Source of the DNA: Calditrichaceae bacterium
GTDB taxonomy: Bacteria > Calditrichota > Calditrichia > Calditrichales > JBFXGD01
DNA: 64,000 nt
Direction of reading: 5' to 3'
Assembly (NCBI GenBank): GCA_050173015.1
Contig: JBFXLE010000004.1
Coordinates: 1 to 64,000, forward strand
This document shows positions 1 through 64,000 of this stretch, piece by piece. The notes beneath the pieces were generated by a model. The model did no database searches. It was not told the origin of the DNA and saw nothing but the letters and a program-made list of their open reading frames with translations. The translations under genes and the position numbers were made by a program. Within the stretch, counting starts at the first letter, position 1. Every line of letters starts with the position of its first letter.

Positions 1-371
1 ATTTGATTTGTACTTTTATCCATAGCTGTTTCTCTAATTTAGTTTTTGTTTTTTTGTTTCGCTAAAACAATATAAAACAATTACTTGTTAGAGAAAACAG
101 CTTTTTTTATGAATTATTCAGGTTAGACAATAAATCTCAGGAGATAAAAACTAATATTGTCAATGAGGATAATATTACTGGTTTACATGATCTTATTAAG
201 AAAGAAATTAATATTGAAACTATTAATCTTCTCCCCCCTTATTTTCAAGAAATAAGAAACAACTTATCCAATGCGATTAGAAATTTTTCCATTATAACCT
301 TTAATAATATTGGGGACACAGAAGTTGCAATAAAAACCCTACGATATGCGCTTGATATTAAAATTGATGGA

Positions 372-1595
372 ATGACAAAAGATAATATTGAAAAGGACCT
401 TTTACAGATCGAGAATATTATTAATGAGCGAAAAGAAACAGAAAAATATGAACCTATTTTAAAGAAATTTGCTCGCATCATTATACATTCAAAAAAACTG
501 ATAGAGCAAATGGACAACAAGAATACAAATCCTAAAACAGTTTTAGAAGAAATTCAACAAAGTGTAAGCATAATTGAATTGAATTCTTTACCTAATGTTT
601 TTGATGAAGTTAAAATTCAATTTGCATATACTCTTCGAAATCTTTCTGTGGCTATTTGGAACGCTTATAACGATGAAGAATCAGCGATTACATTAATTAT
701 TCTTGCTCTTGAAATAGATACTCCCAATGAAATAATTGAAAAATTAGATGAAGAGTACAATCATTTATTAAGTTTCCGTGAAGAAAAGAAGAAACTAGGT
801 AAGCCAATTGATTCAACCCCATCTTTATATCTCATAAATGGATGTGGAACGGTTCTATATGGTATGACACAATATTTTGTAATACTCGGAATACCTATAA
901 TTCCTATCGCCAGATATTCTTACGAAAAAATTTCTTCGTCAGAGTACAGGTTTTTTGGAAAATTAGAATTAAATAAATTTCAAAAATTTTGGAAATATGG
1001 CCTATTAGGTGGAGTTTTGATTTGGTTAGTAATTTTACTTTCACAAGCAAACACCAGTACTAAATATTATTCAAAAACTAGCAATAATTCCTTAACAAAA
1101 AAAACAGGGTCAATACAAAATACTAATAATGCTAATAGTAAATATAGGGGGCATCAATTAAAAAATGGTGATTCTCCTTTTAATAATTATTTTGGCAAGG
1201 GAATCTATAATAAAAATAATGAAAATTGGATACAAGTTGAAACAGACCAATATGATGTTGTTGTTTGTTTGGTTGATTACTCTTCAGAAAGAACAATTAG
1301 GAATGAATATATAAGAGCAAGATCAACATTTCAAATGACAAATATTCCTAATGGTACATATTATATTAAGGGATTTTTTGGTAAAGATTGGAATCCTACA
1401 AAATATATAAATTTAGGTAAAATTAAGGGTGGTTTTGATACAGACGTTCATTTTAGCAAAACTTCTGGAAGTAATAGTATTTTCACTCTACAAGATGATG
1501 GATATCAATATAGTACCATAAAGATTATATTATATAGTGTCATAGATGGTAACACACAGCAAACAAATATTAATGAAGATGAATTTTTTAAATAG
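372..1595 (+). CDS. Membrane-anchored protein with N-terminal helical repeats and a C-terminal extracytoplasmic beta domain; 5' end probably truncated (frame is open back to nt 66)
   Basis: Hydrophobic segments QYFVILGIPIIP and GLLGGVLIWLVILLS. The open frame 66-371 encodes a second copy of the repeat (LLPPYFQEIRNNLSNAIRNFS vs SLPNVFDEVKIQFAYTLRNLS). First gene of a tight operon with Hsp70. Confidence 0.7.
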   Translation: MTKDNIEKDLLQIENIINERKETEKYEPILKKFARIIIHSKKLIEQMDNKNTNPKTVLEEIQQSVSIIELNSLPNVFDEVKIQFAYTLRNLSVAIWNAYNDEESAITLIILALEIDTPNEIIEKLDEEYNHLLSFREEKKKLGKPIDSTPSLYLINGCGTVLYGMTQYFVILGIPIIPIARYSYEKISSSEYRFFGKLELNKFQKFWKYGLLGGVLIWLVILLSQANTSTKYYSKTSNNSLTKKTGSIQNTNNANSKYRGHQLKNGDSPFNNYFGKGIYNKNNENWIQVETDQYDVVVCLVDYSSERTIRNEYIRARSTFQMTNIPNGTYYIKGFFGKDWNPTKYINLGKIKGGFDTDVHFSKTSGSNSIFTLQDDGYQYSTIKIILYSVIDGNTQQTNINEDEFFK

Positions 1596-1606
1596 GTGAT
1601 CTTATA

Positions 1607-1993
1607 ATGATCAAACAATTACAAATCCCAATAGAATTTAAATATTTTTGTTTTATTATAAACCAACTATTTGAAATCGAAAAAAAAACTAACAAATTAA
1701 TTGAAGAAAATTCTATTGGAAGAAATATCCAAAAATTACGAGAATATTTTGAAAATAATATTTTTAGTGATGAATTAGGTTTATCGTACCATTCACCATT
1801 AGGTGAAAGCTTTAATGAAACACGTACTGATTGTGAAGCGAGTATTGCGGGTAGTAGTACCGAAAATTTATTAATCACCGAAGTCATAAAACCCGTTATA
1901 AGAGTTCATCAAGGGGATAGAACATTTATAATACAAAAGGCTGTTGTTATCGTTGAATCTCAAAAAGCGACGAAAGGCAAAAAAAATGGATAA
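1607..1993 (+). CDS. Divergent GrpE-like (nucleotide exchange factor-like) protein
   Basis: N-terminal helix plus PLGESFNE...EVIKPVIR...IIQKAVVIV, resembling the GrpE beta domain; overlaps the Hsp70 start. Confidence 0.55.
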   Translation: MIKQLQIPIEFKYFCFIINQLFEIEKKTNKLIEENSIGRNIQKLREYFENNIFSDELGLSYHSPLGESFNETRTDCEASIAGSSTENLLITEVIKPVIRVHQGDRTFIIQKAVVIVESQKATKGKKNG

Positions 1994-4469
1994 AATGATT
2001 AATTTTGGAATAGACTTAGGTACAACCAATTCTATAATTGCAAAATTTGATAAAGGCGAAGTGACTATTTTTAAAGACCCTATAAGTTGGAAAGAAACAC
2101 TTCCATCAGTTGTTTCCTTTAGAAAAGATAAAATAAATATTGGACAAAAAGCTAAAGAATATCTAGAAAAATCACCAAAAAATGTTTTATCATTATTTAA
2201 AAGGAAAATGGGTACCAATGAATCATTTAAAATCCAATCTATTAATAATTCTGTTACACCAATAGAATTATCTGCTTATGTATTAAAGGAATTAAAAAAC
2301 TTTATCCAAACAGGTGAAAAAATTGAATCTGTTGTAATCACCATTCCAGCTTCCTTTGATACTGTTCAATCTAATGCAACCAAAGAAGCTGGTTATAAAG
2401 CAGGGTTTCAACAAGTTGTTCTATTACAGGAACCAATAGCCGCAAGTCTTGCTTATGCAAATAAAACTAATATTGGAAAATTAAAAGATGGCCAGTGGAT
2501 TGTTTATGATTTAGGTGGAGGTACGTTTGATGTTGCATTAATAAAAATAAATGATGGTGAAATGAAAATTATGGATCATGAAGGAGATAATTTTTTAGGT
2601 GGTAGTGATTTTGATAATATTATCGTCGAGAAATTAATTATTCCAATATTAGAAAAAGATTTTGGTTTCGAAAATCTGGAAAAGGAAATGAAAAGTAATT
2701 CTGGGAAATTCAATTCATTGTATTATATAGCGCGGAATAAAGCTGAACAGGCGAAGATACAACTCTCAGCTAAATCTTCTGCGGAAATTGAGTTTGACCT
2801 TACTGATGATGATGGTGTATTACATGAAGTAAATATTGCAATTACAAGATCAGAATTTGATAATGTAATAAAAAAATATATAGATTTAACAGTAGAAATG
2901 ATAAAGAAAATTATGGCACGAAATAAATTTACTAACAATGATATAGATTTTATACTTATGGTTGGTGGCTCAACTTATATACCCTATGTTAGAAACAGGG
3001 TAAGTGAAACATTACAAATACCTATAAACTGTGAGATTGATCCTACTAATGCCGTTGGAATTGGTGCTGCTTTTTATGCAGGTACAAAGCAGAAAAAACT
3101 GCTTGAAAGTAAAAAACCAACTCAACATCAAACTAATCTATCGATCAAAATGGCATATCAAAAAGCCACTAATGAAACAGAAGAATTTTTTGCTGCTAAA
3201 ATAGATGGAAATACCGAAGGTTTATTTTATCGTATATTTCGTGAAGACAGTGGTTTTGATACAGGTATAAAACCTTTATCTTCAAAAATTACTGAAGATT
3301 TACCGTTAGTTATAGAAAGTTATAATTTCTTTAAATTAACACTTTATGATGCACACAATAATCCATTAAATATTGATTTAGATCCTATAGAAATCGCTCA
3401 AGGAAAATATAGTGTTGCAGGACAGCCATTACCAAATGATATATGCTTAGAAGTTGATGATTATGAAGGTAAATCTACAAGATTAGAACTCATTTTTAAA
3501 AAGAATTCCATTCTTCCTTTATCGCATACAATATCAAAAGAAATAAATAAAATGATTGTTAAAAGTTCTGAAGATTTTCTAAGGATTAATATTTTGGAAG
3601 GTCCACATTATGCGCTACCTGAAGCAAATAAAAGTATTGGCTTTCTCGAGATTAATGGCAAGCAAATTAGCCGCGATATTGCAAAAGGTTCAAATATAGA
3701 AATGAAATTTGAAATTTCAGAATCACGCGATTTATCTGTTTCTGCATACTTAACTATGACAGATCAGGAATTTAAAAACCTTTTTAATGAAAATGTTAGA
3801 AGCGTGCCAGTAAATATATTATCAGAACAAATCATGAATTTATCGAAAAGGATTGAAGAAGAGATAAATATCGCAAAAGATTTAGAAAATTATGAATCTG
3901 TAAAAGAATTAAATAAGATTAAAACTAATATTGATGAATTAACTGGTGAATCTTTGGTGTTAGAAATAGATGATATAACAGATTCACGCTATCAAATAGA
4001 AGATAAAAAGTGTAAGATTGCTCAAGAAATTTATTTAGCAACTCAAGATAAAGAAGTTGAAATTGCAAAGAGCACTTACTTTGAGATGAAACAAAAATGT
4101 GATGATACAATTATTGAAAATGGTAATGATATTGAAAGAAAACATTTTAATGATATAATAAAACAGGAACCAATATTTCTAAATTCAAAAAGTGCTCTTA
4201 AAATTCGTGAAAAAACAGATAAATTAGATGAGATAACTTGGATAATAAATTGGCGTACACCTGCATTTTTAATAGGTGCATTTAAGTGGCTTATTGGTGA
4301 ACGACAAAGGTTAAATAATCAAGAACAAGCAAAAAGTTTAATTGAAGCTGGCAAATTTGCAATTGAGAGTGAAAATTTTGATAGACTTTATGAAGTTGTT
4401 CATAATTTAATGAACTCGTTACCAACCACATCTCTGGATGAAATGAAATTAAAGATTGGTTTTTATTAG
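1986..4469 (+). CDS. Hsp70-family protein (non-canonical DnaK paralogue with extended C-terminus)
   Basis: GIDLGTTNS, TIPASF, EPIAASLAY, YDLGGGTFDVA, LGGSDFD and LMVGGSTYIP motifs; ~827 aa from ATG 1986. Confidence 0.92.
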   Translation: MDKMINFGIDLGTTNSIIAKFDKGEVTIFKDPISWKETLPSVVSFRKDKINIGQKAKEYLEKSPKNVLSLFKRKMGTNESFKIQSINNSVTPIELSAYVLKELKNFIQTGEKIESVVITIPASFDTVQSNATKEAGYKAGFQQVVLLQEPIAASLAYANKTNIGKLKDGQWIVYDLGGGTFDVALIKINDGEMKIMDHEGDNFLGGSDFDNIIVEKLIIPILEKDFGFENLEKEMKSNSGKFNSLYYIARNKAEQAKIQLSAKSSAEIEFDLTDDDGVLHEVNIAITRSEFDNVIKKYIDLTVEMIKKIMARNKFTNNDIDFILMVGGSTYIPYVRNRVSETLQIPINCEIDPTNAVGIGAAFYAGTKQKKLLESKKPTQHQTNLSIKMAYQKATNETEEFFAAKIDGNTEGLFYRIFREDSGFDTGIKPLSSKITEDLPLVIESYNFFKLTLYDAHNNPLNIDLDPIEIAQGKYSVAGQPLPNDICLEVDDYEGKSTRLELIFKKNSILPLSHTISKEINKMIVKSSEDFLRINILEGPHYALPEANKSIGFLEINGKQISRDIAKGSNIEMKFEISESRDLSVSAYLTMTDQEFKNLFNENVRSVPVNILSEQIMNLSKRIEEEINIAKDLENYESVKELNKIKTNIDELTGESLVLEIDDITDSRYQIEDKKCKIAQEIYLATQDKEVEIAKSTYFEMKQKCDDTIIENGNDIERKHFNDIIKQEPIFLNSKSALKIREKTDKLDEITWIINWRTPAFLIGAFKWLIGERQRLNNQEQAKSLIEAGKFAIESENFDRLYEVVHNLMNSLPTTSLDEMKLKIGFY

Positions 4470-4497
4470 GAGACAGTTCCCTCAAAGGATATTAAAA

Positions 4498-4968
4498 ATG
4501 ATTGGTACTTCTTTTGAAATACTACTTTTTAGATCTGCTTTTGCAGTAATGGCATGTGATGGTGAAATTCATGAAGATGAAATTTCTATTTTTCGAAGTA
4601 TTTCAAATTCTAATCCATATTTCGCTGACCTTAATTTTGAGAAAGAATTAGATATCGCATTAAATGCTATCAAATCTCAAGGTATCCACTATATAAACCA
4701 AATTCTAGAATCCTTAAAATCATTGGTTCTAAAAGAAAAACAAAAACTTTTGTTAATAGAAGTTATTTTAAAAATAATGGATGCAGATAAAAAGGTTGAT
4801 GAGAATGAACTAAAGTTTTTAAAAACTATTACAAACATTTTAGATATCAGTGAAGAAATACTTATTATGAAATTTCCAACTCATATAAATGCCTTTTTAA
4901 ACATGTCTGATTTTTCTGCAAACCTTAGCTTTAAGGTTATAGAAAATAATATTGATAATCCCAACTAA
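4498..4968 (+). CDS. TerB-family (tellurite resistance B-like) protein
   Basis: AVMACDGEIHEDE and IMDADKKVDENE metal-binding motifs. Confidence 0.85.
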   Translation: MIGTSFEILLFRSAFAVMACDGEIHEDEISIFRSISNSNPYFADLNFEKELDIALNAIKSQGIHYINQILESLKSLVLKEKQKLLLIEVILKIMDADKKVDENELKFLKTITNILDISEEILIMKFPTHINAFLNMSDFSANLSFKVIENNIDNPN

Positions 4969-4981
4969 AGTTTTTTTGAGC

Positions 4982-5078
4982 AACTAACAACAGCATTAAG
5001 TAGGAATTTAACCGTCGGAGCATGATTCAGGGTTTGAAGTTATTACACAGTTAAATCCTCTTATGCTCAACGTTAGCA
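4982..5078 (+). other. Integron attC site
   Basis: AACTAAC ... GTTAGCA with imperfect inner palindrome (AGCATTAAG/CTTATGCT, AGGAATTTAA/TTAAATCCT) and extrahelical bases. Confidence 0.9.
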
Positions 5079-5104
5079 TTCAATAATAATAAAGGATATC
5101 TACA

Positions 5105-5599
5105 ATGAGATTCGAAAGTATGAAGGATATCAAAGCAGAAGGATTTACTGGATTTGAAAAAATTGGCGCTCTGATGTCAAATGAATGTGTCAATGTTCCA
5201 AATGTTAAAGGTATTTACTTAGTATTAATAAATGAAAAACCAAATTTTTTAGAAAAAAATACTGGCGGTCATTTCAAGAGGAAAAATCCAACAGTTCCCA
5301 TTTCAATATTGGAGTCAAACTGGGTAGATAATGCAATTGTAATTTATATTGGAAAAGCCGGTGGTGGCACTTCAAAAGCAACTTTAAAATCCCGCCTAAA
5401 ACAATATATGAAATTTGGCAGTGGACAACCGGTTGGTCATTGGGGTGGTAGATTGATTTGGCAGTTATCAGATAATAAAGAATTTACCATTTGTTGGAAA
5501 GCAACTCCGAACGACAATCCGAGAGAATTAGAAAAAGATTTAATTGCTGAATTTGAAAACAATTATTCGAAAAAACCTTTTGCGAATTTGCAAGGATAG
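5105..5599 (+). CDS. GIY-YIG-like nuclease
   Basis: KGIYLV...VIYIGKAG...LKSRLKQY...ELEKDLI...PFAN. Confidence 0.75.
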   Translation: MRFESMKDIKAEGFTGFEKIGALMSNECVNVPNVKGIYLVLINEKPNFLEKNTGGHFKRKNPTVPISILESNWVDNAIVIYIGKAGGGTSKATLKSRLKQYMKFGSGQPVGHWGGRLIWQLSDNKEFTICWKATPNDNPRELEKDLIAEFENNYSKKPFANLQG

Positions 5600-5604
5600 A
5601 CTTC

Positions 5605-6312
5605 ATGTCACCTGAACAATATGAAATTCACGTAGCAGATTATTTTAAAAAAAACGGTTATCAAGTTGAACTAACTAGTTTCACAAATGACTATGGTGTT
5701 GATGTTTTTGCTATAAAAGATTCGATTAAATATGCGATTCAAGCGAAAATGTTCGGAAATACTTCAAGAAAAATAAATAGAAAAATGGTTATGGAATTGC
5801 ATGGTGCTAAAGATTATTTTGACTGCAACCATGCAATTATTGTTACTGATGGTGAAATACTCCAAGATGCGAAACAAGTAGCGGATAAATTAAATATAGA
5901 GTTAATCTACTTATCTGCTAATTCGGTTATCAATGAAAACCACGAAACTGATTTGAACTTTGACTCAATATGGCAAAAATATATTATGCCGCTTCAGGGT
6001 AAAACTCTCTTTAGAGAAAATGGTGAGAAAAATGTAATTACAAAAGTTGATTGGGGTGGAATTGAACGAATTACATCTAATCAAAAATCACAAAACATAG
6101 ATATTGAAATTTTCAAACAGACTATTAACCATCTTCTAAGACAAGGCAGTATAACCAGAAAGAAAATAAACGAAGAATATTCAAAAAGGGCTTCATCAGG
6201 AATAGTATTGATTTTATCTCAAGTACCCTTTATTGAATTAGATTTAAATAGACCAATGAGTTTGAAGTTGTTAAAAAAATCTAAAATACTTACTGATACA
6301 TATTTATCGTAA
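5605..6312 (+). CDS. Mrr-like (type IV) PD-(D/E)xK restriction endonuclease with additional C-terminal domain
   Basis: EQYEIHVADYF...DYGVDVFA...AIQAK Mrr catalytic motifs. Confidence 0.85.
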   Translation: MSPEQYEIHVADYFKKNGYQVELTSFTNDYGVDVFAIKDSIKYAIQAKMFGNTSRKINRKMVMELHGAKDYFDCNHAIIVTDGEILQDAKQVADKLNIELIYLSANSVINENHETDLNFDSIWQKYIMPLQGKTLFRENGEKNVITKVDWGGIERITSNQKSQNIDIEIFKQTINHLLRQGSITRKKINEEYSKRASSGIVLILSQVPFIELDLNRPMSLKLLKKSKILTDTYLS

Positions 6313-6334
6313 GCAATCAACAATAAAATTTACT

Positions 6335-7084
6335 ATGGGTTTTGAAAAAACATTTGAACACATGATGGAACTCTGGATTACTCCGGAAATTGAAAAACGA
6401 CAAAAGGAAAATCTAATTGAAAAACCTTATAAACTTGATGCAGCTCAAGTAATATTTTTTCCTGATAGCAGAAAACCTTTGATACTTTTAAATAGAGAAA
6501 TAAAAGCAATTACAAAAGTCAAATTAAAGAAAGGAATTACAAAAGAAAAAGGTGATCCAATTTATGAAAACGAAATTGATGGGATTCATAGCATCAAAAT
6601 TCCAGCTGAAGTTGATCCTGATTCTGGGCATATTACCGCAATTAGGATTCAAGATAAATGGATACTTTCTTTTGATTTTATATATAATAAAGAGTTCTCT
6701 CAAAAACATATTATTAATGGAAATCAATTTTTAGAATTGGCTAAAATAGCATTATCTTCAAAATATTGGGGAGCCTTTATCGATAATTTATTCAGTGCCG
6801 CCGAACTTTATGTTAAAGCATTATTGCTTTTCCATCCAGATCCAAAATTGAGGAACAAAGATACCCACAAATTAATTCATAATCGATACAATAAATTTGC
6901 TAATTTAGGCAACGTCCCGATTGAGCAGAAGAATGTCTTTAATAAATTAACAAGCGCAAGAAGAGATGCAAGATATTTGAAATCTGAATTTCACATTACG
7001 GAAGAAGAAGCAAATTACTATTTAAACATTGTAGATGATATGAAAATAGAAGCAGAAAAACATCTTATTAATAAGGAATCATAG
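6335..7084 (+). CDS. HEPN domain-containing protein with uncharacterised N-terminal domain
   Basis: C-terminal LFSAAELYVKALL...THKLI...LTSARRDARY (HEPN Rx4Y-type motif). Confidence 0.7.
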   Translation: MGFEKTFEHMMELWITPEIEKRQKENLIEKPYKLDAAQVIFFPDSRKPLILLNREIKAITKVKLKKGITKEKGDPIYENEIDGIHSIKIPAEVDPDSGHITAIRIQDKWILSFDFIYNKEFSQKHIINGNQFLELAKIALSSKYWGAFIDNLFSAAELYVKALLLFHPDPKLRNKDTHKLIHNRYNKFANLGNVPIEQKNVFNKLTSARRDARYLKSEFHITEEEANYYLNIVDDMKIEAEKHLINKES

Positions 7085-7086
7085 AG

Positions 7087-7248
7087 ATGTCAAAATATGA
7101 CGAACAAGTAAAAGAAATTGAAGAATGTCCAGAATGTGGATTACCCGGTGAAATGCAACCACCACCAGAAGAAAAAGGGAAAAAATTAATTATTACCTTT
7201 ATTTGCCCAAATGGACATACATATCAAAAAATTATTGATCTAAAGTAA
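7087..7248 (+). CDS. Small Zn-ribbon protein (53 aa; below the ORF-track cut-off)
   Basis: MSKYDEQVKEIEECPECGLPGEMQPPPEEKGKKLIITFICPNGHTYQKIIDLK*; CxxC...CxxGH; starts 2 nt after the HEPN stop and its stop abuts the attC. Confidence 0.7.
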   Translation: MSKYDEQVKEIEECPECGLPGEMQPPPEEKGKKLIITFICPNGHTYQKIIDLK

Positions 7249-7249
7249 A

Positions 7250-7385
7250 TGCTAACCATGGCGTCAACTCAGACGGCAAAAAGCGCGGTAGTTCTTTCAA
7301 ATTTTGGAGTTTTAGTGAAAAATAATTTGGTAATTCATATAGCTCGCGGATATTTTTTGCCGCTGGTTACGCCTAGCCGTTAGGT
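7250..7385 (+). other. Integron attC site
   Basis: TGCTAAC ... GTTAGGT; inner arms GGCGTCAAC/GTTACGCC and CGGCAAAAA/TTTTTGCCG. Confidence 0.92.
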
Positions 7386-7430
7386 TTCGCAGTTATACCT
7401 GGACAATGGTCACGAATCGATAGGATAGAT

Positions 7431-8411
7431 ATGAAGGCTGTGGTTTATCGAAGATATGGCTCACCTGAAGTTCTAAAACTCGAGGAAGTCGAGAAACCGA
7501 CCCCCATGGACGATGAAGTGCTGATCCAAATTTGTGCCGTATCCATCAATGGATCAGATAGGGAGGGATTGATTGGCAGCCCGCTCTATGCCCGCATCGG
7601 TGGGCTTTTTAGGCCAGGTCGTCAGATACTCGGGTCAGACATTGCAGGGCGGGTCGAGTTCGCAGGAAAAGACCACGTCGATTTCCGACCCGGTGATGAA
7701 GTCTTTGGCGAAATCCCAGGCTATCATGGAGGGTTTGCGGAGTATGTGTGCTCGAAGGGAAGAACATTGACACATAAACCAGCCAGTTTTTCATTTGAAG
7801 AAGCTGCGGCCATCCCACAAGCAGGCGTGATTTCCCTGCGAGGCATACGCGATCAAGGGCGCGTTCAGGCGGGGCAAAGTGTCTTGATTAATGGTGCAGG
7901 CGGCAGTGCGGGTTCATTTGCTGTGCAGCTTGCCAAACTCGCCGGGGCCGAAGTTACGGGGGTGGATAACGGAGGCAAGTTGGAGTTTATTACCTCGCTG
8001 GGCGCCGACCACGTCATCGATTACACGCGGGAGGATTTCACCCAGAGTGGAATCCAATATGATTTGATTCTAGATCTGGTGGCTCATCATTCTGTCTTCA
8101 CCTCTAAGCGGGCACTGAAGCCGAATGGAACCTACCTTTTTGTTGGCGGATCCGTCAGTGTACTCTTTCAAATCTTGTTGTTTGGTTGGTGGATTAGAAG
8201 AAAAGCAGGCCGGAACATACGTATGCTGACCGTCCCTCAAAATCGAGAGGACCTGATTGCCATCACGGAACTTTGTGAAAACGGTGAAGTTGTGCCGATG
8301 ATCGATAGATTGTATTCGTTAAATGAGGTTCCAGAAGCAATGCGATACATCGGAGAAGGACGCGCAAAGGGAAAAGTAGTCATAACTCTCGAAGATCATC
8401 GCAAAACCTAA
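7431..8411 (+). CDS. NAD(P)-dependent medium-chain dehydrogenase/quinone oxidoreductase-like protein
   Basis: MKAVVYRRYGSPEVL, GSDIAG, VLINGAGGSAG, GKVVI; higher GC than its neighbours. Confidence 0.9.
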   Translation: MKAVVYRRYGSPEVLKLEEVEKPTPMDDEVLIQICAVSINGSDREGLIGSPLYARIGGLFRPGRQILGSDIAGRVEFAGKDHVDFRPGDEVFGEIPGYHGGFAEYVCSKGRTLTHKPASFSFEEAAAIPQAGVISLRGIRDQGRVQAGQSVLINGAGGSAGSFAVQLAKLAGAEVTGVDNGGKLEFITSLGADHVIDYTREDFTQSGIQYDLILDLVAHHSVFTSKRALKPNGTYLFVGGSVSVLFQILLFGWWIRRKAGRNIRMLTVPQNREDLIAITELCENGEVVPMIDRLYSLNEVPEAMRYIGEGRAKGKVVITLEDHRKT

Positions 8412-8514
8412 CATTCGCTACACCTGGAGAATCGCGGGACCCCAAAACCGGGCTGGATCGGGTTGATAATGTCGATAGAGCCAAAACGCCTGGCAGGTGA
8501 GCTTTTAGTTAGGC
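8406..8514 (+). other. Integron attC site
   Basis: ACCTAAC (contains the gene's stop) ... GTTAGGC; GCTACACCTG/CAGGTGAGC arms. Confidence 0.88.
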
Positions 8515-8545
8515 AGCATCAACTTTTATAAGTGAAGTGTCACAT

Positions 8546-9121
8546 ATGATTGATAAAATTTTAACAATTATAATTGATGAAAGTAAATGGTTAACTGCTT
8601 CAATGAGCCTGGCTTTTTTCATATCAGTTTATTTATTGTATTCATCCAGATTTACCAATCAACGATTAAAAACTCGAATTTTAGCTGCTATGAACATGTT
8701 CTTTGCTGTAACAATTGGGATGATGGCATTCGGTCATATTTTAGCAGTCTCAGCCAAGCTTATTGTTGGAACGCTTCTAGGATCTGTAGTTTTATTTTAT
8801 GTCATTGGAGTAGTTTTAGCCTTGCCATCTTGGTTTTTGGCCCATCACACATGGGACAGGTTTATGTCAAGAAAAGGCTTCAATCATAAATTGATAATTT
8901 TCAATACTTGGTTAGGAATCACCTTACTTGCTCTTGGCATTCACAACTTACCCCTTGCAATTCCAGCAATTCTTAACATTGGCTATTATTTTCATTCTCG
9001 TCGTATCACTGGATGGATAATTATTAGTCTTGCAATTATTGTCAATCTTGGCTTATATATTGGTTCACTAGTATTCTTGGCGAGTGGTCAAAGTTTTGAA
9101 CAATTCCAAGGCATACAATGA
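8546..9121 (+). CDS. Hypothetical integral membrane protein
   Basis: 5-6 hydrophobic helices; sole ORF of a cassette. Confidence 0.75.
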   Translation: MIDKILTIIIDESKWLTASMSLAFFISVYLLYSSRFTNQRLKTRILAAMNMFFAVTIGMMAFGHILAVSAKLIVGTLLGSVVLFYVIGVVLALPSWFLAHHTWDRFMSRKGFNHKLIIFNTWLGITLLALGIHNLPLAIPAILNIGYYFHSRRITGWIIISLAIIVNLGLYIGSLVFLASGQSFEQFQGIQ

Positions 9122-9146
9122 TAATGGCAAAGTTACTTAAATTGCT

Positions 9147-9254
9147 GCCTGACCCGTTACTGTAGGCGACGCCACACGCCGGAGCGTGCGCGTCGCGAAA
9201 TGAAATTGCACCCTGTTTCATTGCGGGGCGCGCCTAAGTAAAAGACCGTTATAC
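9147..9254 (+). other. Integron attC site (left core variant GCCTGAC)
   Basis: GCCTGAC ... GTTATAC; TACTGTAGGCG/CGCCTAAGTA arms. Confidence 0.8.
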
Positions 9255-9276
9255 CACAAATATATATATTTATATA

Positions 9277-9308
9277 TTGACAATGTGCATCTTATGGTGT
9301 AATGTACA
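9277..9308 (+). promoter_or_regulatory. Sigma70-type promoter of the TA cassette with TGTGCA/TGTACA palindromic operators
   Basis: TTGACA at 9277; -10-like TGTAAT/TAATGT at 9298-9305; start codon immediately downstream. Confidence 0.6.
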
Positions 9309-9311
9309 CAT

Positions 9312-9575
9312 ATGATTTATTGGGATTTTGAAAAGAATAATAAATTAATTACTGAAAGGAATATTTCATTTGATGAAATTTCTGAATTAATCTTAAAAGA
9401 AGAATATTTGGATATTTTAGAAAATCCGAACCGAAAGGATCAATTTTTATTTATTATTTGTTTAAAGGATTATATTTATGCTGTTCCATTTGTTATTGAT
9501 GAGCATGAAAACATCATATTAAAAACAGCATATCCGAGTAGAAAGTTTAATAAAATTTATGGTGATCAATTATGA
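9312..9575 (+). CDS. BrnT-like type II toxin
   Basis: WDFEKNNKLITERNISFDE...LKTAYPSRK; 4-nt overlap with the antitoxin. Confidence 0.8.
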   Translation: MIYWDFEKNNKLITERNISFDEISELILKEEYLDILENPNRKDQFLFIICLKDYIYAVPFVIDEHENIILKTAYPSRKFNKIYGDQL

Positions 9576-9880
9576 AAGATATAAAACTAGATAGCTTTGA
9601 AAAAGAGATTGAGAATGATGCTGAAGAATATGTTAAAGCATCAAAGAAAACAAGGCAAAGAGTTACAAAAATAATATCAAAAGCAAATGAAAAAAATCGA
9701 GTAACTCTCCGGTTAAGTAACCAAACATTGGAATCAATAAAGCGAAAAGCCCAGGAAGAAGGCCTCCCCTATCAGACATTTATTTCAAGTATCTTATATA
9801 AATATGCTACAGATCAATTGATGGATGAAAAACATATTTTGAAATCGCTTCGTTTATTAAAGAAACAAACAGTGGTATAA
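9572..9880 (+). CDS. BrnA/CopG-like ribbon-helix-helix antitoxin
   Basis: RVTLRLS...IKRKAQEEGLPYQTFISSILYKY. Confidence 0.85.
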   Translation: MKDIKLDSFEKEIENDAEEYVKASKKTRQRVTKIISKANEKNRVTLRLSNQTLESIKRKAQEEGLPYQTFISSILYKYATDQLMDEKHILKSLRLLKKQTVV

Positions 9881-10007
9881 CCATTTAATCAAGCCGACTG
9901 CAAAAAGCGCAGTCGACTTTTAAAAGATTTGATGTTAAGTGAAAATAATTTGTAAAAGTCACGGAGCTCTCGGATTTTTTGTAGCGGCTTATCAATAGAC
10001 GTTATAC
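9875..10007 (+). other. Integron attC site
   Basis: GTATAAC ... GTTATAC; AAGCCGACTGCAAAAA/TTTTTGTAGCGGCTT arms; related in sequence to attC 7250-7385. Confidence 0.92.
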
Positions 10008-10027
10008 CCGCCTGGGAATAATTTTAC

Positions 10028-10057
10028 TTGCATGCTTGTTAACATATTTGTTATATT
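10028..10057 (+). promoter_or_regulatory. Promoter and palindromic operator of the second TA cassette (probably leaderless mRNA)
   Basis: TTGCAT-N18-TATATT; TAACA-tatt-TGTTA inverted repeat at 10040-10053; ATG 6 nt after the -10 box. Confidence 0.6.
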
Positions 10058-10063
10058 AAAGTC

Positions 10064-10399
10064 ATGAAATGGAGCATCGAATATTTCAATTCTGACGTAG
10101 AGAATAAAATACTAGGTTTACCAGACGGGCTCCTCGCAAGATATATTCGTTTAACCGATTTGATGTTAGAATTCGGACCGAATCTTGGACTTCCGCATAC
10201 TAAATTAATCAAATCTGATCTTTTCGAGCTTCGAGTTAAGAGTAAAGAAGGTATAGCCAGAGTGTTTTATTGTACGCTTGTTGGGAACAAAATCTTTATG
10301 CTCCATTCGTTTATAAAGAAATCTCAAAAGATTCCACAAAAGGAATTAAAGATTGCTTTTTCACGATTGAAGGAGGTGAAAAGACATGAAACACGATGA
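10064..10399 (+). CDS. RelE/ParE-family (HigB/Gp49-like) toxin
   Basis: GPNLGLPHTK...LFELRVKSKEGIARVFYC...LHSFIKKSQKIP. Confidence 0.9.
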   Translation: MKWSIEYFNSDVENKILGLPDGLLARYIRLTDLMLEFGPNLGLPHTKLIKSDLFELRVKSKEGIARVFYCTLVGNKIFMLHSFIKKSQKIPQKELKIAFSRLKEVKRHETR

Positions 10400-10673
10400 A
10401 TTAAAAAAAAGTGCATTAGATAAAAAGGCAGTGAGAGAAGAATATGAAGCTCTCGAGCCTGAATTTAATTTACTGAGAGAAATGTTATCGGCCCGCCAGA
10501 AAACTGGTATTTCACAAGCCGAGATAGCGAAACGAATGGGAACCAAGCCACCAGCCATTACAAGACTAGAGTCCTCATTAACTAGTGGTAAACATTCCCC
10601 TTCAATTTCTACATTGAAAAAATATGCTAAAGCTTTGGGCTATCATCTAGAAATTCGATTTGTACCAAATTAA
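10386..10673 (+). CDS. XRE-family HTH antitoxin (HigA-like)
   Basis: ARQKTGISQAEIAKRMGTKPPAITRLES; toxin-first gene order. Confidence 0.9.
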   Translation: MKHDELKKSALDKKAVREEYEALEPEFNLLREMLSARQKTGISQAEIAKRMGTKPPAITRLESSLTSGKHSPSISTLKKYAKALGYHLEIRFVPN

Positions 10674-10713
10674 GATACCTTATGAAAGTAGAACAACATT
10701 CCTAAAGTGGCGG

Positions 10714-10842
10714 CCATAACAATGGTATCCACCAGAAAACAAACGCGTGCGCTTCATTTCCAGTCTATCGTCACGAGGTAGTTCCCGGTGTTTAAAAATA
10801 TCTCGCCGCTGTGTTCGTTTCTGGTGATGCTCGACGTTATGT
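10714..10842 (+). other. Integron attC site
   Basis: CCATAAC ... GTTATGT; GTATCCACCAGAAA/TTTCTGGTGATGC arms. Confidence 0.9.
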
Positions 10843-10909
10843 GTCGGGGAGCTATAAAATACTTAAGGAAAAGTAGCCTAGGAAACTGTACATCTTTCTT
10901 ATTATTTTT

Positions 10910-11533
10910 GTGCTGGTTTTTTCATACAATTCTCAAAATAAATCATCTGATAATAGAATTAGTCATACAAACATAGATTTGCAGGAAACACTTGATGCGG
11001 AACGAAGGTATGTTTTAGATACTACTATGGTGAAATCCATAGAATTGTCAAATCGCCCTGAAAACGAAATTGTTAATTATCACCTTAAAGTCCTTGATTG
11101 GACAAAACCTCTAAATTGGGAATTCTATATTTTATCAAACTCAGATACTATTCTTCATGAATATTCAAATGAAGCAAATATTGATGCTTTTTTCCATGAC
11201 AATCTTTATGTAAGAGATTGTGAAGATTACATCGATTGCAAAAAGAAGTGGTATTTAAATTACATATTTAATTTTGATGTAGAAAAAGAATTACCAGGCG
11301 ATAGTCGAATTCCATTATTTAAAAATGTAAGCAGAAACTTCGCTGAAGACAATAATAGCGCTTTTGGAAATTCAAAGGATGAAGCTATAAAGAATTACAA
11401 TTATTTCTGGGAATATTATTCTGATAAAAATATGAATGTGATTTATTTTAATTTTGCGCCGGAAGGAAGATCAACTCCAATTTTAGTTTTTCATCCAGGA
11501 CTTAAAAAACTGGTTCCAATATACAAACCATAA
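10910..11533 (+). CDS. Hypothetical exported protein, start region possibly decayed
   Basis: In-frame signal-like RKLYIFLIIFVLVFSYN upstream lacks an ATG; lies between two attC sites. Confidence 0.6.
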   Translation: MLVFSYNSQNKSSDNRISHTNIDLQETLDAERRYVLDTTMVKSIELSNRPENEIVNYHLKVLDWTKPLNWEFYILSNSDTILHEYSNEANIDAFFHDNLYVRDCEDYIDCKKKWYLNYIFNFDVEKELPGDSRIPLFKNVSRNFAEDNNSAFGNSKDEAIKNYNYFWEYYSDKNMNVIYFNFAPEGRSTPILVFHPGLKKLVPIYKP

Positions 11534-11549
11534 AAATTAAAAATATTGC

Positions 11550-11655
11550 AACTAAAAAAGCAATTAACCCGACCTTCACGCCGGATGGTGAATTGGGTTT
11601 GGGAGTAATCAACAGGTGTTCTGCCGCCCCTGGCGGCCTATCGCAAACGTTAGAA
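11550..11655 (+). other. Degenerate attC site
   Basis: AACTAAA (AAC to AAA) ... GTTAGAA; weak residual arms. Confidence 0.6.
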
Positions 11656-11704
11656 GGACTATGCGGTCCCAGTTTAGAACTATTGAAAAATCGATGAGGA
11701 ATAG

Positions 11705-12796
11705 ATGGGAAAAATCAACGTTGGACTCATTTTTGGCGGTAAGTCTGCAGAACACGAAGTATCCATGCAGTCTGCAAAAAATGTATATGATGCCATTGAT
11801 AGGGAGAAATATAATCCAATCTTGATCGGAATTGATAAATCTGGCAGGTGGCTACTTGCAGATGAATCCGGATTCTTAATCAATGAAAACAATCCCAAAC
11901 TCATCGCGTTAAATCAATCCAACGATATGGTGACATTTGCGCCAGAAAGTAGTGGTATCATTTCTCATATTTCGACACAAGGCTCCGATAAGTCGATTGA
12001 TGTCGCTTTTCCGATTCTTCATGGACCAAATGGAGAAGATGGTACGGTTCAGGGTCTGTTGAAATTGGCCAATATTCCATTCGTAGGAGCGAATGTTCTT
12101 GGTTCGGCGATCGGTATGGATAAAGACGTGATGAAGCGTCTCCTGAGAGATGCAGGGATTCTTATTGCTAAATTTGAAACCATCAAAGATGGAGACACTA
12201 TTCCAGACTTTAAAAAAGTGATAGAAAAACTGGGAGTACCAATTTTTATTAAACCGGCAAATATGGGCTCTTCAGTTGGTGTCAACAAAGTCCTAACGGA
12301 AAGTGAGTATAAAAAAGCCATTGCCGAAGCGTTCGAATTCGACTTGAAAGTGATTTTAGAAGAGTATATCGAAGGAAGAGAAATAGAATGTTCGGTACTT
12401 GGTAACAGCGATCCGATTGCGTCGGTTGTTGGCGAGATAAGGGCGAATCAAGATTTCTGTTCATATGAAGCAAAATACATAAACGAGAATGGGGCTATTC
12501 TTGAAATTCCTGCAAAGATACCACATGAAGTAACTAAGCGCGCTCAGGAACTTTCCATCAAGACTTTCAAGGTATTATCGTGTGAAGGACTTGGTCGGGT
12601 CGATATGTTTTTAACGAAGGACTACCAAATATTGGTAAATGAAATAAATACTATTCCAGGATTTACAAAAATCAGTATGTATCCCAAACTCTGGGAAGCG
12701 TCCGGCGTGTCTTACTCAGAACTCATAGATAAACTTATTACGCTCTCGCTCGAACGTTTTGAAAAAGAAAAAAAACTGAAAATGAATTATTTATGA
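11705..12796 (+). CDS. ddl: D-alanine--D-alanine ligase (DdlA-type)
   Basis: GGKSAEHEVS, LHGPNGEDG, KPANMGSSVG, SYEAKY, NEINTIPGFT. Confidence 0.95.
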   Translation: MGKINVGLIFGGKSAEHEVSMQSAKNVYDAIDREKYNPILIGIDKSGRWLLADESGFLINENNPKLIALNQSNDMVTFAPESSGIISHISTQGSDKSIDVAFPILHGPNGEDGTVQGLLKLANIPFVGANVLGSAIGMDKDVMKRLLRDAGILIAKFETIKDGDTIPDFKKVIEKLGVPIFIKPANMGSSVGVNKVLTESEYKKAIAEAFEFDLKVILEEYIEGREIECSVLGNSDPIASVVGEIRANQDFCSYEAKYINENGAILEIPAKIPHEVTKRAQELSIKTFKVLSCEGLGRVDMFLTKDYQILVNEINTIPGFTKISMYPKLWEASGVSYSELIDKLITLSLERFEKEKKLKMNYL

Positions 12797-12798
12797 GC

Positions 12799-12916
12799 AT
12801 CTAACAAACGGATACTCCGGATTTTATGTTGCTCTCGGTAAATTGAGGTTTTGTGGCCTTCAAATATTTCATTTTGAATTCACCTCCGTGTAAAGCCGGT
12901 GATACAAGTTTTAGTA
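12799..12916 (+). other. attC site with degenerate right core
   Basis: ATCTAAC; CCGGATTTTA/TAAAGCCGG arms; right end GTTTTAGTA. Confidence 0.7.
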
Positions 12917-12943
12917 AATTAAACATTTAATTAGGAGTTGGTT

Positions 12944-14347
12944 ATGAGAAGGAGAAGCATAATTTTAACTGCTTTATTGTTTTTATTTTTCGTACGCCAA
13001 ACATTTTCGCAGATTTCATTCATACCGCATACGATATCTACAAATGCTGTTGGGGCACAATCGGTTATTGCAATTGATTTAGATAAAGACAACGATATTG
13101 ATGTATTATCAGCATCCAGAACTGATAATAAAATTTGCTGGTATGAAAACGACGGCTATGAAAATTTTACTGAACGAATCATTAGCACCACGGTTAATAG
13201 TGCAGAAGATGTTTTTGCAATTGACATTGATATTGATAATGATATAGATGTTTTATCAGCTTCGGCAAATGGAGATATTATCATCTGGTTTGAAAATGAT
13301 GGTAATCAAAATTTTACGGCCAATTCTCTTTCGAGTAGTCCATATCGAGCAACTGATGTTTTGGCTATTGACTTAGATGTGGATGGTGATATTGATGTGC
13401 TTTCTGCTATTTACAATAATGATGAGATTAATATTTATGAAAATAACGGCCAGCAGGTTTTTACCGAATACACTATCATTTATTCTACATCCGCACCCCA
13501 TTCTATTTTTGCTATTGATATGGACGATGACAATGCCCCCGATATTTTATCAGCTTCAATCAGTGATAATAAAATTGCCTGGCATCAAAATAATGATATT
13601 CATGTTCAAGGATTCACCGAGTATATTATCTCAACTAATGCGGTAGAAGCACTTTCCGTTTTTGGAATCGATTTGGATGGTGATGGAGATATAGATGTGA
13701 TCTCTGGATCATCAGATGACCATAAAATTGCCTGGTATGAGAATGATGGTAACTTGAATTTTACTGAATACATAATTTCCACAGATGCTTCAGGTGCTCA
13801 ATCAGTCTTCGCAATTGATTTGGATAATGATGGGGATATAGATGTACTTTCTGCTTCAAGAACTGATAATAAAATTGCGTGGTATGAAAATAATGGCAAT
13901 CAAGTTTTTACAAGTCATATTATAACAACAAACGCTCTTTATGCACAATGTGTTTTTGCATTAGATTTAGATGGTGACGATGACATTGATGTCCTTTCAG
14001 CTTCTCAATCCGATAATAAAATCGCCTGGTATGAGAATATTGGAACAACTGGTATAGAAGGAAATGATTTTTATAGTGTTCCTGATAAATTTATTTTATT
14101 TAATAACTATCCAAATCCATTCAACCCAAATACAAAAATAAAATATTCTGTTGCACACAATAGCACTGTGTCAATAAAAGTTTTTGATTTGCTTGGTAAT
14201 GAGGTGGTAACTTTAGTTAATGAAGAAAAATCTATTGGGAATTATGAAATTGATTTTTATGCAGGCAATTTTTCAACTGGATTATATTTTTATAGAATGC
14301 AAGCTGGAACTTTTATGGATACAAAGAAATTATTATTAATAAAATAG
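12944..14347 (+). CDS. Secreted FG-GAP/VCBS-repeat beta-propeller protein with C-terminal secretion/sorting (T9SS-CTD-like) domain
   Basis: Seven DLDxDxDIDVLSAS...WYEN repeats; signal peptide; NNYPNPFNPNT...KKLLLIK. Confidence 0.9.
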   Translation: MRRRSIILTALLFLFFVRQTFSQISFIPHTISTNAVGAQSVIAIDLDKDNDIDVLSASRTDNKICWYENDGYENFTERIISTTVNSAEDVFAIDIDIDNDIDVLSASANGDIIIWFENDGNQNFTANSLSSSPYRATDVLAIDLDVDGDIDVLSAIYNNDEINIYENNGQQVFTEYTIIYSTSAPHSIFAIDMDDDNAPDILSASISDNKIAWHQNNDIHVQGFTEYIISTNAVEALSVFGIDLDGDGDIDVISGSSDDHKIAWYENDGNLNFTEYIISTDASGAQSVFAIDLDNDGDIDVLSASRTDNKIAWYENNGNQVFTSHIITTNALYAQCVFALDLDGDDDIDVLSASQSDNKIAWYENIGTTGIEGNDFYSVPDKFILFNNYPNPFNPNTKIKYSVAHNSTVSIKVFDLLGNEVVTLVNEEKSIGNYEIDFYAGNFSTGLYFYRMQAGTFMDTKKLLLIK

Positions 14348-14354
14348 TATTAAC

Positions 14355-14580
14355 GTTTAACAAGCGCCTCAACGCCGACCGCCATTTTGGCTCGGTGGTT
14401 TTGAGATTTTTGAGAATGTGTTTTAGTTAAAGATTTTGTCCTATGTGTTCCTACTAATTAATTAACTTACCTTGGGTGCTTTGCTGACGCAAGATAAGCA
14501 CCTACGGCTTAATCATCAGTATTTGTGTTTTACTCGGCGCCCTTGTTCTGGACGGCGGGTTAGGCGCAAGAACGTTGGGC
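14355..14580 (+). other. Oversized (226 bp) attC site with internal insertion
   Basis: GTTTAAC ... GTTGGGC; GCGCCTCAAC/GTTAGGCGC arms; ~107-bp insert bounded by TGTGTTTTA direct repeats. Confidence 0.8.
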
Positions 14581-14593
14581 GGGGAGAGAAATT

Positions 14594-14983
14594 ATGACTA
14601 CTCATGGAGAGTTCAACTGGAATGAACTTCAAACCCACCACCCTGATGAGGCCATTGCTTTCTATCAAGAAACCATCGGATAGCAATTCCGGCCTGAGGA
14701 TATGCCATCGGGAGGTATTTATTGGCTCGGTTTGTCATCAGGCAAACCCGTCTGTGGATTGCTCACATTAGAAGGCAGCGAAGGTAATAGTGAGCCCGAC
14801 CACTGGGTAACGTATGTTCACGTTAATGATCTTGACGATGCAGTCGCTCGCGTCCGGACCAGTGGGGGTAAGGTGTTAAGAGCGCCTTGGGAAGTTCGCG
14901 GTGTTGGCCGGGTTGCTTGGATTCGTGACCCAGGCGGCGCTGAAATGGGTTGGGTAACACCTGATCAACAGGTCGAGAAATAG
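14594..14983 (+). pseudogene. VOC/glyoxalase-family gene with in-frame TAG at 14681
   Basis: MTTHGEFNWNELQT...FYQETIG*QF...HWVTYVHV...VGRVAWIRDPGGA; the stop falls where the family usually has Trp (TGG). Confidence 0.85.
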
Positions 14984-15006
14984 CAAATGACGTGTTGCGG
15001 TCAAAG

Positions 15007-15104
15007 GCCTAACATTGGGTAGCAAGGGAATTAGCAAACGTCCGGTTCCTTTAAGTTTTGGAGGCTCATCGAGCGCGCTAGTCCCCTGAACCCCGGCGTT
15101 ATAC
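15007..15104 (+). other. Integron attC site
   Basis: GCCTAAC ... GTTATAC; GGGAATTAGC/GCTAGTCCC arms. Confidence 0.85.
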
Positions 15105-15204
15105 TCTTTAAAAAAGTGGTCCAGTATTTTCAACAACAGTATTTTTGCCTGTTGCTCCGGCAGAAAATAAATCTGATTTCTATCTTATAGGAGGTTTAAT
15201 ACAT

Positions 15205-15582
15205 ATGTTACCAAAAGAAATAATAATTGAAAAAGAAAAGGCAATTCTTGACCGCTGGAAAACCGGCGATACATTCGGATTTATTGAAGCTGCCGCCGAA
15301 GAAATAACCTATTTTGATCCAGGCTTACAAAAACGGTGTACAGGTAAAAAAGAATTCCATGACTGGATTGCCGCTTTCAATGGGACATTCAGCTTTCCCG
15401 ATTATGAATTGATTGATCCGCAGGTTCAGATGCATGGAGATGTTGGTATTCTTACTTTCAACTTTATTGGGTTTATGCAGGGTGGTAGCAAAGAAAATTG
15501 GAATACAACTGAAGTATACAAGCTGTTGGAAGGGGATTGGAAGCTGATAAGTTCTCACTGGTCACAAACTAAAAACAAATGA
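15205..15582 (+). CDS. NTF2-like (DUF4440/SnoaL-type) protein
   Basis: AGGAGG RBS; EITYFDP...WNTTEVY...WKLISSHWS. Confidence 0.8.
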   Translation: MLPKEIIIEKEKAILDRWKTGDTFGFIEAAAEEITYFDPGLQKRCTGKKEFHDWIAAFNGTFSFPDYELIDPQVQMHGDVGILTFNFIGFMQGGSKENWNTTEVYKLLEGDWKLISSHWSQTKNK

Positions 15583-15646
15583 TGATAATTGAGATCAAGA
15601 CTTACTTCTGTAAAAAAAGATTTTCCTTTGAAGAAAGGATCTATAC

Positions 15647-16201
15647 ATGAATGAAAATGCTGAAATATTAGAATTTAAAAATAGAAATGAATATAGGAAT
15701 TGGCTTAAAAAGTATCATAAACAAGAAAATGGAATATGGATAGTATTTATAAAAGGAAATATTTTATTTTCAGCCAATGATGCATTAGAAGAGTCAATTT
15801 GTTTTGGCTGGATTGATGGATTAATGAAATCAATAGATGAAAAAACTTATAAAAAATATTTCTCAAAAAGAAAAGATACAAAGAAATGGTCAAAAAAAAA
15901 TATAGGAATATATGAAAAATTATTTAAAAACGGATTAGTGACAAATGCTGGAATTGATGTATTTAAAATTGAAAAGACTGATAAAAAAGTTGTCATAGAT
16001 ATGAATGAAAAAATAGAAATATTAAAAAAGGAATTAAAACAACATAAAGACATATTAAGTTTATTTGAATCTAAAACTCCTTCAAGACAAAAACAATTTG
16101 CCGGATTTTATTGTGACGCGAAAACAGAAGAGACACAAAAAAAACGTATCGATAAAATAATTGAAGCATTAGAAAATAATTATGATGGAATGTTGTGGTG
16201 A
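15647..16201 (+). CDS. YdeI/OmpD-associated family protein
   Basis: EYRNWLKKYH...ALEESICFGWIDG...AKTEETQKKRI. Confidence 0.85.
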   Translation: MNENAEILEFKNRNEYRNWLKKYHKQENGIWIVFIKGNILFSANDALEESICFGWIDGLMKSIDEKTYKKYFSKRKDTKKWSKKNIGIYEKLFKNGLVTNAGIDVFKIEKTDKKVVIDMNEKIEILKKELKQHKDILSLFESKTPSRQKQFAGFYCDAKTEETQKKRIDKIIEALENNYDGMLW

Positions 16202-16206
16202 TTATG

Positions 16207-16230
16207 GCATAACATCCGGCCGCACGCCGA
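16207..16230 (+). other. Truncated attC (left half only)
   Basis: GCATAAC followed by a GC-rich L-box-like stretch; no right arm found. Confidence 0.45.
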
Positions 16231-16336
16231 ATTTTAATTGTGCGCATTGGTAACTAAAATTATTCTATAATATTTTTTTGCCATTATTTTTTTGTAATTT
16301 AGAGTCAAATATAATTTTATTAAGTGGAGGGGAAAA

Positions 16337-16867
16337 ATGAGATCATCTATTTACATTTATATCTTCTTCCTTATTTTTTTTATTAGTTGCCAAGAGAGTT
16401 CAGAACCGCTTAGAGCCTGGGGTGAAGCATCCAATAACTTACAGCTATCATTAGATATATCGGATGACCATTTAACTGAAGGTGAATCTGGTATAGCAAA
16501 TCTACTGGTAAAAAATATTTCTGATGAACAAATAACACATGAATTGTATGCTACTTTTAATTTATATGATGAGGAGAATATTCTTCGCTATATTTCTTAT
16601 TTTAATTTGATGGCAGAGGACATGATTAGTTTATATGAATCATCCAAAACGAATCCAAAATCAAACTTCGTAATTAGTCCAAATGATCAACGAGAATATC
16701 AAATTGATATTTCAAAGCTTGGATGGGTGCAACCACAGGATTCTCGCCCACCATATGCGGAGTTTTATGATTTAATTCAGAAGAATAAATATATTTTTGT
16801 TTCGGAACTGCATTTGATTTCGAATGGTGAAGTCCATTCAAATTTAATAAATGTTGAAATAAAATAA
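16337..16867 (+). CDS. Hypothetical lipoprotein
   Basis: Lipobox FFISC; GGAGG RBS. Confidence 0.75.
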   Translation: MRSSIYIYIFFLIFFISCQESSEPLRAWGEASNNLQLSLDISDDHLTEGESGIANLLVKNISDEQITHELYATFNLYDEENILRYISYFNLMAEDMISLYESSKTNPKSNFVISPNDQREYQIDISKLGWVQPQDSRPPYAEFYDLIQKNKYIFVSELHLISNGEVHSNLINVEIK

Positions 16868-16899
16868 AGATATATGAATGCAACTTCTCCAGATCACGT

Positions 16900-16998
16900 C
16901 CCTGACAAAATGTGGTACGCGGAAATTTGCGTGTGAGCAGGAATTGGCAAACAAACGATTATCCAACGCAAAATCCGGTAAATATTCGGAGATTGAAT
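16900..16998 (+). other. Degenerate attC site
   Basis: CCCTGAC; CGGAAATTTGCGT/ACGCAAAATCCG arms; right core eroded. Confidence 0.5.
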
Positions 16999-17001
16999 AC
17001 A

Positions 17002-18087
17002 ATGAAAAATCTTATCTTCAGTCTTTGCCTGATTTTTTTAATGCTACAACACTTTGGTTGCAACAATAACTATGAAAAAAAACCACTTTTTTCATTTGAA
17101 GCAGATGAACGATTATTCACTGCATTCGCCTTCATGAATGCTGCGGGATTTGATGGAGAGTGGCGAGACGCGGGGATGAATCCAATCCGAATTGAATTAA
17201 GAAACCAAATAAATTCCCAACTAGACTCACTTTTTAAATCCAGGATTAGAGAGTTTCATTATAGCCATTCCAGAGGAAGTTGGAGCCAATATGCCCCATT
17301 TGCGCTTAGGACTAGCGGACCTCCGGATTTCCGAATGTATCCCGATGAATATGCCTCGGAAAATGGCCGGCAGATCGCTTCAGAAAAAGAAGGTCTATCG
17401 GAGCTATTGTCAAAATTTTATGATTGTGCTCAAATTAAAAAATTGTGGATTAAGTATAAACCACTATTGAATAAGAAGAATTATCAATATGAACCATTTG
17501 CCCAAAAAGCACTCAAACATATTGTAGATTATTGTAGAATCGACAGTTCGCTGTTTTATAAATCAAAACGAACGATTCATTTTTTAATCTGTCCACAAAT
17601 GTCCTACTTTACAGCTCAAAATGTTTCTACCCTGAACGATCTTTACATTATTCATGGGCCAACTGAGGGGCGACCCAGTGAAACGGCATTTTTTCATGAG
17701 GCTCTGCATGAAGTGATCAATCCATTAACTGAGAAAAACAAAGTATTGTTAGCTGATTTTGAAGGTATGAGCCGGCTTTCGAAAGAGAGAAATGATCTTG
17801 GTTATGAAGATTGGGAATCCATTGTAAATGAATCCTTTGTCAGAACAATTGATATAGCCTTACAAAGAGATGTTTTAGAGTTGACTGAAGAGGAAACAAC
17901 AAAACTCATTATGAATGAGTACAAACTTGGATTTATCCTGTGTCCATTCATTTATGAAAATCTTAGAGAATTTGAACAGAGTTCTCAATCCATAGATGTA
18001 TATTATCCTGAACTAATCTCGAGGCTAAGTATGGAAACTGAAACTATTCGTTGGAATAAGTATTGGGCTAAAGAGAATGGCATATAG
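17002..18087 (+). CDS. Lipoprotein, putative gluzincin metallopeptidase (DUF4932-like)
   Basis: Lipobox HFGC; HEALH plus NESFVR zinc-binding motifs. Confidence 0.7.
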   Translation: MKNLIFSLCLIFLMLQHFGCNNNYEKKPLFSFEADERLFTAFAFMNAAGFDGEWRDAGMNPIRIELRNQINSQLDSLFKSRIREFHYSHSRGSWSQYAPFALRTSGPPDFRMYPDEYASENGRQIASEKEGLSELLSKFYDCAQIKKLWIKYKPLLNKKNYQYEPFAQKALKHIVDYCRIDSSLFYKSKRTIHFLICPQMSYFTAQNVSTLNDLYIIHGPTEGRPSETAFFHEALHEVINPLTEKNKVLLADFEGMSRLSKERNDLGYEDWESIVNESFVRTIDIALQRDVLELTEEETTKLIMNEYKLGFILCPFIYENLREFEQSSQSIDVYYPELISRLSMETETIRWNKYWAKENGI

Positions 18088-18090
18088 GTT

Positions 18091-18189
18091 GCGTAAAATA
18101 AGCATTAGAGGGCATTCGCACACGTCCGGTTTCCTGTGCATTAAGAAAGTTCCTTGAGCGAGCTAATCCCCTTATGTTAATCGTTATGC
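18091..18189 (+). other. Degenerate attC site
   Basis: GCGTAAA ... GTTATGC; body resembles attC 15007-15104 (CGTCCGGTT..GAGCG.GCTA.TCCCCT). Confidence 0.7.
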
Positions 18190-18207
18190 CAGGTAGGGTA
18201 AGTTAAA

Positions 18208-18639
18208 ATGAATCCAGATAGTAAACACATCCCAAATGAATTAGCTCCATGTGGGGTTTTTTGCGGAGCATGCCCTTCCTTTGACAGGACATGCCTCGGA
18301 TGTCCCTCGAAGAATAAGGAGCAAAAAAGAACAAGCAAATGGAGCTGCAAAATAAGAACGTGTTGCTACTCCATTCAAAGAAAAAACTTTTGCCATGAAT
18401 GCGATCAACTCCCATGCAAGGAGCATAGAAGAAAACTGCTTGATTCCCATCCAGGGGATCCGAGATTTAAATACAGACATGAGATCATGGAGAACTTTGA
18501 AAAATTGGCAAAGCTAGGGATAAAGCAGTATCTCGAATATCAAAAAAACAAATGGACATGCCCTTCCTGTAAAGGCAGGATTCATATGTACTATTACAGT
18601 TGCGGTCAATGTGGCAAGGAGCTAATTAGCCAAGGTTAG
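18208..18639 (+). CDS. DUF3795-like Cys-rich metal-binding protein
   Basis: APCGVFCGACP...CLGC...CKIRTCC...FCHECDQLPC...CPSC...CGQC. Confidence 0.85.
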   Translation: MNPDSKHIPNELAPCGVFCGACPSFDRTCLGCPSKNKEQKRTSKWSCKIRTCCYSIQRKNFCHECDQLPCKEHRRKLLDSHPGDPRFKYRHEIMENFEKLAKLGIKQYLEYQKNKWTCPSCKGRIHMYYYSCGQCGKELISQG

Positions 18640-18647
18640 AACAAACG

Positions 18648-18766
18648 GCATAGCAGATGTTCGCACCGAACCGCATAACGCCGCTGCCGGTCTGAAATTC
18701 GCTGATCTTGGTAAATTCATCGTCAATCAACCATCGGTGCAACGGCCGGTGATACTGGTGTAATTT
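18648..18766 (+). other. Degenerate attC site
   Basis: GCATAGC (matches the preceding GTTATGCC); CACCGAACCG/CGGCCGGTG arms; right core eroded. Confidence 0.6.
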
Positions 18767-18796
18767 GCTAAATTCTTAAAACATTATTTTTGCTTT

Positions 18797-18969
18797 TTTT
18801 GACCTTAGTAGCATAAAATCAAATAAAATATCTAACCTTATTACCTTATTGGGTACGAACTTAGTCCAACAATCGGTCACCCATTTTGTATTCAGCGATT
18901 TTGAATGGCAACCATTAATTCCAAAACGAAAAGAAATTGTGTGGAGCTGTATTGCTACTAAGGTTAAAA
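18797..18969. mobile_element. MITE-like element with 17-bp terminal inverted repeats
   Basis: TTTTGACCTTAGTAGCA (18797-18813) vs TGCTACTAAGGTTAAAA (18953-18969), one mismatch; no intact ORF inside. Confidence 0.6.
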
Positions 18970-19081
18970 GCTATGTAATAAGGTTTTTTGAGTGAGAGTC
19001 TCTAATGAAAATCAGTTCTCAGATGGGCCGGGGAAACGTAGCGTTTCTACCTTCAAATGTCCGATATTAAAGAAACACTTG

Positions 19082-19225
19082 TGATCCCCCCAAAAATGAA
19101 TGTTTCCGGAAGTAGAATTTACTTAACTTTTTATTGACTTAAGGAGATTCTAAACTGAAGAAATAAAAAAAATAACTCAACATACTCGACTCAAATTGCT
19201 ATCTGACATGTTAAGGAATGAATAT
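19082..19225 (+). mobile_element. Probable remnant of an IS3-family left end
   Basis: TGATCCCCCCAAAAATGAATGTTTCCGGAAGTAGAATTT...GGAGATTCT resembles IS407-group left ends (recalled, not searched), followed by a decayed OrfA-like start. Confidence 0.4.
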
Positions 19226-19288
19226 ACGTTGGACTTACAAGATGCCTTTAACCAACCAAGCAATTTTGTAAGCTCATTGAAACAATTA

Positions 19289-19337
19289 AAAATACAGCAG
19301 AACTTGCTGCCCGGTGGCACAAGTTCTGCTGATTTTT
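19289..19337 (-). terminator. Intrinsic terminator (possibly bidirectional) downstream of the TonB receptor gene
   Basis: CAGCAGAACTTG/CAAGTTCTGCTG 12-bp stem flanked by A/T tracts. Confidence 0.7.
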
Positions 19338-19451
19338 GATATAGTTAAAGCTGAATACCCGGAATTGCCGATTCGGGACAATCACTCTTCACTTTACCCA
19401 AGCGTGTACTTTTGCAATCTGAATGGTAATAAACCAATCCATATTTTCGGC

Positions 19452-21782
19452 TTAAAACTCAATTCTATAGCTTAGATTTGGTACTATAATACCTTCATAA
19501 TTTGTATTTACTTTTCCTGTTTTTAAGCTGTAAAAGTCATTCGAATATTCCTGCGCGCTGGTTAAATTTAAAATCTGTAATGACCATACAGAGGAATACT
19601 TGGGTTCATTTGTACGATATGACACCGTGAAGGAAAAAACGGGAATATCCTGAAATTTTTTATCAAAAGCTTCGCTGCCGGTTTCACCATAAACCACTTC
19701 CTTTTCAATTAAGGAAGCTTGTTCGTCAATGGCATCTTTGCGATTTCCACCTAAATAGTTAAGGCGGATGTTGGCGCCAAGTATATTGTCTTTATTTTTT
19801 CCAACGGCCCATTCTTTACCGACGAGTAGATTAAAAACATAGTTTTTATTAAACCTCGTATTTCGTGTGATACCATCAGCAGCGGTATATTTTGAATCAA
19901 AAATCGACGCCGTCGCCAGATAGTAGAAGCCGTTGTACAGAAAACGTTCAATCGTTACATCCACACCTATATTTCTGCCGCTGCCTTTACTGACCAGGGC
20001 TTCATTAAAAAAGACATCATTTTGCATATTGATGGTTGAAACATAACCATCCAGCGAAACCGGGATATTGGTTAACTTCTGATAGTATGGTTCAATACAC
20101 AATCTCAAATCATCATTAAGCTTTACATTGTAGGCGAGAACATAATGCGCGGATTTTAAAAGATCGAGATTTTTATTCGGATTGCTGCCGTCAACATCAA
20201 CAAAATATATCGGTAACCTTTCAATCCGGCTGTGCAAACCATATGCAAATGCCAGGCTGTGTTTATCGTTAATATCGTACTTTAGACCTACCCGTGGTTC
20301 AATAGAATACTTATCATTTAAAAACAGGTATTGCCCGTGCACACCAATATTCAGAGATAATCCGGGAGCCGTGGTAATTTTGGATTGTGTGTAAAGCTGC
20401 AGCAAGCCGGACTGTCCCTGCTGTTTAGCCAGCGTAACCGGCGTTTCACCCTCAGCCTGAGATTGCTCAATATCCATATCATAACCGAGTTGACTGTAAT
20501 AAAAACCCGTTTGATTGCTATGTTTTTTATTAAAACGTTTACCAATACTTGACTGAATCGTGTAACGCCAGGTATGATTATCAATATGAGATTGAGGGCG
20601 TGGCTGTAATGAATAATTTATTCTCTGTTCGTTGTGTGATAAGCCGTTGCCTGTTGCTGACAAAGTACTGTTTAGAAACGTGCTTGAATTTAAAACCATT
20701 TTATGTGACAGGCCGGTGGCAAACATGTATAATTCGGTTTGTGAATTATCCCTGTCCGAATTGGCTTCCCAATCTGTGCTGTCCGCGGCGTCCATTTCCT
20801 GTCCATCCAAAGCGCCGATACCCCAAAGTGAAAAAGTGCCTGTTTTTTTTGTAGGGAAATTTGTTTTAAATGAAAAGTCCTGGTATTTCAAAATACCAGT
20901 GTCCTCCGGTAAAACGGGAGAGATAAGCGCCATAGTAGAATAACGATAGTTCATAATGTAGGATGCGTCATGACCCATGACAAACGGACCCTGCGTCGAA
21001 AAGTCTACGCCGATCACACCAGCCTGTATAGTATATTCGCGCTTATTCGAGTTACCTGTTTTCAGGTTGATATCAAAAACACCAGAGGCTGCGTTGCCAT
21101 ACTCGGCAGGGAACGCGCCGGTGTAGAAATCACTGTTTCCCGTCATTTGATTGCTCAGCGCCGTCAACAAACCGCCGCCCACAACAGTTAGGTCGGCGAA
21201 GTGGTTTGGATTCGGCGCTTCCACGCCCTCAATTCTCCATAACAAACCTTCGGGATTATTCCCGCGAACAGAGATTCCATTGCTGACCACCGACGGAGTT
21301 GCAACACCAGCAAAAGAAGATGCTAATCGCGCAGGATCATCAATACCACCGGCGTAACGTTGTGTTTCTTCAACGGTAAATTGCCGGCTGCTGACAGTCG
21401 TCATCGTGTTAAGTGGAATATCCTTGTTGATTTTTACAACAACCGCATCCGTTTCCAAAATCGCTTGTTGGAGCGCAACATCTAAAAAAGGCTGCTGACC
21501 TGAGCTTATCAATAGCTCATTCACGATATAACTTTCATACCCCATCATGGTTACCTGGATGTTTTGGCGACCCACCGGTACTTTTTCCAGAGTAAAATTG
21601 CCGTCCATGTCAGAAGTTGTTCCAATGCAGGGATCTGTGTCTAAAACTATGATATATGCGACAGGCAGGGCTTCTTTTGTTAAATTATCATACACTTTAC
21701 CTCTTACGGATTGAGTTAGTGATTGTGAAAAAGATACAGAGCAAAAAATGAGCGTAAACAGGGTGATTAATAGATTTTTCAT
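19452..21782 (-). CDS. TonB-dependent outer membrane receptor with N-terminal carboxypeptidase-regulatory-like domain
   Basis: Signal peptide; DDPARLASSFAGV, ISVRG, PNPNHFA, GAFPAEYGNA plug motifs; C-terminal YRIEF. Confidence 0.92.
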   Translation of the reverse strand: MKNLLITLFTLIFCSVSFSQSLTQSVRGKVYDNLTKEALPVAYIIVLDTDPCIGTTSDMDGNFTLEKVPVGRQNIQVTMMGYESYIVNELLISSGQQPFLDVALQQAILETDAVVVKINKDIPLNTMTTVSSRQFTVEETQRYAGGIDDPARLASSFAGVATPSVVSNGISVRGNNPEGLLWRIEGVEAPNPNHFADLTVVGGGLLTALSNQMTGNSDFYTGAFPAEYGNAASGVFDINLKTGNSNKREYTIQAGVIGVDFSTQGPFVMGHDASYIMNYRYSTMALISPVLPEDTGILKYQDFSFKTNFPTKKTGTFSLWGIGALDGQEMDAADSTDWEANSDRDNSQTELYMFATGLSHKMVLNSSTFLNSTLSATGNGLSHNEQRINYSLQPRPQSHIDNHTWRYTIQSSIGKRFNKKHSNQTGFYYSQLGYDMDIEQSQAEGETPVTLAKQQGQSGLLQLYTQSKITTAPGLSLNIGVHGQYLFLNDKYSIEPRVGLKYDINDKHSLAFAYGLHSRIERLPIYFVDVDGSNPNKNLDLLKSAHYVLAYNVKLNDDLRLCIEPYYQKLTNIPVSLDGYVSTINMQNDVFFNEALVSKGSGRNIGVDVTIERFLYNGFYYLATASIFDSKYTAADGITRNTRFNKNYVFNLLVGKEWAVGKNKDNILGANIRLNYLGGNRKDAIDEQASLIEKEVVYGETGSEAFDKKFQDIPVFSFTVSYRTNEPKYSSVWSLQILNLTSAQEYSNDFYSLKTGKVNTNYEGIIVPNLSYRIEF

Positions 21783-21843
21783 GATGTTGACCTTTATATA
21801 AATTTGGTTTTTATTATAATGACATGATTGTGTGAACATGATT

Positions 21844-22671
21844 TTAGTTTTTAGCTAAATTTTTAAAGAAAAAATCTTTTTCTCTCAGAATTAAATAGAA
21901 TGAAAAAAAGATCAGCAATACGGTTTGTATCACCTTGCTCATGGGATGAGTTTGAAAGATTTCATTAAAGTACCCGGCCGTGATATGAAAAATGACCGCG
22001 ACCAGTATATTTCTGTTGGTTTTGTAATACAGCCAGTTCATGATCAGCACAAAGGGAATGATACTGATAAAAAAGTTCAAAGAATAAATCAGTCCGGATT
22101 CGACTAGATTGCTGTGATAATAATCTTTAATTGTGGAAAGCGGAAAATGCCAGATCCCCCAATACAAAGCGAACATAATCGATGTTGTAAACAAACTGAA
22201 ACGTGACCGTAAGCAGTCTGTACCGTAGGAATGCCAGGCTAGTTCTTCAAGAAAAGGCGCCGCGATCAATAGCAACCAAACCGGGAAAACTGCTGAAGTA
22301 AAAGAAAAAGAACCGGCCAATCTGAATTGAGTGGCGCTGTAGCCAAACAACAATGAGACTGCCTGCGCCAGAAAGATGCTACCCAGCATAAAAAAGCAGG
22401 CAGCAAGCCAATATTTGACTTTTACACCTTTAAAATTAAAAAAGCGTCCCAGCATATCGCTTCGCAATTGCTGGTCGGGCAGGATCAATAGTAAAGCGAC
22501 AATGTTAGGCGCTATTAATCCAAGAAAAGCAAAACCTCCCGCGGCAAGGGTGAGTGTATTATTGCCCGGTGTAATGTGGCTGATATGACCGGCAATAAAC
22601 CAGCACGTCCATGGCAGGATAGTTGACAAGCTATAAAAGAGAACGGGGTGTTGATACTTTTTAATAATCAT
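21844..22671 (-). CDS. CPBP/Abi (CAAX) intramembrane metalloprotease
   Basis: EELAWHSY, WGIWH, AVIFH motifs. Confidence 0.9.
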   Translation of the reverse strand: MIIKKYQHPVLFYSLSTILPWTCWFIAGHISHITPGNNTLTLAAGGFAFLGLIAPNIVALLLILPDQQLRSDMLGRFFNFKGVKVKYWLAACFFMLGSIFLAQAVSLLFGYSATQFRLAGSFSFTSAVFPVWLLLIAAPFLEELAWHSYGTDCLRSRFSLFTTSIMFALYWGIWHFPLSTIKDYYHSNLVESGLIYSLNFFISIIPFVLIMNWLYYKTNRNILVAVIFHITAGYFNEIFQTHPMSKVIQTVLLIFFSFYLILREKDFFFKNLAKN

Positions 22672-22854
22672 GATGACTCCTTTTCTATAAAATTAAATGT
22701 TGAGCGAATATAGAATACAGAAAGGAGTCCGTTGCCCAATCGTATGGGATTGGACTTATTTGTGGTACAGGCCTGTAGGGTTGCACCTGTAATTACAATA
22801 TTTACATAAAGTTAAGAGAAAAAGAAAATTTTTAAAAATTTTTGGGTAATCGCA

Positions 22855-23985
22855 TTATGCGTGAAGATTGGCCATATAATTGGAGGGGGTAATGCCTTTA
22901 TGTTTTTTGAATACGTTGTTAAATGAAGATTTTGAGTTGAAACCGGCATCGAGGGCATGAGCAAGAATGCTGAAATTTCTATTTGCTGACGCGTTTTTAA
23001 TGAATTCTTCAACTCTGTATTTGTTTACAAAATCGTGGAAGTTCATTTTTTCATTTTGATTGATGATTTGTGACAGATGATTTACAGAAATATTTAAGCT
23101 GGTAGCAAGATCACTTAAAGTCAGTTTAGGATTAGTATAGGGCTTTTCCGTCTCCATCAGATCCAGCAACTTTTGGTGGACATCTTCTGCTTTTTCTTGC
23201 TTTAGTCCTGATTTTTTATATTCTCCATTTAATTTGGATTGAACCAATCGTACTTTTTTCTCACTTGAATCTTCAGTGAAAATATTCTGATGTCTAATTC
23301 CGAAAAAACCAATACAAATCACAAAAATAACGATCATAATGTAGAAAATAAAATCGGCATTAAACGGAAACTCTAACCCCATACCATCTTTAATAAAATA
23401 TACTACGGCGACAGTAAAAAATAGCAGACCTGTTCCATAGATACAGTATTTTAACCAATCGAGACTGATGCGGTTGTTGTAGGAAAAATTATCATTTATA
23501 AGCTGATTGTATTTCTCTATCCATCGGTACGCCAATATCGGATAAATCAGCCCGGATACAATAAATGCCACCAGTGCAATGACAGAGAAGATGGCGAAAT
23601 CATTGACAAGGCCTTTGTCTACCAATACTTTTTCTTGCGCAGAATAAAAAAAGTAAAATCGGCACATATACAACCACACTAATAAAGCCGGCGCAAAATG
23701 TAGATAATCCACCTTTCGCAATCTCTTCTCATCCCGCAGCGAGTAAAGCGTGTAGAGAAAAAGCATAGGACCGTGTAGCAACGGAACCGGCAATGTGACG
23801 CCGACCATGTGCGGATATTTTGTCCAAAAGTCAAGCGAATAAAGATAGTAACTCGTTAAATGGATGCCAATTATACTCAACCAAATAGCAAGAATAATGT
23901 CTGGTAAATATTTTTGTTTTTTAGCGGCAAGCAAGAGTGAGAGAAAAAACGACATAAAAATGCCAACGGTAAATATAGTGTTCAT
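22855..23985 (-). CDS. Membrane-anchored AraC-family regulator
   Basis: ~7 TM N-terminus; LSQIIN...FHDFVNKYRVE...AGFNSKSSFNNVFKK...TPS. Confidence 0.92.
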   Translation of the reverse strand: MNTIFTVGIFMSFFLSLLLAAKKQKYLPDIILAIWLSIIGIHLTSYYLYSLDFWTKYPHMVGVTLPVPLLHGPMLFLYTLYSLRDEKRLRKVDYLHFAPALLVWLYMCRFYFFYSAQEKVLVDKGLVNDFAIFSVIALVAFIVSGLIYPILAYRWIEKYNQLINDNFSYNNRISLDWLKYCIYGTGLLFFTVAVVYFIKDGMGLEFPFNADFIFYIMIVIFVICIGFFGIRHQNIFTEDSSEKKVRLVQSKLNGEYKKSGLKQEKAEDVHQKLLDLMETEKPYTNPKLTLSDLATSLNISVNHLSQIINQNEKMNFHDFVNKYRVEEFIKNASANRNFSILAHALDAGFNSKSSFNNVFKKHKGITPSNYMANLHA

Positions 23986-24582
23986 AGCCGGGCTGTCTTT
24001 TTATTTAAAAACAACTGTGATTAAACAAAATTAATCATACATGATGATTAATGACAGGGATTAAACTCAAATAAAATATCAAATTCTCATTTGCATATAT
24101 TTTAAATTACAAAGATTTAGGATGCAAGTATCACTTGGTTTAATTATCCCCATAGAAAACGGTGGTACCCTTAGATATTGCAATTGGCAATGGCGCTCAA
24201 ATCTTGTCTTTGGTTGAGAATTAGTATTTTCCCTTCCATCAAAAATTCTTTAAGAGTTTGTTGAAGAAAAATAATAAAATTATATATCTATCCATTGCTG
24301 AATCAAACCATAGCAATTTTATGATCTATTGTTGAAATCAATTGGATATTGCCTTTAATCGTCCAGAAGGCTCCATCCGGAACTCACATAAAAATTTATG
24401 CAGTACCGGTCAGATAAGTTGTTAAATTTATTTTAAAATGCAAGAAAAGTACTTTAAAATGATTTGAAGGGAAAACCAATTATTAGATTAAATGATGATG
24501 CTGGTTGGTCATAAGAATAAAATTTAAAGATTGTTTGGATTAGGGAGGTCCGTTAAATTAGGCTGAATGATTTTTATTGATG

Positions 24583-24719
24583 GGCCTTATCTCATCAGGC
24601 TCATGCTGAATTTAAACACTTGCGGTTCTATTGAAAAAACCTACAATCACGGAAATGTCTTTTTAATTTACAAATTACTGGTCGCGAGGATAAAATCAGC
24701 ATTACCAGCACCGTTAACC
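24583..24719 (+). other. Degenerate attC site
   Basis: ATGCTGAATTT/AAAATCAGCAT arms; right core GTTAACC; left core eroded. Confidence 0.6.
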
Positions 24720-24758
24720 GCTACATGAATTACGATTTAACAAACTTTGAGGTAGAAT

Positions 24759-25655
24759 ATGAAAGTGTTCCGATTTATACAAATTTTGATATTCGGGAAT
24801 CTTCTTTTTCTATGTTATCTGCAAGCGGGAAGTGATTTGGATAAGGGAATTCAATATATAGAGCAAGGAGAATTTGAGGTTGCAAAAGAATTTTTTCTTG
24901 AAAAAGTAAAAGAAAATAAAGACGATGCTGCTGCCAATCATTATTTGGGTCGTACGTATTTGCTTTTAAGGAATCATGACAAGGCAATTGAATATTTGGA
25001 AAGAGCGATTGAACTTAACAGCAATATCGCGGATTATCATTTTTGGTTAGGCCAGGCACTGGGAATAAAAGCACAGAATTCTAATATAATAAAACAGGCT
25101 TTTATTGCTCCAAAAATACTCAAAGAATTTGAGAAGACGATAGAACTTGATTCAACTCATACCGGTGGTCATGTCGGTGCAGCTAATTTTTATATTCAAG
25201 CGCCTTCAATCATGGGTGGCGATATGGGAAAAGCGCGTAAAGAAGCTGAAATTCTTTTAACTTTGAATGAAATGCAGGGGCAATTAATTTTAATTGCAAT
25301 ATATGAAAAGGAAAATAGACCGGATCTGGCAGAGCAAGCGTATGAAGAGTACGAGAAATCCTTAGATGATTCAACAGGTAATTATCAATTTTACAACAAT
25401 TATGGTTATTTCCTTTTAAAACAGAAGAAATATAACAAAGCGATAAAAATTTTTCAAAAACAAGTAAGATTAGCGCCCGACGAGGCAAATCCGCATGATA
25501 GTTTAGGTGATAGTTACAGGGCGGCCGGGAGACTTGAAGAAGCTTTATCCGAATATCAGAAAGCAGTGGAAATTGATGCCACCTTTAAACCATCCCTAAA
25601 AAAGATTAAGGAACTGAAAGCGCAAATTCGGAAAAATAAAAACGAAGACTCATAA
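24759..25655 (+). CDS. Secreted tetratricopeptide-repeat protein
   Basis: Signal peptide; multiple TPR motifs (HYLGRTY, YHFWLGQAL, PHDSLGDSY). Confidence 0.88.
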   Translation: MKVFRFIQILIFGNLLFLCYLQAGSDLDKGIQYIEQGEFEVAKEFFLEKVKENKDDAAANHYLGRTYLLLRNHDKAIEYLERAIELNSNIADYHFWLGQALGIKAQNSNIIKQAFIAPKILKEFEKTIELDSTHTGGHVGAANFYIQAPSIMGGDMGKARKEAEILLTLNEMQGQLILIAIYEKENRPDLAEQAYEEYEKSLDDSTGNYQFYNNYGYFLLKQKKYNKAIKIFQKQVRLAPDEANPHDSLGDSYRAAGRLEEALSEYQKAVEIDATFKPSLKKIKELKAQIRKNKNEDS

Positions 25656-25714
25656 AATATTTTATGGCTATAATCATCAGCAAAGACATTGTAAAAATAT
25701 TATAAACAATAGGC

Positions 25715-25813
25715 GGTTAACAACAGCGTTAAGCCGGAATTTATCGTCAAATGATAAATTTCAAAAGGATTCATCCGCAAGCGCGCAAATCCCCTGATTG
25801 TGAGCCGATATGC
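25715..25813 (+). other. Degenerate attC site
   Basis: GGTTAAC (complementary to the preceding GTTAACCGC) ... GATATGC (GTT to GAT). Confidence 0.65.
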
Positions 25814-25868
25814 CGATTGCGATTATACAAAAGCGGTGGGAATTTTAAGAAACTTTAAGGAGCATTGC

Positions 25869-26570
25869 ATGGAGACAAATTCGAGTTCATTAAAGAACAC
25901 TGCAAGATTTGCCGGCTTACTGTATCTTATTCTTGTCATAACAGGTATCTATGGTATTATGTATTTACCGTCACAATTTATTGTAATGGGTGATACTGTC
26001 ACCACTGCCAAAAATATCCTTTCCAATGAATTTTTATTTCGTACAGGCGCCATTAATGATGTTATCAGCAACACCATATTCTTGTTTTTGGTTTTTGTTC
26101 TTTATCGACTGCTCAAACAGGTAAACGAGAATCAGGCCAGGCTTATGTTTGCGTTAGTTATAGTGCAAATTCCTGTTGTTTTTATTGTGGAGGCATTCAA
26201 TATTACTTCCCTTATGATTTTAAAAGGCGAAATACTAAAAACCTTCGAACTTAGTCAGCGACAAGATTTGGCAATGCTATTACTTAAAATTAATGACTTT
26301 GGAACATTACCATTAGAAATGTTCTGGGGGCTTTGGCTGCTCCCATTTGGTCTATTGGTTTATAAGTCCGAATTTATTCCGCGTATATTCGGGATATTGC
26401 TTGTGATTGCGGGAATCGCCTATATGATTGACAGTACTATAGCTTTGCTTATTCCAGACTATAGTGTATTTGTGAACAAACCGACACTCTTGTTCGCGGC
26501 AATAGGCGAGATTTCAATAACACTCTGGCTTTTGATTAAAGGAGTTAAGACACAAGAACGGAAAATATGA
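25869..26570 (+). CDS. DUF4386-family membrane protein
   Basis: TARFAGLLYL...FWGLWLLPFGLLVYKSEFIPRIFG...GEISITLWLLIKG. Confidence 0.88.
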   Translation: METNSSSLKNTARFAGLLYLILVITGIYGIMYLPSQFIVMGDTVTTAKNILSNEFLFRTGAINDVISNTIFLFLVFVLYRLLKQVNENQARLMFALVIVQIPVVFIVEAFNITSLMILKGEILKTFELSQRQDLAMLLLKINDFGTLPLEMFWGLWLLPFGLLVYKSEFIPRIFGILLVIAGIAYMIDSTIALLIPDYSVFVNKPTLLFAAIGEISITLWLLIKGVKTQERKI

Positions 26571-26584
26571 TGATTTTTAATGCG

Positions 26585-26728
26585 GTATTGCGAGCGCCTC
26601 AACAGCGACCGCTTTTTTAGCTTGGTAAATTAAAGATTTTTGAAATTGTGTTTTACTCGGTTTCTCTGTTCCGGGCTGCCGCCTGCCCGCTATTTTTTTT
26701 TAGCGGGGTTAGCGCAATGCCGATAGCA
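26585..26728 (+). other. Degenerate attC site
   Basis: AGCGCCTCAAC...GGGTTAGCGC arms; homologous to attC 14355 without its insert; right core GATAGCA. Confidence 0.7.
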
Positions 26729-26761
26729 ATTAAAGTCATCATAAGGTAATTTGGTAAAATA

Positions 26762-27284
26762 ATGTCTAATTCACGTTATTATCTTTATGGACTTCTGGTT
26801 CTTTTTCTGAATTTCTTGTTTTTAACAGCACAGGCATATAAAAGACACACCGGAACCATTCCTGATACTTTGAGATTAAAGCTCTGTCATCTGAGTATAG
26901 ATAGTTCTGAAGTAAAAAAAAACGAGATTGTATTTTTGTCTGGACACTTACTTAGGAGATTCAAATTGGTCTTCAGGTAATATATTCATTGATTTTATGT
27001 TAGAAGAGAATGGGATAAGTTTGGAAATATTAGGATGCGATCACGTAAATAATACAGAATTTTGGAAAAATAATATGGTTTTTTCAGACTTTTGGCAAAA
27101 AGCCGAAAGAGCTATTAAAGTACTTCCAGGATATTTCAATGATAACCTGAACTTACATATTTTTGTGAAACCCGGGAAAAAATTAAATTCCTTTTGCGTT
27201 ATCAGATGCGGATCATCTTTTATATTAAATCCGATAAAGACATTTAAAATTATTATCAACGAAGAGAATTATCATTGTCGATAA
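26762..27284 (+). pseudogene. Frameshifted gene for a hypothetical exported protein
   Basis: Two overlapping ORFs (26762-26980, 26928-27284) joined across the A-tract at ~26913-26922; signal-like N-terminus; fills one cassette. Confidence 0.55.
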
Positions 27285-27348
27285 ATTTGTTCTAATTATA
27301 GAATTATTAATATGTGTTTTAAAATAGCTGTTTGGTAAAAATATAAAT

Positions 27349-27452
27349 TGCTAACAATCCGCTGTAGCCGACGCTATCACATGTCCGGTGAATTGGAGAA
27401 ACTGTGAACCGGACAAAGTTTTCCCGACGCGGCTAAGAAGTCACTTTTAGAA
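27349..27452 (+). other. attC site with degenerate right core
   Basis: TGCTAAC ... TTTAGAA; TAGCCGACG/CGCGGCTA and TGTCCGGT/ACCGGACA arms. Confidence 0.75.
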
Positions 27453-27466
27453 AAATAGAAAAGAAT

Positions 27467-28693
27467 ATGAATAATACTGGCGAAACATACATATCGAATT
27501 TTTTCAAGCTTGAGTCAGCTGGTGGCATTCTTCTCATGGCCGCTGCTGTGTTGGCTCTGGTATTCGCTAATACGCCTTTACAATCTTACTACGCGTTGTT
27601 TCTTGATACTCCCGTCGAGGTTAGAATAGCCGCTCTAAAGATCGCGAAACCGTTATTACTCTGGATTAATGATGGATTAATGGCTGTCTTCTTTTTTCTT
27701 GTCGGTCTTGAATTAAAGCGGGAACTTATTGAAGGAGAGCTTTCAGATAAACGAAACATTATTTTGCCCGGCATTGGGGCAATCGGCGGCATGCTCGTTC
27801 CAGCTCTGATTTATACTTATTTTAACACTGGTGACGCCACGGCTATGAAAGGTTGGGCCATACCTACGGCAACCGACATTGCTTTTGCTCTTGGGGTGTT
27901 ATCCCTATTGGGCTCAAGAGTGCCTGTGAGTTTAAAAATATTTCTCACATCTTTGGCGATTTTTGATGACATTGGCGCGATTTTAATCATAGCCATATTC
28001 TACACGGCACAAATCTCACTTACATCACTTGTTGTGGTAGCTTTCTGTATCCCCATTCTTGCCTGGATAAATAAACGCAATCCCGATTCTATCAGCATTT
28101 ATATAGTGATAGGTACGGTCATGTGGGTAGCTATGTTGAAGTCCGGTGTTCATGCAACCTTAGCAGGGGTTATCCTTGCCATGTTTATCCCAATGAAATC
28201 TAAAACAAATGCAAATTACTCTCCGTTAAAAAGCATAGAACATGATTTACATTCTGTTGTCGCTTTTTTCGTTCTGCCCATTTTTGCATTCGCTAATGCA
28301 GGCATTAGTTTTACCGGCATTGGAGTAGAACAAGTTTTTCACGGCGTTCCTTTAGGTATCGCGCTTGGTTTATTTATAGGGAAACAGGCAGGTGTTTTCG
28401 GTCTATGTTGGCTTGCGATTAAGCTTAAATTAACCCGCTTGCCGACCGATATGTCCTGGAGTTCATTGTATGGCGCTGCCGCTCTTTGCGGTATTGGTTT
28501 TACCATGAGTCTATTTATCGGGTCGCTTGCTTTTGAAGAAACAGGTGTCAATCTAATGTTTGATGAACGACTCGGCATTATATTGGGTTCATTAGCCTCG
28601 GGCGTTGCCGGTTACCTGGTGTTAAACGCCGGTCTGCGTTCCAGCAATCAGCTCAACAAGGATGCGCCAAAAATTAGCGCACCTGTCAGGTGA
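27467..28693 (+). CDS. nhaA: Na+/H+ antiporter NhaA
   Basis: LLWINDGLMAVFF, GWAIPTATDIAFALG, LAIFDDIGA, KSGVHATLAG, GIGFTMSLFI. Confidence 0.96.
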   Translation: MNNTGETYISNFFKLESAGGILLMAAAVLALVFANTPLQSYYALFLDTPVEVRIAALKIAKPLLLWINDGLMAVFFFLVGLELKRELIEGELSDKRNIILPGIGAIGGMLVPALIYTYFNTGDATAMKGWAIPTATDIAFALGVLSLLGSRVPVSLKIFLTSLAIFDDIGAILIIAIFYTAQISLTSLVVVAFCIPILAWINKRNPDSISIYIVIGTVMWVAMLKSGVHATLAGVILAMFIPMKSKTNANYSPLKSIEHDLHSVVAFFVLPIFAFANAGISFTGIGVEQVFHGVPLGIALGLFIGKQAGVFGLCWLAIKLKLTRLPTDMSWSSLYGAAALCGIGFTMSLFIGSLAFEETGVNLMFDERLGIILGSLASGVAGYLVLNAGLRSSNQLNKDAPKISAPVR

Positions 28694-28703
28694 AACGTTA
28701 AAA
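28639..28703 (+). other. Short (65 bp) degenerate attC overlapping the 3' end of nhaA
   Basis: TTCCAGC-AATCAGCTCAACAAGGATGCGC-..-GCGCACCTGTCAGGTGAAAC-GTTAAAA; 59-base-element architecture. Confidence 0.65.
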
Positions 28704-28730
28704 ATGTATATAACATAAAGAGTTGCGGCA

Positions 28731-28826
28731 ATGATTGTGAAATATAGTAAGCTGCTGGGTAGATTGATTTGGTTGGCCAGTTTCGCGATGCTGCTCACAA
28801 GTTGTTCCGGATCAAGTGTAAGTTGA
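28731..28826 (+). pseudogene. Truncated lipoprotein gene start
   Basis: MIVKYSKLLGRLIWLASFAMLLTSCSGSSVS*, with lipobox LTSC, directly after an attC. Confidence 0.4.
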
Positions 28827-29059
28827 TCGCGCCCTAATCATACAAAGCAGCTCGACAAGGGCCCCTACTATTCAGGTGGTCATCAGCGGTCTGATTCACA
28901 ACGATGATCCTGCCCCTGGCACAGTGTCATTATGTACCTCATGTGAGGCAATCGATTATTAACCGGGTGAACATTTCAGGTTTTTAAAATTGTAATCAAA
29001 AACCATTAAAAGTAAATTGAGCGAGTTCAACCGTACAAACCATTTATACAAAAACAGAA

Positions 29060-31615
29060 ATGTCCGCCATGAAATTTGAAGCCATTTTAAGTGAATTTGA
29101 AAAATCTGTTAAAAAAAAGTTCAATGTTTACAACAGCTTATTTTTAAATCTTCCGTTCCACCAGATCAGTAATACAGGGATCATGATTCCACTCATGCAT
29201 AATGCATGCAGGGAGGGACTTGAAGCCGGCAGGGATCCGCTCGAAATTCTGGATTCATTTTTTGATGCACAAGCCCGGATCAGTTCAGAAAAAGAAAAAA
29301 TCGATTTTATGTTCCGGATAATACAATATGTTGAACGGCAGATTGTGCTTTATGACAGTGTTGAAGACGCCGCCTTTTCGCGCTTAAACCAGTATGCGGA
29401 TGAATTATCATTAAAAGAATATGTACATCTGCTGTCCGGCAAAGTGGATGAGCGTAAACTACTGGAGAAACTTTCAGCATTCAGTGCCCGACTAGTATTG
29501 ACTGCTCACCCGACACAGTTTTATTCTCCGGCAGTACTTGATATAATTTCGAAATTAAGAAATTTGATAAATGACAATAATATAGATCAAATTGATCTGG
29601 CGTTGCAGCAACTGGGATTAACATCACTGATTAACACCAAAAAACCGACCCCGCTGGATGAAGCAAAAAATGTCATCTATTTTCTGCGGAATGTCTATTA
29701 CGACGCGGTCGCGGATATCTACTCCGGTATCAGGCAGAATTTCCACGGCAGAAGTTTTGATAATCCCAATATTATACAGTTGGGATTCTGGCCTGGCGGG
29801 GACCGGGACGGCAATCCTTTTGTTACGTCCGAAACAACCATGGCTGTAGCGGATGAACTGCGCAAGGCGCTAATGAAATGCTACTACCGGGATCTGAAAG
29901 ACCTGGACCAAAAGCTGACCTTCCGGGATGTCGAGTCAATTATTAATGAATTGCGCCCGCGCATCTATTCTGCCATGTTTGACAGCGCGAAGACGATCTC
30001 CTACAAAGAGATAATCAATCCGCTTTATCAGATAAAAAAAGCGGTCATCGCCAAATACAACAGTTTGTACCTGCAAGACCTGGATAATCTGATTGACAAG
30101 GTTAACATATTCAAAACGCATTTTGCGGCGCTGGATATCAGGCAAAACCACGCGGTGCACAGGCAAACTGTTGAATCTGTGTTAAAACATCAAAACCTTG
30201 TAAAATCCCGTATTGATGAGCTCTCCGAATCCGAATTAATCAGGATTCTTAGCCGGGAAAAAATCGAGGTCCGGGAAGAATGGTTTGATGACGATCTGAT
30301 AAAAGATACCATAATGACGATTTCGCAAATCAAACAGATTCAAAAAAAGAATGGCGCTGAAGGCTGTAACCGCTATATAATAAGCAATTCAGAAGATATC
30401 TTTTCGGTACTTTTTGTATTTGCATTGTTGCGCTGGTGCGGATGGGACAAAGATCAAATTCCGGTTGATATTATCCCATTGTTTGAATCGATGGACGGTA
30501 TGAAAAATGCGGAATCGATCATGCGCCGGTTATTTGAAATTGAAGAGTACCGTTCACATATTAAACGTCGCGATAACACACAAACGATCATGCTCGGATT
30601 TTCAGACGGCACCAAAGACGGCGGTTATCTTCAGGCAAACTGGTCTATCTTTAAAACAAAAGAAAAACTAACCGCGGTTTGTAAACAATACGGAATGAAA
30701 CCGGTATTCTTTGATGGCAGGGGAGGTCCTCCCGCGCGGGGCGGAGGGAAAACCCACCGGTTCTATGCCGCGCAGAGTCATAATATTGCCAATCACGCCA
30801 TTCAGCTTACCATACAGGGTCAAACGATTTCCAGCAAGTTCGGAACGAAACAACACTTCATTCATAATTGTGAACAGTTGCTGACCGCGGGATTATCCAA
30901 TAATTTAGCGGAACCGGAGACCAAAATATCTGATGAAGCACGGTCGCTTATAGAAGAACTGGGAAAAATTAGTTTTAATAAATACAATGAATTAAAAAAC
31001 CATAAAATGTTCATTCCCTATCTTGAAAACAAAAGTACTCTAAAATATTACAGCCAAAGCAAGATCGGCAGCCGGCCGTCAAAAAGGGGTAATAGCGCCA
31101 AACTGGAATTTAAGGATTTGCGGGCGATTCCGTTCGTGGGCTCATGGAGTCAGCTCAGACAGAATGTACCGGGCTATTTCGGAATTGGCACGGCAATAAA
31201 GGCACTGGTAAACGATGGAAAACTGGATGAATTGAAAAACCTGTTTAAAGATGTGGCTTTTTTTAAAGCGATGATCCTCAACAGCATGATGTCCATGTCG
31301 AAATGCTATTTTGAACTGACTGCCTATATTGCCAAAGATCCGGAGTATAAAGAATTCTGGAATATCCTGTTTGAAGAATATAAACTATCCAAAGAAATGA
31401 CCCTGTTAATTTCAGGATTTAACCAGCTCATGGAAGAAGAACCGGTTTCGCAAAACTCGATCGCCATTCGTGAAGCGATTGTACTTCCGCTGCTGGTTAT
31501 TCAGCAATACGCTTTGCAGAAAATCGAGCAAAATACAAACTACCGCAAATCCTATGAAAAAATAGTGGAACGTTCGTTATACGGCAATATAAACGCCAGC
31601 CGAAATTCGGCATAA
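29060..31615 (+). CDS. ppc: Phosphoenolpyruvate carboxylase
   Basis: VLTAHPT, GGDRDGNP, MLGFSDGTKDGG, GRGGPPARGGG, LRAIPFV. Confidence 0.95.
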   Translation: MSAMKFEAILSEFEKSVKKKFNVYNSLFLNLPFHQISNTGIMIPLMHNACREGLEAGRDPLEILDSFFDAQARISSEKEKIDFMFRIIQYVERQIVLYDSVEDAAFSRLNQYADELSLKEYVHLLSGKVDERKLLEKLSAFSARLVLTAHPTQFYSPAVLDIISKLRNLINDNNIDQIDLALQQLGLTSLINTKKPTPLDEAKNVIYFLRNVYYDAVADIYSGIRQNFHGRSFDNPNIIQLGFWPGGDRDGNPFVTSETTMAVADELRKALMKCYYRDLKDLDQKLTFRDVESIINELRPRIYSAMFDSAKTISYKEIINPLYQIKKAVIAKYNSLYLQDLDNLIDKVNIFKTHFAALDIRQNHAVHRQTVESVLKHQNLVKSRIDELSESELIRILSREKIEVREEWFDDDLIKDTIMTISQIKQIQKKNGAEGCNRYIISNSEDIFSVLFVFALLRWCGWDKDQIPVDIIPLFESMDGMKNAESIMRRLFEIEEYRSHIKRRDNTQTIMLGFSDGTKDGGYLQANWSIFKTKEKLTAVCKQYGMKPVFFDGRGGPPARGGGKTHRFYAAQSHNIANHAIQLTIQGQTISSKFGTKQHFIHNCEQLLTAGLSNNLAEPETKISDEARSLIEELGKISFNKYNELKNHKMFIPYLENKSTLKYYSQSKIGSRPSKRGNSAKLEFKDLRAIPFVGSWSQLRQNVPGYFGIGTAIKALVNDGKLDELKNLFKDVAFFKAMILNSMMSMSKCYFELTAYIAKDPEYKEFWNILFEEYKLSKEMTLLISGFNQLMEEEPVSQNSIAIREAIVLPLLVIQQYALQKIEQNTNYRKSYEKIVERSLYGNINASRNSA

Positions 31616-32013
31616 AAAAAATACAGTTTCAGGACACATGGAAATTTCTACACTTGTTCCTGTGGAAAGTTTTATAATGGAACGAAAATTTACTTATTAA
31701 ATCACCTGGTGCGAATAAAATTGTCAATCAACATTAAATAGGAATCAAATAACGCGGGACAATAACATAATCCCACAAGAACAATCGGTTAAATTCCCCG
31801 GGCAAAATATCAAGATATGGCCTGATATCGAAATTTTCCACCTCCATGGGGGTGGAAGGAATGAGTAAACAGTTCTACTTTAATGAACATTTAATAATGG
31901 GGGGATTACAACTCCACTTTCTTCAATGTCACAAATGTCCCAGTCATGGCGCCGGTATGCAGGTAAAAAACGACGAGGAAATGAACTACAACGATGATTT
32001 TGAAGAAACATGG

Positions 32014-32124
32014 TAAGTTAACTCTGAAACTTGAGAAGTTACGCCGGAAACTTCTGAAGTTACTCCGGAAAGTTCTGAAGTTACGCCGAAAAGTTCTGAA
32101 GTTACAAACGTAACCCGGGAAGTT
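32014..32124. repeat. 21-bp tandem repeat, ~5 copies
   Basis: GAAGTTACGCCGGAAACTTCT-like units at 32014, 32035, 32056, 32077, 32098. Confidence 0.85.
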
Positions 32125-32428
32125 TCATACTCCCGCTCCCGGACGCTCGTATATAAGGCTTCTCAACATTTTTATTTGAAGCGCTGTTGACAGGAAAATG
32201 AAACCGGGATTCAACCCCAAATACTGATAGCAACAATTTGATCCGATCTCGTGCCGGATATCAGACAATAAGAAAAAATGGTTTGGAGTATGTTCTGAGA
32301 TACCCTTATACTGTTGAACGGAAGAGCGAACTGATTCCAACGATTAATTATTCGAATATTAGAAAATATTGATAAATAACAGAAGCGCCTGATTAATATC
32401 ATATCATATTTTTTGAATGGTCTGAGAT

Positions 32429-33004
32429 ATGGGTAAACTCAAAAAATTTTTGCTGTTTGAACAACATGTGTGCCCCTGGTGGCTGGCATATTCATGGGAT
32501 CACCGTTTACGAAAACTAATACATAATCCTGAAAAAATCCTTAAGCCATATTTATCTGAAGGTGATATTGTCGCGGATGTCGGATGCGGAATGGGATTTT
32601 TCTCAATCGCGGCGGCAAAATATGTTGGTTCATCAGGGCGGGTTTTCTCCGTTGATGTCCAACAAAAAATGCTTGATATTCTGCAAAAACGGGCGCAATA
32701 TTCTAAACATACACTCCCGATTACATCCATATTAGCTGATCGGGTTCACCAAATGATTACGGACCCAATAGATTTTCTCTTAAATTTCTGGATGTTGCAT
32801 GAAGTTAATGACAAAACAGAATTTCTTAATTATTGGCACAGACAATTAAAGCAAGGTGGAAAATATTTGCTTGTTGAGCCGAAGATTCATACTTCCCGGA
32901 AATCATTTGAGGAAGAAATACGCCTATGTGAATCAGTAGGCTTTGAAAAAATCGAAAGGCCCATTATTCGAACAAGCCGCGCGGTACTTTTTCGCAAAGT
33001 ATAA
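32429..33004 (+). CDS. Class I SAM-dependent methyltransferase
   Basis: HVCPWW, VADVGCGMGFF, VDVQQKML, FWMLHE. Confidence 0.9.
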   Translation: MGKLKKFLLFEQHVCPWWLAYSWDHRLRKLIHNPEKILKPYLSEGDIVADVGCGMGFFSIAAAKYVGSSGRVFSVDVQQKMLDILQKRAQYSKHTLPITSILADRVHQMITDPIDFLLNFWMLHEVNDKTEFLNYWHRQLKQGGKYLLVEPKIHTSRKSFEEEIRLCESVGFEKIERPIIRTSRAVLFRKV

Positions 33005-33495
33005 AACGATTGTAAAAGTATAACCGATTCATCATTCCGGCAGCCCCCGGATCCCGCGTGTCGGACGCGTCGGGAAAATGTTGCCCGTAAACGCTGTCTG
33101 TACGCCTGAGGAACTACCCGTCATTCGGAAAATTTCAAATTTGTCGAAGAGCAGGGTGTTCATGTCAGGGATAAATAGTGAACTTCCGCGTAAATTGCCC
33201 CCGGAAATACAGATCTACAAAAAGAAACTCTCATCGAGGAATTGTTTGAGCTTATTACATGGTTTCATACGATAGAATGATCGTCTGAAAGCGATGCTAA
33301 GTAACACGAAAACCGATTTTTGATGCATTATCGGATGCAATCAGCATATTGGGAAGAATGATTATTTCAAATCATTGAAGACGCGTATCTGATCTGAAAT
33401 GAGAAAAAACGCATTATACACGGTTGGAGTCAGAATTTAAACACGTCCGTTTACTACATTTTGCAATAAAAAATTACACATAAAGGAGACCAGCC

Positions 33496-34098
33496 TTGCG
33501 AAAAATCATCGTTCTCACCTTTGTTAGCCTCGATGGCGTGATCCAGGCGCCCGGCGGGCCTGAAGAAGATATTTCCGGCGATTTTAAGTACGGAGGCTGG
33601 ACCGCTCCGTATTTTGACGAATTTGCGGGTGAATTGATGGAAAAGCAGATGAGTAAGCCTTTTGAGTTATTGTTGGGCAGAACTACCTTTGAAATCTTCG
33701 CCTCATACTGGCCGCGCCATAGCGCCGGGTGGCCCGGTGTCAATGAAACAAAAAAATATGTGGTCGCGCGCGGGGAAATGAAGCTTGATTGGGAAAATTC
33801 GATTCTTCTCAAGGATGACGTTGTTTCAAAAATAAAAAAACTCAAAGAACAGGACGGTCCTGATTTACAAGTTTATGGTAGTGGTAATTTCGTTCAAACT
33901 CTCTTAAAGCATGATTTGGCTGATGAACTGTGGCTCAAAATCTTCCCGGTAACACTCGGGTCGGGAAAGCGCTTGTTTGCCGCGGGAACGAGTCCTGCAG
34001 CTTTCAAATTAACGGAGAGCAAAGTATCGCCGCTTGGTGTCATTTTTGCTAATTACAAACGCGCCGGCGAAGTGAAGACGGGTTCTTTTGGGGCATAG
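33496..34098 (+). CDS. Dihydrofolate reductase-family (RibD C-terminal) protein
   Basis: VSLDGVIQAPG, LLLGRTTF, GSGNFVQTL, LGSGKRLF. Confidence 0.9.
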   Translation: MRKIIVLTFVSLDGVIQAPGGPEEDISGDFKYGGWTAPYFDEFAGELMEKQMSKPFELLLGRTTFEIFASYWPRHSAGWPGVNETKKYVVARGEMKLDWENSILLKDDVVSKIKKLKEQDGPDLQVYGSGNFVQTLLKHDLADELWLKIFPVTLGSGKRLFAAGTSPAAFKLTESKVSPLGVIFANYKRAGEVKTGSFGA

Positions 34099-34157
34099 AT
34101 AATGGTGCCTGTATTGAGAATATCCACTCCGCCAAAAACACGGATACCCGGGGACAA

Positions 34158-34772
34158 ATGAACAAAAACATCCAAAACGGAATGAATCCGAAGGTTGACT
34201 TTTTTTTCAGAAAGGCCAAAAAGTGGCGGGAAGAATATGAGAAGTTGAGAACCATCGTCCTTGATTGCGGGCTAACCGAAGAATTGAAGTGGGGCGTTCC
34301 TTGTTACACATTGCAAAACAATAATATCGTTTTAATACATGGTTTTAAGGAATACTGCGCGCTTCTGTTTCACAAGGGCGTCCTGTTAAAAGATGTAAAG
34401 GGGATTTTAATCCAACAAACCAAAAATGTGCAGGCCGGGCGACAGATTCGCTTTACCAATATTCAGGAAATAGTCGGGATGGAAGCCGATCTGAAAACCT
34501 ATATTTATGAGGCAATTGCAGTTGAAAAAGCCGGTCTGCAAGTGAACTTAAAAAAGACTTCAGACTTTACCATACCGCGGGAATTTCAAAAGGTTTTGAA
34601 TGAAGACCACGCCTTAAGAATCGCGTTTGATGCACTGACACCGGGACGACAAAGAGGATACCTTCTTTATTTTGCTCAACCCAAACAAACCAAAACCCGG
34701 GAGTCAAGGGTTGAAAAATGTATACCACAAATTCTTGATGGAATTGGGTTAAATGACCGGAAAACGCGTTGA
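34158..34772 (+). CDS. YdeI-family protein (DUF1801 + OmdA domains)
   Basis: LTEELKWGVPCYT, HGFKEYCALLF, ALTPGRQRGY. Confidence 0.9.
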   Translation: MNKNIQNGMNPKVDFFFRKAKKWREEYEKLRTIVLDCGLTEELKWGVPCYTLQNNNIVLIHGFKEYCALLFHKGVLLKDVKGILIQQTKNVQAGRQIRFTNIQEIVGMEADLKTYIYEAIAVEKAGLQVNLKKTSDFTIPREFQKVLNEDHALRIAFDALTPGRQRGYLLYFAQPKQTKTRESRVEKCIPQILDGIGLNDRKTR

Positions 34773-35155
34773 GAAATTATGTCAGGTCGGCGCCTGATTT
34801 TTTCATCACCCTGACGCTTCCGGCCGCGGCGTGATTTTAGAAATTTGAGTATTGACACATCTTTTAAATTTTCTCAAGTTAGATTCCTGAGAGCAACGCA
34901 AAATTTCATACAGTTAATCGGGTCGTATCCCGTTATAAGCGCCGGAGCATATAAAGTATGTCGTGGCTCAAAGTTTTTGTACGCGGATAAGGCGCGTATT
35001 GATTTATTTAAATAAAATCTCGTAAATTAGAATTGCCTGATTGGTTGTCATAGTTTTCCAACGCATTAAAAATAATTTTATTATATCTTTGTTTATATAT
35101 GATGCTAAATTTTACTGGCTTTCAAACCGGACCGGGAATTGAAAAGGATATCTAA

Positions 35156-35554
35156 ATGAGAAAGATAATATTTTTGTTGTGGATCGTATTTATCAGTTTG
35201 CTAATCAGTTGCGATGAAAACTCACGTTTGAGTTTAGCATTTTCACCACCCAAATGTACACTCGCGGAATTGGAAAAAAAGGACTATACTCCGGGTAGTT
35301 TTGCCCGTATCAGTTATAAGGCAACAAATGTTAGCGATCCCATTGCCTTCAGTGTCGCATGTATAATAAAACTAAAAAAGGGAAATTTAATTGTAGACCG
35401 GAGCAGCGTATATTTTGGAACACTTGAATCAGGTGAATCATCCATAGAAGATGCTGTATTTTCAAAAATAAAAACACATACAGAATATGACGATGTCGAA
35501 ATTACCTTATCATGGTACGATGCAAATAATGAATATTACGAAAAGTCATATTAA
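35156..35554 (+). CDS. Hypothetical lipoprotein
   Basis: Lipobox LLISC. Confidence 0.75.
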   Translation: MRKIIFLLWIVFISLLISCDENSRLSLAFSPPKCTLAELEKKDYTPGSFARISYKATNVSDPIAFSVACIIKLKKGNLIVDRSSVYFGTLESGESSIEDAVFSKIKTHTEYDDVEITLSWYDANNEYYEKSY

Positions 35555-35596
35555 TTTCACATAACCCGGGAAACCTTATTTGCTTTTCAGTCTTTA

Positions 35597-35822
35597 TTTC
35601 TACAAAAATTCATCCCTCCGGGATTGGGATTAATGAATAAATTGAAAACTCTGGGTTGATGTAACAATGTTAAATAGATTGGATATGGAAACCCGACGCC
35701 GGAGGCGTCACAGCTTAGTAGAATAGGGATTCCGTGGTGTGTTGTTCGACCCCGACGGGGTCGCAGAAAGATGTGGTGTCTGTTTTTCTATTAACGTGTA
35801 ATCCCTTCGGGATTGGGAATAA
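35597..35822. repeat. Cluster of REP-like short hairpins
   Basis: ATCCC-TCC-GGGAT, GACGCC-GGA-GGCGTC, CGACCCC-GAC-GGGGTCG, AATCCC-TTC-GGGATT; a related copy lies at 48050-48120. Confidence 0.7.
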
Positions 35823-36133
35823 GCGTATGTATTAAAACCCGGAGTGTCTAAAAATTGTAATGAGAAAGGTTTAAAACGTTTGCGCGAAAGTTAAGCCACC
35901 CTTGAAAATTTCATCCTTTTGTTTATAATAATAACGTTATTATTTCATCTTTTGTCTTTTTGCTTCAATCATTGAAAATGTGTACAAAGTTGATTTTGAT
36001 ATAGATGTCAGCTCATTTTTTGGATAATATTTCAGGCCGGTTTTAAGAAAAAAAGAAAATAATGGTTTTGGTTGTTTTCAAAAAGGTCCTGGTCTATTCA
36101 GCGTAGGAGCGTATTGTTCCCGACGGATAATTT

Positions 36134-36211
36134 TTCTAATATTGGAAACATTTTTTTTTCTAACATTAGAATAAGTTTTCTATATTTAGAAAAAGTTTTC
36201 CAATATTGGAA
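36134..36211. promoter_or_regulatory. Array of four palindromic operator-like boxes, consensus TTCYAATATTRGAA
   Basis: TTCTAATATTGGAA (36134), TTCTAACATTAGAA (36158), TTCTATATTTAGAA (36178), TTCCAATATTGGAA (36198). Confidence 0.75.
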
Positions 36212-36276
36212 TAAAATGATAATTAACAGAGACATCTAATTAATATGTTAGCCCTTAATATAAAAGTTACAGGTAT

Positions 36277-37518
36277 ATGAAGATGAAATTGATTACGACA
36301 ATATTATTAGTAATTTTTGTTTTTGGATCTGCTTTTTCCCAATCATCTTACACTGGACAGACAGTAGAAGACTTATTCGACTTGCCTGAAGAAGAAATAA
36401 ATATCGGGGTTGCTTCTCTAGTTTTGGCAAAAGAATTCTATCCTGATATGAACGTTGATTTCTTCCTTTATAGTTTTGATTATATGGCTCAACGATTTAG
36501 TGAAGTGTTTGGACAATATGAAAATCCTGATGAAAGAGTGCGTGCCTTGAACACATATTTTTACAAATCAGGTTTTTGGAATGATGGGATAACTTTCAGT
36601 TATGATGATGACGATTTACATGTGACCAAATTAAGTAACAGATTTATTAATGGTTATATTGCAACGAAGAAAGGCTCCTGCATTACGATGCCTTTGCTTT
36701 ATGTAATAATCGGTGAAAGGTTAGGATGGCCGATATATCCTGTTCGTTCAGCAAAACACTTCTTTGTTCGTTATATTCCAAAAGAATTGTCTTTTAACTT
36801 CCAGCAAAATATTGAAACCACCAATGGCGGTTCATTTATATCTGATGAGCAATATAAATTAGACGTTCAAATTCCTGACAAAGCGATTGAGAACGGTGTC
36901 TATTTACGAACTCTTTCAAAAAAAGAATATTTAGCATCCCTTCTTTTAATCAACGCCAATCAACATCTTGAAAATAACAACATTGAAATCGCCAAAAATT
37001 ATTTTAGAATCGCAATTAGATATGATTCTACTTTATCATCAGCCTATTGGAATTATGCCCTTATTCATTTTGCAGAAGCAAGAAAATTAGAAGAAGAACT
37101 ATATAACGAACAACAAACAGAAATTTCTTATTATGAAATTCAAGCGATGAATAAGAAGAATCAGTATATATATCCAAACCAGAATAAACCGACACAAAAG
37201 AATCTTATGGATTATTTGAAGATTAAAACACCTGATAAAGCCGCTTTTGAGACTTTTAACCATACGATTCCAGAGACTAAAGAAGTCAAATCCACGTCAA
37301 ATAAAAATATCTCGCTAACTTCGAATCAGAAAATAGAATTACAAACTTCACTGATGGAAATTGAAGAAAAATATAAACCAAAAATTCTTGCCAAACTTGA
37401 TGTTTATCGTGAGTATAAAAATAAAGCAGAAGAATTGGGAATTGTAACAAAGTATCCATTAGAGTTTTTTATTAAACAATCAGAAAGTCTAAAGCGATTT
37501 AAAGAGAAAGGAAATTAA
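36277..37518 (+). CDS. Secreted SirB1-like transglutaminase/papain-fold protein with TPR and C-terminal helical region
   Basis: Signal peptide (AFS-Q); KKGSCITMPLLYVIIGERLG, AKHFFVRY, NIETTNGG; TPR-like AKNYFRIAIRYD...AYWNYA. Confidence 0.8.
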   Translation: MKMKLITTILLVIFVFGSAFSQSSYTGQTVEDLFDLPEEEINIGVASLVLAKEFYPDMNVDFFLYSFDYMAQRFSEVFGQYENPDERVRALNTYFYKSGFWNDGITFSYDDDDLHVTKLSNRFINGYIATKKGSCITMPLLYVIIGERLGWPIYPVRSAKHFFVRYIPKELSFNFQQNIETTNGGSFISDEQYKLDVQIPDKAIENGVYLRTLSKKEYLASLLLINANQHLENNNIEIAKNYFRIAIRYDSTLSSAYWNYALIHFAEARKLEEELYNEQQTEISYYEIQAMNKKNQYIYPNQNKPTQKNLMDYLKIKTPDKAAFETFNHTIPETKEVKSTSNKNISLTSNQKIELQTSLMEIEEKYKPKILAKLDVYREYKNKAEELGIVTKYPLEFFIKQSESLKRFKEKGN

Positions 37519-37519
37519 G

Positions 37520-38281
37520 ATGAGATGGTTATCACTATCCACAATTTTATTATTTGTTTTGTCAAACCTATTATTTGCTGGTCGTTATTATGATGCCGCA
37601 ACTGGAAGGTTTATGCAAATTGATCCCCATTCTTCCAAATATCCATCTGTAAGTCCCTATAATTATACTTTAAATAATCCTCTTAAAAATATTGATCCGG
37701 ATGGTAAGGATGTTTTGGATGCAATTACGGGCAAACCTTTAACAGTTACTGAAATGACATCAAGAACAAAAAACCTAATAACGCAAATGAATTCATCATC
37801 AAAAGGTATTTTTGCTTCAAACGTTATTACTACTCATTCAAATTTTAGAGAAGATTTATACCAAATATGGGGTGGTCGCCAAGTAGACTGGGGTGGCACA
37901 ATGGGTTTTACATTTTTTGGAACTCAAACTGGATATCCAAGATATACAATGAATACAATGTTTACTTTAAATAATGAAAATATTAATGCCGGTTGGACTA
38001 CTCAAATGACAGCCTCTCCTTCATTACAATTAAATCCTGCGTTATCTAATGATTACAATCAAAACATATATAATTTGTCATTCGGTGCAACAACATTTGA
38101 TGCAGAAGGTAATTCTGTTCATTCTGATTATGTTATTAAAATAACTGGTACAATTGCTGAGATTAACTTCGCACTTGCTGGTACTGGGTATGAATTATAT
38201 AAAAATGATAAGGGTAAATATATATTTAGACAGATTGTAGAAGATAAGGAAGAAGATGAGAAGGAAAAGAATGATGAATAG
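37520..38281 (+). CDS. Signal peptide + Rhs-associated core + unknown C-terminal (putative toxin) domain
   Basis: MRWLSLSTILLFVLSNLLFA-GRYYDAATGRFMQIDP...SPYNYTLNNPLKNIDPDGK; no YD-repeat shell. Confidence 0.85.
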   Translation: MRWLSLSTILLFVLSNLLFAGRYYDAATGRFMQIDPHSSKYPSVSPYNYTLNNPLKNIDPDGKDVLDAITGKPLTVTEMTSRTKNLITQMNSSSKGIFASNVITTHSNFREDLYQIWGGRQVDWGGTMGFTFFGTQTGYPRYTMNTMFTLNNENINAGWTTQMTASPSLQLNPALSNDYNQNIYNLSFGATTFDAEGNSVHSDYVIKITGTIAEINFALAGTGYELYKNDKGKYIFRQIVEDKEEDEKEKNDE

Positions 38282-39095
38282 AATTATAATTTTATCTTTA
38301 GTTGTTTTTTTTTCAAATTGTAAAATGAATGAAATTGATAGCCAAAAGAATATGATATTAATTCCTGGTGGTTCTTTTTTTATAGGTACTGATACATCCA
38401 CTGCAATTAAGTTTGCTAATAATAATCCAACTTTATGTGATTTTTCATGGTTTACAGACCAATTTCCGAAACATAAAGTTTCAATAGATACATTTTATAT
38501 CGATAAATATGAAGTAACCATTGGTGAATACGAAGATTTTATTTCAGCAACTAATTATGTTTCTATCGGTGATTGGAAAAGTTATTATAATTTCCTAAAG
38601 GATTCATTAAAATTAAATAAGAATATTAGAAACTTTCCCATAGCAGGTATCACTTGGGATGATGCATTTGAATATTGTAATTGGAAAGGAAAAAGATTAC
38701 CAACAGAAGCTGAATGGGAATATGTAGCAAAGGGTAGAACAAAAGATTTAGCATACCCGTGGGGGATGTACTATGATTCTTCAAAAGGAAATGTTCAAAA
38801 TATTAAAGGCCCACTACCAGTTGGTAATTTCTTACCTAATAGTTACGGTGTTTTTGACCTTGGTGGGAATGTTCAAGAGTGGTGCTATGATATATATGAC
38901 AAAGATTATTATGCCATTGCAGACTCAATAAACCCAAAAGGTCCAAAGGAAGGCCTAAGTAGAGTGGTCAGGGGGGGAAGTTGGTATCTAAATGGGAAAT
39001 TTTATTCAAGGTCTGCTACGAGATCAACTACATTGTATAAAGATAATTATATTAATCTAGTCGGATTTAGATGTGCCAAAAACTATAAAGACTAA
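38271..39095 (+). CDS. Formylglycine-generating enzyme (SUMF1/FGE-sulfatase) domain lipoprotein, putative immunity protein
   Basis: Lipobox FFSNC; DKYEVT, RLPTEAEWEY, GNVQEW, RVVRGGSW, GFRCA; overlaps the upstream stop. Confidence 0.88.
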   Translation: MMNRIIILSLVVFFSNCKMNEIDSQKNMILIPGGSFFIGTDTSTAIKFANNNPTLCDFSWFTDQFPKHKVSIDTFYIDKYEVTIGEYEDFISATNYVSIGDWKSYYNFLKDSLKLNKNIRNFPIAGITWDDAFEYCNWKGKRLPTEAEWEYVAKGRTKDLAYPWGMYYDSSKGNVQNIKGPLPVGNFLPNSYGVFDLGGNVQEWCYDIYDKDYYAIADSINPKGPKEGLSRVVRGGSWYLNGKFYSRSATRSTTLYKDNYINLVGFRCAKNYKD

Positions 39096-39111
39096 TTATA
39101 GTGTAATTTAG

Positions 39112-39215
39112 GGCTAACCAATCATTCGAGCTGACGGGAAACGCGGGGGATGATTTTCGGTTTTATCTTTAAATTTTGGGCTACTTATTCCCGCAGCTCA
39201 ATTCTAACGTTAGTG
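39112..39215 (+). other. Integron attC site (intact, isolated)
   Basis: GGCTAAC ... GTTAGTG; ATTCGAGCTGACGGGAA/TTCCCGCAGCTCAAT arms with two extrahelical bases. Confidence 0.9.
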
Positions 39216-39756
39216 TCCTTCTTCAATATTCAGCTTATTACATATTTATGGAAATATTGTTTTAATTGTTCTGCGTTGTACTATTTATATTGTTTTTTAT
39301 CCATACAGCTTCACATTACAAATCGCCCAGGTTGACCGGCGCGGACGACACGCCGTCAAGTTAACTCAAAGGTTGGGCGTCAAGGCGGTGTATTATTGCT
39401 CCATTTGATTTCAAACTCCCGGGAAACCCACCGCGTTTCAGGAGATTCAATATTTCTACGCGGCAAAACAAACTGCCCGGACAGCGCTTCCATAGGCTCA
39501 CATTCATGAACACGCGTACGGACATCGATTTGCTTATCGCCGGAGTGGTACTTACCATCATTTATATACGTTTAGAAAATCCGGCCTTTGTGATTGGAGT
39601 TCATGCCTTGATAAGTCAGCCGTTTAATATGATAGAGCCCCTTTTCCCATGCATATATGTCAAGCGGAATTTGGGACAATCCTATGTGAATACCGGGTAG
39701 AAAGATGAATTCAATAGGATCAAATTTATATAAATTCTTGTATAATTTTAAAAGGC

Positions 39757-41493
39757 ATGGAGAAGATGTTGAACTCAGATATCCTCAAACAAAAATTAGC
39801 CGCGATTGACGGGAAGGATTACGCGGCCTATCAGTCACTCTCAGGGATATACGAGTTCAATCTGTTTACGCTCATTATTCAGCGAATACCCAAAGATCCT
39901 TATGCTCCGCCACATACCGGTATATACCGTATTCAGGTCCGGCGAGATGACCAACGCGTGGTCGGTCTGAATATAAAATCCAAATTACAAAAGACCGCGT
40001 GCGCTGATTTCCTGGCGAGATATTTTTTTAACGCCTGTCAGAAAATTTCCAAAGGTATTCGTGGAACCGGATTCAGCGGATTGATCACCATTAATCAACC
40101 GGGTCAGGCCATTTTAGAAAGAAACAGTGTGGTCATCACGGATGATATGATTGAAACACGCTGCTTTTTAGGACTCCCCGCCGATGGCAGGAAAATTATT
40201 TCTGAAATTGCCGAAAACATGCTGTTCAATGAGCTTCCGGATATTGTAAACGAATCATTTTTAGATAAAAATATTGATCATAAGGCGCTGAGGGAACACA
40301 TCGATGCGGCGGAGGATGCCGCTTATCTTCGCGCTTATCTTGATTCTCTTGATCTGATCGCGTTCATCGCTGATAATTCCATCCTCCCCCGCGAAAGCGG
40401 AACGAGTGATAAACCCATGTCCGGTAAGTCGGCGATCCCGTTTTCTTCACCGGCCGGTCTGATCAGGGAGATAGAACTTCCGCATGCCGGTAAGGTCAAA
40501 GGTATGGGTATCCCCGGGGGGATCACACTGATCACGGGAGGAGGCTATCATGGGAAATCGACTTTGTTAAAAGCGCTTGAGACCGGTATTTACAATCATA
40601 TCCCCGGGGATGGACGTGAACGATGCGTATCAAACGCGCAAACCGTTAAAATACGGGCATATGGCGGAAGAAGCGTTGTAAAAACAGATATATCCCCTTT
40701 TATTAAAAATCTTCCTTTTCAAAAAGATACCACATCCTTTTGCACCGGGAATGCCAGCGGAAGTACATCACAGGCAGCGAATATAATAGAGGCGATTGAA
40801 GCGGGCGCCGAGGTGTTGTTAATGGATGAAGACACATGCGCGACAAATTTTATGATCCGCGATCATAAGATGCAGCAATTGGTGAACAAGAATGATGAAC
40901 CGATCACGACTTTTATCGATAAGGTAAGACAACTTTATGTAGAAAAAAACATATCAACCGTTTTGGTATTGGGCGGTGTGGGTGATTATTTCGATGTATC
41001 CGATCAGGTGGTTCAGATGATAAATTACCGGCCATTGGATATGACTTCCCGCGCGCGTCAAATTGCCGACATGTTTCCCGCAAAACGTAAAGTTGAGGAT
41101 GAAGCGTATCCTTTTCATATCCGGGAGCGGATTCCAATATCTGACAGCATTGATCCACTCAATCAATATGGAAAATTTGCCATCTATGCTAAGGAAGTTC
41201 ATCGATTAAATTTTGGAAATCAGGTAATCGATCTTACTGATTTGGAACAGCTTACAGAACTGTCACAAACAAAAGCCCTGGGATACGCGATTGAATATGC
41301 TAAAAAATACATTGATAAAAAAACATCATTGCGTGAGGTCGTTCATCTGGTGATAAAAGATATGGACAGGAATGGAATCGATATCATCAGCGATAAAATT
41401 TCCGGACATTTTGCCTGGTTTAGAGGGCTTGAATTAGCTTTCGCTTTAAATCGGCTCAGAGGTTTTGATGTTATTCAAAAAGAGCGGGGATGA
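39757..41493 (+). CDS. ABC-class ATPase domain protein (predicted ATPase family, soluble)
   Basis: GGGYHGKST Walker A, ASGSTSQAA, LLMDEDTCATNFMIRD. Confidence 0.88.
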   Translation: MEKMLNSDILKQKLAAIDGKDYAAYQSLSGIYEFNLFTLIIQRIPKDPYAPPHTGIYRIQVRRDDQRVVGLNIKSKLQKTACADFLARYFFNACQKISKGIRGTGFSGLITINQPGQAILERNSVVITDDMIETRCFLGLPADGRKIISEIAENMLFNELPDIVNESFLDKNIDHKALREHIDAAEDAAYLRAYLDSLDLIAFIADNSILPRESGTSDKPMSGKSAIPFSSPAGLIREIELPHAGKVKGMGIPGGITLITGGGYHGKSTLLKALETGIYNHIPGDGRERCVSNAQTVKIRAYGGRSVVKTDISPFIKNLPFQKDTTSFCTGNASGSTSQAANIIEAIEAGAEVLLMDEDTCATNFMIRDHKMQQLVNKNDEPITTFIDKVRQLYVEKNISTVLVLGGVGDYFDVSDQVVQMINYRPLDMTSRARQIADMFPAKRKVEDEAYPFHIRERIPISDSIDPLNQYGKFAIYAKEVHRLNFGNQVIDLTDLEQLTELSQTKALGYAIEYAKKYIDKKTSLREVVHLVIKDMDRNGIDIISDKISGHFAWFRGLELAFALNRLRGFDVIQKERG

Positions 41494-42032
41494 AACAGAT
41501 ACGGGCGTAACCACTTTATTTGCCTGACCGTGGTTGTTACCGGAGCGGCAATCGGCGCCACGAAGGGCAATATGGGGCTTTGGGTTTCCGTGGGCGTTGC
41601 GCTTAGCATTGGTTTCTGAGCTCTTGTTGCTGAATGGCCCATAGAAAGTATGATGAATCTTGAGTGCCAATTCCGGAAAAAATACTAAAAGGGTCTCCAA
41701 CCCGCGGATTGCTCTCCCATTGATGAAATTTCGCAAGTTGATGATGAAGTTGGGAGGAAAATAGCCTTTAGCCGGAATCTTTTTATGACCTATCAGTTAA
41801 ATACAAGTGAGACTAAAAGCCGTCTGTCGGATAAAAATAAATGGCCAGGCAAAAGTGGGAAATGTGATCCCTATAACGGTTTTGGTACAGCCCGCCGACG
41901 CGTATATAAGCGTCGATGAAAAAATGTTTAAAGTGGTGTGCATCTATGGCTGAACCCGGGCGACTACGCGGCGTACGAGGTTGGTTGAACGTATCCAATA
42001 AATATCTACGGGTCAGGTAACAGGAGAAAAAG

Positions 42033-42761
42033 ATGGCTGACAAACAAAAAGGGGATGAGAAGAAGCAGGCGGATTCCCTGTCTCAACCACAGGTAATCAG
42101 AGATGTTTTTATAGTAGGTTCCCCGATCATAGTGTTTGGGATCATCGGAAACCTGATTGGACTGAGTACCCTGGCGGGGGGCGCCGTCATCAATCTGGGC
42201 TACCTAATCATGATTGTTGTCGGGGCGGGTTTACTTCAAAAGCGGAATAGCGGCTGGCGGGAAATCGGATTGAATAGACCGGCCGGATGGCTAAAAACCG
42301 CATTGTCAGGTGTCGCGGTATTTGTCGGCGCGGTCGTTCTCTTTCTCGCGGTACAGGGCATCGCTGTTGGTTTGCTGACGGCGTTGGGTTTGACTCTGGG
42401 TGAAATAGATCAGAGCCGGTTTAACCCCATTGAAGGCAATTTACCAATGTTCATTTTAATGGTCGCCTTGGCATGGACCACTATCGCGTTTGGTGAGGAG
42501 CTTTTCTTCCGCGCCTTTCTCATTAGCCGCATGGTTGATTTTACCCGGATTGATAAAGGTTACGTCATCTGGATCGCGGGGGCTGTTTTTGGGGCGGCGC
42601 ATTTCGCGGAGGGCCCGGTGGGTGTCCTGGCAAATGCTTCATTTGGTGTTTTTTTTGGGTGGATTTATCTGCGAAGCGCGCGAAACCTGTGGATCACCAT
42701 TATTGGTCATGGATTATTAAATACACTTCGTTTTAGCCTTTTGTTCGCCGGAGCGGCATAG
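42033..42761 (+). CDS. CPBP/Abi (CAAX) intramembrane metalloprotease
   Basis: GEELFFRA, FGAAH, IIGHGLLN. Confidence 0.9.
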   Translation: MADKQKGDEKKQADSLSQPQVIRDVFIVGSPIIVFGIIGNLIGLSTLAGGAVINLGYLIMIVVGAGLLQKRNSGWREIGLNRPAGWLKTALSGVAVFVGAVVLFLAVQGIAVGLLTALGLTLGEIDQSRFNPIEGNLPMFILMVALAWTTIAFGEELFFRAFLISRMVDFTRIDKGYVIWIAGAVFGAAHFAEGPVGVLANASFGVFFGWIYLRSARNLWITIIGHGLLNTLRFSLLFAGAA

Positions 42762-43034
42762 CAGTTCTACCGCCAACCGTTTAACGGTGCCGTGAGATCT
42801 CTGACAGTGTCGGGGAAAACCCGGTTGTGTTATAAAGATTGATTTGCGGTTAATCCTGACAGGTAAATATAGTGATGTGAAATCCGAAGAGAATATTTGC
42901 CTGAAAATTCATATATTACAATCCAGGTAGAATAGAAATGGATGTATCTAACGGAGTGCGTCTAAAAACTATTGGGTGGAAGAATCTCATCATTCCATTT
43001 TACAACGAGATGATAATTATTAGGAAGGGTACAC

Positions 43035-43565
43035 GTGTCTATATATCAGAAAATCGGCAGAATAGGACCAAAGTATTTCAGCAAGGCAAAGCTCTTTAAA
43101 TACGGATTTAACTACTTACCCATGTATAGAAGAAGCACGGCAAGGGTCACGGATGTATCGGAAGACCTTTTAACGGTAAAAATAAAGCTGCCCATTAACT
43201 ACAAGAACAGAAATTACGTCGGATCTATTTTTGGCGGCAGCATGTTCTCTTCGGCAGACCCGATCCCGATGGTTCAGCTTATCAATATTCTGAAAAATGA
43301 ATACATTGTATGGGATAAGTCAGCCGAAATATATTTTAAAGCGCCGGCCAGAGAAGCTCTTTACGCCGAATTTATCTACTCGCGATCAGAGTTGGATGAA
43401 ATAAAGAAACAGGTTTCGGAAAATGGCGAAACGGAAATTGTAAAAACCACTCTGTTTACAAATAAAGACAGGGCTAAAGTTTTTTGTGAAGTCAAAAAAA
43501 CAATATACATCGCATCGAAAGAACACTTTAAGAAAAAGCGTCAGGCAAAAGTAAAAGAGCTGTAG
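43035..43565 (+). CDS. Hotdog-fold thioesterase-like (DUF4442) protein
   Basis: KNRNYVGSIFGGSMFS...YIVWDKSAEI. Confidence 0.85.
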   Translation: MSIYQKIGRIGPKYFSKAKLFKYGFNYLPMYRRSTARVTDVSEDLLTVKIKLPINYKNRNYVGSIFGGSMFSSADPIPMVQLINILKNEYIVWDKSAEIYFKAPAREALYAEFIYSRSELDEIKKQVSENGETEIVKTTLFTNKDRAKVFCEVKKTIYIASKEHFKKKRQAKVKEL

Positions 43566-43797
43566 TTATTTAATGAATGGCAATCTCTCACAGCCTCCCA
43601 CGACCGATGTTCATTTTTTAATCCGATGCTCCATCTGACCCGGATGCGGCAGTTCAATGACGATACAAGCCATATTTAACTCCGCACTGGATTTTTATGT
43701 CAAATTCCTCTATCATTTAATTGAATTGAAGATGTTATATGGTTTATTGATCCGGGATTACGGTGAAAAAACCGCGTCTTCGTTAAGGATATTTTAT

Positions 43798-44424
43798 ATG
43801 AAACTTATTTTCGCGGGACTTGGAAGAACCGGAACGACATCCCTGGTAAAAGCGATGGAAATTCTGGGGTTGTCGGTTCTGGCTCAGGAAAAACTTTTCC
43901 GGAACAGAAAAGCGCACAGAAATGTGAATGATAGCCTGAGAGGCAAAGCCGATCTTGATCCGGATATATTTTCGGGCATTGATGTAACCATCGGATGGCC
44001 GCTCTGTTTTTTATTTAAAGAGCAGCTTGATCGTTTTCCCGATGCCCATTGTATTCTGAATGTGCGTGAACCGGAAAGATGGTTTGATAGCGTTGAAAAA
44101 ACCTGGGATCAAATCAGGATAATACGCAAAGCCCGCTACGTACCTAAAATACGTGAAATCAACGCGACACTGGATTATATTCAGGAAAGATTCGGAGGGG
44201 CTCCCGAGAAAAAGCGCTGGATTGAAGCGTATCACAATCATCTAGCTCTGGTAAAATCAACGGTTCCTCCTGATCGCTTAACCGTTTACCAAATTCACGA
44301 AGGATGGGATCCTTTATGCGAGATTCTCGGTATCGAAGTTCCGCAAGTAGAGTTTCCAGTCAAAAATACCGGCAAAAGCGGTGAGCTTGGGAAAAAACTG
44401 AAAAATTTATTTGGTATCGGATAA
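43798..44424 (+). CDS. Sulfotransferase-family P-loop protein
   Basis: AGLGRTGTTSL, LNVREPERWFDS, GWDPLCEILG...FP. Confidence 0.85.
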   Translation: MKLIFAGLGRTGTTSLVKAMEILGLSVLAQEKLFRNRKAHRNVNDSLRGKADLDPDIFSGIDVTIGWPLCFLFKEQLDRFPDAHCILNVREPERWFDSVEKTWDQIRIIRKARYVPKIREINATLDYIQERFGGAPEKKRWIEAYHNHLALVKSTVPPDRLTVYQIHEGWDPLCEILGIEVPQVEFPVKNTGKSGELGKKLKNLFGIG

Positions 44425-44482
44425 TAAACAATCATTTTGACAGACAATGCAAATTTATCAATTGAAAAAGGAATTATGAACC

Positions 44483-45430
44483 TTGCGAAATGAATCAAAT
44501 ATCCTCAATTCCATTGGAAACACGCCGCTCGTTGAACTAAAGCATGTGGTGCCGGATGGCTGCGCGCGCATCCTCTTAAAGCTCGAAAGCCACAATCCGA
44601 CGGGCAGTATGAAAGATCGTATGGCGCGCGCCGTGATAACAGGAGCCGTTTCGCGCGGTGAGCTGGTTGTCAAAGGAACCGTTGTTGAATACACGGGGGG
44701 CAGCACCGGCACTTCGCTGGCGTTTGTGTGCGCCGCCATGGGGTATCAGTTGTCGATTGTTACGTCCGACGCGTTCAGCAGGGAGAAGCGGGATCATATG
44801 CGCGCCCTTGGGGCTCAGGTTCTTGAACTCCCGAGCGATGGAGGTAAAACGACTAAAGAACTGATACAGCGGATGATTGCAAAGGCCAGGGAGCTCAGCG
44901 CCTCCCCCAATTCTTTTTTTGCGGATCAGTTTAACAATCCCGACGCCGCTTCAGGCTATGTGTCCATGGCTGAGGAAATCTGGGAACAATCGGGCCAAAA
45001 TGTAGATGCTTTTGTCCAGTCGGTGGGCACGGCGCAATGCATCACCGGCGCATCCGGCGCTTTGCGCGGACTCAACAGCGCTATTCATATAACCGCCGTT
45101 GAACCCGCTGAATCTCCGGTACTGTCAGGCGGGCAGCCCGGTCCCCATAAAATTGAAGGTGTCGGCCCGGGATTTATTCCGCCAATCTGGACGGCCGGTC
45201 TGGCTGATGAGATTGTTCAGATTTCAACCGGTGACGCCAAAGAGATGGCCAGACGTCTGGCAAGGGAAGAGGCCATATTCGCGGGCACATCTACCGGCGC
45301 CAATGTTTTAGCCGCCATCCGGGTCTCGGCGCGCCTGGGTTCCAGACATACGGTCGCCACCGTCGCCTGTGACTCGGGGCTGAAGTATTTGTCAACCGAT
45401 CTGTACGCTTTCACCGATCAGATAGTTTAA
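44483..45430 (+). CDS. PLP-dependent cysteine synthase-family protein
   Basis: IGNTPLV, KLESHNPTGSMKDR, GGSTG, CDSGLKYLST. Confidence 0.9.
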   Translation: MRNESNILNSIGNTPLVELKHVVPDGCARILLKLESHNPTGSMKDRMARAVITGAVSRGELVVKGTVVEYTGGSTGTSLAFVCAAMGYQLSIVTSDAFSREKRDHMRALGAQVLELPSDGGKTTKELIQRMIAKARELSASPNSFFADQFNNPDAASGYVSMAEEIWEQSGQNVDAFVQSVGTAQCITGASGALRGLNSAIHITAVEPAESPVLSGGQPGPHKIEGVGPGFIPPIWTAGLADEIVQISTGDAKEMARRLAREEAIFAGTSTGANVLAAIRVSARLGSRHTVATVACDSGLKYLSTDLYAFTDQIV

Positions 45431-45447
45431 AAAAAGCGGATCACAAT

Positions 45448-45837
45448 ATGGCACCCTTGATTGAAACCAAAAGGCTGATTCTAAAAGCATTATCGCGCGG
45501 AGATGCGTCCCTCATGTACTCTTACCGCTCCGATCCCGAGGTAACGCGCTATCAGTCGTGGCATCCGGCGAGTGAACATGAAGCGGAGTCGTTTATTATA
45601 GAGACAAATAAAACTGATTTTAATACGGTGGACACATGGTTTCAGCTTGGCGTCTATCTGAAATCAACCGGGGAACTGATCGGGGATATCGGTATTCATT
45701 TCCTCGCTCCGGATAACCGGCAGGCGGAGATCGGATTCACCATTGCTCCAAAACATCAGCGCAAAGGATATGCCACCGAAGCGGTTGCGCAGGTTTTCAG
45801 ATTGAATCAAAATCTCCCGATTGAATTCGTGGTTTAG
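45448..45837 (+). pseudogene. RimJ/RimL-type GNAT acetyltransferase, 3'-truncated by the REP array
   Basis: IETKRLIL...AEIGFTIAPKHQRKGYATEA, then runs into a degenerate REP hairpin; lacks the usual C-terminal ~50 aa. Confidence 0.7.
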
Positions 45838-46968
45838 ACAGGAGACCATGTAGCCAATAATTTTTGCACAATATAAACCTGGCGAACTAATCTAGAACGG
45901 GGGTGAAAATGAAAATCAGCGTACTAACCCATGACTTTAGTCATGGGTATAAGATGAGACAGAACAAATAAGAAACCGATTCATCGGTTTCAATAGAAAG
46001 GACATGATGTCTAAACGCACACACACAGCCTGTTATATACACCTGATTTGGGGAGTAAAAGACAGAGCGCCGCTTTTATCTTCAAATGAAGTTCAGAAAA
46101 AGGTAAATCACTATTTTCAAAACTATTTAAATGAGTTGGAAATAAACCTTATAGGGTTACACACAAATTCAGATCATGTCCATTTGTTAATTGAACTGCC
46201 ATTAAACAGAACCATACAGGATATTGTAAAACTTCTAAAAGGCAGTTCATCACATTGGATAAATCAGAATGATATTATTAAAATGAAATTTGCCTGGGCG
46301 GTGGGTTACGCCGCCTTTACGGTGTCTAAATCGAATGTCTCAAAAGTAAAAAGATATATCCTGAATCAGAAGGAGCACCATAGAGAAGCCACTTTTACTC
46401 AAGAGTACGAGAAGTTCATTGCAAACCGATAAATCGGTTTCTGAGGACTTCAGATGGTCCACAAACCCCACGATTAAAATCGTGGGTTAAGTAAGAGGAC
46501 ATGTAGCCAATAATTATTGTTCAATAAAAATGCGGTGTACTAAGCCATAACGATGGTGAAAATGAAAATCAGCATACTAACCCATGACTTTAGTCATGGG
46601 CATGAGACGCTGCAGCAGCAAAAAGAAACTGATTCATAGGTTACACAGGTATTTAGATAGGTTCACAAACCCCACGATTAAAATCGTGGGTTAGGCAAGA
46701 GTCCATGTAGCCGATGACATTGACGGAATAGAAATCAGGTGTACTAACCCATGACTTCAGTCATGGGTATAAGACACGGCAGAAGCAAAAAGAAACTGAT
46801 TCATAGGTTGCACAGGTATTTAGATAGGTTCACAAACCCCCACGATTAAAATCGTGGGTTAGGCAAGAGTCCATGCAGCCGATGACATTGACGGAATAAA
46901 AATCTGGTGTACTAACCCATGACTTCAGTCATGGGTATAAGACACGGCAGAAGCAAAAAGAAACCGAT
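45811..46968. repeat. REP/REPIN-like hairpin array surrounding tnpA
   Basis: AACCCATGACTTYAGTCATGGG at 45926, 46579, 46746, 46914; inverted variant CCCCACGATTAAAATCGTGGGTT at 46466, 46670, 46838; AAACCGAT..ATCGGTTT at 45973 and 46423; ~167-bp tandem unit. Confidence 0.9.
46004..46432 (+). CDS. tnpA: IS200/IS605-family Y1 transposase (REP-associated, RAYT-like)
   Basis: HUH motif SDHVHLLI, LKGSSSHW, FAWAVGY, YILNQKEHH; no tnpB. Confidence 0.92.
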   Translation: MMSKRTHTACYIHLIWGVKDRAPLLSSNEVQKKVNHYFQNYLNELEINLIGLHTNSDHVHLLIELPLNRTIQDIVKLLKGSSSHWINQNDIIKMKFAWAVGYAAFTVSKSNVSKVKRYILNQKEHHREATFTQEYEKFIANR

Positions 46969-47324
46969 CAGCATGTCCTACTTGCTTGAGAAGATACATG
47001 ATGCCCTGATAAGTTAATACCTGTATGCAACCGATCGATCAAAGCTGAATTCCGTCCGCCGGTTCCTGCTGGGTGTTTCTATTAAATTGTCAATCTTTTT
47101 TTCTTTGTTTTTGCCATTTCTCCAACTGTGAGTTATATTTATTTCAACTTTTTTCCAAACACCGCTGCATCAGCAGCCTTTGACATATTTATCATCATCT
47201 TCGCAATACAAAACAAAAGAATATTTAGTGTGGTGCCTATTTAATCCCATCCGGTATAAACAGGCATTTTTTTTGGGTGGTTAATAATTTAAAAAATAAC
47301 CCCCTAACCCCCTTTATTCTGGCC

Positions 47325-47558
47325 ATGGTTACCGGTGACCGTCAGGAAAGAAACATTAACAAAATTACACGGGACAAAGCCTACACCTATTTAAAAGACG
47401 CGGTGGACGCGGTACGCGATTGCGGGCAGTATGTATTCTGGAGGAACGAGCAACGCTTAAAAGGTTATATCAGTCAGTACCGCAAACGTTGGACCAAGGC
47501 AAAGGATACCGGGAACAATGCCGTCACCGAAGAAGAAGCATCTTATAATTTAATGTAA
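47325..47558 (+). pseudogene. Probable C-terminal fragment of a conserved hypothetical protein
   Basis: RDKAYTYLKDAVDAVRDCGQYVFWRNEQRLKGY reads as natural protein; no RBS; followed by a terminator-like hairpin. Confidence 0.45.
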
Positions 47559-47567
47559 ATAACACGC

Positions 47568-47614
47568 TTCCAGCTATTAATTGCAATAGTGATTGATAGC
47601 CGGGAACTTTTTTA
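47568..47614 (+). terminator. Intrinsic terminator
   Basis: TTCCAGCTATTAATTGC/GTGATTGATAGCCGGGAA imperfect stem followed by a T-tract. Confidence 0.55.
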
Positions 47615-47770
47615 TTGAACGTAAACGACTTCCGGGTTTCCCGAAAGAAAATATCTCGCCCCCCCGTAAAAAATAAATTCTAAGAATAGAAAGTATCATT
47701 TTCCCAATTAGCTTTATCTGAATTCACAGATCTGAATGATCAGATTCATTACAAAGGGGAGCCTAAAAAC

Positions 47771-47972
47771 CGCGGAGGGACGGGTCACACTCCGGAGGGA
47801 AGGAGCAAACTTCGGAGGGAAGGGGCACAACTCCGGAGGGAAAGGGTACAATACCGGAGGGACTGGGTACAACCCCGGAGGGAAGGGGTACACCCCCGGA
47901 GGGACGGGTAAAACTTCGGAGGGGAGGGGTACAACCCCGGAGGGGAGTCCAAAAATACCGGAGGGAAGGTTC
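47771..47972. repeat. 20/21-bp tandem repeat, 10 copies
   Basis: CGGAGGG core at 47773, 47793, 47813, 47834, 47855, 47876, 47897, 47917, 47938, 47959. Confidence 0.9.
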
Positions 47973-48049
47973 AAAATTGACAAAAAAGAGAAATATTCAG
48001 GTTAAAAATGTAAAATATGATGTAATGATCTTTGAAATAATAGGTCAAG

Positions 48050-48120
48050 CCCGACGCTGTAGGCGTCGCATCTTTGTAGAACAGGATTCCCGAGGTAATT
48101 GTACGACCCCCACCGGGATG
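48050..48120. repeat. Degenerate copy of the 35.7-kb REP-like element
   Basis: CCCGACGC..AGGCGTC.CA...GTAGAA..GGATTCC...CGACCCC shared with 35692-35763. Confidence 0.65.
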
Positions 48121-48310
48121 AGCAACGATATAAGGGATATATAAGTCAATATATCAAGCCTCATAATAAAAATCGCTCAATTATCCGGCAGGAATGTTTT
48201 CCATCTGTTTTATAGTTACTAGTTCAAATGCCGGTAATTTCTAATATTTTTGAACTTTTTACTGGGGACACACACCAAAACATACATGAAAAATGCAGGG
48301 GGGAGCCAAC

Positions 48311-48757
48311 ATGAATCATTCAACTCAATCAGAACAGGGACACAAGTTGCTAAAATACGGGATTTTGCTGTTTTTATTAGGATTACTAACCGGATTTGTA
48401 ATACCGGCGATGCAGAATCCGCGCATGGGACTGTCAAGTCATCTTGAAGCGGTGATGAACGGTATGTTTTTGGTTTTGCTGGGAATCATCTGGCCCAAAT
48501 TGCGTCTGTCAGACAGATTGCTTAAATGGTCATTCTTTCTTGCCCTTTTTGGCACATATACGAACTGGATAACCACTTTACTGGCGGGAATTTGGGGTGC
48601 CGGCGCGGACATGATGCCCATTGCCGCCGGTGGATTTTATGGAGTCGCCTGGCAGGAGGCACTGATTAAATTCGGATTAATTTCTTTGTCCTTAGCGATG
48701 GTCATTGTAAGTGGGATGTCGTTTTGGGGGCTGAGAAGCGGCGCTTCAAACAGTTAA
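48311..48757 (+). CDS. Four-TM membrane protein, styrene-oxide-isomerase (StyC)-like
   Basis: LFLLGLLTG...NPRMGLSSHLEAVMNG...YTNW. Confidence 0.7.
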   Translation: MNHSTQSEQGHKLLKYGILLFLLGLLTGFVIPAMQNPRMGLSSHLEAVMNGMFLVLLGIIWPKLRLSDRLLKWSFFLALFGTYTNWITTLLAGIWGAGADMMPIAAGGFYGVAWQEALIKFGLISLSLAMVIVSGMSFWGLRSGASNS

Positions 48758-48870
48758 GAAATTCCAATTTGACAGAATTCATTTACTTTAAGACATTTAA
48801 GTATATAATTTTGATCCTGAATATCGGGAAGAAATTTGAATATTATAAATATTTATGAAAGAGGTGGAAA

Positions 48871-49302
48871 ATGAAAAAAGGTGATAAGCCTGTAATCGTA
48901 GAGCAAAGCTTTAAAAGACCGGTCTTGGATGTTTGGAACGCCATCACGAATTTAGATTTGATGAAGAAATGGTACTTTGATAATATTCCCGCGTTTAAAG
49001 CGGAGGTGGGGTTTAAAACTCAGTTTAATGTCACCAATGAAGGAAGAAATTTTCTGCACCTTTGGGAAATCACAGAGGTCGTGCCACAGAAAAAAATCGC
49101 CTATTCCTGGAAATTCAGGGAATATCCGGGTGAGGGATTAGTGGAATTTCAGATATCCCAAAAAGATGATATGACGCATTTAAAGCTAACCAACAGTTTT
49201 ATCGAAAATTTTCCTGATGGTATTCCCGAGTTTACCAGAGAAAGTTGTACCGCGGGATGGGAGTATTTTATACAACAAAGATTAAAGGAATATTTGGGAT
49301 AA
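48871..49302 (+). CDS. SRPBCC/AHSA1-domain protein
   Basis: VWNAITN...KWYF...GWEYFI. Confidence 0.88.
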   Translation: MKKGDKPVIVEQSFKRPVLDVWNAITNLDLMKKWYFDNIPAFKAEVGFKTQFNVTNEGRNFLHLWEITEVVPQKKIAYSWKFREYPGEGLVEFQISQKDDMTHLKLTNSFIENFPDGIPEFTRESCTAGWEYFIQQRLKEYLG

Positions 49303-49592
49303 AATACCAAACAGGCCATCAAAAATTATACGGACAGAGTTTTCAGTGATGCAATATCAGCCTGAGCTGCAAATGATCCGGTGGATAGCATTTTTTAATA
49401 CCGTTGGTCCGGTCCGGGAAAATTTTTCGTACGATTGGTGAATTGTCAATTATTTGCTCCGGTCGGAAGAGTGTTTTCTGAATTGACCCGAAATTTGGTA
49501 TATGCATCTTCACGGTTTTAGCTGCTGAACCTCCCCTGCCGGCGCGCGAATATTTGATGTATACCGGCTTCCCTGATGAGGAAAATAATGTT

Positions 49593-50474
49593 ATGTCATT
49601 AGCCCGAATCATTGTGATAACTTCACTGGCTATGATTGCATTCGCGGGAAATTCGCTGCTCTGCCGGATCGCTTTTAAAGAAACCGACATTGATGCAGCC
49701 AGCTTCACCACCATCCGATTAATCTCGGGCGCGGTGATGCTCTGGGTGGTCGCCCGCATACGGGCCGGGAAGCATGTCGGTAAGGGCAGTTGGCTGTCGG
49801 CAACGGCGTTGTTTGTCTATGCGGCCGGTTTTTCCTTCGCCTATCTGAGTTTGTCTGTGGCAACCGGAGCGTTGCTGCTCTTTGCTTCTGTTCAGGCGAC
49901 GATGATCGGGTATGGCATCTGGACAGGAGAACGGCTGCTTAAACTGCAGATCATCGGTCTTATTTGCGCTCTGGTAGGCCTGGTTGGTTTTTTGTTGCCG
50001 GGGATCTCAGCGCCGCCGTTATATGAGTCCGTCCTAATGTTGATTGCCGGGGGCGCGTGGGGCATTTATTCAATAAGGGGGAAGGCGACGGGTGATCCCA
50101 CCCGGATAACGGCGGGGAATTTCCTTCGCGCGGTTCCTATCGCTGTAGTTTTGAGCATATTAATGTTGGATCATTCCTCTTTGGATGTCCCCGGATTTTG
50201 GTACGCGGTTTCTTCCGGCGCCGTTGCGTCAGGAATTGGTTACGCTATATGGTACGCGGCATTACCGTTCTTGTCAGCGACAAACGCGGCAACAGTCCAA
50301 CTCAGTGTTCCGGTCATAGCGGCCCTGGGTGGCATTGTGTTGCTTGGGGAGCATATGACCTTACGCTTAGCGCTGTCGTCTGCCGCAATTCTCGGCGGAA
50401 TTGCCCTGGTAATTCGTGTGAGGCAGCATGGTTTATCGCCCGATGAACCGCTTCAGGCGGCTTCAAAAAATTAA
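49593..50474 (+). CDS. DMT/EamA-family transporter
   Basis: AFAGNSLLCR...AATVQLSVPVIAA; ~10 TM. Confidence 0.9.
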   Translation: MSLARIIVITSLAMIAFAGNSLLCRIAFKETDIDAASFTTIRLISGAVMLWVVARIRAGKHVGKGSWLSATALFVYAAGFSFAYLSLSVATGALLLFASVQATMIGYGIWTGERLLKLQIIGLICALVGLVGFLLPGISAPPLYESVLMLIAGGAWGIYSIRGKATGDPTRITAGNFLRAVPIAVVLSILMLDHSSLDVPGFWYAVSSGAVASGIGYAIWYAALPFLSATNAATVQLSVPVIAALGGIVLLGEHMTLRLALSSAAILGGIALVIRVRQHGLSPDEPLQAASKN

Positions 50475-50737
50475 ATGATATTATACTCTACAAATTAGTT
50501 TACGCCACAGGCTTCTATCACCGCTGAAGAAATAAAAGCCGGTGAAAGTATGTTTATTTAAGCATCACCAAATAAAATCGTAAGAGTTGACAACAAATAA
50601 CAGTGATTACCCCTAAAAAGAACGTCAACGGCTGGTCATTGACCTGACGGACGACAGGGGTAACGACACTTTCCGCGATACCGAAGCGTGTTTTTAGTCC
50701 GAGGTATTAATGTTGTGAATCGGAAGGAGAAATGATC

Positions 50738-51184
50738 ATGTCAACCGGCACCGTACAGCTTCACCGGGTACTCCGCGCGAGTCCGGAACGTATTTACCGG
50801 GCTTTTTTAGACGCTGAGGCGATGGCTAAGTGGCTTCCGCCATTCGGCTTCACGTGCAGAGTTGATCATCTGGACGCCAAAGTCGGTGGTACTTACAAGA
50901 TGTCCTTTACGAACTTCACAACAGGCAAGGGTCATTCCTTTGGCGGTGAGTATCGTGAACTGGTGCCATTCGAACGAATTCACTACACGGACCGTTTTGA
51001 TGATCCAAATTTACCCGGAGAAATGCGGACGATGGTCACGCTGAAACCGGTATCCTGCGGAACGGATTTAAATATCGTACAGGAGGGGATTCCGGAACTC
51101 ATTCCCCTGGAGATGTGCTATCTCGGCTGGCAGGAATCGCTCGCGCAGCTCGCGAATCTGGTCGAGCCCGAAATCACGGATTAA
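50738..51184 (+). CDS. SRPBCC/AHSA1-domain protein
   Basis: LHRVLRASPERIYRAF...CYLGWQESL. Confidence 0.9.
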   Translation: MSTGTVQLHRVLRASPERIYRAFLDAEAMAKWLPPFGFTCRVDHLDAKVGGTYKMSFTNFTTGKGHSFGGEYRELVPFERIHYTDRFDDPNLPGEMRTMVTLKPVSCGTDLNIVQEGIPELIPLEMCYLGWQESLAQLANLVEPEITD

Positions 51185-51297
51185 GATCGCGATATTTTGC
51201 CCCTTGTCCCGGCTCACTACTTTAGCAGATTCATAACTTAAACAGATGTTTTTTTGAGATCAACTTAACTTTACTTATCAGAAAAGGAGTAATTCTA

Positions 51298-51615
51298 ATG
51301 GCTCAATATATTATTACTTACCTGGGAGGTAATCAACCATCCAGTCCCGACGAAGGTAAACGGCACTTCGCGAAATATAAAGAGTGGTTGTCATCGCTGG
51401 GAGACTCCGCGGTGAGTCCCGCTAATCCGATCAAGAATACGAGTACTGTAAACTCTGACGGTACCGTCACTTCGAAAAGTATAACTTCAATGTCCGGTTA
51501 CACGATCATTGAAGCTGAATCGAAAGAAACCGCGCTAAAGATCGCGAAAACCTGCCCGTTTCTTGAAATCGGCGGTTCTCTCGAAGTATCAGAATTAATG
51601 AAGATGCCCTTCTGA
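51298..51615 (+). CDS. YciI-related protein
   Basis: SGYTIIEAES...AKTCPFL...GSLEV. Confidence 0.8.
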   Translation: MAQYIITYLGGNQPSSPDEGKRHFAKYKEWLSSLGDSAVSPANPIKNTSTVNSDGTVTSKSITSMSGYTIIEAESKETALKIAKTCPFLEIGGSLEVSELMKMPF

Positions 51616-51765
51616 ACAAGATTTCTGAAAATGGCTGCATCCGTCAGCCGGGTGTTTACAATATCGCTGTACATGACTCAGATTCTGCCGACGACGAACA
51701 ATACAGATTTTGACAGAAATTAAACCATTTTAAAAAAAAATACACAAATCTGTAAAGGAAAGAAG

Positions 51766-52200
51766 ATGATAACAATCAATCCATATTTAACATTCAGCGG
51801 GCGCTGTGAAGAAGCCTTCCATTTTTACAAGTCTGTATTTGGCGGTGATTTTCTCTATGTGGGGAAATATGAGGAAATGCCTGCAAATCCGGAGTACCCG
51901 CTTTCAGATGCCGACAAAGAAAAAATAATGCATATTTCATTACCCATCAGTAAGGAGACGGTTTTAATGGGAAGTGATTCTGTCCAGTCATTTGGCGAAG
52001 CCAATAAAGAAGGAAATAACTTTTCCATTTCGATAAATACTGATTCTGTAGAAGAAACGACAAGAATTTTCAACGCGCTTTCAAAAGACGGAAAAATCAA
52101 AATGCCTCTGGATAAAACATTTTGGGGAGCCTATTTTGGCATGTTTACCGATAAATTCGGCATACACTGGATGGTAAATTGCGAACTAAAGGGTGAATAA
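51766..52200 (+). CDS. VOC-family PhnB/YjdN-like protein
   Basis: NPYLTFSGRCEEAFHFY, IMH, LMGSD, FWGAYFGMFTDKFGIHWMV. Confidence 0.92.
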   Translation: MITINPYLTFSGRCEEAFHFYKSVFGGDFLYVGKYEEMPANPEYPLSDADKEKIMHISLPISKETVLMGSDSVQSFGEANKEGNNFSISINTDSVEETTRIFNALSKDGKIKMPLDKTFWGAYFGMFTDKFGIHWMVNCELKGE

Positions 52201-52275
52201 GATGCCATCCGAAATAGGGATGAAAGAGCTAACGGACCCGGGAAGGTGGGATGATCAAAATGTCTGAACTCAATT

Positions 52276-52749
52276 ATGACGCCTGTGACCGTTATTAAGC
52301 TTGGCGACAAAGATTCAGATAGATTCCTAAAGGTCATCAGAATCTTTGAACAAGTGTTCGATATGGAGAATTTGGTTCTCCCCGGCGACGTTCATCTCCG
52401 CGATCTTTTAAAGAGTGATCATTTTTTTGTTTTCGCGGCAATGTCCGGTGATAAAGTGATTGGCGGTTTGACGGGGTATATTCTGGAGCAATATTATTCC
52501 GTTAAACCGCTGGCGTATATATTTGATCTTGCCGTTGACGCTGAATACCGGAGACAGGGTGTTGGCGGAAAATTAATGGCGGAAGTCAGGCAATATTTCA
52601 CCAAAAATGGTTTCGAAGAGGTCTTTGTCCAGGCGGATATGATTGATGATGACGCGGTAAATTTTTATCGTTCAACCGGACCGACCAATGAAGAAGATGT
52701 TATTCATTTTTACTACACACTCAATGAAGCCAAAAGACGGGATAAATAA
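52276..52749 (+). CDS. GNAT acetyltransferase, AAC(3)-I-like
   Basis: IGGLTGYIL...AYIFDLAVDAEYRRQG...VFVQAD..DDDAVNFY...VIHF. Confidence 0.75.
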   Translation: MTPVTVIKLGDKDSDRFLKVIRIFEQVFDMENLVLPGDVHLRDLLKSDHFFVFAAMSGDKVIGGLTGYILEQYYSVKPLAYIFDLAVDAEYRRQGVGGKLMAEVRQYFTKNGFEEVFVQADMIDDDAVNFYRSTGPTNEEDVIHFYYTLNEAKRRDK

Positions 52750-53166
52750 ATGGAGCTAAAAAAACTGGTCAAACTATGGTTTGAAAAATGGGAAGCCGGT
52801 GACTTTCATCGTTTGCCCATATCTGAATCATTCAAACATACCAGCCCTTTCGGGACAATAGACGGGAAACGGGAATACATCCGTCTGGTTGAAGCAAATA
52901 AGGATAAATTTCTGGGTTACCGCTTCCGGATACACGATGAAATCTACGATAACGCGAAGGCCTGTGTACGCTATACCGCTATTCAGGGAGAATTTAAATT
53001 AGATGTTAGTGAATGGTATTATGCCAAAAATGATTTGATCGAATCAATCGTATCCTACTATCACATTGGAGAGATCCGTGATGACCGGAAACTTTCCGGG
53101 GCCGGGGGTGTGATGACCGGAACCGATATTAAAGAAAATTTGCAAGATACAAATTTCATCTTGTAA
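52750..53166 (+). CDS. NTF2/SnoaL-like protein
   Basis: FKHTSPFGTIDGK...ACVRY. Confidence 0.75.
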   Translation: MELKKLVKLWFEKWEAGDFHRLPISESFKHTSPFGTIDGKREYIRLVEANKDKFLGYRFRIHDEIYDNAKACVRYTAIQGEFKLDVSEWYYAKNDLIESIVSYYHIGEIRDDRKLSGAGGVMTGTDIKENLQDTNFIL

Positions 53167-53351
53167 CTTATACTAGAATCAGCCGCCCACCGCAACGGCG
53201 TTAAGGCGATATCAATCATAATAATAATAGGATGGCGCGCTCGGGTTTGGAGTTTCAGTAGGGCAAACCACAACCGGGATCATGTCAACCGGATGGGGTA
53301 CACGCCTGCGTTTTTATTTCGAACGTTAACAGGATAAGGGAAGAATATAAC

Positions 53352-53933
53352 ATGAAAAAATTTAGCGTATTATGCGTGGTCATATTTTTTGCTATTGCCA
53401 CTGTAATAGCTGCTCCCAGGTCTGATTCGGCAGACGATCTGAAGAAATCCAAAAAGACAAAACCTGGAGCTGAGACCATATTAAAATCCCTTGTTGGTTC
53501 ATGGGAAGGTGTCTGCCGTACCTGGTTTCGTCCCGGAGAACTCGCCGACGAATCCAATGTGAAGGGGGAATTCAAACTCATTCTCAATGGACGCTTTTTG
53601 CGACATACCTACGAAGGAAAAATTCAGGGAAAGCCCCGCCACGGAGAGGAAACGATCGCGTTTAATTCCGTCAGCCAAAAGTTTCAGATATCCTGGTTCG
53701 ACGATTTTCATATGAATTACGGGATCATGTTTTCCGAGGGCGAGGGGAGTGAGACAGGATTTATAGTTGCCGGTAAATATGATGTCGGACAGGATCAATC
53801 GCCCTGGGGCTGGAAAACCGTATTCGAACTAATCGATGATGAGCACCTGACCATTACCGCGTATAATGTGACGCCGGATGGCAGAGAGGCAAAGGCCGTG
53901 GAAACACGGTACACGCGGGAAAATCGCAGATAA
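53352..53933 (+). CDS. DUF1579-family exported protein
   Basis: LVGSWEG...GRFL...SWFDDFHM. Confidence 0.8.
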   Translation: MKKFSVLCVVIFFAIATVIAAPRSDSADDLKKSKKTKPGAETILKSLVGSWEGVCRTWFRPGELADESNVKGEFKLILNGRFLRHTYEGKIQGKPRHGEETIAFNSVSQKFQISWFDDFHMNYGIMFSEGEGSETGFIVAGKYDVGQDQSPWGWKTVFELIDDEHLTITAYNVTPDGREAKAVETRYTRENRR

Positions 53934-53979
53934 TGATACTTTTGGAAAAAGATCATTCAGATCTCAGAAAGGAATAATC

Positions 53980-54264
53980 ATGGCGAAATTAAAGAAAATC
54001 GGAGTAAAGTTTTCTGCCAAATTGCAGGCTGTTGTAATGGGGATTGCCGGTTTGATTGCCGGAATACTGTACTCATTTGGCGGGCTATTGTACGACCTGA
54101 TTACAACCGGTTCGGTAAATACAGGTACAGCTCTCGCCTTTTTGGCCCTCATTGGCATGCCGCTGCTTTTTTCAGCTTTCGGTGTGATTATCGGTTTGGT
54201 TGAAGCGATAATTTACAACATGTACGCGAGACGCTTTGGGGGAATAGAAACGGATTTTGAATAA
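53980..54264 (+). CDS. Small two-TM membrane protein
   Basis: AAGGA RBS; two hydrophobic helices; YN...GGIE C-terminus. Confidence 0.7.
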   Translation: MAKLKKIGVKFSAKLQAVVMGIAGLIAGILYSFGGLLYDLITTGSVNTGTALAFLALIGMPLLFSAFGVIIGLVEAIIYNMYARRFGGIETDFE

Positions 54265-54429
54265 CAAACCATCGGTCGGAAATCACGAGTTTTTGGTTGC
54301 GGACCAGATGGAAAACAGCAAAGGGGATGTTGTATTAATATTTTCAGTAAATGAGTGTCCGCGGAAATATCTTTGCTTAATTAAAAGCCAGGCGGGTCCT
54401 GGTTATGAGTATTTTACAAAGGGGGATTC

Positions 54430-54885
54430 ATGAAAATTTTAAATTATACTATCCATATCAACGCGCCAAAAGAAAAAGTTTGGAAAACGATGACCGATTC
54501 AAAAAAATACAAAGAATGGACAAAAGTTTTTTCAGATAATTCATCTTTTGTCGGCGAATGGAAAGAGGGCACCCATATCAAATTTATTGATGCGAATCTG
54601 GGAGGCACCAAAGCCTTTCTGGTAGAAGTAAAACCCTTTGATTATATTCTGGCCAGACATGTAGCCATTATCCGCAAAGACGGAACAGAGGATACGGAAA
54701 GTGATGTCGCGAAAAGCTGGATAGATTTGACAGAAGAATACACATTCAAAGAAAACAAAGGCGAAACAGACCTATCCATTGAAATGAGATCACACGAGGC
54801 TTATGTAAATATGTTTAATGAAAACTGGCCAAAGGCGTTAAAAATTTTAAAGAAAATTTGTGAACAGAGTGAAAAGGAATCCTGA
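54430..54885 (+). CDS. SRPBCC/AHSA1-domain protein
   Basis: INAPKEKVW...WPKALKILKKICE. Confidence 0.88.
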   Translation: MKILNYTIHINAPKEKVWKTMTDSKKYKEWTKVFSDNSSFVGEWKEGTHIKFIDANLGGTKAFLVEVKPFDYILARHVAIIRKDGTEDTESDVAKSWIDLTEEYTFKENKGETDLSIEMRSHEAYVNMFNENWPKALKILKKICEQSEKES

Positions 54886-55423
54886 TTTGAGCCATGATAC
54901 AGAAAAAGAACAAAGTGTTTCTTTCCCCGAACTGAGTACAGACCGTCTGATTTTAAGACAAGTAAAGGGGGATGATGATAATGAAATATTCCGGCTTCGC
55001 TCAGATGAAAAAGTTAATATGTTTCTTGACAGACCGGGAGCCGAAACCATTGTAGACGCCCAAAAATTTATCCATAAAATTAATGAGGGTATTTCCAAAA
55101 ACGAATGGTTATATTGGGCGATCACTCTAAAGAACAGCAATAAGCTTATCGGTACAATTTGTCTCTGGAATCTTTCCGTAAAGCATTCCAAAGCTGAAAT
55201 TGGTTTTGAACTATTGCCGGAATATCAAGGGTTGGGAATAATGCGCGAAGCGTTGGCGAAAATTATTGAATATGGCTTTGAAAACAAAAGTCTTCATTTG
55301 ATTGAAGGCGAGGTTGATCCGGAAAATAAAAAATCCGTAAAATTATTAAAAAAATTCGGTTTTGTTTATACACGAAAGTCAAAAAATACAGTTATATATT
55401 CTCTGTTTAGCCGTGATGAATAA
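54860..55423 (+). CDS. RimJ/RimL-type GNAT acetyltransferase (start uncertain)
   Basis: FPELSTDRLILR, AEIGFELLPEYQGLG, NKKSVKLLKKFGF. Confidence 0.85.
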   Translation: MNRVKRNPDLSHDTEKEQSVSFPELSTDRLILRQVKGDDDNEIFRLRSDEKVNMFLDRPGAETIVDAQKFIHKINEGISKNEWLYWAITLKNSNKLIGTICLWNLSVKHSKAEIGFELLPEYQGLGIMREALAKIIEYGFENKSLHLIEGEVDPENKKSVKLLKKFGFVYTRKSKNTVIYSLFSRDE

Positions 55424-55434
55424 CTGGAGGAAAA

Positions 55435-56283
55435 ATGTCAAGAGCGTCCGGGATAGTATCTTTTATCTGCTTTCTTTTGGTAACGAATATTTACTCTCAG
55501 GAAATCTCTTATAACGAATACACTTACGCGGAGAAAAACGGTATCCGATTAAATGCATACGTTTTCGCCACCGATGAGGTGAAAGCAAAAGAAGAGAATC
55601 CGGTGATTGTAATATTTCACGGAGGCGGCTGGACCATGGGAGAGCCTTCCTGGGCTTTTGGACGGGCAAAACATTTCGCTAAGATCGGATTTGTAGCTAT
55701 TGCCGCGCACTACAGACTGTCAGATAAGAAGAATATCACACCGCTTGACGCGATGGATGACGCGCGTGATATAATCAAATGGATTAGAAAAAATAAAAAA
55801 ACGTTGAAAATTGATCCGCATAAATTAGTAGGATATGGATGGTCGGCAGGGGCGCATTTAGTGACCTCGGCGGCAATTTTTGGTGAACCGGATTTGCGGG
55901 TGAATTCAATCCCTGATGCGCTTATTTTAGTTTCACCCGCCGTATCTCTGGAAGAGGATGCCTGGTTTAATACGCTGTTAAAAGACAAAATTGAAGCAAG
56001 AACCGTATCACCGGATGAAAATGTAAGAAAAGGTCTGCCGCCGACGTTGATTCTTCAGGGCAGAGATGATACGGTTACTCCCTTGTCAGGCGCGCAAAAA
56101 TTTACAAATCGAATGAAAAAAGACGGAAACGATTGTGAGTTAATCATTTATGATAAAGTCGGGCACCTGTTTACTCCGGCTGGAGAACCTGATAACGGAT
56201 ATCCGAATCCGGACCCCGAAATCCAACAGGCTGCCTATGAAAAAGCCGATAAATTTTTAAGGAAATTGGGATATATAAAATAG
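55435..56283 (+). CDS. Secreted alpha/beta hydrolase (esterase, HSL-like)
   Basis: FHGGGW, GWSAGAH, GRDD, GH catalytic motifs. Confidence 0.9.
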   Translation: MSRASGIVSFICFLLVTNIYSQEISYNEYTYAEKNGIRLNAYVFATDEVKAKEENPVIVIFHGGGWTMGEPSWAFGRAKHFAKIGFVAIAAHYRLSDKKNITPLDAMDDARDIIKWIRKNKKTLKIDPHKLVGYGWSAGAHLVTSAAIFGEPDLRVNSIPDALILVSPAVSLEEDAWFNTLLKDKIEARTVSPDENVRKGLPPTLILQGRDDTVTPLSGAQKFTNRMKKDGNDCELIIYDKVGHLFTPAGEPDNGYPNPDPEIQQAAYEKADKFLRKLGYIK

Positions 56284-56868
56284 ATTTCGCCTTCCGACGG
56301 CACAGGGAAAAAAATTATAGCTGACACTCCGTTTATCGCCAGACCGTTTCACGCCCCGGCATAGTTGTATCATCAAATATTTGAATAATAGTGGGGATAT
56401 ATGAAGGATTCCTGGGAAACAGGTGATTTTTGCATAATATAGATTAAACAAAAAAACAGCAAACCTGTTAAAAATTGTTATATGGTTCCGGTCTTTTAAG
56501 AAATATTTATCGACTTGTGACAGACCAAAATCAATGGCCACTATTACCACTGTATTCAATAACCGGCTAAATAATTTGTATGGCTGATTCCTGAGTCTTA
56601 ACAATAGAAAAACTACCGCAATTTCGTCTTTTTCTGCCATCATCAATCAGATTGAATCGCGATAAAACGATTGGAATTAGCTAACTATCTAAAAATATCT
56701 TTTTTGTTGCCTGTTTTACAGAATTACTATAAATTGAATTTCAAATATACTCTCACACAATCTGTTACGGGATGGATATCCCTGAGCGCCAGGCTCCGGT
56801 ATTCTTTCGATATATAGATTAAATCTGTTTGGGATGATCTGCCAAAACATAAAAATCATGGAGAAAAA

Positions 56869-58053
56869 ATGAGGACTGTAGCGGTATTTTTATTGCTATT
56901 TTACACCGTTTTGTTTGCCGGTGATGATGACAGGGTTGATATCAGCGCCCAACAAATTTTTTATCCTCAGGGTTTTACGCTCCCATCGTATCATAGTATC
57001 GGATTTTCAGATGGTAATTCATCCATCGTCTCAGAAATGATCAGCGCCAATCCCGCGACAATTACAAAGTTTAACAACGTTCAATTCGGCATGGAGTACG
57101 AATACGCCTCGGAAATTGATAACGCGATTTATTCGGATGTTGGGCATTCAAGAAATTATCAATGGGTGCCGGTATCATTTGGATCACATTTTGAAACCAA
57201 AGGTTTCCATTTTGGTTTGGGATTTTATCAAAAATATTCATCCAGTTTAGATTTTGAGCCAATACCGATAACATCGGTAAACGATCCGGATGGTGGTGAT
57301 GGATTGACCGTGACCCCGGAAATGGAGTCTTCCATTTTTACTTTTGGGGGTGTCACGGCATACAGTTTTCAAAATTTAATTGCGCAGAATGACGCTTTAT
57401 CCGTTGGTATTCAATTGAATGTTGATTATTTATATTCGAGCGAGGAAGTGCTGAGCGCCGAAGCGACGAGAACCGGATCGGATATTACATGGAAACTGGG
57501 GTTAAATTATGAGGTGTCAGATCTTTTTAGTCTCGGATACATTTACGAATCCGGCATGGATATGAGCGGCACTTACGAGATCGAGAATTTATACGTTAGC
57601 AATGATTTAGAAACACGATATAATCAAAGTAGTCAGATTTCAAATGACTTTACGGCAAAACTTCCATCCAGATCGATCATCGGCCTCTCAATTTACCCGA
57701 CAAACCAGATGGCAATCGCGGGTACAATCACACAAGTTCTTTGGGATGATGTAAACGAACTTGTGGATAATAACTATGAATTTTCTTTGCACACGATTTA
57801 CGGGATCAGAAACAATATGGCGCTGACCCTGGGCATTTACAGGAATGAAATGACCATGAAAGAGGATTACCCTGTAGAATTTGACCGGGAGAAGGATTAT
57901 ACCTTTCTGAACGCGGGAATCAAGTATCGGCTCAGGAGATTGGATTTTCAATTTGAAATTTATGACAGTCATTGGGAATCTTTGTCTTCGATGGAGAGAA
58001 CCATTTATAAATTTGGTATTGGCTACATGTTTGGGGCTGATAAGTTCATGTAA
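56869..58053 (+). CDS. Outer-membrane beta-barrel protein (FadL/PorV-like)
   Basis: Signal peptide; NPA motif; amphipathic beta strands. Confidence 0.65.
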   Translation: MRTVAVFLLLFYTVLFAGDDDRVDISAQQIFYPQGFTLPSYHSIGFSDGNSSIVSEMISANPATITKFNNVQFGMEYEYASEIDNAIYSDVGHSRNYQWVPVSFGSHFETKGFHFGLGFYQKYSSSLDFEPIPITSVNDPDGGDGLTVTPEMESSIFTFGGVTAYSFQNLIAQNDALSVGIQLNVDYLYSSEEVLSAEATRTGSDITWKLGLNYEVSDLFSLGYIYESGMDMSGTYEIENLYVSNDLETRYNQSSQISNDFTAKLPSRSIIGLSIYPTNQMAIAGTITQVLWDDVNELVDNNYEFSLHTIYGIRNNMALTLGIYRNEMTMKEDYPVEFDREKDYTFLNAGIKYRLRRLDFQFEIYDSHWESLSSMERTIYKFGIGYMFGADKFM

Positions 58054-58468
58054 TCCCATTCTACTCATTGTACTGCAAATATTACATCTCAGAACCGGTA
58101 AATTTCTGGAGGAGATGGAAAAAGACACATTAATTTATCAGGAGAGTTTTTCTACACCGCTGAGCGAAAATTATGACCGCTATTTCGGCTTCCGCCTAAC
58201 CGGATATTATTATGATGAGCCTCTCTCCCTGCGGGAAATAAATGAAAATTTAAATTTAGAAGGATTCTTTTATTTTTACGCGAATACCATCCAATTATAT
58301 TAAAGAAAACGTCTCATACCTATCGTTTGAAATGTATAAAAAAGAAGATGCATTTTGATGATATATTTGATATTATTAACAGTCGGTTGTATTGAATATT
58401 AAAAGACAAATCATCATGTCTCCCGGACAATCGGGAATGCTCTAAAAAATTTATTCCGGAGTCTTTTA

Positions 58469-59161
58469 ATGGAAAAGCAAAAATCATCAAAAATCGTTCG
58501 CGGCCTGTTGTTTGTTTTTTTTCTTTTGACCGTATTATTTACACTTTTCAGCGGAATTGGCACCTACTGCGCCGCTTTTGATACGGAAAAGTATCCGAGT
58601 ATGCTGGCGCTCCTGCCGTATCAATGGTTGTATCAGATTCTCTTTTTTGTCAGTATCGCCGTCGGTGTATGGGGATTATGGGAAATCATATCCTTTATTC
58701 GTAAAAAATCGAATGTGTACCGCAACGCCATCATCATTTTGAGCATCGGGCTGACCGCGGCGGCCATACAAATGATTACATCTGAAATCGCGCGAGGTAA
58801 TTCCATACCGGTCAATTTCCGTGTCTATTTCACTTTATTCACCCTGCTGCTTTTTTTACTGGTGCGTTATACTTCTCTTTGGCAAAAGAGCGGATTCTCC
58901 CTGAACAATAATTCCGGCGGACCGGGGATGACCGCCCTGTCATCAGCCTTGCTGATTGGCGGATTGGGACTGTTAACCATGCATATCTGGGTCGGGAATA
59001 GTCATTTCGCGTCGGATGGCTACAATTGGGTCAATGATTTAAGAATGCCTTTGAATCTATCCGGATGGGGAATGATCTTCTCGGGGGCGGTTTTACTCTT
59101 GAATTCCGTCAGAAAAAAAATGAAAGCATCAAAGGAATCCATTATCGTCACAGGCCGGTGA
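58469..59161 (+). CDS. Hypothetical integral membrane protein
   Basis: ~6 TM helices; GGAG RBS. Confidence 0.75.
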   Translation: MEKQKSSKIVRGLLFVFFLLTVLFTLFSGIGTYCAAFDTEKYPSMLALLPYQWLYQILFFVSIAVGVWGLWEIISFIRKKSNVYRNAIIILSIGLTAAAIQMITSEIARGNSIPVNFRVYFTLFTLLLFLLVRYTSLWQKSGFSLNNNSGGPGMTALSSALLIGGLGLLTMHIWVGNSHFASDGYNWVNDLRMPLNLSGWGMIFSGAVLLLNSVRKKMKASKESIIVTGR

Positions 59162-59174
59162 CCCAAAAAAGATA

Positions 59175-59208
59175 AAAAGCTTGTGAAGCAATTGTTTCAC
59201 AAGCTTTT
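59175..59208 (+). terminator. Intrinsic (bidirectional) terminator
   Basis: AAAAGCTTGTGAA/TTCACAAGCTTTT 13-bp stem. Confidence 0.85.
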
Positions 59209-59366
59209 CTTTATGTTTTATCCGGGTCGTTTTTCGTTCCCGATGACCTCCGGGTTCTTCCGGGTATTCCACCCTTCCATAGCAACCATCTGACCACATT
59301 AAAGATTCTCTCCTTATTATGCCATTTTGTTTTATTTAAATTTGTTGTATAATTGAAATCGAACTT

Positions 59367-60740
59367 ATGTTTGGAAACCAGGAAATGAAAAAAACAAATT
59401 TAATCCCTCCCGGCTCCTTTACGGCCAAATACAATCTGGTGATTGTTATGTTTATCATCGCGATTTTACTCTCGCTGATATTTTACATGATTCCGCTGGG
59501 TGTGTTTAGTAAGATGAATGAGCCTGTTGTTATATATTTCGCGGACAATATTACTCCGGCGCATGAGAAAATAATCGATCAATTTAACAAAAAATATTCA
59601 GACAGGGTAAAAGTAATCCCAATTGATATCCCTTTTAGTAAATTTTCAACGAATGAACGCAAAGAATTGATCGCCAGAACACTGCGAAACAGTAACAATA
59701 GAATCGATATATTTACCGTAGATCAAATCTGGGTGTCGCGTTTTGCAAAATGGGCAAAACCATTATCACTCTATTTTTCCAGGAAAGAGATTGAGCCCAT
59801 TATACCGGTGGCTCTAAAGACCTGTTATGATGACCGCGTTCTGGTCAGTATTCCTCTGCATATTGATATTGGAGTGATGTATTACCGTAAAGATCTACTG
59901 AAAAATTTCGATAATCCGCCGGAAGCGGAACGAAGTCTGCAAAACTCGATTACCTGGAATAAATTCATTGGCCTTAAACGGCATCTAAAAACTTCCAATC
60001 CCTTTTATGTTTTTCAGGGCGAAAATTATGAAGGGCTTGTGCTGCAATTTATGGAAATCAGCGGTTCGGGTCTTGGTAAATTTATAACCGGGGATTCTAT
60101 AAGACTGCAACAGCCGGAGCTTGTTCAGAGCTGTTCACTGCTCGTCGGACTGGTTAATCAATACAAGCTTTCGCCTCCCGAAGTGACATCATTCAATGAA
60201 AATTTAAGCTATGAGTACGCGTTTAAAAATGATGCCGTTTTTTTTCGCGGCTGGCCCGGTTTATTGCGCGAGGCATCCAATTTCCCGGGAGGCAAAGAAA
60301 AGGCGCTGCTTCTCGGTGTAGCGTCCTTGCCGCGGCTGGATGGAAATAATCCGGTTTCGGCGCTTGGCGGATGGAATATGATGATTTCAGAAAATTCAGG
60401 TAAAGTCGATGAAGCGGTGTTGTTCCTGAAATATATATTATCGGATGAAGCCCAGAAGATTCTTTACGAAACGGCCGGATTTTTGCCTGTTCTCAAAAGC
60501 GTGTACGATGATACCACGATTACAAATGATAATGTTCATCTCTCGTATTTTAGAAAACTGATTGACCGGGGAATTTATCGTCCCGCTCATCCCGAATACA
60601 CCAAATTATCAAATATTTTATCCGGATATCTTTACCGGGCTGTCAATAACGAGTTGAGCCCGGAAGAAGCGTTACGATTAGCCGAAATGGATATTAACGC
60701 TCAAATTTCGTTTGATAAAAATAAAGTTTACAATTTTTAG
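59367..60740 (+). CDS. Membrane-anchored extracellular sugar-binding protein (ABC SBP family 1-like)
   Basis: DIFTVDQIWVSRFA, MYYRKDLL, YEGL, FFRGWP, ALGGWN. Confidence 0.88.
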   Translation: MFGNQEMKKTNLIPPGSFTAKYNLVIVMFIIAILLSLIFYMIPLGVFSKMNEPVVIYFADNITPAHEKIIDQFNKKYSDRVKVIPIDIPFSKFSTNERKELIARTLRNSNNRIDIFTVDQIWVSRFAKWAKPLSLYFSRKEIEPIIPVALKTCYDDRVLVSIPLHIDIGVMYYRKDLLKNFDNPPEAERSLQNSITWNKFIGLKRHLKTSNPFYVFQGENYEGLVLQFMEISGSGLGKFITGDSIRLQQPELVQSCSLLVGLVNQYKLSPPEVTSFNENLSYEYAFKNDAVFFRGWPGLLREASNFPGGKEKALLLGVASLPRLDGNNPVSALGGWNMMISENSGKVDEAVLFLKYILSDEAQKILYETAGFLPVLKSVYDDTTITNDNVHLSYFRKLIDRGIYRPAHPEYTKLSNILSGYLYRAVNNELSPEEALRLAEMDINAQISFDKNKVYNF

Positions 60741-60751
60741 GGATCTGAATA

Positions 60752-62215
60752 ATGAAAATATTTAATAAATTCACCAATTACCATTTTCAGGTAAGGCATT
60801 TGATCATCCTGTTCGCGATTCTCTTATTATTTCAGACCCTGCTATCATATATCAATACGACTTTTGCCAATAATTTGATCACCAAAACAATGGATCTATA
60901 TCGGAGAGATTCCGCGGAAAATTTCGCTGATGTCACGGCAATGTCCCTTGAATTATTATTGGAGCATGAATTAAGCGTAAGTCATTCACGGGAAAGCCGG
61001 AAAGTGACCGTTCGGGAGTTTAATATCATATTATACCAACAAACCCTCAAGGAAAATGTAAGCAATCTGTGTTTGATTCTCAGCAAAGATGACAAAATTT
61101 ACGCGATTGACGACGGTAATACCCTTTATAACTTTTTCTTTGAAAAAGAGTTTACCGCATCCGTGGATAACGAGAAATATCAGAATGACGTAAATTATTA
61201 TGCGGAGCACAAGGAAGAGTTCTTTAAAAACGAAAAGATTGTAAGTTTCCTCGATGATCAGCAACAGTTTAATGTATTTGTACCCTTTGGTCCGTTGGGA
61301 GAATTTACCGGCGCGGTCTTTATGAAAATTTCACCGGATTTCAGTAATATCACAACCGAAATCAGCTCGGTTTCGGGGGAGGCCGGAGCGATTTTCTCGG
61401 CTTTGATTCTTCTGACCTTACTGGCGAATTTTTATATGAGCTCGTATATGCTCAATGAACGAGACACCGCTCAGCAGCTCCTTTTTAATGAGCGCCAGGT
61501 TCAGATCAAACGACAGATTGAACACGAAAAGGAAGCCTTGTTTACAAAACGAATTTATCACGCGCATCATAAAGCCGAGAAAATAATGGGCTTTATCAAA
61601 ATGGATATTCGATCGCTTAACGCGAATAATATTAAAAGTTTACAGGAAAAAATAATTAAATACGCAAATTTTGTTTCCCGGGTAATTTATGATATGAAAT
61701 CCTATGAACCGCCCATAAATGTGATCCGGAATCCCGCCTTTCAGACCAATCTCAATGAGGTGGTGCGATTTATTGTGCGGAATATATTTCTCCGGTCCTA
61801 TCGCCTGGGAGCGGAGCCGAAATTTGATCTCGCGCTGGAAGAAAATTTGCCGAACATTCCTTTCAACGAATATGTGGTTTGGGAAATTATTGAACCATTG
61901 ATCCAGAATGGTATCGAACATAGTTCCCGTGATGATATTACCATCAGAATTGAATCATCTCTGAAGGCCCCCGAAAATCAGATCTTTTTGACCATATCTG
62001 ATAACGGCAAGGGAATTGATCCTGAAATGCTTGTGGATGACGGGAACGGCATAAAACGGATATTTTTAGAAAATACCACATCAAAAATGGGGCAGAATTC
62101 CGGTTACGGATGTTACCTGGCCTATGAAATAAGCCGGAAATGGTGCGGTTGGGCGCTTGACGCAAAGAATTCTGAAACGGGCGGCGCCGTGTTTACAATA
62201 AAAATCACCGTTTGA
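60752..62215 (+). CDS. Membrane sensor histidine kinase
   Basis: Two TM segments; atypical H-box YHAHHKAEK; LIQNGIEH, ISDNGKGI, GYGCYLA boxes. Confidence 0.88.
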   Translation: MKIFNKFTNYHFQVRHLIILFAILLLFQTLLSYINTTFANNLITKTMDLYRRDSAENFADVTAMSLELLLEHELSVSHSRESRKVTVREFNIILYQQTLKENVSNLCLILSKDDKIYAIDDGNTLYNFFFEKEFTASVDNEKYQNDVNYYAEHKEEFFKNEKIVSFLDDQQQFNVFVPFGPLGEFTGAVFMKISPDFSNITTEISSVSGEAGAIFSALILLTLLANFYMSSYMLNERDTAQQLLFNERQVQIKRQIEHEKEALFTKRIYHAHHKAEKIMGFIKMDIRSLNANNIKSLQEKIIKYANFVSRVIYDMKSYEPPINVIRNPAFQTNLNEVVRFIVRNIFLRSYRLGAEPKFDLALEENLPNIPFNEYVVWEIIEPLIQNGIEHSSRDDITIRIESSLKAPENQIFLTISDNGKGIDPEMLVDDGNGIKRIFLENTTSKMGQNSGYGCYLAYEISRKWCGWALDAKNSETGGAVFTIKITV

Positions 62216-62227
62216 CAGGAGACCAAA

Positions 62228-63676
62228 ATGCGCGATGAAATAATAAAGCTGTTAGTAATTGAAGACGAAGAATTTGACGTTGTGCGCGTTAGTAATACAT
62301 TAAAACCATTTGAGCAAAAAATAAATATTGTTGAAGTCGTTTCAAGCGGTAAGGCGGCGATTGAATGTCTGAAAGATAGCGATAAGAATTTTGATGTGGT
62401 CGTAATGGATTATCAAATATCCGGCGCGTTGTATGGTGATGATCTGATCCGCGAACTCAAGAAAATAGATCCCACCATTCAAATACTGGTAATCACAAAA
62501 ATGACGATCAACCAGGCGGATCTTCATTTCGCGAATCAATTAATATCCGGCGGCGCCTTTTGGTTTGGCACAAAATATCCTGGCGATATCGAAAATTATA
62601 TTTACCAGCCTACTGATTTTGTACTCAGCATCATCAACGCTTATGAAAAAAAACAAATGGAACTGGAGCAAATCCAATCACGCAAAAAACTTGACCAAAA
62701 TATTGATCAAATCATGAACAGGATGAAACTCATCGGCAATTCACCGCCGATGATGGAACTGGCAGAAAAAATTCAAAAATATTCGACTCCCAATGCCAAT
62801 GTTCTGATTTTAGGGGAGTCAGGCACGGGAAAGGAATTGGTGGCCCGTAATCTGCATTATTTGAGTCCGAGAAAATATGAAAATTTTATTACGGTTAACT
62901 GCGGCGCGATCCCTAAAGAATTGATTGAGAGTGAATTGTTTGGCTTTGAAAAAGGCTCATTCACCGGAGCGAAGGAAGCGAAATCCGGTTTATTTGAACA
63001 GGCGGATAAGGGCACCATATTTTTGGATGAAATTACAGAATTACCTCCTTCGGCGCAGGTTAAATTATTACGTGTTTTGCAGGAAGGCGAAATTGATAAA
63101 ATCGGCCGTAAACATGTGTATCATGTGGATGTGCGCGTCATCGCGGCGACAAACAAGGATATAGGAGTGCTGCTCGAAGAAAAGGCTTTCCGGGAAGATC
63201 TATACTACCGTCTGAATATATTGAGGATCAAGGTACCGGCGTTGCGTGACCGAATCAGTGATATTCCGGTCCTGATAGAGCATTTTTTACATATGTACAG
63301 TGACGAAATGGGAATCGGTATTCCTAAAATTGACAACGAAGCGATGGAGATATTAACCGGCTTCCCCTGGCCGGGTAATGTGCGTCAACTTAAAAACACC
63401 ATGAATCGTTTGGTTTTATTGAGTACAGACGAAATAACCAAAGAATTGATTCAAAGCAGTATTGAAATGGATGACCGGGCCCGCGGTGATCTGATATCCA
63501 TGTCCGGTTTCAGAATGAGCCAAATTTTACCCCTAAAACAGGTCGAGGTGGAATTCCGCAAACGATACGTGGAATATGTGCGCAATAATTGCGGCACTGA
63601 TGCCGAGGCCGCGGAGAAACTTGGTTTCGCGCCGCCAAATTTTCATCGCATATGTAAAGAACTTGGATTAAAGTAA
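62228..63676 (+). CDS. Sigma54-dependent response regulator (NtrC family)
   Basis: Receiver domain; GESGTGKE, ESELFG, GSFTGA, FLDEI, WPGNVRQL; C-terminal HTH. Confidence 0.95.
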   Translation: MRDEIIKLLVIEDEEFDVVRVSNTLKPFEQKINIVEVVSSGKAAIECLKDSDKNFDVVVMDYQISGALYGDDLIRELKKIDPTIQILVITKMTINQADLHFANQLISGGAFWFGTKYPGDIENYIYQPTDFVLSIINAYEKKQMELEQIQSRKKLDQNIDQIMNRMKLIGNSPPMMELAEKIQKYSTPNANVLILGESGTGKELVARNLHYLSPRKYENFITVNCGAIPKELIESELFGFEKGSFTGAKEAKSGLFEQADKGTIFLDEITELPPSAQVKLLRVLQEGEIDKIGRKHVYHVDVRVIAATNKDIGVLLEEKAFREDLYYRLNILRIKVPALRDRISDIPVLIEHFLHMYSDEMGIGIPKIDNEAMEILTGFPWPGNVRQLKNTMNRLVLLSTDEITKELIQSSIEMDDRARGDLISMSGFRMSQILPLKQVEVEFRKRYVEYVRNNCGTDAEAAEKLGFAPPNFHRICKELGLK

Positions 63677-63898
63677 TCAATTCGCGGAAGACTGATCACG
63701 TTCCTGATAACACTGATCAAGAGAGATTATTATTATTTTTGATAATTATTAGTTATCTTTTTTGATAACTTTTTTATCCTCCGCCATCAATGTTGACCAA
63801 CATATCCTAATTTTTTTTTTTTCTTATCCCTCTTGTAACAAGCTATTACATGAAATCTAAGCAGAGCGTTAAAATCCAAATCGGAATAATCTGAAAAC

Positions 63899-63914
63899 TG
63901 GCACGGAGTTTGAC
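63899..63914 (+). promoter_or_regulatory. Putative sigma54 -24/-12 promoter
   Basis: TGGCAC-GGAGT-TTGA (variant -12 element), downstream of the activator gene; repeated TGATCA/TGATAA motifs at 63691-63770 may be its enhancer. Confidence 0.6.
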
Positions 63915-64000
63915 CTATTGAAGTTGATTAATTCGGATAGAAACGACTTTAAGGTTTCCCGTGATGATTACCCGGAGTGTGTTTGACAACATTGTAATTC

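Follow-up and report, generated by a model that had tools for sequence, protein, structure and literature searches.

A three-gene cassette with a secreted PF13369 protein, a signal-peptide-fused half Rhs core and a presumed immunity protein, a probable cage-less polymorphic toxin system

The window, i.e., the whole stretch of 64,000 nt analysed from a Calditrichaceae bacterium (contig JBFXLE010000004.1), contains a cassette which, by ORF reading, consists of three ORFs on the plus strand in the order gene 1, gene 2 and gene 3. The features are given with their positions in the window, strand and evidence.

36134..36211, no strand: palindromic TTC-N8-GAA box array upstream of gene 1, a possible operator (sequence scan)
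36277..37518, + strand: gene 1 (413 aa), secreted PF13369 (SirB1-like) toxin partner with a predicted transglutaminase/papain fold, TPR-like helices and a long helical hairpin (Pfam, AlphaFold, fold matches)
36277..36339, + strand: predicted Sec signal peptide of gene 1, residues 1-21 (sequence, hydropathy of homologues)
36679..36681, + strand: Cys135 of gene 1, predicted nucleophile (alignment A1)
36757..36759, + strand: His161 of gene 1, predicted catalytic His (alignment, 65/65)
36808..36816, + strand: Asn178-x-Glu180 of gene 1, with Glu180 as the likelier third triad residue (conservation, motif comparison by eye)
37520-38281, + strand: gene 2, mini-Rhs product (253 aa)
37520..37579, + strand: predicted Sec signal peptide of gene 2, residues 1-20 (cleavage-site residues, hydropathy in homologues)
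37580..37705, + strand: half Rhs core of gene 2, residues 21-62, with Arg22/Asp35/Asp59 and a predicted gene 1 binding site around Arg30-Phe31 (TIGR03696, alignment, complex model)
37706..38278, + strand: variable C-terminal domain of gene 2, the presumed toxin, without known family (family and fold searches)
38271..39095, + strand: gene 3 (274 aa), predicted FGE-sulfatase-domain lipoprotein, presumed immunity protein (PF03781, position, covariation)

Gene 2 starts 1 nt past the stop codon of gene 1, and gene 2 and gene 3 overlap by 11 nt; an alternative, longer gene 3 start at 38256 is possible. The GC content of the cassette, 31.6%, is below that of the window (38.6%) and that of the genome (41.9%). 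Thus, the three coupled, AT-rich genes of an earlier, sequence-only reading were confirmed; the end set there at 39215 lies 120 nt beyond the last stop codon. A 2589-nt contig of an independent metagenome (run X2, different study) covers 36573-39163 and differs by 2 substitutions and 2 gaps; hence, an assembly artefact was excluded for the cassette. Runs with a low share (X3-X5) gave only short pieces across it. Promoter and terminator scans at the cassette stayed at chance level. Arrays like the TTC-N8-GAA array occur at four further places in the genome (five clusters listed), and such boxes were found upstream of just 4 of 59 homologous genes, so the array is not a general part of the cassette.

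Residues 68-193 of gene 1 match PF13369 (Transglut_core2) with an E-value of 3.6e-12 and 46.5 bits (curated cut-off 23.5), whereas a TPR_16 match at residues 227-274 was weak and below the cut-off (E = 0.016). The accessible part of PMC10318531 states the function of PF13369 as unknown and describes menin as a scaffold whose human form is without the Cys. The AlphaFold model of gene 1 (pLDDT 88, pTM 0.84) had menin as best fold match (Z 13.8, rmsd 4.2, 247 aligned residues); the score against the transglutaminase TglA was Z 8.7, and TglA, PNGase and NAT all reached Z 7-9. Foldseek gave no match at E 0.001, and by sequence no solved relative was found except TPR matches. Conservation was determined over the 65 gene 1 sequences of alignment A1, which was assembled from phmmer matches. 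Cys135 and His161 are invariant in all 65 homologues down to 39% identity, as is Asn178 (65/65), and position 180 is Glu in 63 sequences and Asp in 2. Cys135 is missing in 7/7 housekeeping SirB1-like ORFs, whose Asp-bearing motif aligns by eye with Asn178-x-Glu180. Signal peptides were assigned by visual inspection and a rough hydropathy test; an N-terminal hydrophobic stretch is present in 69 of 74 full-length gene 1 homologues versus 1 of 7 housekeeping ORFs. Of the previous description as a SirB1-like protein with a candidate Cys/His/Glu triad and TPR, the family is supported by the profile match and the triad residues by conservation, and the TPR matches its profile only below the cut-off. 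We consider it quite likely that the Cys is needed for function; a protease and a ligase role have about equal chances.

The Rhs core is an aspartyl autoprotease which frees a C-terminal toxin after DPxG and normally caps a large YD-repeat cage. Residues 21-62 of gene 2 match TIGR03696 with an E-value of 1.2e-10, but the match covers the second half of the core alone (model positions 35-75 of 76); in mini genes generally, it begins around model position 33-35. The claimed fusion of a signal peptide to exactly the Rhs core is therefore upheld in so far as the predicted cleavage exposes the core; the exposed piece begins at the catalytic Arg and comprises the second half. At the cleavage site, Ala occupies position -1 in 40/46 and Gly position +1 in 39/46 sequences, and a hydrophobic N-terminal stretch was found in 57 of 59 complete gene 2 homologues. 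Arg22, Asp35 and Asp59 are invariant (46/46), with both Asp, but not Arg22, being part of the selection pattern; Arg22 is aligned to residue 650 of YenC2. Rhizobial and linker variants of the half core are missing the first Arg. The residue following DPxG is K/R in 37 of 66 sequences and L in 5, the consensus of studied Rhs proteins at this site being DPxG-W/L/F (PMC8765631), and the retained half core amounts to about half of the plug domain of solved Rhs structures (~95 residues; PMC8636562). Since the residue is off consensus and the retained piece is half of the plug, self-cleavage may not work. The absence of YD repeats was borne out: no YD family was found for gene 2 in Pfam/NCBIfam searches, and no YD/RHS repeat family among 103 scanned gene 2-type products. 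Complete gene 2 products (n = 59) have 182-311 aa; the homologues are complete signal-peptide proteins, not fragments of full-length Rhs.

A single-sequence locus search with gene 1 gave nothing, whereas an alignment query recovered the loci. A gene for a signal peptide plus half Rhs core follows within 250 nt in 78 of 83 informative gene 1 homologues, and in 61/65 after clustering at 90% identity; kin are not independent in these counts, nor in those on polymorphism and covariation below. The pair proposed from the window hence recurs elsewhere. Among 11 distant SirB1-like ORFs, none is followed by a half-core gene. The five unpaired gene 1 homologues comprise three broken copies near a mini gene, one at a locus edge and one (L042) which is truly alone. 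A core search of 86 genomes of the phylum returned 30 loci; the 3 signal-fused cores (window included) all adjoin gene 1, which lies beside none of the remaining core loci. The gap between gene 1 and gene 2 is between -4 and +1 nt in 35 of 66 cases. The whole triplet is tandemly repeated at four loci (L017, L022, L024, L051), and extra cartridges with their own signal peptide occur at six (L013, L029, L036, L040, L070, L080). Carriers belong to Calditrichota, Ignavibacteria, KSB1, Balneolales, Latescibacterota, a deltaproteobacterial group and rhizobia. The cassette was present in 3/60 relatives, in 6/301 and 2/401 genomes and in 5/72,556 plasmids; viral contigs held no relative.

The C-termini of the 59 complete gene 2 proteins fall into 33 families. 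Toxin or cell-wall enzyme families were matched by 21 of 103 scanned products (3 below the cut-off), with NlpC/P60, M23, VanY, TseH, Ntox44 and Tox-REase-9 among the tip families; 82/103 C-termini, including that of the window, match no toxin family. OCRE matches among the scanned products were discarded as spurious, and acidic/basic tails, seen in 17/67 only, were rejected as a general trait. The window tip has no Pfam/NCBIfam family and 8 matches among 1.84 billion representatives, including P0005, likewise of the mini architecture, and P0165, a conventional rhs cassette. Its single-sequence fold has a pLDDT of 36, and the best Atlas match, at 0.78 (< 0.9), is a lead only. Between the window and L048, identity is 95% in the catalytic region of gene 1, 82% in the core and 25% in the C-terminus; over all loci, identity correlates with that of gene 1 with rho 0.59 for the core and 0.17 for the C-terminus, kin again not being independent. 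Comparison of the loci thus demonstrates, at the level of sequence, polymorphism with a conserved N-terminus and swappable C-termini, and we infer that recombination within the core exchanges the tips, drawing on a pool common to conventional rhs genes.

Gene 3 matches the FGE-sulfatase family PF03781 (E = 5e-50) and has Cys17 behind a hydrophobic stretch, but the lipobox is atypical. Third genes belong to 41 families among 53. Pairs of loci with differing C-termini share a third gene in 1 of 1336 cases versus 15 of 42 for pairs with the same C-terminal family; 27 of these 42 have unrelated third genes. Imm53 and Imm32 were found among 60 third genes, and SUKH nearby. The proposal of an FGE lipoprotein in the immunity position agrees with PF03781, with the position and with the covariation with the tip, less so with its lipobox, and gene 3 is presumed to be the immunity protein. 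As had been anticipated, gene 1 is conserved between loci, and both the sequence behind DPxG and gene 3 differ.

Binding between gene 1 and the half core was modelled with own alignments. The complex scored 0.62 and the best of three controls 0.00; the mark for this score is reached by 116/157 solved and 2/215 mismatched pairs. One of three runs scored 0.31, contacts common to the runs amounted to at least 37%, and the partner pLDDT was 38-60. The contacts include the invariant gene 1 residues N92, G99, W101 and E180, while C135 and H161 lie outside the confident contacts. The prediction supports a direct binding of the two products.

Together, pairing, intact mini genes, variable tips and variable third genes support the earlier interpretation, and we regard the cassette as probably a purpose-built polymorphic toxin system for interbacterial conflict with gene 1 in place of the cage. 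All three products would be exported from the cytoplasm by Sec. Signal peptidase would uncover a 42-residue core peptide carrying the three residues (Arg/Asp/Asp) known from the Rhs autoprotease; too short alone, it is predicted to dock via its RF motif 1:1 on the co-translated menin-like gene 1 product, which would thereby take over the scaffolding and carrier roles of the YD cage. The conserved Cys-His-Glu site would most likely perform an acyl-transfer maturation, either freeing the toxin or tethering the cartridge. The C-terminal domain, freed after DPxG, would attack neighbours, gene 3 would shield the producer, here on the outer face of the inner membrane, and new toxin/immunity pairs would enter by recombination within the core. 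For the crossing of the outer membrane, a type II secretion/pilus-type machine appears most likely, with about an even chance. T2SS/pilus-like clusters surround 12 of 87 loci, with flanking genes at several different positions, a figure that stands without a background rate; 75 of 87 and the window lie outside any secretion cluster. A match of L042 in the secretion-gene scan was discarded as spurious. The own genome contains one T2SS/pilus-like cluster, unlinked, at C2:72.7-84.4 kb, in which a PilT-like gene was recognised by eye; no VgrG-type PF05954 was found in this genome.

The term shell-less, used in the sequence-only reading, fits loci of the Calditrichota/Ignavibacteria/KSB1 type but not three rhizobial loci with a cage gene just upstream of gene 1. 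No other Rhs core is present in genomes G088 (one chromosome), G364 and G771, and G088 has no YD shell; it therefore seems that a cage can be dispensed with, and the idea of one always needed in trans was rejected for the type of the window. Searches of the own genome (97.5% complete) with TIGR01643, PF12256 and five cage fragments found no cage, but the array of five conventional orphan rhs cassettes reaches a contig end, so a cage gene may be unassembled. The rhizobial loci give some room to a split Rhs, which we consider unlikely: gene 1 would be a sortase-like transpeptidase cutting the cage at its C-terminal RF tail and joining it, outside the cytoplasm, to the N-terminus of interchangeable cartridges. 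Where a cage gene is absent, the acceptor would be another surface protein or the enzyme itself, cage-less forms being derived; in a variant, the cartridge would be loaded by strand exchange; either way, one cage would serve many toxins. In L127 (Rhizobium lentis), L128 (Neorhizobium) and L130 (R. leguminosarum), the YD cage frame stops just past the RF motif, the modelled gene 1 binding site, and shares 4 nt with the beginning of gene 1. The predicted mature N-terminus of the cartridge coincides with the RF position where the cage ends, the cage tail resembles the cartridge start, the first catalytic Arg sits on the cage piece instead of the cartridge, and related intact rhs genes (L131-L134) read through the RF position. 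For both L127 and L128, the annotation gives a whole cage protein, of about 1830 and 1850 aa, respectively; the two are 50% identical, and their gene 1 products 64%. Of 18 tail differences between L127 and L130, 12 are at third codon positions (p 0.004), but this is one pair of 15 codons, and two 5-codon comparisons with L128 were not significant. The junction, with a tail apparently under coding selection, hints at enzymatic joining. An identical layout would, however, result if gene conversion had placed an orphan-like cassette on a main rhs gene; cage DNA lies upstream in only 3 of 5 rhizobial plasmid records, one of them IS-broken, and the two Mesorhizobium records have, as read in L129, a transposase instead. 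No cage gene is upstream among the matches listed for 87 genome/metagenome loci, and the cartridges of G088, G364 and G771 carry the Arg themselves.

It is likewise doubtful that gene 1 is purely a menin-like peptide-binding chaperone with a structural or vestigial Cys, holding the core in shape while it cleaves itself. The scaffold menin, without Cys in humans, is the best fold match, C135 and H161 fall outside the modelled interface, the core retains the Rhs Arg/Asp/Asp set, and secreted RHS toxins with inactive N-terminal transglutaminase domains appear in the accessible part of PMC3482391; the invariance of Cys and His in distant homologues and the lack of the Cys in housekeeping relatives argue against it. 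Improbable, too, is a periplasmic or secreted effector or a horizontally spread addiction module acting on the own envelope or medium instead of a contact weapon. Many assigned tips are cell-wall enzymes, the distribution is patchy at low GC, and the VgrG-type gene was not found; yet Ntox44/Tox-REase-9 nuclease tips with a signal peptide make sense only when reaching a foreign cytoplasm, and tips are common to conventional Rhs (P0165). Headless rhs remnants lying by chance behind a SirB1-like gene have hardly any probability left: orphan cassettes are common and present in this genome too, but they keep the upstream core half and have no signal peptide, whereas mini genes have a fixed-position signal peptide, a fixed partner and intact frames in several phyla. 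Pairing, signal-fused cores and intact frames contradict this reading.

To our knowledge, all studied Rhs toxins carry the tip in or on a barrel of ~100 kDa. With Rhs/YD-repeat toxins (T6SS Rhs, WapA, Tc B/C, teneurin-like), the probable cage-less system shares the DPxG-ending core, the Arg/Asp/Asp set, the variable tip, the downstream immunity gene and a common toxin pool; unlike them, it has no YD barrel and no PAAR/VgrG, retains only the last 42 core residues, placed directly behind a Sec signal peptide, and is accompanied by a constant partner with its own gene. The S8-PTS and MafB-type Sec-exported polymorphic toxins are likewise small and secreted and come with a partner or peptidase gene of their own; they have no Rhs core and other partner families and were set apart by description only. 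FGE-like T6SS immunity proteins are reportedly the subject of Lopez et al. 2021. Gene 3 resembles these, as far as they are cited in the accessible part of PMC10777753, in the FGE domain beside an effector, but here the FGE gene is one of 41 interchangeable third-gene families. Orphan rhs-CT/immunity cassettes, described in the accessible part of PMC9825190 as cryptic recombination donors, have the same short core, tip and immunity gene and are often arrayed; they keep the upstream core half, unlike the mini genes with their own start and signal peptide. The Sec/T2SS-exported RHS toxins of Zhang et al. 2012 combine a signal peptide, a transglutaminase fold and an RHS toxin, but there, in the accessible part of PMC3482391, the transglutaminase domain is inactive and part of the toxin protein itself, with RHS repeats behind it; the cassette has a separate PF13369 protein with invariant Cys/His and no repeats. 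Gene 1 itself is like menin/PF13369 in family match and in its layout of transglutaminase fold plus TPR, and unlike housekeeping PF13369/SirB1 members, which have neither the Cys nor a signal peptide. A cage-less Rhs core with a carrier enzyme was not found in the literature searched, and the three-gene arrangement seems undescribed.

If the ligase reading were true, it would mean a new protein-joining chemistry, in which Rhs warheads are swapped at the protein level by enzyme-catalysed trans-splicing. The system as favoured here would mean that, in several phyla, a 42-residue core is usable without a barrel, a conserved enzyme standing in for it. It suggests a path by Sec and a secretin for nucleases and wall hydrolases, and would give a branch of PF13369, the bacterial menin look-alike family, its first testable role and substrate. 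Gene 1 would be a simple marker for harvesting dozens of unassigned toxin/immunity pairs, and numerous short genes labelled 'RHS core domain' and treated as remnants may encode active toxins.

The three open reading frames proposed in the sequence-only reading, their translational coupling and their low GC content were all confirmed on re-examination of the window. The features discussed here are as follows.

36277-37518, + strand: gene 1, secreted SirB1-like protein, 413 aa
37520-38281, + strand: gene 2 (cartridge), signal peptide, half Rhs core and variable C-terminal tip, 253 aa
38271-39095, + strand: gene 3, presumed immunity gene
35156-35554: predicted lipoprotein, 132 aa, 720 nt upstream of gene 1
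35600-35830: repeated element upstream of the cassette, with the direct repeat ATCCC..GGGATTGG and, in several runs, contigs of high depth
36131-36214: element of ~100 nt with four palindromic TTC-N8-GAA boxes
1-7100: second AT-rich island, 27-33% GC

Gene 1 matched PF13369, as expected for a SirB1-like protein, and gene 3 carries an FGE-sulfatase domain and a likely lipoprotein cysteine, in agreement with the proposed FGE-domain lipoprotein. For gene 2, an Rhs core following a signal peptide had been claimed; the core is present and its match begins directly behind a 20-residue hydrophobic leader, but only positions 35-75 of the 76 model positions are matched. Signal peptides were called by eye and with a hydropathy-based proxy. 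In an independent study, a near-identical contig spans 36573-39163.

The 132-aa predicted lipoprotein matched no Pfam or NCBIfam family and could be an orphan immunity gene, and the element at 35600-35830 is probably a dispersed REP-like repeat. The TTC-N8-GAA element occurs at five genomic places, the one in the window and four others in the same assembly (G000 C1:72707, C3:2668, C20:76618 and C20:79872), adjoining, among others, RadC-like and DNA methylase-like genes (named by eye); a related array lies upstream of gene 1 in locus L048. The boxes are possibly an operator array of horizontally acquired genes. Judged by eye, the second AT-rich island includes an Hsp70-like, a TerB-like and a restriction-endonuclease-like ORF, and a cluster of very long ORFs (2100-3900 aa) at G000 C9:25476-76014 resembles a non-ribosomal peptide synthetase pathway.

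Searches with gene 2 returned 41 homologues, aligning mostly over the first quarter alone; at full length, most consist of leader, core and unrelated tails. The gene 1 search gave 215 homologues, and locus searches gave 36 genome loci and 49 metagenome loci. Pairing was judged on gene 1 ORFs scoring at least 100 bits. There were 100 of these, counting the window and some loci present in duplicate, and 83 of them stop within the locus and leave 300 nt of space behind. The predicted recurrence of the pair was found: a core-bearing gene lies at most 250 nt downstream in 78 of the 83 ORFs and, when these are clustered at 90%, in 61 of 65 clusters. The exceptions are three disrupted copies of gene 1, each near a cartridge, one copy at a locus edge and one standing alone (L042:1430-2365, a Geobacteraceae genome, Cys motif intact and downstream cartridge absent). 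Downstream of distant SirB1-like ORFs (L005-L011, L095, L096) no core was found (0/11), and the Cys was absent in 7/7 of those tested. L095 and L096 hold tandem Cys-bearing homologues and no cartridges, and L136:3-1613 (G094:C45) encodes a secreted, Cys-bearing PF13369-like protein of 537+ aa that has a long TPR tail and belongs to a separate subfamily.

In the reverse test, a core search of 86 genomes of the phylum gave 30 loci, with gene 1 at the three signal-fused cores and nowhere else. Later class and phylum samples gave the same triplet in 5 of 8 loci; in the remaining three, the half-core adjoins gene 1 in their genomes. The family occurs patchily (3/60 relatives, 6/301 genomes, 2/401 genomes and 5 plasmid records), and additional proteobacterial members are known by name only.

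The 59 distinct complete cartridges (182-311 aa) fall into 33 tip families and 53 third genes into 41 families. A third gene was shared in 1 of 1336 pairs with unlike tips versus 15 of 42 pairs with the same tip. The expected contrast of a variable tip and a conserved gene 1 is seen between the window and L048 (gene 1 catalytic region 95%, core 82%, tip 25%). Pfam toxin or enzyme families were matched in 21 of 103 scanned products, the tip families being NlpC/P60, M23, VanY, YkuD, Tlde1, TseH, Peptidase_M91, Ntox44 and Tox-REase-9; among 60 third genes, Imm32, Imm53, LRR, HEAT and TPR were found. The window tip has 8 matches only, including P0005 behind the same leader and P0165 within a conventional rhs cassette, so tips appear to move between mini and conventional rhs systems. 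Entire triplets are tandemly repeated in 4 loci, and extra cartridges with their own leader occur in 6. One variant has a linker of ~35 residues ahead of the RF motif (Arg30-Phe31 of the core) and a shorter gene 1 (L003, L004, L024, L057, L141); in the proteobacterial variant the core begins at RF (L093, L127-L130). In the Bacteroidota-type locus L028 (888-1199), the cassette sits immediately after a truncated conventional rhs orphan, a layout which suggests that cassettes land in rhs arrays.

The gene 1 structure model (pLDDT 88) has menin as its best fold match (Z 13.8, rmsd 4.2, 247 aligned), followed by TglA (Z 8.7); Foldseek gave menin at E 0.006 only. All 65 aligned homologues share C135, H161 and N178 and carry an acidic residue at position 180. 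The complex of the mature gene 1 product with gene 2 residues 21-72 scored 0.62 (runs 0.62, 0.66, 0.31) versus 0.00 for the best of three controls; among reference pairs, 116 of 157 solved and 2 of 215 mismatched ones attained this mark. Runs share at least 37% of contacts, with a partner pLDDT of at least 37. The tightest modelled contacts join R30-F31-M32 to the invariant N92, G99 and W101 of gene 1; E180 touches, and C135 and H161 are not among the named contacts. A sequence search returned no solved complex of like kind. The modelling supports binding of the gene 2 core by the gene 1 product, and such binding is considered fairly probable.

Mature gene 2 is predicted to start on R22 or one residue before. 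R22 aligns with YenC2 residue 650, which we take to be the catalytic arginine of Rhs autocleavage; as the Asp pair is also kept, the cut-down core, about half of the plug domain, would have all three catalytic residues. The residue following DPxG is mostly K or R, which counts against easy autocleavage. According to PMC8765631, PMC8636562 and PMC13018210, Rhs autocleavage is driven by two aspartates and a nearby arginine.

The system had been described as shell-less. This appears to hold for the window's type, since the mini core is the sole Rhs core (TIGR03696 match) in three carrier genomes (G088, a single chromosome, G364 and G771) and the search of the window's own genome for a cage (the YD-repeat barrel) was negative, one orphan array there running into a contig edge. 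A PF25023 match was also absent from G088. Other carriers have full Rhs genes elsewhere in the genome. At C26:54719-62539, up to the contig end, the own genome carries five orphan rhs cassettes of the conventional kind, whose immunity genes are of membrane type; two pairs are near-duplicates. The description does not extend to the rhizobial loci L127, L128 and L130, where an upstream cage frame stops shortly past the RF motif and overlaps gene 1, the cartridge restarting at RF. This layout is either a working split Rhs, with cage and cartridge joined by gene 1, which is judged unlikely, or a scar of the cassette's origin from an rhs gene. The short cage tail resembles the cartridge start and shows a third-position bias (12 of 18 differences, p 0.004, one pair); L129 has no cage upstream, and in L131-L134 the frame continues through the RF junction. 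On a Sinorhizobium plasmid (L133, minus strand, 9417-9700), a cage fragment ends at the RF junction and is followed, with no gene 1 in between, by a signal-peptide cartridge.

Type II secretion/pilus-like genes adjoin the cassette in 12 of 87 loci, many of which are short; they were called by Pfam in 5 loci and by similarity to those in the rest. The cassette lies behind a secretin, on either side of a GspF-like gene, or behind a pseudopilin or PilO/P-like genes. A secretin fragment occurs in L130, and a secretin-like end lies upstream in L145. A single cluster of this kind, not linked to the cassette, occurs in the own genome, where no VgrG-type match was found.

Full-text searches of main texts in non-subscription literature listed no description of the arrangement; gene-neighbourhood tables, above all those of PMC3482391, could mention it. 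The nearest description, in that paper, is of secreted RHS toxins with a fused, inactive transglutaminase. Because there is no barrel, the cassette product is not an Rhs protein, and the cassette is not an orphan rhs cassette. The whole proposed mechanism is rated somewhat better than even, and a dedicated toxin cassette is very probable. Sequence-based tests of membership in the polymorphic toxin systems came out positive, and the cassette would function in the manner of an Rhs system of this type.
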